This document shows, one piece after another, positions 1 to 24,864 of a stretch of 24,864 nucleotides of DNA. Made by a program: the position numbers and the translations under genes. Below the pieces are notes generated by a model that ran no database searches, was not told where the DNA came from, and saw nothing but the letters and a program-made list of their open reading frames with translations. Positions within the stretch are counted from its first letter, which is position 1. Each line of letters opens with the position of its first letter. This DNA is from an uncultured Ruminococcus sp. (GTDB lineage Bacteria; Bacillota; Clostridia; Oscillospirales; Acutalibacteraceae): the NCBI GenBank assembly GCA_902773245.1, contig CACYDY010000236.1, positions 1-24,864 of the forward strand, read 5' to 3'.

Positions 1-1
1 C

Positions 2-76
2 GACAGTATTCTTGCGGATTTTTTCCTTGACCTCAGCAAAATTATGCTCGAAAATCTGCTCACGTCAAGATACTAA
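2..76 (+). CDS. 3' end of an unidentified CDS running in from the window edge (...DSILADFFLDLSKIMLENLLTSRY*)
   Basis: Open frame from position 2 to TAA at 74-76; too short to identify. Confidence 0.4.
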   Translation, partial: DSILADFFLDLSKIMLENLLTSRY

Positions 77-180
77 ACAGCCTCTTATATTTAATCAGTT
101 GTTCCTTAAAAGTCTGGAAACGCAGCGTTAATGAGAGTAAAAAGGTAATTCGCAATCGGGAGTCTGAGTTATAAACTATA

Positions 181-480
181 TCAAACTAAAAATCCAACCC
201 CAAAAGCCGCAGCGGCAGCCGATATCGCCACCGCTATCAAAGGAAGATCGAAATATGCCAAAACAATCGCCGTCACCGTTCCAACACCTGCCGTAACGGT
301 GTTTCCCGTGCTGTAAAAAATTGCCGGGAATGTCATTGCACTCAGAATTGCATAGGGCATATAGTACAATAGGCTTTTTATAAATTCAGACTTTATCTTT
401 TTTCTTACCATGGCAAAAGGGATCACTCTTATCAGGTATGTCACGCCTGCCATGACCGCTATATAAACTGCTACGCTCAT
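181..480 (-). CDS. azlD: AzlD-family branched-chain amino acid export small subunit
   Basis: 99 aa hydrophobic; motif 'TYLIRVIPF...LYYMPYAILSAMTFP'; ATGA overlap with upstream azlC-like gene. Confidence 0.85.
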   Translation of the reverse strand: MSVAVYIAVMAGVTYLIRVIPFAMVRKKIKSEFIKSLLYYMPYAILSAMTFPAIFYSTGNTVTAGVGTVTAIVLAYFDLPLIAVAISAAAAAFGVGFLV

Positions 481-1181
481 GACTCTTCCTCCTCGGTTTT
501 CGGAAAAATAACCGCTCCCGCAACAGATGAGATCAAACCGCAGATTATCACCGAAAATCCAACTGATATGCTTGGCAGAAAAATTCTTAGCGCAATGCTA
601 AGCAATGCGGCGGATATTACTACGAAAAATATGCTTTTGTGTTTTACCGACGGGGGTATGAATATGGCTATAAACATTCCGTATATTACGATTCCCAGCG
701 ACGCCGTGACAGAAGGGGGGAGAACTTCGCCTGCAGCTGCTCCGATTAAGGTTCCGCCGACCCAGCCCGACGCTGCAATGAATATCGTTCCGTACATATA
801 TGCCGGTTTGATCGGCTCTTTGTGCGTTGAACAGAGCGCGAAAATCTCGTCCGTTATTCCGTATGCTGCGGCGAGTCTGTGCGGCAGTGTAAAAGAACTG
901 TCAAGATTCTGTGACAGAGAAAGTCCCATCAGAGAGTAACGAAGGTTTATCATAAATTGTACCGCCGCCATTTCGAGCAGCGAACCGCCTGCTGCAATAA
1001 TGTCCACTCCGCCGACCTGCCCTGCCGAAGTGAGGTTTGTCAGTGAAATTATAACCGCCTGAAATGACGTCAGCCCCGAACGAACTGCCATAATTCCAAA
1101 TGCAAACGACACCGAAAGATATCCCAATCCAACGGGGATTCCGCTAATTACTCCACTTAAAAAATTCGACTTTACTTTCAC
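477..1181 (-). CDS. azlC: AzlC-family branched-chain amino acid export permease
   Basis: 'GIPVGLGYLSVSFAFG', 'SAGQ', 'INLRYSLM', 'ITDEIFA', 'WVGGTLIG' typical of AzlC; GTGA overlap with upstream transporter. Confidence 0.9.
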   Translation of the reverse strand: MKVKSNFLSGVISGIPVGLGYLSVSFAFGIMAVRSGLTSFQAVIISLTNLTSAGQVGGVDIIAAGGSLLEMAAVQFMINLRYSLMGLSLSQNLDSSFTLPHRLAAAYGITDEIFALCSTHKEPIKPAYMYGTIFIAASGWVGGTLIGAAAGEVLPPSVTASLGIVIYGMFIAIFIPPSVKHKSIFFVVISAALLSIALRIFLPSISVGFSVIICGLISSVAGAVIFPKTEEEES

Positions 1182-2575
1182 TTTATTATACCCAATGAAC
1201 CAAGCAGCAAAACAAAAAGAAGAACAGGCTCAATGAATTTTACCATCACAACGAAAAACTTCTTTCTGCCGAATTTTTCTCCGTTTTTGGCAGCTTCGTC
1301 AATTATAGTTTTCGGCTTTACGATCCAGCCTACGAGTATACAGGTTCCGATAGCAACAACAGGCATGAGGATATTGTTGCTGAGATAATCAAAAATGTCA
1401 AGAAGCTGACCCGTTGACCCGTTCGGGAGCTTCAGCTCAAAATAAAATACATTATAACCCAAGCAGATTACGATTCCGATAACAAGAGCGACGGCGCTTT
1501 CGATAAATGTAGCTTTTCCTCTTGACCAGCCAAATGCGTCGATCATACTTGCAACAACGGCTTCAAGCACGGATATTGCGCTTGTCAAAGCCGCAAGCAG
1601 AACCATCAGGAAAAAGACTGCGCCGAAAATGTTTCCGAAAATCCCCATTTGGGCAAAAACCTTCGGAAGTGTTACAAACATAAGTCCGGGACCCGATGAC
1701 TGCATACCCTCTTCGCCTATAAAGACATAAACCGCCGGAATTATCATAACACCTGCCAAGAATGCAACCAATGTATCAAAAAATTCAATTTGATTTACTG
1801 ATTTAATGAGGTTATTTTCGTCTTTGAAATACGAGCCGTATGTTACCATAATGCCCATGGCGACGCTTATGCTGTAGAAAAGCTGACCCATTGCGTCCAA
1901 AACCACAATAAAGATGTCGTTAAAGCTTTTTCCGCTGAAATCGGGGATTACATAAACCTTTAACCCTTCCAAGCCGGTACGTCCCTGATCACCTTTTATG
2001 GTAATGGAGAAAACTGCTATTGCAACAACAAAAATAAGAAGAACGGGCATCAGCACCTTTGAAATAGCTTCAATACCCTTGTTGACGCCTCGATAAATTA
2101 TTAACGCGCACGCAATGAGAAAAACTGCGTCAAATATTATCGTCTGATAATTTCCCGTGATAAATCCGGTGAAATAGCCGTCCTGAGCAGTTTCAAGACC
2201 GGAACCGGCTGCAAAGGCAGTGAAATATTTTAACACCCAGCCGCCTATAATGCAATAGTAAGGCAGAATCATAAAAGGTACAAGACTTGCAAAAACGCCG
2301 ATCCAGCCTGATTTTTTGTCAAGCTTTCCGAAGGCCGTCAAAGCGCTCTGTTTGGTTTTTCTTCCGATGGCTACCTCGGAGATTATGAGCGTAAAACCAA
2401 ACGTCAAAGCCAGAATAATGTAGGTGAACAAAAATATACCGCCGCCGTCTTTTGCCGCAAGGTAGGGGAATCGCCAAATGTTTCCAAGTCCGACGGCACT
2501 TCCTGCGGCTGCAAGGACAAATCCCAATGAACTTGAAAAAGAATTTCTGTTTTCTTTTGTTTTTATCTGTTTCAT
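1178..2575 (-). CDS. Sodium-dependent transporter, NSS/SNF family
   Basis: Signature 'GSAVGLGNIWRFPY', 'GGGIFL', 'GQLFYSIS', 'GPGLMFVTLP'; ~12 TM segments; GAGGAG SD upstream. Confidence 0.93.
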   Translation of the reverse strand: MKQIKTKENRNSFSSSLGFVLAAAGSAVGLGNIWRFPYLAAKDGGGIFLFTYIILALTFGFTLIISEVAIGRKTKQSALTAFGKLDKKSGWIGVFASLVPFMILPYYCIIGGWVLKYFTAFAAGSGLETAQDGYFTGFITGNYQTIIFDAVFLIACALIIYRGVNKGIEAISKVLMPVLLIFVVAIAVFSITIKGDQGRTGLEGLKVYVIPDFSGKSFNDIFIVVLDAMGQLFYSISVAMGIMVTYGSYFKDENNLIKSVNQIEFFDTLVAFLAGVMIIPAVYVFIGEEGMQSSGPGLMFVTLPKVFAQMGIFGNIFGAVFFLMVLLAALTSAISVLEAVVASMIDAFGWSRGKATFIESAVALVIGIVICLGYNVFYFELKLPNGSTGQLLDIFDYLSNNILMPVVAIGTCILVGWIVKPKTIIDEAAKNGEKFGRKKFFVVMVKFIEPVLLFVLLLGSLGIIK

Positions 2576-2616
2576 CAGATAATGTACTCCTCTCTTGATT
2601 TTAATAAACTTTCAAT

Positions 2617-2645
2617 ATTATAGCATATTGTTTCGTTAGTTTCAA
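2617..2645 (-). promoter_or_regulatory. sigma-A promoter for the transporter-azlCD operon
   Basis: Minus strand TTGAAA-17 nt-TATAAT with TGn extended -10. Confidence 0.75.
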
Positions 2646-2648
2646 TGC

Positions 2649-2777
2649 GCTATCCATAACTTTAGAAAATAATGCAGCTCTGATGCAGTGGTTTGGGGAC
2701 TGCGTCCTCGATAGAATGAAGTAATATAAAACCGACTTGTTTGATCAACAGGTAAAAATATTTGAGTTGTGGGTAGT
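2649..2777. repeat. MITE-like element copy E1 (~129 bp, imperfect terminal inverted repeats)
   Basis: Left gctatccataac / right gttgtgggtagt; both halves align with 13532-13655; internal ggtttggggactgcgtcctcga resembles 16436-16457. Confidence 0.6.
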
Positions 2778-2889
2778 GATTTTGTAACAGCAAGTTGACC
2801 GCCTTTCGGATTTTTGATTCTGTGGGTGTTATACTCGGTTTCTGTTTAGGAAGGAAAGGAGGAAAATTATTTAAATATTATTTTTTTAC

Positions 2890-2918
2890 TTGACAATCCG
2901 TTACAAAAGTGTTATCAT
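2890..2918 (+). promoter_or_regulatory. sigma-A promoter of smpB
   Basis: TTGACA-17 nt-TATCAT with TGn extended -10; AAGGAG SD at ~2951-2956. Confidence 0.8.
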
Positions 2919-2967
2919 TAAGTACACTAAAGTTTTATCAAATAATTCACAAGGAGCGTGATTTATA

Positions 2968-3435
2968 ATGGCAAAGGAAAATACAAAAACTATTGCTCAA
3001 AACAAAAAAGCATATCACGACTACTTTGTGATAGAAACTATTGAAGCCGGCATTGAGCTTTGCGGAACGGAAGTCAAATCCGTTCGTGCAGGCAGAACCA
3101 ATTTAAAGGACAGCTGGTGTTCGATAGTTGACGGTGAAATTTTTGTTAATGCAATGCACATAAGTCCCTATGAACAGGGAAACATATTTAATAAAGACCC
3201 CATGAGAGTCCGCAGACTTTTAATGCACAAGCGTGAGATCATGCGGCTTTATGGTCATCTCAAGCAAGACGGCTATTCTATAATTCCGCTTTCGCTTTAT
3301 TTCAAGGGCAGCAGGGTTAAAATGTCGGTTGGTCTTTGCAAGGGTAAAAAGCTTTATGACAAGCGTGCGGACATGGCTGAGAAGTCTGCAAAGCGTGATA
3401 TCGAAAGAACCATGAAAGAACGTTTTAACAGATAA
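2968..3435 (+). CDS. smpB: SsrA-binding protein SmpB
   Basis: '[11 protein letters not shown]', '[13 protein letters not shown]', '[10 protein letters not shown]', 'GKKLYDKR'; adjacent to tmRNA. Confidence 0.98.
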
Positions 3436-3503
3436 TCTCCGTTTTACGAGCATAGTTTTTCGAAGCTTTGTTTTTGCGTAATTGTGTAATATAATATAAA
3501 CAC

Positions 3504-3851
3504 GGGGGTGTAAAGGTTTCGACGGGGATTTTGAGCCGGAGCCAAGCGAGCAGCGGCGCGGAACCGCTTTAAAAGCCGCAATTTTAAAATTAAACGACAA
3601 CAATACAGTTGCCTTGGCAGCCTGAGTGCTGCCCGTCCTGTTCGAGAGTACCACGGCTCGGATAAGGGCGTCGATTAGTGGTGAACGTGTTCGAGTGGGT
3701 GTCTTGACCTCGTCCATGTATCAAAGACTACTGAAAAAACGAGCCTGCCGTTAGGCGTGTTTTGGAGGGAATGTTAAATTATCGGCTACGCTCGTAGAAA
3801 GCATCGGTAAGAGGTTTTCGGACAGGGGTTCGATTCCCCTCACCTCCACCA
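3504..3851 (+). ncRNA. ssrA: tmRNA (SsrA), 348 nt; tag reading frame 3596-3625 encodes (A)DNNTVALAA*
   Basis: 5' GGGGGTG pairs with 3' CACCTCC-ACCA (G3-U wobble); 'GGTTTCGACGGGG' near 5' end; T-arm GGGGTTCGATTCCCC; tag ORF ending ALAA-TGA; directly after smpB. Confidence 0.97.
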
Positions 3852-3890
3852 AACCGCTTGAAATCTATAGTTCAAGCGGTTTTTACTTTT
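3851..3890 (+). terminator. Intrinsic terminator-like hairpin directly after tmRNA CCA
   Basis: 12-bp stem aaaccgcttgaa / ttcaagcggttt followed by T-rich tract. Confidence 0.8.
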
Positions 3891-3927
3891 TTATCCCCGA
3901 AAAATCCCCGATTTTTTTATAAATATC

Positions 3928-3958
3928 AGCTCCCCGAAGTTTTATCGGGGAGCTTTTT
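3928..3958. terminator. Hairpin agctccccga/tcggggagct (likely terminator for the integrase gene, possibly bidirectional)
   Basis: 10-bp perfect stem, T-run on + strand, located just past integrase stop at 3960. Confidence 0.65.
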
Positions 3959-3959
3959 A

Positions 3960-4430
3960 CTATAGTGTCAACTTATTCAGGGCATTAAGAGCACGTTCAC
4001 TTTCCTTGGGATACAGATGTGCGTAAGTCTTTAAAGTAATGCTCACATCGGCGTGTCCAAGCCTGCGAGCGATTTCTTGAATATTTATCCCTTCGTTGAT
4101 CAGGTAGCTTGCATGTGAGTGGCGAAAGTCGTGAATGCGGATAACTTTAATATTAGCGCTCTGTGCATACATTTAGTTCATGTTTGATATAGATGTATCT
4201 CGCAAAGCACGTATATCTCAACATATAAAATAAGATTTTGAAAATCCATTGGTATCCTTTACGCGTTCAAAGTGTTCGTTAAGAACATTTTTCAAAGGAA
4301 CAGGGATCTGTATACGCCGCACGGAGCTTTTATTTTTCGGAGGTGTTATTTTGTCTTCACCGGGCAGCTTTTGATTAATACTTTTTGTAATGCTAATTTC
4401 ATCGTTTTGTATATCGTTCCAGTTCAAAGC
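3960..4430 (-). pseudogene. Tyrosine recombinase (phage integrase) pseudogene: C-terminal half only, two in-frame stops
   Basis: One frame reads ALNWNDI...YFIC*DIRALRDTSISNMN*MYAQ...IRIHDFRHSHAS...LGHADVSITLKTYAHLY; stops at 4218-4220 (TGA) and 4173-4175 (TAA); HxxR, LGH and catalytic Y present; N-terminal part incl. box I Arg missing. Confidence 0.92.
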
Positions 4431-4438
4431 TGGTTGGA

Positions 4439-4594
4439 TTGAAAGTCAAGAATATAGGGGTTGATTCAGTTGCTATGAAAAAGGGAAAAATATACGATGT
4501 TATCAGTTTTGAAGATAATTGGTATAGAATTATGACAGAAATACACGAAGATTATTTATTCCCCCCTGAATTGTTTGAAATTGTTGAAGAATAA
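4439..4594 (+). CDS. 51-aa phage-like hypothetical protein (not in ORF track): MKVKNIGVDSVAMKKGKIYDVISFEDNWYRIMTEIHEDYLFPPELFEIVEE
   Basis: TTG start at 4439 (alt. ATG 4475), TAA 4592-4594, followed by terminator; resembles from memory small Firmicutes phage proteins with 'WYRI..E..EDYL.PPE.FE'. Confidence 0.6.
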   Translation: MKVKNIGVDSVAMKKGKIYDVISFEDNWYRIMTEIHEDYLFPPELFEIVEE

Positions 4595-4626
4595 AAACCG
4601 CCCTGAGCAATAGGGGCGGTTTTGTT
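4594..4626 (+). terminator. Intrinsic terminator
   Basis: aaaaccgccc...gggcggtttt stem with T tail immediately after the small ORF. Confidence 0.8.
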
Positions 4627-4648
4627 ATGCGTTAAAGCAGGTGGGAAA

Positions 4649-4820
4649 ATGTACAGATAAAAGTTAATATCTCAGATGGAATTTCTTGAAACACTGCAAG
4701 GTAGATGTTCGACAATGGATATTTCGGAAATAACAAGGTTAAGCCGTGAGATTCTGAGCATTGCAAAAGAATTAGTAAACTTGATGAGAATGAAACCAAA
4801 CCGAATACCGATAATTAAGC
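4649..4820 (+). pseudogene. Probable degraded small phage ORF
   Basis: SD-like caggtggg then ATG TAC AGA TAA, in frame with the 4676 ORF (MEFLETLQ...); hairpin agcacc/ggtgct at 4818-4836 suggests original end near there. Confidence 0.3.
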
Positions 4821-4952
4821 ACCCTGAAAAGGTGCTATTTTTATACCCAAAACCATTAACTCACAGCCGGGCAAAAAACGGACTCACTATCCGAGTTGCG
4901 GCAATCCCCGGCTTTTCTTTATACAAAAAAGCAAAGAAATCGAGGTGAAAAT

Positions 4953-5150
4953 ATGCCGGACGAAAAAAGATCCTCCGAAGAGGAGAAATCCGAAAACAAG
5001 ACGACAGAAGCCGCTGAGAGCGAGCAAAAGGCAGAGGGCTAAACAGAACCCGAAAGCACCGCCCGAGTTATCCGAAGAGGATAAACTCAGAGAAGAAAAC
5101 TTCCGCTTGAAAACTCAGCTTGAAACAATGAAAATCGAATTTATCCCCGA
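4953..5150 (+). pseudogene. Frameshifted, truncated phage head scaffolding-like gene
   Basis: GAGGTG SD + ATG 4953 gives acidic MPDEKRSSEEEKSENKTTEAAESEQKAEG*; another frame continues ELSEEDKLREENFRLKTQLETMKIEFIPD; this N-terminal style resembles Clostridial phage scaffold proteins (recognition from memory). Confidence 0.5.
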
Positions 5151-5362
5151 TGAAAAAGTGGGCAAAATCTTATTGTTAAATTTACTCACATGTTCGTTTT
5201 GGTAAATGTTGATAATCATGTGAAAAACTATTGAATTTTTCCGATCTATGCAATCTACGGTAGTTTCGGAGAAATCGTGCCTCTTACAAGATAATTTCTG
5301 CCCCCTTTCATGCGATTACCGATCAGTATAAATACATTGCTTTTCATAATGAAGCTTCAGCT

Positions 5363-5471
5363 ACACGCCCGGTGGTAATGCGCCTGACATTTTGTTTGTA
5401 ACAATAAATTGACTCCCGCTCATCGGCTGACCACTAAATTTAATGCAAAGCTGCCGCATTGCATTTTGTAA
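5363..5471 (-). repeat. Inverted dispersed copy (one full plus one partial unit) of the ~94-nt repeat at 9809-10086
   Basis: Reverse complement reads aaatttagtggtcagccgatgagcgggagtcaatttattgttacaaacaaaatgtcaggcgcattaccaccgggcgtgt, near-identical to unit 3 (9996-10086). Confidence 0.9.
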
Positions 5472-5497
5472 AAATTATAATTTTCTATATTTTTCTC

Positions 5498-5550
5498 TTT
5501 ACAAATTATAACTTTTGTTATATAATAAACAATAAAGATAATAATTATTG
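5498..5550 (+). promoter_or_regulatory. sigma-A promoter of the Fur/PerR gene with downstream palindromic operator-like site
   Basis: TTTACA(5498)-17 nt-TATAAT(5521); palindrome AATAATTATT at 5540-5549 within gataataattattg, resembling Fur/Per boxes (autoregulation inferred). Confidence 0.65.
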
Positions 5551-5646
5551 ATTTGTTATTGCTTATAGATAATAAATTTTTCGTATTCAAGCTTTTATTA
5601 TATCAAAACATATAAATACAAACGCATGGATTTGGAGAATACAACC

Positions 5647-6030
5647 ATGAGAACGCAGAATTACTCAAAGAAAAGACAGGCAATTTACGAGCTTCTGTTA
5701 TCAACGAAAGAGCACCCCACCGCCGAATGGATCTACAATACATTAAAAGATGAATACGCCGATTTAAGCTTGGGAACAGTCTACAGAAACTTAAAGCTTC
5801 TTGAAAAAAACGGAATGATAAAATCGGTAGCGGTAGTCAACGGCTGCGAACGATACGATGCGCTGACATCACCGCATTCTCATTTTGTCTGCACAAAATG
5901 CAGCAGAGTGATAGACGTTTTCTATCGTGACGAGGTTCCCGATTTCATCAGGAATATGCACATTGACGGTGCCGACAGAGTGGATTACTTCAGTTTGATA
6001 TACTACGGAACTTGTAATAACTGTGAATAA
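5647..6030 (+). CDS. Fur-family transcriptional repressor, PerR-like
   Basis: 'HPTAEWIY', 'SLGTVYRNL', 'HSHFVCTKC', C-terminal CNNC; GGAG SD favours ATG 5647 over 5626. Confidence 0.92.
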   Translation: MRTQNYSKKRQAIYELLLSTKEHPTAEWIYNTLKDEYADLSLGTVYRNLKLLEKNGMIKSVAVVNGCERYDALTSPHSHFVCTKCSRVIDVFYRDEVPDFIRNMHIDGADRVDYFSLIYYGTCNNCE

Positions 6031-6046
6031 TTTTTCAAAAAAACAT

Positions 6047-6080
6047 AAAGGAGAAGCCGAATAAAAGGCTTCTCCTTTTC
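6047..6080. terminator. Bidirectional intrinsic terminator between convergent fur and HAD genes
   Basis: 12-bp stem aaaggagaagcc / ggcttctccttt with A/T tails on both sides. Confidence 0.88.
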
Positions 6081-6115
6081 ATTTTTCCGACGTTCGAACG
6101 CATATGTTCAGGTCT

Positions 6116-6161
6116 GGGCGGTGTCATAACGTTAAATAAGTGTACAATTTTAGCTGACGGC
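6116..6161 (+). repeat. Partial, diverged copy of the ~94-nt repeat
   Basis: ataagtgtacaattttagctgacggc (6136-6161) matches ataagtgtgaaattttagtagacagc (9903-9928) at 21/26 positions. Confidence 0.55.
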
Positions 6162-6201
6162 GGACGATTGACAGCTTCTTGAATAAAAAGACAAATTTGC
6201 T

Positions 6202-6861
6202 TCAAACTGTGAACAGAGCCTTAAAAACCGAAACATCAAAAACATCTGTCACCAGAAAATCACTGTTTTCAAAAAGAGAGTCGAAATTGCTTGCGTTATC
6301 CGAATCATAAACACCTATCGTTTTAAATCCTGCATTTTTCGCTGTTTTCAACGCAGCAGCGTTATCCTCTGCAACAACCGTTTCATCCGGAACCGTACCC
6401 AAAATCCGACAAGCGGAAAAATAAACCTTCGGCGAAGATTTACCCTCTCCCACATCGGAACATGAAATTACCTTTTCAAAGCAGTCCGAAATTCCCAAAT
6501 GCTCCAAAGCTTTCACTATCAAATAAGCGTCGGTTGCCGTTGCGACAGCCATTTTCACATTATTTGACTTCAAGAAACCGAGAACATCTTTCACTCCGCT
6601 TCTAAGCTTAACGTCTTTGGTGTAGAACTCCTCAACCATTTCGTTCTCTTGTTTGACAATTTCGTCTGTTGACAAAAGAACACCATATTCTTTTTGTAAG
6701 TACTCCGCTCCCTCTTTCATACTCATCGAAGCGAGAATTTCTGTCAGCCCATCGCATGGTTCAACTCCTGAACAGCTTATCAAATGCGTAACCATGCTGT
6801 CCCAGAACTTCATTGATAAAAGCAGAGTCCCGTCTGCGTCGAAAATTACGCCTTTAACCAT
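6202..6861 (-). CDS. HAD-superfamily hydrolase (beta-PGM/phosphatase-like)
   Basis: Motif I 'IFDADGTL', motif II 'VATAT', 'GKSSPKVY', motif IV 'VAED'; overlaps GH13 stop by 8 bp. Confidence 0.9.
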   Translation of the reverse strand: MVKGVIFDADGTLLLSMKFWDSMVTHLISCSGVEPCDGLTEILASMSMKEGAEYLQKEYGVLLSTDEIVKQENEMVEEFYTKDVKLRSGVKDVLGFLKSNNVKMAVATATDAYLIVKALEHLGISDCFEKVISCSDVGEGKSSPKVYFSACRILGTVPDETVVAEDNAAALKTAKNAGFKTIGVYDSDNASNFDSLFENSDFLVTDVFDVSVFKALFTV

Positions 6862-8620
6862 TTTTTACCTCTGCAATGACAACTCCGTTTGGCTTGACCG
6901 ATCCTCCGCCGAGATTTCTTTCAAAAAGAATATTTCCAAATTGCCTGTCGTCAATCGGATAGCTGTTGCCCGAAGCGTTGAGAATAATTCTGAACGTTTT
7001 GTTTTCACTGAATTTTTCGTATACAATAATTCTGTCGTTTCCGCTGTCGATGAATCGGATATTTCCCTGCCTGAGTTCTTCATTATTCTTTCGCAGAGAA
7101 ATAAGCTTTTTCATAGTTTTTAAACGACCGTCATAAATACCTTTTTCAATCTCTTTCCACGGCATAGGACGTCGGCAGTCCGGGTCGTATCCCCCTTCAA
7201 GACCTATCTCCGTTCCGTAATAGATACACGCCGAACCGTTGAGAGTAAACAGAGCCGCAAGCTCCTGAAAGAAAATGTCCTCGTTTAGATCACACCGAGT
7301 TATCAGCCGCATTGTATCGTGCGAATCAAGCAAATTCAGCAGAACATTGTTGGTTTGTATCTGATATTGATTGGAACAAAAATTAACACCATGTTCAAAA
7401 TCCTTCGCCGTAAAATCGTCGTTGTGCCAAAAGCTGTCAATAATCTCCTGAAGCGAGTAGTTCATTATCGAATCAAACTCATCGCCCCTAAGCCACGCAG
7501 CAGAATTGTGCCAGGTTTCTCCGCAGATAAAAAAATCGGGTTTTATTTCAAAAAGAGTCTTTCGCAGCTGCCTGTTAAAGCTGTGCGAAACCTCGTCGGA
7601 AACGTCCAGCCTGATTGCGTCTATGTCATATTCCGAAACCCACCGTCTGCACACGTTGATAAAATACTGCGCAGTTTCGGGATTATTAGTGTTAAGCTTC
7701 GGCATATCGTCAACAAACGCAAACGAGTAGTATTCGCCCTTTCGTGTTTTTGAACTGCTTTTTGAAAACGGATATTTATTAACAAAGAACCAATCAAAAA
7801 AGCGTGAGTCCCTGCCGTTTTTAAGAACGTCCTGCCAAGGCTCAAACTCGGCTCCGCAGTGGTTGAAAACGCCGTCGAGCATAACTCTGATCCCTCTGCT
7901 GTGAGCTTGTTTTACCAAGCTTTTCATATCCTCGTCGGTTCCGAACGACGAGTCGATCTTGTTGTAATCTTTGGTGTTATATTTATGATTCGAAGTGCTT
8001 TCGTTAACGGGAGTCAAGTAAATCCCCGTAATTCCGAGGTCTTTAAGATAATCAAGCTTCAGTGCGATCCCCTTCAGATCTCCGCCGTAAGCATAGGCAT
8101 TGCTTGCTTTTTTATTGGGCGACGACCAGTTGTGATATATTCTGCCCCTATCCGTCAGGCTGCTGCAGAATCTGTCCACAAAAATCTGATACCACACAGT
8201 TTCATTCACCCATTTTGACGGTTTGACAATATCCGAGCAGTTTATCCAAGGAAAAAAGAAATCCTGCCGTCTGCCCTTATAATTTTTCATTTCCGATTCG
8301 GTTTTCAAGCCGTCCTCAAAAACATAGTACGTTTCGTTTTTACTGTGAACAATAAAGTAGTAGCGGCATCTTTTGAAAGCGGGAGCAACTATCGACTGCC
8401 AGATCCTGTGATTTTTCAAGGTAAAAGCATTAGTCATTTGAATATGCTTTCCCTCCCAGCTTCCGCCGCTGCCGAACATACCCCATTCAAAAGGATCGCC
8501 CCAAACCAATTCCGCGCCGTCAACATCGACATCGGTCTGAAGCTTGACAACAAGCTCGTTTTCATTAAGCGGATAACAGAAATTATCCGTAGAAATATGA
8601 TATACTGCCGATAAATTCAT
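6854..8620 (-). CDS. GH13 alpha-glycosidase (cyclomaltodextrinase/neopullulanase type)
   Basis: N-terminal CDase-like domain, 'WYQIFVDRF', 'GGDLKGI', 'DGVFNH', 'AIRLDV', 'GETW', 'LDSHD', 'YYGTEIG', 'DPDCRRPMPW'. Confidence 0.93.
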   Translation of the reverse strand: MNLSAVYHISTDNFCYPLNENELVVKLQTDVDVDGAELVWGDPFEWGMFGSGGSWEGKHIQMTNAFTLKNHRIWQSIVAPAFKRCRYYFIVHSKNETYYVFEDGLKTESEMKNYKGRRQDFFFPWINCSDIVKPSKWVNETVWYQIFVDRFCSSLTDRGRIYHNWSSPNKKASNAYAYGGDLKGIALKLDYLKDLGITGIYLTPVNESTSNHKYNTKDYNKIDSSFGTDEDMKSLVKQAHSRGIRVMLDGVFNHCGAEFEPWQDVLKNGRDSRFFDWFFVNKYPFSKSSSKTRKGEYYSFAFVDDMPKLNTNNPETAQYFINVCRRWVSEYDIDAIRLDVSDEVSHSFNRQLRKTLFEIKPDFFICGETWHNSAAWLRGDEFDSIMNYSLQEIIDSFWHNDDFTAKDFEHGVNFCSNQYQIQTNNVLLNLLDSHDTMRLITRCDLNEDIFFQELAALFTLNGSACIYYGTEIGLEGGYDPDCRRPMPWKEIEKGIYDGRLKTMKKLISLRKNNEELRQGNIRFIDSGNDRIIVYEKFSENKTFRIILNASGNSYPIDDRQFGNILFERNLGGGSVKPNGVVIAEVKNG

Positions 8621-8656
8621 ACTTTTTCTCCATTCCCGATTTATTCCGTTTTATTG

Positions 8657-8770
8657 ACTATCCACAACGTATATCTCATAATCTAAAAGATTTAGCAATA
8701 CTTATCTCTTTTAAGGGAACGCTCGTCACGCAAAACGTCCCCTGAGCATACGAAATTTTGTTGTGCAGTT
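8657..8770. repeat. Diverged MITE-like copy E2
   Basis: actatccacaac at 8657 is 11/12 complementary to the E1 right end; degenerate gttgtgcagt at 8760; internal hairpin agggaacg...cgtcccct; interior similarity weak. Confidence 0.4.
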
Positions 8771-8794
8771 TAACATGATTCACTCGTCAACAGA

Positions 8795-9568
8795 TCAGGA
8801 AAAATCTTCTTTAGAAGCCTTTTTCTTTTGAATCTTTGCGGTTATAGCCGCCGCAAGCTGTGACGGAACGATCTTTGAAGCTGCCGCCGCAATTTTAACC
8901 GAAATTCCGGGAACGATCACCGTTTCCCCTCTTATCATGTTGAGAACGGCATACTTTGCAACATACTTGCTTGAAAGCGGCTTCATAGAAAAATGCACTC
9001 CGGCAACCTTGTTAAACTCGGTGCTGACCGGACCCGGGCAAAGGGCGGAAACGGTAACCGACGAACCGCACTCTTTAAGCTCATGAGAGGCAGCCTGAGT
9101 CAATCTCAAAACATAAGCCTTGCTTGCATAATAAGCAGCCATATACGGTCCCGGCGCGAAAGCCGCAGCCGAAGCAACGTTAAGAATTTTTCCGCTGCCT
9201 CGTTCTTTAAAATCCTTCAAAAAAAGCTTAAACAAAACGTGCATAGCTTCAACATTGAGTCTTATCATCTCGACCTCACGCTCGCAGCTTGTTTTTGTAA
9301 AATCGCCCCAAACTCCGAATCCCGCATTGTTGATCAGAATGTCTATATTCTCGTCTTTAGTCAGTTCGTACAGCTTCGCTGCCTTCTCGGCATTTCCGAT
9401 ATCCATGGCTATTATGCGAGGTTCACCCTGCAGGCAGCCTGCAAGGGCTTTCAGTCTATCCTCACGTCTTGCGACCAAAATGAGTTCACAGCCGTATGCG
9501 TCGAGAACTCTTGCAATATCACGTCCTATTCCCGAGCTTGCTCCGGTTATCAGTACCTTTGTGGGCAT
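8795..9568 (-). CDS. Short-chain dehydrogenase/reductase (SDR)
   Basis: 'TGASSGIG', 'NNAG', 'NVAS', catalytic 'YYASK'; GGAGG SD. Confidence 0.95.
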   Translation of the reverse strand: MPTKVLITGASSGIGRDIARVLDAYGCELILVARREDRLKALAGCLQGEPRIIAMDIGNAEKAAKLYELTKDENIDILINNAGFGVWGDFTKTSCEREVEMIRLNVEAMHVLFKLFLKDFKERGSGKILNVASAAAFAPGPYMAAYYASKAYVLRLTQAASHELKECGSSVTVSALCPGPVSTEFNKVAGVHFSMKPLSSKYVAKYAVLNMIRGETVIVPGISVKIAAAASKIVPSQLAAAITAKIQKKKASKEDFS

Positions 9569-9607
9569 AAATATTCCTCCAGTTATTACGTTTATTTGAA
9601 TAAAATT

Positions 9608-9636
9608 ATTTTACCATACCATTTTGATTTGTGCAA
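9608..9636 (-). promoter_or_regulatory. sigma-A promoter of the SDR gene
   Basis: Minus strand TTGCAC-17 nt-TAAAAT with TGn. Confidence 0.65.
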
Positions 9637-9725
9637 TATAAAAAAAGAATTTTATATTTCCGCGATATGTTTTCTCTGTTGTATAGAGATACCATAAGAT
9701 ATTCCCTCGTTTTGGAAATGAAAAT

Positions 9726-9749
9726 ACCGCCCCTCTATCTGAGGGCGGT
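9726..9749. other. GC-rich hairpin upstream of the tandem array
   Basis: accgcc-c-ctc / gag-ggcggt stem; no clear U-tail and no gene ends here. Confidence 0.45.
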
Positions 9750-9808
9750 TGATTGTTTAATACATCAGGTATTTTTTAGTATACTATTTCTGTAATATGC
9801 AGACAGGC

Positions 9809-10086
9809 GTAAGTATAGTTTAGTGGGCAGTCACCGAGCGGGAGCCAACTCACCGTTACAAAATGTAAGGCAGCATTACCAGCGGGTGTGTGGTCGCCAA
9901 ACATAAGTGTGAAATTTTAGTAGACAGCCAATGAGCGGAAGCCAACTTAATTGTTACAAAAAGTAAGGCGGCATTACCAGCGGGCGTGTGCCCGCCATAA
10001 GTGTGAAATTTTAGTAGACAGCCGATGAGCGGAAGTCAATTTATTGTTACAAAAATGTAAGGCGGCATTACTTGCCCGCCGCCCGC
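9809..10086 (+). repeat. Tandem array of three ~94-nt structured repeats (9809-9901, 9902-9995, 9996-10086)
   Basis: Shared taagtrtr..tttagtrgrcagyc..gagcggragycaay..gttacaaaa.(t)gtaaggcrgcattac..; period 94 at the 'taag' anchor; no unique spacers. Confidence 0.95.
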
Positions 10087-10115
10087 TTGACATCAAACTT
10101 TTGAGATGATATAAT
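10087..10115 (+). promoter_or_regulatory. Perfect consensus sigma-A promoter for acyltransferase 1
   Basis: TTGACA(10087)-17 nt-TATAAT(10110) plus TGn; AAGGAG SD at ~10156. Confidence 0.9.
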
Positions 10116-10166
10116 TTATTACGACAATGAAAAATCCTGTCAAAGTTTTTATGTTAAGGAGCTTTT

Positions 10167-11231
10167 ATGAATTTTATTTTGCTGCTTTATTTTTTGTTGA
10201 TAATACTTGGTGCAAGAAAATATCCGAAAAATCAGCCGTTTGCAAAGAATTGTTTTAGCAAAGAACAATGCTTGTCTTTGAGAGGGGCTTTTGCCGTTCT
10301 TGTGGTTCTTCATCACGCCGGCAACGAAATTAACGGCACAATGCTGTTTTCTCAGCTTTATCACTTTGGTGTGTGGGCTACGGCAGGGTTCTTTGTGATT
10401 TCGGGGTATGGGCTGACGGTTAGTCTGCAAAACAAAAAGGAGAAGTACCTCGGGGAGTTCGTTTCAAAAAGACTCAGATCTCCCGTGTTTCCTTATTTTG
10501 TAATGATTTTGCTGTATTCGGCGTATTTTCGCATTCGTGATAATTACACGCTCAAAGATGTTCTCAACACGTTTTTGATCGGCGCTCCTATTGTAAAAAA
10601 TTCGTGGTACATAATTGCGATAATGTATCTTTATGCATTGTATTATATATTTGCAAAATTGCTCTTTTTGAAAGGAAAGGTCAGGTCTTTTATTCTTGTC
10701 AACTTTGTGGGAGCGGCTGTTTATATCATGCTTTGCAGAGGAGTCGGTTTCGGAACATGGTGGTATAATACGGTGTTCTGCTTTGTTGTCGGAATAATTT
10801 TTGCGGCATACGAAAAGGATATTATTAAAAAAGTCAAAAAACATATTGTTCCGGTCAATATCCTGACGGCGGTTCTTCTGGCGGTTATTTTTGTTTGTAA
10901 AATCAAGCTCCCAAGAGGAACGGATCTGTTTTTGGGCGCAACGGTTCTGTTTGCTGTCACTTTTGCCGTGTTCGTTCCGTTGTTATGCATGATCGTTGAT
11001 TTTTCCAAAAATGCGGTGTTTAAATGGATAGGCAAAATTTCTCTTGAGTTATATCTTATTCATGGCTTGGTAATAGAATTTTTGAAAACCTGTGACAGCG
11101 TTTATTCAAACGGTGCGGTTTTTGTGTGTTTAACGGTTGTATTGTCGATAATTTCGGCGTGGATCATACATTTTGTGCTTTCAAAATTGTGGTTTGTTAA
11201 AAATTCCCCCCACCATGATAATATAAAATGA
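10167..11231 (+). CDS. Acyltransferase-3 family membrane O-acyltransferase (polysaccharide O-acetylation)
   Basis: 'LRGAFAVLVVLHH', 'GFFVISGYGL', 'SWYII', 'IGKISLELYLIH'; multi-TM. Confidence 0.88.
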   Translation: MNFILLLYFLLIILGARKYPKNQPFAKNCFSKEQCLSLRGAFAVLVVLHHAGNEINGTMLFSQLYHFGVWATAGFFVISGYGLTVSLQNKKEKYLGEFVSKRLRSPVFPYFVMILLYSAYFRIRDNYTLKDVLNTFLIGAPIVKNSWYIIAIMYLYALYYIFAKLLFLKGKVRSFILVNFVGAAVYIMLCRGVGFGTWWYNTVFCFVVGIIFAAYEKDIIKKVKKHIVPVNILTAVLLAVIFVCKIKLPRGTDLFLGATVLFAVTFAVFVPLLCMIVDFSKNAVFKWIGKISLELYLIHGLVIEFLKTCDSVYSNGAVFVCLTVVLSIISAWIIHFVLSKLWFVKNSPHHDNIK

Positions 11232-11273
11232 TAATTCATATTTATTTGTTCAATTTCTTGTCGTATTTGCATA

Positions 11274-11302
11274 TTGTTTATAAGCAATAAATATGTTAAA
11301 AT
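11274..11302 (+). promoter_or_regulatory. sigma-A promoter for acyltransferase 2 / Stealth
   Basis: TTGTTT(11274)-17 nt-TAAAAT(11297) with TGn. Confidence 0.55.
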
Positions 11303-11368
11303 ATTAAAAGTGTGTCATGAAATTTTTGTCGTGATATCAGGCGGCATTTATCTTGAAGGAGCGGTTGC

Positions 11369-12512
11369 ATGGAGTTTTCGAAAAAAAGATACCTCGATTG
11401 TAAAAGGAGTTGCCGTGCTGTTTTTGATTGCGTATCACTGTTTCTCGCAAGAGTTCAGGCTTAACGGTCATGATCTGAGCTTTTATCCGCTTTCACGTTC
11501 AACTGCGTTTGATGTTTTTGAGTCTATGAACATCTGTGTGGGTATGTTCGCCTTTTTGTCGTCTTACGGTCTGACTAAAACTATAAAATATAAAAATCCT
11601 ACGCTCGATATGAACGCAAAGGGCAGCACTCAGTTTATAACAAAACGCTTGATTTCACTTTTGGGATCGTTTTTTATACCGTATGTTCTGTGTACTGCGT
11701 CAACCTTTATCTTTTTGCCCGAAAGAGTTCCTTACGGAAAGGGCGTTGAAAAGATATTCAATCTTGCTGCCGATATGTTCGGTTTGGGCGGCTTTTTGGG
11801 AACGCCGATGATGATCGGTACGTGGTGGTATATGAGCTTTGCCGTTTTGATAATTCTTCTTATGCCCGTGAGCGTTGATATGTACAAGCGGTATGGTCTT
11901 GTTTCGGCAGTGCCGTATGCCGTTTTGCCGATACTTTTCAGTACGAAATTCAACAGCGCAGAACATCTGACAAATATGACCCGATGGCTACTCACTATTC
12001 CCGCAGGAATTATTTTTGCCGACTGCGATCTTCTTGTAAAGCTTAAATCAAGAAAAACTATGAAAAATAAATATGTCGGAAAAGTCTTAAAGCTTTTTGT
12101 TTTGACAGCTCTGCTGCTGTTTCTTTTGTGGCTAAGACGAAACGATTACGTTGAGAAAAGGTTCTATTATTTTATCAGCAGTATTGTTCCGATATTTATG
12201 GTTTATTATATTTATGAATATGTAACGGATATGCCTGTTTTAAATGCTGTTCTGGAGTTTTTCGGAAAACATTCGTCAAACATATTTTATATGCACACCT
12301 TTATAAGAGGCGTATGGTTTCCCGATTTCACCTATTCGCTGGGGCACGCCGCAGTGACGTTTTTGTTTATGGCTGCGGGAAGTCTTGTTCTTTCGTTTGC
12401 GGTTGAAGGACTGAAAAAGCTGATAAAATGGGACGCTGCCGTAAAAAGGTTTATTGAATTTGTTTTAAAGCGTCAGCAGAAGCTTTTCTTTGAAAACAAT
12501 GCTGTTTCTTAA
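11369..12512 (+). pseudogene. Acyltransferase-3 family gene 2, out of frame at an A7 tract (11381-11387): phase-off, pseudogene or sequencing error
   Basis: AAGGAG SD (11356-11361) + ATG 11369 gives MEFSKK then shifts; removing one A gives MEFSKKDTSIVKGVAVLFLIAYH, fused to the long frame ('FAFLSSYGL','WWYMSF','FGKHSSNIFYMH'). Confidence 0.75.
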
Positions 12513-12526
12513 AGGTGGTATATATT

Positions 12527-13522
12527 TTGGATAAAATAGATTTCGTTATGATCTGGGTTGACGGAAACGATCCCAACTGGCAGGCAGAAAAAAATCTTTA
12601 TGACAAATCAAACAAAAAGGGCGACAGCACAGAGGTTCGGTATCGAAGCTGGGATAATTTGCAGTATTGGTTTCGTGCTGTTGAAAAATTTGCGCCGTGG
12701 GTCAACAGGATCCATTTTGTAACGTGGGGACATCTTCCCGAGTGGCTTGACACAACCAATCCCAAGCTTCATGTTGTAAATCACAAGGACTATATTCCAA
12801 AGGAGTATCTTCCGACGTTCAACGCAAACACGATCGAGCTGAATCTTCACAGAATTGACGGACTTGCCGAGCAGTTTGTTTATTTCAACGACGATATGTT
12901 TATCACATCGCCCGTGAAGCCCGACGACTTTTTTAAGGACGGCCGGCCGTGTGACACGTATGCTTTGGACTGCATATATTTCGGAAAAAAGAGCGCCGGA
13001 TTTTTTAACGGAAACGATCTTGAAATTATCAACACGCATTTCCGACGCAAAAAGGCTATGAAAGAGAATTTTTCGAAATGGTATTCGCCCAAAAATGGGT
13101 TCAAGCGAAATATTAAAACCATTGCTCTGAGTATGTGGCCGTGGTTTCCGGGAATGTACTACAGTCATCTCCCGAGTAATTTCCTGAAAAGCACCTTTGA
13201 AACGGTCTGGGAAAAAGAGGGAGATGTTCTCGACGAAACGTGCAGGGACAAGTTTCGCACAAAGAATAACTGCAATCAGTGGCTGATGAAATTCTGGCAG
13301 CTTGCGTCGGGAATTGCAGTTGTGAAAGGCACAAAGGGCGGACGCTGTTTTCATATTAAGGATTCTCTTTTCGATGAAATGCTAAGGTCTATTGAAACAG
13401 GCCGCTACAAGCTGATTTGTGTTAATGATACGGTTAACACTGCCGATTTTGAGAAACAAAAGCAGCAGGTTATAGATTCGTTTTCGAAGCTTCTTCCCGA
13501 AAAGTCGAGCTTTGAGAAATGA
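12527..13522 (+). CDS. Stealth-family hexose-1-phosphate transferase (capsule/exopolysaccharide phosphotransferase)
   Basis: CR1 'IDFVMIWVDGNDPNW', CR2 'LQYWFRAVEKFAPWVNRIHFVT...PTFNANTIE...FVYFNDDMF', CR4 'CVND'; AGGTGG SD favours TTG 12527 over GTG 12515. Confidence 0.93.
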   Translation: MDKIDFVMIWVDGNDPNWQAEKNLYDKSNKKGDSTEVRYRSWDNLQYWFRAVEKFAPWVNRIHFVTWGHLPEWLDTTNPKLHVVNHKDYIPKEYLPTFNANTIELNLHRIDGLAEQFVYFNDDMFITSPVKPDDFFKDGRPCDTYALDCIYFGKKSAGFFNGNDLEIINTHFRRKKAMKENFSKWYSPKNGFKRNIKTIALSMWPWFPGMYYSHLPSNFLKSTFETVWEKEGDVLDETCRDKFRTKNNCNQWLMKFWQLASGIAVVKGTKGGRCFHIKDSLFDEMLRSIETGRYKLICVNDTVNTADFEKQKQQVIDSFSKLLPEKSSFEK

Positions 13523-13531
13523 TAATAAATT

Positions 13532-13655
13532 ACTATCCACAGTTTAAGAAATTATGGAGAGCGAATGCCGGGGTTCGGTGTATGGGCGGCGTCTATAATG
13601 TTAAATAGACTAAAATCCTTGGATCGACAGGAAAAACTCTCAAGATGTGGATAAT
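13532..13655. repeat. MITE-like element copy E3 (~124 bp)
   Basis: aattactatccaca ... tgtggataataaat inverted ends (12/14); full-length similarity to 2649-2777. Confidence 0.65.
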
Positions 13656-13684
13656 AAATAATAAATATTATTTAAGGTGATATT

Positions 13685-16369
13685 ATGAATCAAAAATACA
13701 AATTCATGTTTTCGGTTGTAATTCCTGTTTACAACGTGGAAAAATACCTTCCCGAAACTTTAGACTCCGTTATAAATCAGACTATCGGGTTCAAAGAGAA
13801 TATTCAGATCATTCTTGTCAACGACGGAAGCCCCGACGACAGCGAGAAGATCTGTCTTGAATACAAAGAAAAATATCCCGATAACATTACCTATGTCAAA
13901 CAGGAAAACGGCGGCGTCAGCGCCGCAAGAAACAACGGAATAGAGCATATCAAGGGTAAGTATGTCAATTTCCTTGATTCGGACGACTGCTGGAGCGAAG
14001 AGTCTTTCCGGGAGATTTACAACTTCTTTGAACAGTATTACGACGAGGTTGATATTGTTGCCGCAAGAAAGAGATTTTTTGACGCAAGAAACAGCTTTCA
14101 CCGACTTGACTATAAATTCAAAACAACAAGACTTGTTGATCTGACCGTTGATTATGAATTTATACAAATGGACGTTACCGGCTCTTTCATCAAAGCCGAA
14201 GCTATCGGTAAGCACAGATTTTCTTCAAAGCTTAAGTACGGCGAGGACGCTCAGTTCTTAAATTCGATAATTCTCGATAAATGCAAGCTTGGCGTTGTCA
14301 GAGAGGCTGTTCATCTTTACAGAAAGCGTATTGAGGAAACTTCGGCTCTTCAGAATGAGCTTCAGTCCGAAAGCTATTACATAGATACTCCAAAGTATTT
14401 TCATAAGGATATGTTTGAACAGTCTATAAAAAAATTTGGAAGAATAATAGAATATGTTCAGTACATGATAATGTATGATATTCAGTGGAGATTGCAGAAG
14501 CCTGTCAGACGTCTTCTTGACGATGATGCTTACAGCAAATACAGAGAGAATCTTGTTGAATGCATCAAGCAAATTGACGATTTGATAATTTTAAATCAGA
14601 AAAGTATGTATGTCAATATGAAGATGTACGCGCTGTCGCTCAAATATGACACCGATGTCAGAAAAGAACTGTTGTTTGATCACAACAAGCTGCTTTACAA
14701 GAACGTTCCCGTTGTGAATTTCAAAAGCGCCAAGACGGTGGTTATTTTCCATTTTATTGATGTTCGTGATAATGTTCTGTATCTTGAAGGAAAGGACAAC
14801 TGCTTCCTGCCTGAGGATATGTATGATTTTTACATCGAATCGGACGGCAGAGTTTATCGCCCCGAGTATTATGAATGCACAAAATTTGACGAGGAAGCGC
14901 TTGACGGAGTTGTCTACAAGGGAAGAGGAGTCAAGTTTGAAGTTCCTCTCAAAAACGGCGAAGAGAATAACGTAAGTCTTTTTATCAAAGTTAAAGACCA
15001 TGATATCAACATTTCGTTCGGACTCGGAAAATTTGCTCATATTCCCGATGTTGAGAACGGTTATTACGTAAAAGACGACTACATTCTCACCATTGAAGAC
15101 AAGGCTTTGAAAACCGTTCCGTACAAAGCGGGCATTAAAAGAAAGCTTGAACGCCTTTACAGAAAGACCTTGAAAAAGAAAAACAAGGGATATCTTATTA
15201 AGTATCGTATTCTTTATGATTTCTTCCACAAGATCTACAAGGACAAGATCTGGCTTATTTCCGACCGTGTGAACAAAGCAAACGACAACGGCGAGCATTT
15301 GTTTAAATATATCACGTCGCTAAAGGACAAAAAGGTCAAGCCTTTCTACTATATCGACAAGACCAGCGAGGACTACGGAAAGATGAAGAAAATCGGAAAG
15401 GTTATTCCTTATGATACTCCGGTTTACAGAATTTATTTCCTTTTGGCAGATAAGATCATCTCCTCAAGCGGAAACGAATACGTTATCAACGCATTCAGAA
15501 ACGACAAAAAGTTCCTCGCCGATCTTTACAATTTTGACTATGTGTTCTTACAGCACGGAGTTACCAAGGACGATCTTTCGGACTGGGTCAACAAGTACAA
15601 CAAGAATATCAAAGCTCTTGTTACGGCAGGACGCCCCGAATACAAGTCGTTCTGTGCAAAGGACTATTATTACACACCGGATATTCCTATACTTTCGGGA
15701 TTCCCAAGACATGACAATCTTATGCGTATGCAGAAAGCCGCAGAAAACGAGCAGCCCGAAAAGAAGATTCTCGTTATCCCTACGTGGAGAAAGTCAATCA
15801 AGGGCAGCTACAATCCGATAACGGGTGAGAGTATTTATTTCAACGGCTTCAAGGATACGGAGTATTTCCGCTTTTATAATGCCCTTATCAGCGACAAGCG
15901 GCTTTGCGACTGCATGAAAAAACACGGCTACAAGGGTCTTTTCTGTATGCACCCGTCGCACACAAAGCAGTATGTCGACTTTACTCCGAATGATGTTTTC
16001 ACCGTTAATCACGGTTACGTTGATTATCAGAAGGAGTTCACCACAGCGTCGCTTCTTGTGACGGACTATTCGAGCGTATTCTTTGATTTTGCTTATCTCA
16101 AGAAGCCTATAGTTTATTCTCAGTTTGACAAGGACGAATTTTTCGAGGGTGAGCATGCCTACAAGAAGGGTTATTTCAGTTATGAGGATAACGGCTTCGG
16201 GCCTGTGTGCTACGATCTTGACGGCGTTGTCAATGCTATGATAAAGGTTATTGAAAACGACTGCAAAAACGATCCCGTTTATGTAAAGAGAATTGAGGAG
16301 TTTTATCCTTACTTTGACGAGGATAGCTGCAAGAGAGTTTATGAGTCGGTTTTGAAGATTCCTAAATAA
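13685..16369 (+). CDS. Bifunctional GT2 glycosyltransferase / CDP-glycerol glycerophosphotransferase (TagF-like) polymerase
   Basis: N-term 'SVVIPVYNVEKYL', 'VNDGSPD', 'NGGVSAARN', 'FLDSDD'; C-term 'FLQHGV', 'GFPRHD', 'PTWR', 'TDYSSVFFDF'. Confidence 0.92.
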   Translation: MNQKYKFMFSVVIPVYNVEKYLPETLDSVINQTIGFKENIQIILVNDGSPDDSEKICLEYKEKYPDNITYVKQENGGVSAARNNGIEHIKGKYVNFLDSDDCWSEESFREIYNFFEQYYDEVDIVAARKRFFDARNSFHRLDYKFKTTRLVDLTVDYEFIQMDVTGSFIKAEAIGKHRFSSKLKYGEDAQFLNSIILDKCKLGVVREAVHLYRKRIEETSALQNELQSESYYIDTPKYFHKDMFEQSIKKFGRIIEYVQYMIMYDIQWRLQKPVRRLLDDDAYSKYRENLVECIKQIDDLIILNQKSMYVNMKMYALSLKYDTDVRKELLFDHNKLLYKNVPVVNFKSAKTVVIFHFIDVRDNVLYLEGKDNCFLPEDMYDFYIESDGRVYRPEYYECTKFDEEALDGVVYKGRGVKFEVPLKNGEENNVSLFIKVKDHDINISFGLGKFAHIPDVENGYYVKDDYILTIEDKALKTVPYKAGIKRKLERLYRKTLKKKNKGYLIKYRILYDFFHKIYKDKIWLISDRVNKANDNGEHLFKYITSLKDKKVKPFYYIDKTSEDYGKMKKIGKVIPYDTPVYRIYFLLADKIISSSGNEYVINAFRNDKKFLADLYNFDYVFLQHGVTKDDLSDWVNKYNKNIKALVTAGRPEYKSFCAKDYYYTPDIPILSGFPRHDNLMRMQKAAENEQPEKKILVIPTWRKSIKGSYNPITGESIYFNGFKDTEYFRFYNALISDKRLCDCMKKHGYKGLFCMHPSHTKQYVDFTPNDVFTVNHGYVDYQKEFTTASLLVTDYSSVFFDFAYLKKPIVYSQFDKDEFFEGEHAYKKGYFSYEDNGFGPVCYDLDGVVNAMIKVIENDCKNDPVYVKRIEEFYPYFDEDSCKRVYESVLKIPK

Positions 16370-16394
16370 TAGTTTTTAAGCGATATTTGATAAT

Positions 16395-16515
16395 TACTAT
16401 CCACTACTTAATAAAAAATTGAGCGAGTAAGCAGGGGTTCGGGGACGCAGTCATCGAACCCCTGCAAAGCTTTACCTATTGCTAATCATTAAGGCTGTTT
16501 CCAATGTGGTTTGAT
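16395..16515. repeat. MITE-like element copy E4 with 11-bp internal stem
   Basis: aattactatccac...gagcga...ggggttcgg shared with E3; stem gcaggggttcg (16431-16441)/cgaacccctgc (16455-16465); right end degenerate (atgtggtttgat). Confidence 0.6.
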
Positions 16516-16540
16516 ATAAATAATTATTATCAAAAAAATG

Positions 16541-16569
16541 TCATAGCAAAAAAACTCTCCGCATAGAAT
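16541..16569 (+). promoter_or_regulatory. sigma-E-type sporulation promoter of spoIVA
   Basis: TCATAGC-14 nt-CATAGAAT matches B. subtilis sigma-E consensus (ZHATAXX-14-CATACAHT); spoIVA is a known sigma-E gene. Confidence 0.75.
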
Positions 16570-16607
16570 TGAACATATCAAATGTTTCAAATACGGAGGT
16601 TACAGAG

Positions 16608-18086
16608 TTGGAAGAAAGAAATATTTATCAAGACATTTCAAGGAGAACAGGCGGACAGATCTATTTAGGCGTTGTGGGCGGTGTGAGAACAGGAAAATCA
16701 ACTTTTATCAAACGTTTTATGGACACCTTGGTTATTCCGAATATTCCCGATGAAGCTCTCCGCCGACGTGCGGTTGACGAACTTCCGCAGTCCTCGGCAG
16801 GAAGAACAATAATGACTACTGAGCCGAAGTTTATTCCCGAGGACAGCGTGGAGATCAGACTTGAGGACAATGTTTCGTTCAAGGTGCGAATGATCGACTG
16901 CGTTGGATATATCGTTCCCAGTGCGTTGGGGTACATCGAGGACGAACAGCCCCGAATGGTGAAAACTCCTTGGTATGACGAAGAAATACCGTTTAATATG
17001 GCGGCGGAGATCGGTACTCAAAAGGTTATTACGGATCATTCGAGCGTTGGAATAGTCGTCACAACAGATGGCTCGATCACTGACATTCCCCGAGAAGAGT
17101 ACGAAGAAGCCGAACAAAGAGTAATAAAAGAGCTAAAGGATCTTAACAAGCCGTTTATTATTCTGCTCAACTGCACCGATCCGACTTCTAAAAGCTCACA
17201 GCTGCTTGCGGAAAATCTCAGCCGAAAATATGAGATCCCCGTTGCACCGGTGAATTGTCTTGAGCTTGACGAGAATGAGATAAAGCGTATTTTGTCGCAG
17301 ATACTCTTCGAATTTCCTGTCAGGGAAATCGGCATTGATATCCCCAAATGGGTTACTTCTCTTGAAAAAGAGCATTGGCTGAAAAGCGAGGTATTCACAA
17401 GTATTCAAAACTGTGCGTCCGGTATCGAAAAGATACGTCAGATCGCAGATTCGTGCAGTCGTTTGAAAAACTGTGAGTATATTACAAATGCCGATATTAC
17501 CTCGGTCGATCTCGGCAGGGGAAAAGCAAGGCTGAGAGTAGATCTTGACAAAACGCTGTTTTGTAAGGTTATCGGTGAGAAAACAGGCATTGATATTGCA
17601 GATGAGTCCGATATGCTGCGTATTATTGTGGAACTGACAAAAATGAGAACGGAATATAACAAGATAAAATCTGCATATGACGATGTTATGGAAACAGGCT
17701 ACGGAATAGTTATGCCGTCAATGGAAGAGCTTACGCTTGAAGAGCCGAAGATTATTAAACAAGGCAGCAAATATGGCATAAAGCTCAGGGCGTCCGCTCC
17801 CTCGATTCATATGCTGAGAACCAATATCACAACCGAACTCACCCCCATTGTAGGCTCGGAACAGCAGTCGGAAGATCTTGTTATGTTTATGCTAAACGAA
17901 TTTGAAGAGGATCCCGTAAAAATCTGGGAATCCAACATCTTCGGAAAATCGCTTCATGAGCTTGTGAACGAAGGGCTTCACAACAAGCTCCACCGAATGC
18001 CAAGCGACGCAAGAGCAAAGATCAACGAAACTATCGAACGCATTATCAATGACGGCTGCAACGGATTGATTTGTGTGATATTGTAA
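16608..18086 (+). CDS. spoIVA: Stage IV sporulation protein A (spore coat morphogenetic ATPase)
   Basis: 'IYQDISRRTGGQIYLGVVGGVRTGKSTFIKRFM', 'DELPQS', 'TTEPKF', 'DCVGY', 'IWESNIFGKSL'; GGAGG SD favours TTG 16608. Confidence 0.98.
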   Translation: MEERNIYQDISRRTGGQIYLGVVGGVRTGKSTFIKRFMDTLVIPNIPDEALRRRAVDELPQSSAGRTIMTTEPKFIPEDSVEIRLEDNVSFKVRMIDCVGYIVPSALGYIEDEQPRMVKTPWYDEEIPFNMAAEIGTQKVITDHSSVGIVVTTDGSITDIPREEYEEAEQRVIKELKDLNKPFIILLNCTDPTSKSSQLLAENLSRKYEIPVAPVNCLELDENEIKRILSQILFEFPVREIGIDIPKWVTSLEKEHWLKSEVFTSIQNCASGIEKIRQIADSCSRLKNCEYITNADITSVDLGRGKARLRVDLDKTLFCKVIGEKTGIDIADESDMLRIIVELTKMRTEYNKIKSAYDDVMETGYGIVMPSMEELTLEEPKIIKQGSKYGIKLRASAPSIHMLRTNITTELTPIVGSEQQSEDLVMFMLNEFEEDPVKIWESNIFGKSLHELVNEGLHNKLHRMPSDARAKINETIERIINDGCNGLICVIL

Positions 18087-18109
18087 CGGCTTTGCTAATT
18101 ATCAAATTA

Positions 18110-18487
18110 TCAAAACAGATTGTAAAAACTTATTTTTTCACCGTCGCCGAGCGCGGCGGTTCTGTTTTTTAATTCTCCGCATTCAACGTAGACCTCTGCG
18201 TAATTTCCCTGGTCGCAGTAACGGTTTATGTTTTCAATGGAAATGTCTATCTGGTCGATTTCGGAGTGTGTCATAAAAAATCCAAGCTTTGATTTGTATT
18301 TTTGCCATGTGTCTTTCATTTCCATGCACAGCTGTTTTGTGTTGTCGGAACGGTCTTTTGCGGATCGCTCGGTTTTTGAGGTTATTTCGAGCATTTGCTC
18401 GGAGGAGTCTTTTGTGATTTTTAGTTCGATAAATGCCGTTGACAGAATCAGCAGTGTGATCAGCATTGCGGTTTTGACTTTTGTCAC
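18110..18487 (-). CDS. DUF4363-family protein
   Basis: N-terminal TM, 'W...LGFFMTHSEIDQI' pattern; canonical partner of DUF421; 4-bp overlap. Confidence 0.75.
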   Translation of the reverse strand: MTKVKTAMLITLLILSTAFIELKITKDSSEQMLEITSKTERSAKDRSDNTKQLCMEMKDTWQKYKSKLGFFMTHSEIDQIDISIENINRYCDQGNYAEVYVECGELKNRTAALGDGEKISFYNLF

Positions 18488-19161
18488 AGGTCATCACTTC
18501 TTTTTATTATATTGTATTCTTTTTTCATGTTAAGGGTCATAATAAAAACGTCCTTTTGATCAATTTTTTCTTTTGCGAGTATCTTTTTTACGAATTTCTC
18601 GTCCACGTCGCAAAGCTGCATGGAAAGCCGTGAGAACTCTCCGTCGCTTATGATAACGGTTTCGATTCCTTTGTTCTCTGTTTTTATTTTCAAATCTTCG
18701 TTTGTTGGGTTTTCTTTTTCGGGCTTTTTCATAACGCTCAGTTTTCCGTTGGTTTCCACTATTCCGAAAAGAACGTCGTCAAATGAGAAAACGTCTTGCT
18801 GACGCAGGCTTTCAGAAAGATCGTCAACCGACATTCTCAGTCGTTTCAGCTCTTTTTGCTGTATTTCGCCGTCGTTTATAACTATGATCGGTCTGCCGCA
18901 GATCGTTTTTCTGAGAAAAGAGTTTTTTAGCATTGCTCCCGACAAGAATACCTCGCAAACCACCAGCACAGTCATCGGCAAAAGACCGCTAAGCAGGGGC
19001 TTTGAGGCGTTTTCGACCGAGAGTGACGCAATGTCCGACAGCAGCATTGTCACAACAAGCTCGGTCGTTTGGAGATCGCCGATTTGACGTTTTCCCATGA
19101 ATCTGACGGCTATTATTATCAAAGAATAAAGAATCGCTGTTCTTATAATAGATATGAACAT
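18484..19161 (-). CDS. DUF421 (YetF-like) membrane protein
   Basis: 'RFMGKRQIGDL', 'GRPIIVINDGEI', 'LRQQDVF', 'VETNGKLSV'. Confidence 0.88.
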   Translation of the reverse strand: MFISIIRTAILYSLIIIAVRFMGKRQIGDLQTTELVVTMLLSDIASLSVENASKPLLSGLLPMTVLVVCEVFLSGAMLKNSFLRKTICGRPIIVINDGEIQQKELKRLRMSVDDLSESLRQQDVFSFDDVLFGIVETNGKLSVMKKPEKENPTNEDLKIKTENKGIETVIISDGEFSRLSMQLCDVDEKFVKKILAKEKIDQKDVFIMTLNMKKEYNIIKRSDDL

Positions 19162-19239
19162 AGAATATCACCGTTTTTATTATTCCTGTTTTTGGGATTT
19201 ATATGCATTGTTCATAATTTAAACGATGGGGTGTTTCAC

Positions 19240-19375
19240 CGGCGGCACGACGGCGACCAAAGGCTCTGCCTTTGGAAACCGACTGCTTTTTGAAAAAAGC
19301 GGGGCAAAAACTTCAATTGTCCTCTTTAAAGCTTTTTTGTGCAGTTTTCAAAATTGCTCATTTATAGTATAAATC
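19240..19375 (-). repeat. REP-like dispersed repeat (family 3)
   Basis: Reverse complement of 19281-19365 is ~85% identical to 24781-24864; contains palindromes ccaaaggc/gcctttgg and gcttttt/aaaaagc. Confidence 0.85.
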
Positions 19376-19492
19376 AAAGCAAATATAAAATGATACTTTT
19401 TGGTGAAAATCAAAACAGGCAGCAGCAAAGCGAATTAACGGTCTGAGAAAGAAAAGAGTAAATCTTAACGCTTTCGAGTATTATGACGGCGG

Positions 19493-20380
19493 TCATCTCA
19501 CGAGAGAAAAAAGATCTTCACAGCTCAGTTCGGGCTGGAGCGCAAGATTTATTGCCATTCCTATAAGCTGTGAAGCACGGTCTATCAGAAGGTCGATCTC
19601 TCTTGGGGTCACAACCATTTCTTTGAATTTTTGAAGCAGGCTGTCACGAAGCTTTTCATTGTCGAAGTCGTCATTCGGATACAGAAGATCCGCCGCAAGC
19701 GTGGCTGCGTCAACTACTGTCGGAACTCCCATGCTGATGACGGGGACTCCCATGGTTGCGCTGTTGAGAATATTCCGATGATTTCCTATTCCGGCTCCGG
19801 GAGCTATTCCCGTGTCGGAGATCTGAACGGTGCAGCCCAATCGTTTCAGCTTTCTCGAAGCAAGCGAATCTATGGCTATTATCGCTTGAATGTTTGCGCT
19901 GCGAATTATTCCCTTGACAAGCTCGCCGACTTCTATTCCTGTTTGACCGAGAACTCCCGGAGTGACAACACACACGCTTCTCAAATTGTCAAAACCAAGC
20001 GCAGCCGCAAGACCGCCGGTGATGTGTCTGGTTGCAAGCACCTTTGAAGCCGCTTTCGGCCCGAGTGCGTCAGGGGTTATATTATGGTTGCCGATACCCA
20101 CCACGAGAATGTTTCCTCGGGGCGGGATAACGCTTCGAAGCTGATCGCCGATAACGGTGAGCTTTTTGTCTGCCGATGTAAATTCGTCGGTTAGCGCCTT
20201 AAATTCACAGGTTATATATGTTCCTTTCTCTTTTCCGAGTCGGTTCGCAGCCTGTTGGTTAACGATTTTCATTTTTGTGATTTTTATTTTATCTTCGTAG
20301 TCCGTTGAAACCTCAAGTCCGTCTATTTTTTCGTTTACAAGCTCTTTTGCTTCCAGGGCAAGGTCTGTTCTTATTTCCAT
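19493..20380 (-). CDS. gpr: Germination protease GPR (spore SASP endopeptidase)
   Basis: 'IRTDLALEAKE', 'LVVGIGNHNITPDALGP', 'PGVLGQTGIE', 'IAIDSLASR', 'GVPTVVDAAT'. Confidence 0.96.
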   Translation of the reverse strand: MEIRTDLALEAKELVNEKIDGLEVSTDYEDKIKITKMKIVNQQAANRLGKEKGTYITCEFKALTDEFTSADKKLTVIGDQLRSVIPPRGNILVVGIGNHNITPDALGPKAASKVLATRHITGGLAAALGFDNLRSVCVVTPGVLGQTGIEVGELVKGIIRSANIQAIIAIDSLASRKLKRLGCTVQISDTGIAPGAGIGNHRNILNSATMGVPVISMGVPTVVDAATLAADLLYPNDDFDNEKLRDSLLQKFKEMVVTPREIDLLIDRASQLIGMAINLALQPELSCEDLFSLVR

Positions 20381-20455
20381 GATTTTACCTTTCTTTCATT
20401 TTGATAATGTTTGTTTATCGCTTTCGGTATGTTATTATTATTATTATCCGCACGG

Positions 20456-20484
20456 TTGACTGTCATTCAAAACTGTGTTATAAT
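20456..20484 (+). promoter_or_regulatory. sigma-A promoter of pyridoxal kinase gene
   Basis: TTGACT-17 nt-TATAAT with TGn. Confidence 0.85.
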
Positions 20485-20537
20485 TTTGTGAAATAATAAT
20501 GTTTCTTTGGGGAATATTTTCAAGGAAGGTGAGTGTT

Positions 20538-21371
20538 ATGAAAAGAATAGCCCTTATAACCGATATCTCGGGGTTGGGAAACTGCTCGGCAAATGCTAAT
20601 ATTTCGATATTGTCCGCTATGGGAATGGAATGCTGCTTTATTCCGACAGCGGTTTTGTCCGCTCAGACGGGATTCAGGAATTACTCAATGATAGATTGTT
20701 CGGATAGCCTGGACAGTTTTTTTGTTTCATTTAAAAGAATCAATCCAAGCTTTGACGCAATTTATTCAGGTTTTCTGGCGAATGCCGCTCAGGCTGATTT
20801 TGCGGGACGTTTTATCTCTGAGTTTAAAAATGAAAACACTGTAGTTTTTGCCGATCCGATTATGGGGGATAACGGAAACAGTCACAGCTTTTACTCTGAA
20901 AGGTTAAAATTTGCAATAAGCGAAATTGTGAGTATGTCAACCGTGATAACCCCGAATTTAACCGAACTGTGTCTGTTGACAGATACGGATTATCACACAG
21001 TTGACAATCTTGAAGATGAAAAAAAGTTTTCCGTGATTGACGACCTTTGCTGCCGGCTTCTTAATGATACTACCAAGGCGATTGTCGTTACGGGTATTTT
21101 GGATCATGACGGCAATATTGTTAATTTGACAGCAAAGAAAGGCGTTTATCAATGTGTATCTTCAAAAAGATTCGGCACAAGCTACAGCGGAACAGGCGAC
21201 ATCTTTACTTCGGTTTTATGCGGTTCGATGCTTAGGGGAGAGTCTGTGTTTGATGCCGCCAAAAAAGCGTCCGATTTCGTTTGTGGAGTCCTTGAAGAGT
21301 CCTTTTCGGCGATAGACGACAGAAATTATGGTATTCCTTTTCAGAAGTATTTGCCCAAATTATTCGCTTGA
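20538..21371 (+). CDS. pdxK: Pyridoxal/pyridoxamine kinase (PfkB/ribokinase family)
   Basis: 'MKRIALITDISGLGNCS', 'PTAVLSAQTG', 'AIYSGFL', 'ADPIMGD', 'ITPNLTE', 'SGTGDIF'; SD favours ATG 20538. Confidence 0.87.
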   Translation: MKRIALITDISGLGNCSANANISILSAMGMECCFIPTAVLSAQTGFRNYSMIDCSDSLDSFFVSFKRINPSFDAIYSGFLANAAQADFAGRFISEFKNENTVVFADPIMGDNGNSHSFYSERLKFAISEIVSMSTVITPNLTELCLLTDTDYHTVDNLEDEKKFSVIDDLCCRLLNDTTKAIVVTGILDHDGNIVNLTAKKGVYQCVSSKRFGTSYSGTGDIFTSVLCGSMLRGESVFDAAKKASDFVCGVLEESFSAIDDRNYGIPFQKYLPKLFA

Positions 21372-21379
21372 TCTCTTGG

Positions 21380-21422
21380 AAACAAAAAAACTTGCCCGAT
21401 CATTCGGACAAGTTTTTGTTTG
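21380..21422. terminator. Bidirectional intrinsic terminator
   Basis: aaacaaaaaaacttgcccga / tcggacaagtttttgttt between convergent genes. Confidence 0.8.
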
Positions 21423-21432
21423 TTTGACGAAT

Positions 21433-21636
21433 TTAATCGTCTTTATCTTTTTTCTTTAAAACAAGCATAAGTACAACGACTATGATCGAAACCGCAAGAA
21501 CAGCCAATGCCGTGTATGTTTTGCCGTCACCCGTTGTCACAGCGGATATTTCCGCAGCGCAGGCAGAGATCTGCGTTGAGATCATCATTACAAAAAAGCC
21601 TGCGATCGTTAGAAAAATACTCTTAAATTTTTTCAT
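21433..21636 (-). CDS. 67-aa protein made of a signal peptide plus a sortase-type sorting signal (VTTGD-TM-KKKDK)
   Basis: Basic N-terminus + hydrophobic h-region + ACA|A cleavage-like site; xTGD motif, TM helix, lysine tail; SD AAGGA..GAAG upstream. Confidence 0.7.
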   Translation of the reverse strand: MKKFKSIFLTIAGFFVMMISTQISACAAEISAVTTGDGKTYTALAVLAVSIIVVVLMLVLKKKDKDD

Positions 21637-21673
21637 CTTTTCTTCTCCTTTTTCCTTAATAGTTATGTTTTGT

Positions 21674-23410
21674 TTACCGGTTTATTATGCCGTTTACAAA
21701 ATCACTGATAGGGTTTGCCGAGGTTTGTTCGTCGTTTGAGGGTGGTTCGACTTCCGAAGTGACATCGGAATAATATTCCGGTTCGGAAGAGTAAGCTTCG
21801 TTGTAGTCCTCGTAATCATTCGGGTCGTCATAATAAACATCGTTGCCGTCATCGTAGCTGTAATCCTCGGCGTAGCTTGACGTGTCGTTTCCGAAAAAGC
21901 TTTCCACTGCCGACATACCGCTGTCAATGTAGCTTTCGAGATCTTCAAGTCTGCTGTCAATGTTAAAAAGACTTTTTGAAGATGTATTTTCCTCTTCTTG
22001 TGACGATGGCTCCTCATAAAATACATCGTTTTCATCATCGCTTGAATCGGTGTCGATGTCGATCTCGGTGTCGGTTTCGGTTTTTCTTTCAAATATGCTT
22101 GTGGTGTCGGGTATCAGATCATCGGTCTTTTTTCCGAGAAAATCGGTGACTGCCGAGGGGAGAGTAAAAATTCCCGCAATAAAAAGCCAGATAACCACGG
22201 CAATAATTGCAAGCACCAAGAAAATTAAAATACCGTTTAATATCTTGTTCGGATTTGAGGAATTATAGCTTCTTTGCGCTTCGGGCGTTCGGGAGATCGG
22301 ACGTGAAGGAGCGGCAGGCTTTGGAGTTTTTTCAACCGAAAGATTATCAAAGCCGTCGCCCATCAGACCGTTTAGAAAATCCTCGGGGTTTTTTGTTCTT
22401 TTTTCGTAATCAACCTTGAGCGCCTTGAACATTGCTTTTTCTGCGCCCGGGGTTATGGGTATGCCAAGCTTTGAAACGGAGGAGAGCGAATCGCTTGTTT
22501 TTCTTTTTATCGCAGAGGGAATGGTCACTCCGGTAAGCATTTTATACATTGTTGCCGCTGCGGCGTAAACGTCCGTCCACGGACCCTGCTCCATGTTCAT
22601 GTAGTACATTTCCAATGCGCTGTAGCCTGCTCGAAGCTTTCCGGAATCACGCTGGGTGTAGACGTTTTTGTTGAAATCGGAGAGATTATAGTCCAGAAGA
22701 TACGTTTCGCTCGATGATGTCACAATAATGTTGTCGGGGCAGATATCTCCGTGGATAATTCCGACTTTGTTCAGCTTTCTCAGTCCCTGCAGCACGCTTG
22801 TGATAATTGTTATGGCGGCATGGTAGGAGAGCTTTCCCTTGCGTTTTATTATGGAACTTAAAGCTTCGCCGTGAACAAGCTCCGTCACAACGTAGGAGGT
22901 GTTGTTCTGCTTAAAGCATTCTACCATTTTGGGAACACATTTTACGTCGTTGTCGTTTAATTTGTTGCTTTCGTCAATAAAAGAATCCGCTCCTATTGAA
23001 AAAGTGACTTCTGCCTCGTCGGAAAGCGGAACGACATCTCTGCCGTTTGAATCTCTTGTTACAAGATACGAGGGCATATACTCCTTGATAACGACATTTG
23101 CTTGGTTAAAGCTGTCAAAGCATTCGTATGCGACTCCAAAAGCTCCGAAGCCCATCACGCTCAGAACGGAGTAGCGTTTGTTGAGCCGCTCGCCGCCTTG
23201 AAGGTAGAATGCACCGGCATGCCTCGAAGAAGCATAGATGTTTTTCGGTTTGGTTTTTTTGTAGGTTTTTGTATCTTTGACCGCATCAAATTCCTGCGTT
23301 GTTTCCTTGCTGCTTCTGACAGCCGCCTTGGAACGGGGACGATATCCGCAGTGCGGGCATTCCGACAGCTCCTCTTCGTAGGTTTTGCGGCAATTCAGGC
23401 ATCTTTTCAT
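21674..23410 (-). CDS. Membrane Ser/Thr protein kinase-like (Zn-ribbon, Hanks-type domain with degenerate motifs, TM, acidic tail)
   Basis: CLNC...CPHC; GFGAFG; VIKE; HGDICPDN; LDYN in place of DFG; GYSALE; 'TDVYAAAATMYKMLTG'; TM ~394-414; D/E/S/Y-rich C-terminus; AAAGGAG SD. Confidence 0.9.
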   Translation of the reverse strand: MKRCLNCRKTYEEELSECPHCGYRPRSKAAVRSSKETTQEFDAVKDTKTYKKTKPKNIYASSRHAGAFYLQGGERLNKRYSVLSVMGFGAFGVAYECFDSFNQANVVIKEYMPSYLVTRDSNGRDVVPLSDEAEVTFSIGADSFIDESNKLNDNDVKCVPKMVECFKQNNTSYVVTELVHGEALSSIIKRKGKLSYHAAITIITSVLQGLRKLNKVGIIHGDICPDNIIVTSSSETYLLDYNLSDFNKNVYTQRDSGKLRAGYSALEMYYMNMEQGPWTDVYAAAATMYKMLTGVTIPSAIKRKTSDSLSSVSKLGIPITPGAEKAMFKALKVDYEKRTKNPEDFLNGLMGDGFDNLSVEKTPKPAAPSRPISRTPEAQRSYNSSNPNKILNGILIFLVLAIIAVVIWLFIAGIFTLPSAVTDFLGKKTDDLIPDTTSIFERKTETDTEIDIDTDSSDDENDVFYEEPSSQEEENTSSKSLFNIDSRLEDLESYIDSGMSAVESFFGNDTSSYAEDYSYDDGNDVYYDDPNDYEDYNEAYSSEPEYYSDVTSEVEPPSNDEQTSANPISDFVNGIINR

Positions 23411-23517
23411 TCAAAGACTCCTTTCAAATTATTACGATTAATAAAAATCGGATTCGTTTCAGAACCGATTGTTTTTTTGTTATACCATGGAGCAGTATGA
23501 TTTATAAAACTCACATA

Positions 23518-23745
23518 GCCCCTCTGTCCCGGGGACATCTCCTTTGAAAATGGGCGGCTTTCGTGCTTTGACGTCTGCCTGTAAGTTTTCCCTTTAGGAA
23601 ACTGACAACGGCAGTCGAAGAACGGTGGGGAATCCCCGACAGGGCAGCAAGCGCATCTGATTTCCGTGTCAGGTGATTTTCTCGTCTGCGTCAGAATTTG
23701 CTGCTAAACGGTACTCGCCGCACGAGGCGGAGGGGAAAATATCAG
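23518..23745. repeat. Hairpin-rich GC intergenic element, including a REP-like CCCTCTGTC..GACATCTCC unit
   Basis: Stems tgtcc/ggaca, ctgcc/ggcag, gtttt cc/ggaaac, gggg/cccc, gcagcaa/ttgctgc, catctga/tcaggtg, ctcgcc/ggcggag. Confidence 0.5.
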
Positions 23746-23751
23746 CGAATC

Positions 23752-24708
23752 TTATTCGACATACTGCAATATTGCTGCCGTTGCGTTGTCCTGAACCGAG
23801 GAGTTTTTTTGCGCCACGGCAGCCGTTATTTTTTTACAGCATTCATAGACATCGTCAAGGCTTTCTCTCAGTATGGCGGCTATTTCATCTTCCGAAAGCA
23901 CATCGGTGACTCCGTCGGTGCAAAGCAGAAGAAGATCGCCGTTTTTCATAACATATGGCTTTGAATTAATATCACGATACGCAACTCCGCCCATTCCGAG
24001 ATAACTCAAAAGAGCCTTTTGCTGAGGATCGCTGTCCGCCTGCCGCTGCGTTATCTTTCCGCTTTCGACAAGCCTGTCGAGATACATTTTGTAGTTATGT
24101 TCGCTTGTAATTTTTTTCAGCTCATTGTCCTGAAACATGAAAATGGAGCTGTCGCCGACGCTTGCCCAGTAAAGTCTTTTATTCTCAATGAGAACGGAAA
24201 CAAGCGTTGTTCCCGAACCTTTTTCCGTTTTCAGATCGTTCCAGTGGTTTATTTCGTAGTCTATGTAGTCAAGCATTTCGGAAAAGAAACGGGGAATGTC
24301 GACTTTTTTTGTCGGTAATTTGTCCACGGCAAGCTTCATCATTGAAACAGCCGTAAGACTTGCGCGATCACCGGCTTCGAGTCCGCCCATGCCGTCGCAC
24401 ACGACCGCAAACGACCTTGTCAGCCGAAACGGTGATATCGCAGATGACTTTGTGACAAAAAAGCTGTCCTGCTGACTTTCCCGGCTGCCGACTATCGAAT
24501 CGCCGGCAGTGATAATATACGGCTCTTTTCCCGGAAGCTTGAATTTGTGAAGCTCCTCTCTGAGTTTTCCGAGGGAATGCAGATCGCTCTTTTTTGCAAA
24601 TCTTTTGTTGAATTTTATACTGAATTTGAGATTTCGCTTGTTTTCAGAATATGAAGCTTTAACTCTGTTTTCCACATATTCATGTTTCTTTTGCCTTTTT
24701 TTGAACAT
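23752..24708 (-). CDS. PP2C/PPM-family Ser/Thr phosphatase with basic N-terminal extension
   Basis: 'GSRESQQD', 'VVCDGMGG', 'SGTT', 'WASVGDS', 'LLCTDGV', 'QDNAT'; AAGGTG SD favours ATG 24708 over TTG 24735. Confidence 0.93.
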   Translation of the reverse strand: MFKKRQKKHEYVENRVKASYSENKRNLKFSIKFNKRFAKKSDLHSLGKLREELHKFKLPGKEPYIITAGDSIVGSRESQQDSFFVTKSSAISPFRLTRSFAVVCDGMGGLEAGDRASLTAVSMMKLAVDKLPTKKVDIPRFFSEMLDYIDYEINHWNDLKTEKGSGTTLVSVLIENKRLYWASVGDSSIFMFQDNELKKITSEHNYKMYLDRLVESGKITQRQADSDPQQKALLSYLGMGGVAYRDINSKPYVMKNGDLLLLCTDGVTDVLSEDEIAAILRESLDDVYECCKKITAAVAQKNSSVQDNATAAILQYVE

Positions 24709-24770
24709 AAGATACACCTTATATATTTTACCCAAAACTGACGTTGATGCAGTGAAGCCGGGGTAAAAAA

Positions 24771-24864
24771 TTTATCACTTATAAATGAGCAATTTTAAAA
24801 ATTGCTCAAAGAGTTTGAAAGAGGACAATTAAAGATTTTGCCCAGCTTTTTTCAAAAAGCTGGC
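24771..24864 (+). repeat. REP-like dispersed repeat (family 3), truncated by the window end
   Basis: ~85% identical to reverse complement of 19281-19365. Confidence 0.85.

Follow-up and report, generated by a model that had tools for sequence, protein, structure and literature searches.

Small dispersed repeats are common in bacteria and are usually placed at the 3' ends of genes or at random sites where they are tolerated. Among these, the mycobacterial interspersed repetitive units (MIRUs) are intergenic units of 40-100 bp which are dispersed and also occur in short head-to-tail arrays, are oriented with genes and have no known transposase. MIRUs sit inside operons, where their small ORFs overlap the stop and start codons of the flanking genes. 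The IS91 family and the Helitrons have asymmetric ends and a 3' hairpin, lack inverted repeats and target duplication, and tend to form head-to-tail arrays. The cyanobacterial NsiR1 is confined to one locus, where tandem units of less than 100 nt have demonstrated promoters and terminators. Prokaryotes frequently contain species-specific repeats of more than 85 bp (PMC3372372). The reuse of promoter-containing sequences has been described (PMC3575422), and an influence on nearby promoters is known for some MITEs (PMC10969869, PMC3184786).

In our study, a window of 24,864 nt (the whole stretch of DNA that was analysed, from an uncultured Ruminococcus sp.) has been found to contain three head-to-tail units with a period of about 94 nt at positions 9809-10086, which were recognised by eye as well as by repeat search. 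The array is, on balance, probably a locally amplified locus of an asymmetric, non-coding and promoter-upstream mobile repeat. The best explanation of this repeat is that it is a member of a genus-wide superfamily in rumen Ruminococcus-like bacteria, and the comparison of genomes has shown that it multiplied independently to dozens of loci in several species.

Tandem Repeats Finder reported positions 9836-10071 with a period of 94, 2.5 copies, 86% matches and a score of 339, and the array ends at 10086, one base before TTGACA, in agreement with the original prediction. The units are 94, 94 and 90 nt long, with start-to-start spacings of 97 and 94 nt. Units 2 and 3 are 84% identical mutually, and unit 1 is the most diverged with 63-74% identity to both. 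The motif AGCGG, which had been seen twice per unit, is present in this number in each unit of the array. The 3' end of unit 3 is rearranged, the 5' arm of its hairpin having been lost and the GCCCGC arm doubled. Further, TTTTAGTATAC at 9774-9784 is similar to TTTTAGTAGAC of units 2 and 3. The coordinates of all features are collected in Table 1.

Table 1. Repeat units and neighbouring features in the 24,864-nt window.
Feature	Position	Strand	Remarks
Unit 1	9809..9902	+	Most diverged; 5' module degenerate (TAAGTATAGTTTAGTGGGCAG); nhmmer 9816-9897, 70 bits
Unit 1 3' hairpin	~9882-9897	+	GCGGGT/GTGT/GGTCGC
Unit 2	9903..9996	+	Full length; 5' module 9905-9927; nhmmer 83 bits
Unit 2 3' hairpin	9980-9995	+	GCGGGC-GTGT-GCCCGC
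Unit 3	9997..10086	+	Promoter-proximal; 5' module 9999-10021; nhmmer 66 bits
Possible decayed 5' fragment of a further unit	9760..9808	+	Repeat-family search; weak
Sigma-A/sigma-70-type promoter	10087..10115	+	TTGACA-17-TATAAT; score 12/12; TG before -10
Acyltransferase family 3 (Acyl_transf_3) gene	10167..11231	+	Co-oriented with the array; 51 nt past the promoter
Short-chain dehydrogenase gene	8795..9568	-	Upstream, divergent
Terminator-like hairpin and T-run	9726..9749	-	Between the array and the dehydrogenase promoter
Second copy of the repeat, degenerate	5360..5442	-	nhmmer 55 bits; upstream of fur, opposite orientation
Short 5'-module fragment	6137..6161	+	TAAGTGTACAATTTTAGCTGAC; downstream of fur; not reported by nhmmer

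The end of the array directly abuts the -35 of the acyltransferase promoter (offset 0), which is indeed a perfect one as claimed, and from -36 upstream about 280 nt consist entirely of repeat DNA. The acyltransferase gene is followed by a Stealth gene and then by glycosyl/glycerophosphotransferase genes, and it is the first gene of this surface-polysaccharide-type cluster, as the earlier reading of the locus had suggested. The divergent dehydrogenase gene is the last segment with DNA-level conservation in congeners. No minus-strand gene is known to end at the terminator-like hairpin. The degenerate copy upstream of fur is among the few antisense exceptions to the orientation of the family. An identical three-unit array is present in further assemblies of this species, both those obtained from ruminant gut metagenomes and GCA_017414395.1.

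The window belongs to a rumen metagenome-assembled genome (MAG; G000, the host genome hereafter) of 1.95 Mb in 389 contigs, 83% complete and with 42% G+C. A BLAST search of one unit against this genome had been proposed, and with unit 2 it gave 53 matches, revealing a dispersed family. Iterated nhmmer raised this to 81 copies or fragments on 58 contigs, which make up 0.32% of the assembly and are grouped in 63 loci (50 with a single unit, 8 with two and 5 with three, the last two classes making 13 arrays). As 33 of the 81 copies lie within 150 nt of a contig end, the true copy number is probably higher. The copies are exclusively intergenic, and the period of 94/97 nt is no multiple of 3. Alignment of 40 full-length copies extends over about 89 nt and has highlighted a fixed order of conserved blocks with short variable stretches between them. 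The first block is the 5' module TAAGTGTATAATTTTAGTGGGCAG, 23 nt with a perfect TATAAT, which is the most conserved part; it is followed by GAGCGGAAG, by GTTAC-AAAAT, by GGCGGCATTACC and finally by the terminal hairpin GCGGGC-GTGT-GCCCGC. Subfamilies of up to 92% identity are scattered across different contigs and loci, and two arrays (C117 and C120) have an internal identity of 82-97% as against 75% between loci, a pattern which we read as copy-and-paste dispersal together with local tandem duplication. Adjacency to a second repeat family was also observed.

In each of the four species checked, the element is oriented toward the downstream gene, and its 3' end mostly precedes the -35 by 0-17 nt. 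In the host genome, the downstream gene is on the strand of the element in 37 of 43 cases, a count which, like the other orientation counts, rests on crude ORF-based gene calls in a fragmented, 83%-complete MAG. Between co-directional gene pairs, 17 elements were sense and 0 antisense; divergent spacers held 8 loci, with 7 further probable ones at contig ends, and convergent spacers held 1. A promoter was counted where TTGACA-16..18-TATAAT with at most 3 mismatches started from -5 to +24 nt after the element. Such a promoter accompanies 28 of the 48 arrays in the host genome, mostly with 7-17 nt to the -35, against 5% of random windows, so the adjacency first noticed at the acyltransferase gene is the rule across the family. 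With its offset of 0 from the -35, the array at 9809-10086 is therefore a typical family member. Mirror controls at the 3' flank gave a promoter on the same strand in 31/54 cases and on the opposite strand in 5/54, and those at the 5' flank gave 2/53 and 6/53. Where an upstream gene could be mapped, the promoter-proximal extreme of the free spacer was occupied by the element in 18 of 18 loci (median relative position 0.065, Fisher P 3e-10), a test which covers only loci where a promoter had been detected nearby. The canonical promoters beside the element are mutually non-homologous and lie outside the repeat. Element-free upstream spacers of the same genome contain promoter-like sites in 55% of cases, and the free length before the -35 in these spacers has a median of 158 nt; since promoter-like sites are this common, the association is in part a matter of where insertions are tolerated. 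Placement just before a promoter is unusual for a bacterial repeat.

The genes downstream of the element code for a transporter, TrmK, QueD, RimM, IMPDH, MurT, Fur, an ECF sigma factor, a response regulator, thioredoxin, rubrerythrin, FtsW and the acyltransferase. Pfam annotation of 30 of the downstream genes gave no common function, and a regulon-specific leader was rejected for this reason. A replication-strand cause of the orientation was also considered and set aside: 79% of the copies are on the G-rich strand, which agrees with gene bias more than with a strict strand rule, although on short contigs this figure is not decisive.

With the whole unit as query, BLAST gave hardly any matches in 22 congeners and in a sample of 400 genomes from across the order. 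The 23-nt 5' module AAGTGTATAATTTTAGTRGGCAG was searched with up to 3 mismatches, the reversed pattern serving as control, and it matched 33 times in the host genome, 32 in G005, 25 in G017 and 19 in G008, with 1-4 matches in each of nine other congeners; the reversed pattern had 0 matches in every genome searched. The coding DNA of these species is only about 70-74% identical, whereas the module is almost exactly conserved. The families of the sister species share the 5' module and the 3' GC hairpin around a lineage-specific body. In case of G017 (50 contigs), the unit of about 95 nt shares the 5' module and has a body which is diverged though colinear; at the same place it has GC hairpins of different sequence (for example GCGGCG-ACAC-GCCGCC or GTCGGCG-CTT-GCCGAC), and the units are single or tandem with a period of 95-100. 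Measured from where the promoter-proximal 5' module starts, the -35 is 86-119 nt away in 14/20 loci of G017, 98-109 nt in 7/13 of G005 and 99-119 nt in 6/16 of G008, most of the remaining loci having weaker promoters or other repeats. A sense ORF lies downstream in 18/20 of the G017 loci. Among 41 downstream genes of the host genome, 1 matches an element locus of G017, and the expansions therefore took place at different positions in each lineage. A relative in G021 shares the 3' part of the unit; there it forms mosaics with other modules, is found in either orientation and in most cases has no adjacent promoter, so the promoter rule is not universal in the genus.

The single-copy occurrences in the low-copy congeners gave no one orthologous source locus. 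The family pattern was absent from the IMG/VR, phage, plasmid and JGI metagenome collections, apart from chance matches in coding DNA. In GTDB, besides such chance matches, it was found on two small rumen MAG contigs from dairy cattle, titled uncultured Ruminococcus sp. and Clostridia bacterium; these are 100% identical from exactly the 5' end of the element onward and are for this reason probably mis-binned or chimeric. The original prediction had left the choice between an ncRNA motif and a mobile repeat. With 81 copies, and with non-orthologous loci in the congeners, the mobile repeat is the closer description, and the structural argument for a tandem ncRNA did not hold.

The genomes were also searched for machinery and for traces of transposition. 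The 5' end (TAAGTGTATAAT) and the 3' end (the GC hairpin) are mutually unrelated, no terminal inverted repeats join the ends of a unit, and no conserved target tetranucleotide was seen at the junctions. Genes for Y1/RAYT, RVT_1 reverse transcriptase and IS110 were not found in the host genome (assembly 83% complete), Y1 (PF01797) had no match in G005, G017 and G008, and Y2 (PF04986) had none in five genomes, the control genomes of that search being likewise silent. Two candidate partners were rejected. The single TnpB gene (C141) has no similarity to the repeat, and across the genus neither this gene nor a YhgA-like one beside one of the arrays tracks copy number.

Direct repeats are enriched at the flanks (mean longest match 4.9 versus 3.8, P<0.0005; lengths 5-9 bp). 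About half of them include the element's own last bases beside remnants of earlier units, and the left flanks of C200, C380, C234, C3, C210 and C335 hold remnants of the 3' part of an earlier unit; decayed tandem duplications are thus the better explanation of these cases. Clean cases resembling target-site duplications (TSDs) are limited to three (C185 with 9 bp, C49 and C209 with 6 bp each). Exact-protein look-ups for six flanking genes returned only strains with the same copies in the same positions and no empty allele, four strain assemblies did not vary in copy number, and the reconstructed empty-site pattern of C185 was absent from the JGI metagenomes. In a strain variant upstream of rimM (L105), homology breaks inside the element and the upstream context is unrelated.

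The distribution of the copies suggests that the repeat spreads by copy-and-paste, with a putative trans-acting factor recognising the conserved 5' module and the 3' hairpin. Integration or retention would be linked to the DNA directly preceding sigma-A promoters, with the element facing the same way as transcription. Some arrays are recent local duplications. At the acyltransferase promoter, the most likely effect is architectural, since the native -36 to -300 region would have been replaced by GC-rich hairpin DNA. Moreover, as many as three weak start sites of the -10-only kind may have been added, directed at the acyltransferase gene. The predicted outcome is a promoter which is insulated or modestly modulated, and not one involved in ligand sensing.

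A more specific proposal is offered tentatively, as one that we ourselves would call unlikely. The family may be a promoter-homing element, that is, a non-autonomous unit without inverted repeats which would insert only a few bases ahead of the -35 and always in one orientation, its machinery reading the sigma-A promoter or the RNA polymerase bound there. Promoter-targeted integration is known from yeast retrotransposons, and such an element would be the bacterial counterpart. Alternatively, under the same proposal, it could be a self-propagating mini-gene, in which a -10 element, a short RNA and a hairpin multiply before host promoters and rewire them.

The possible role of RNA structure was examined over the window and over the alignment of the 40 copies. 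In Rfam, only tmRNA passed the gathering score in the whole window, the best E-value in 9560-10180 on either strand was 0.76 with permissive filters, and nothing reached E<=0.01 at other loci of the host genome or in the G021 arrays. These searches bear out the statement that the units fit no known riboswitch or ribozyme. No IS end matches the repeat, and because it corresponds to neither an Rfam family nor an IS end it is considered undescribed.

A three-way junction had been predicted in all copies. It can be drawn on the consensus, together with the 3' hairpin, at -32 kcal/mol, and 86% of the cells of the alignment are paired in the proposed structure, above shuffled and slid controls. The individual units, however, fold otherwise: the structures of minimum free energy (MFE) are mutually inconsistent among copies, and the plus-strand MFE z-scores of the three window units are -0.5, -0.2 and -1.3, no better than shuffles. 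RNAalifold retained only five pairs of the 3' hairpin. The closing or outer helix fails at its central pairs in 14-20 of the 40 copies, the small helix is 72% paired, and the inner helix GCGGAAG/CTT.ACCG is 92% paired essentially via linked C-to-T changes common to subfamilies. When 19 units of the G017 family were added to the alignment, no consensus structure was obtained. The G-U-compatible changes had been taken as a sign of a conserved fold; covariation in the junction helices is one-sided or lacking.

The 3' hairpin is different; its pairing reaches 92%, and compensatory changes were counted in 14 cells over two of its pairs. The covariation check proposed earlier has thus favoured this hairpin and gone against the junction. 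Judged from these alignments, the terminal 3' hairpin is the sole structural element under selection, with pairing and not sequence being conserved. In the host genome it does not look like an intrinsic terminator, a T-run (>=5 T in 8 nt) being present after 5 of 57 hairpins.

Among the other readings of the family, the most probable one takes each unit as a miniature transcription unit, so that the family would consist of multi-copy mobile sRNA genes and the array of a tandem cluster of them; we regard it as unlikely, while giving it some weight. The TATAAT would be a -10-only promoter, transcription would start near the conserved GUGGGCAG, and the hairpin would stop or stabilise an sRNA of about 75 nt. 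The module with the perfect TATAAT is the most conserved part across species as it is within the host genome, and in G018 and G002 it stands alone, the remainder of the element being absent, with an ORF following at the distance expected of a promoter. At four loci of the host genome (C120, C234, C216 and C177) a ribosome-binding site and start codon directly follow the element with no other promoter-like site, so transcription there comes from or through the element. T-runs resembling those of intrinsic terminators follow several 3' hairpins in G005 and G008, and the changes from G-C to G-U in the inner helix are compatible with the plus strand only. On the other hand, there is no -35, the TG is one base too close for an extended -10, T-runs are rare in the host genome as given above, and the units do not fold better than shuffled sequences. 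The G-U changes are linked CC/TT variants of subfamilies and for this reason represent few independent events. Moreover, at least 60 sRNA genes, each right before another promoter, would be without precedent.

A cis-acting DNA module for a genus-specific DNA-binding protein, either nucleoid-associated or a global regulator, is a less probable reading which we hold to be quite doubtful. The module would have been selected upstream of many promoters, and arrays would provide several predicted binding sites. It would account for the near-exact conservation of 23 nt in genomes whose coding identity is about 70-74%, for the TTAGTG direct repeat within the 5' module (the two copies being 13 nt apart), and for the fixed position and orientation relative to promoters in four species. 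But the module precedes the -35 by about 100 nt, a distance which varies by about 20 nt and shows no helical phasing, the downstream genes share no function, and no candidate protein was found. The positions of the copies are not conserved between species, which fits selfish spread better. The sRNA-unit and binding-module readings are not mutually exclusive with mobility.

It is improbable, and slightly more so, that the repeat is non-mobile and is a marker of recombination or assembly junctions which was spread by segmental duplication and gene conversion, with the promoter association arising from the fact that extra DNA is tolerated in no other part of the spacer. The frequent remnants of earlier units in left flanks, the 100% identity between the G007 and G009 contigs which starts precisely at the 5' end of the element, the homology break inside the element at L105 and the 33 of 81 copies at contig ends all agree with it. 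Tolerance alone, however, fails to explain the 17:0 sense orientation. It also leaves unexplained the tight distance to the -35 despite a median of 158 nt free, and the independent multi-copy expansions at different loci in four species.

A conserved three-way-junction RNA controlling the acyltransferase gene, as a riboswitch- or ribozyme-like cis-regulator or a tandem ncRNA, is essentially excluded: apart from the drawable consensus and its paired cells, the RNAalifold result, the per-copy folds, the z-scores, the helix failures and the G017 comparison are all contrary, the 63 loci lie beside unrelated genes with no Rfam match, and the element is absent from the mRNA of the 10087-10115 promoter because it lies upstream of that promoter.

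This study has revealed a repeat, probably a mobile one, which lies in sense orientation immediately before promoters; it does so at dozens of loci with no relation to one another, and in at least four uncultured species of the rumen. Such a pattern points to promoter recognition as the integration target, or to a portable module which alters the promoter context; if either is true, it would have a bearing on the evolution of regulatory regions and on promoter design in Clostridia. The repeat also breaks short-read MAG assemblies, as seen from the 33 of 81 copies at contig ends, and should be masked before regulatory-RNA calling.

In comparison with known systems, the repeat is similar to the putative mobile promoters (PMC3575422) in being a homologous sequence upstream of unrelated genes with a promoter-like -10, whereas in the host genome it is found upstream of canonical -35/-10 elements which are non-homologous and outside the repeat. 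Like the MITEs Correia, RUP and bcr1 (PMC10969869, PMC3184786), it is small, non-coding, multi-copy, lineage-specific and presumably non-autonomous; unlike them, it is without terminal inverted repeats and apparently without a consistent TSD, and shows a strict orientation and frequent head-to-tail arrays. With the REP/BIME elements mobilised by RAYT/Y1 (PMC2817692), it shares high copy number, intergenic location, a GC-rich stem-loop conserved as structure, mosaic combinations with other modules (in G021) and adjacency to a second repeat family. REP is a palindrome of 20-40 nt whereas the present unit is 89 nt and asymmetric; its arrays in the host genome are direct tandem and not of alternating orientation, no Y1/RAYT was found in G000, G005, G017 or G008, and it is placed before promoters with almost no copies between convergent genes.

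The IS91 family and the Helitrons are approached in the asymmetric ends, the hairpin near the 3' end, the head-to-tail arrays and the lack of inverted repeats, but no conserved target tetranucleotide is seen at the junctions of the repeat. The resemblance to NsiR1 lies in the tandem units of less than 100 nt, which have a terminal hairpin and possibly a promoter element of their own; the present repeat differs in having 63 loci, no -35 and hairpins which are mostly without a U-run in the host genome. To our knowledge, no other family has a strict position just upstream of the -35, and a literature search was likewise negative. The repeat stands apart from the MIRUs in its position upstream of promoters, in the TATAAT module and 3' GC hairpin, and in belonging to a different phylum. 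Nevertheless, being dispersed as well as tandem, intergenic and co-oriented with genes, with no transposase found, the family appears to behave most like the MIRUs.

Conservation between the window and its congeners at the DNA level was found to end at the dehydrogenase gene in 21 of 22 cases, and beyond the array (window 10087 onward) the acyltransferase/Stealth/glycosyltransferase cluster is not conserved. The array therefore lies on the border of a variable surface-polysaccharide locus. The stretch from the dehydrogenase promoter to the array contains, on the minus strand, a terminator-like hairpin and T-run. No annotated minus-strand gene terminates at this hairpin, which could act as a stop for antisense transcription traversing the array. 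Elsewhere in the window, the fur-like gene is placed between a degenerate inverted copy of the 89-nt repeat, which is one of the rare copies that break the family's orientation rule by lying antisense, and a fragment of the repeat's 5' module.

Features in the window and representative repeat loci in other contigs
Feature	Location	Strand	Remark
tmRNA gene	window 3504-3851	+	Rfam RF00023, 157 bits
Degenerate inverted copy of 89-nt repeat	window 5360-5442	-	one side of fur-like gene
fur-like gene	window 5626-6030		
5'-module fragment of 89-nt repeat	window 6137-6161	+	other side of fur-like gene
Terminator-like hairpin and T-run	window 9726-9749	-	
~190-nt repeat, example copies	C200:9781-9970; C282:4980-5160; C43:4756-4942		G000, the window's own MAG
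Mosaic repeat cluster, example (L034)	G021:C89:180-755		other G021 loci likewise

Breaks in homology were observed at repeat copies outside the window. Loci L031 (G009:C102) and L032 (G007:C101), from MAGs of two different species, have 3,088 bp in common at 100% identity. The left boundary of this stretch coincides exactly with the 5' end of one copy of the repeat, and the DNA to the left of it is unrelated. The identity probably stems from mis-binning or from a chimeric join located at the repeat; a recent transfer is less likely. In the comparison of L105, a single metagenome contig, with locus L101, the rimM gene and its promoter are identical whereas the repeat is absent from L105. Upstream of rimM their homology ends within the 3' hairpin of the element, and the L105 DNA beyond this break is not present in G000.

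Another dispersed repeat of ~190 nt, distinct from the 89-nt repeat, was noticed in G000 contigs outside the window. It has the core GTCGCCTTGGRGCGGCGAGG and two terminator-like hairpins at its end, is without an Rfam match, and divides into several subfamilies (72 matches over 45 contigs, nhmmer). Five copies begin 0-16 nt from an 89-nt repeat copy and further copies begin directly after other GC hairpins, as if such hairpins were the target.

In three G017 loci (L160, L166 and L168) the hairpin of the 89-nt repeat is replaced by another common sequence, GCGGCGCCCAAAACG...GAAGTCAAGCCGAAGGCG..., which is an additional repeat module of that species. Genome G021 carries long mosaic repeat clusters, with at least 67 matches and a period of 104-110 nt, in which a relative of the 89-nt repeat is joined with other modules, frequently head-to-head, and this arrangement is BIME-like.
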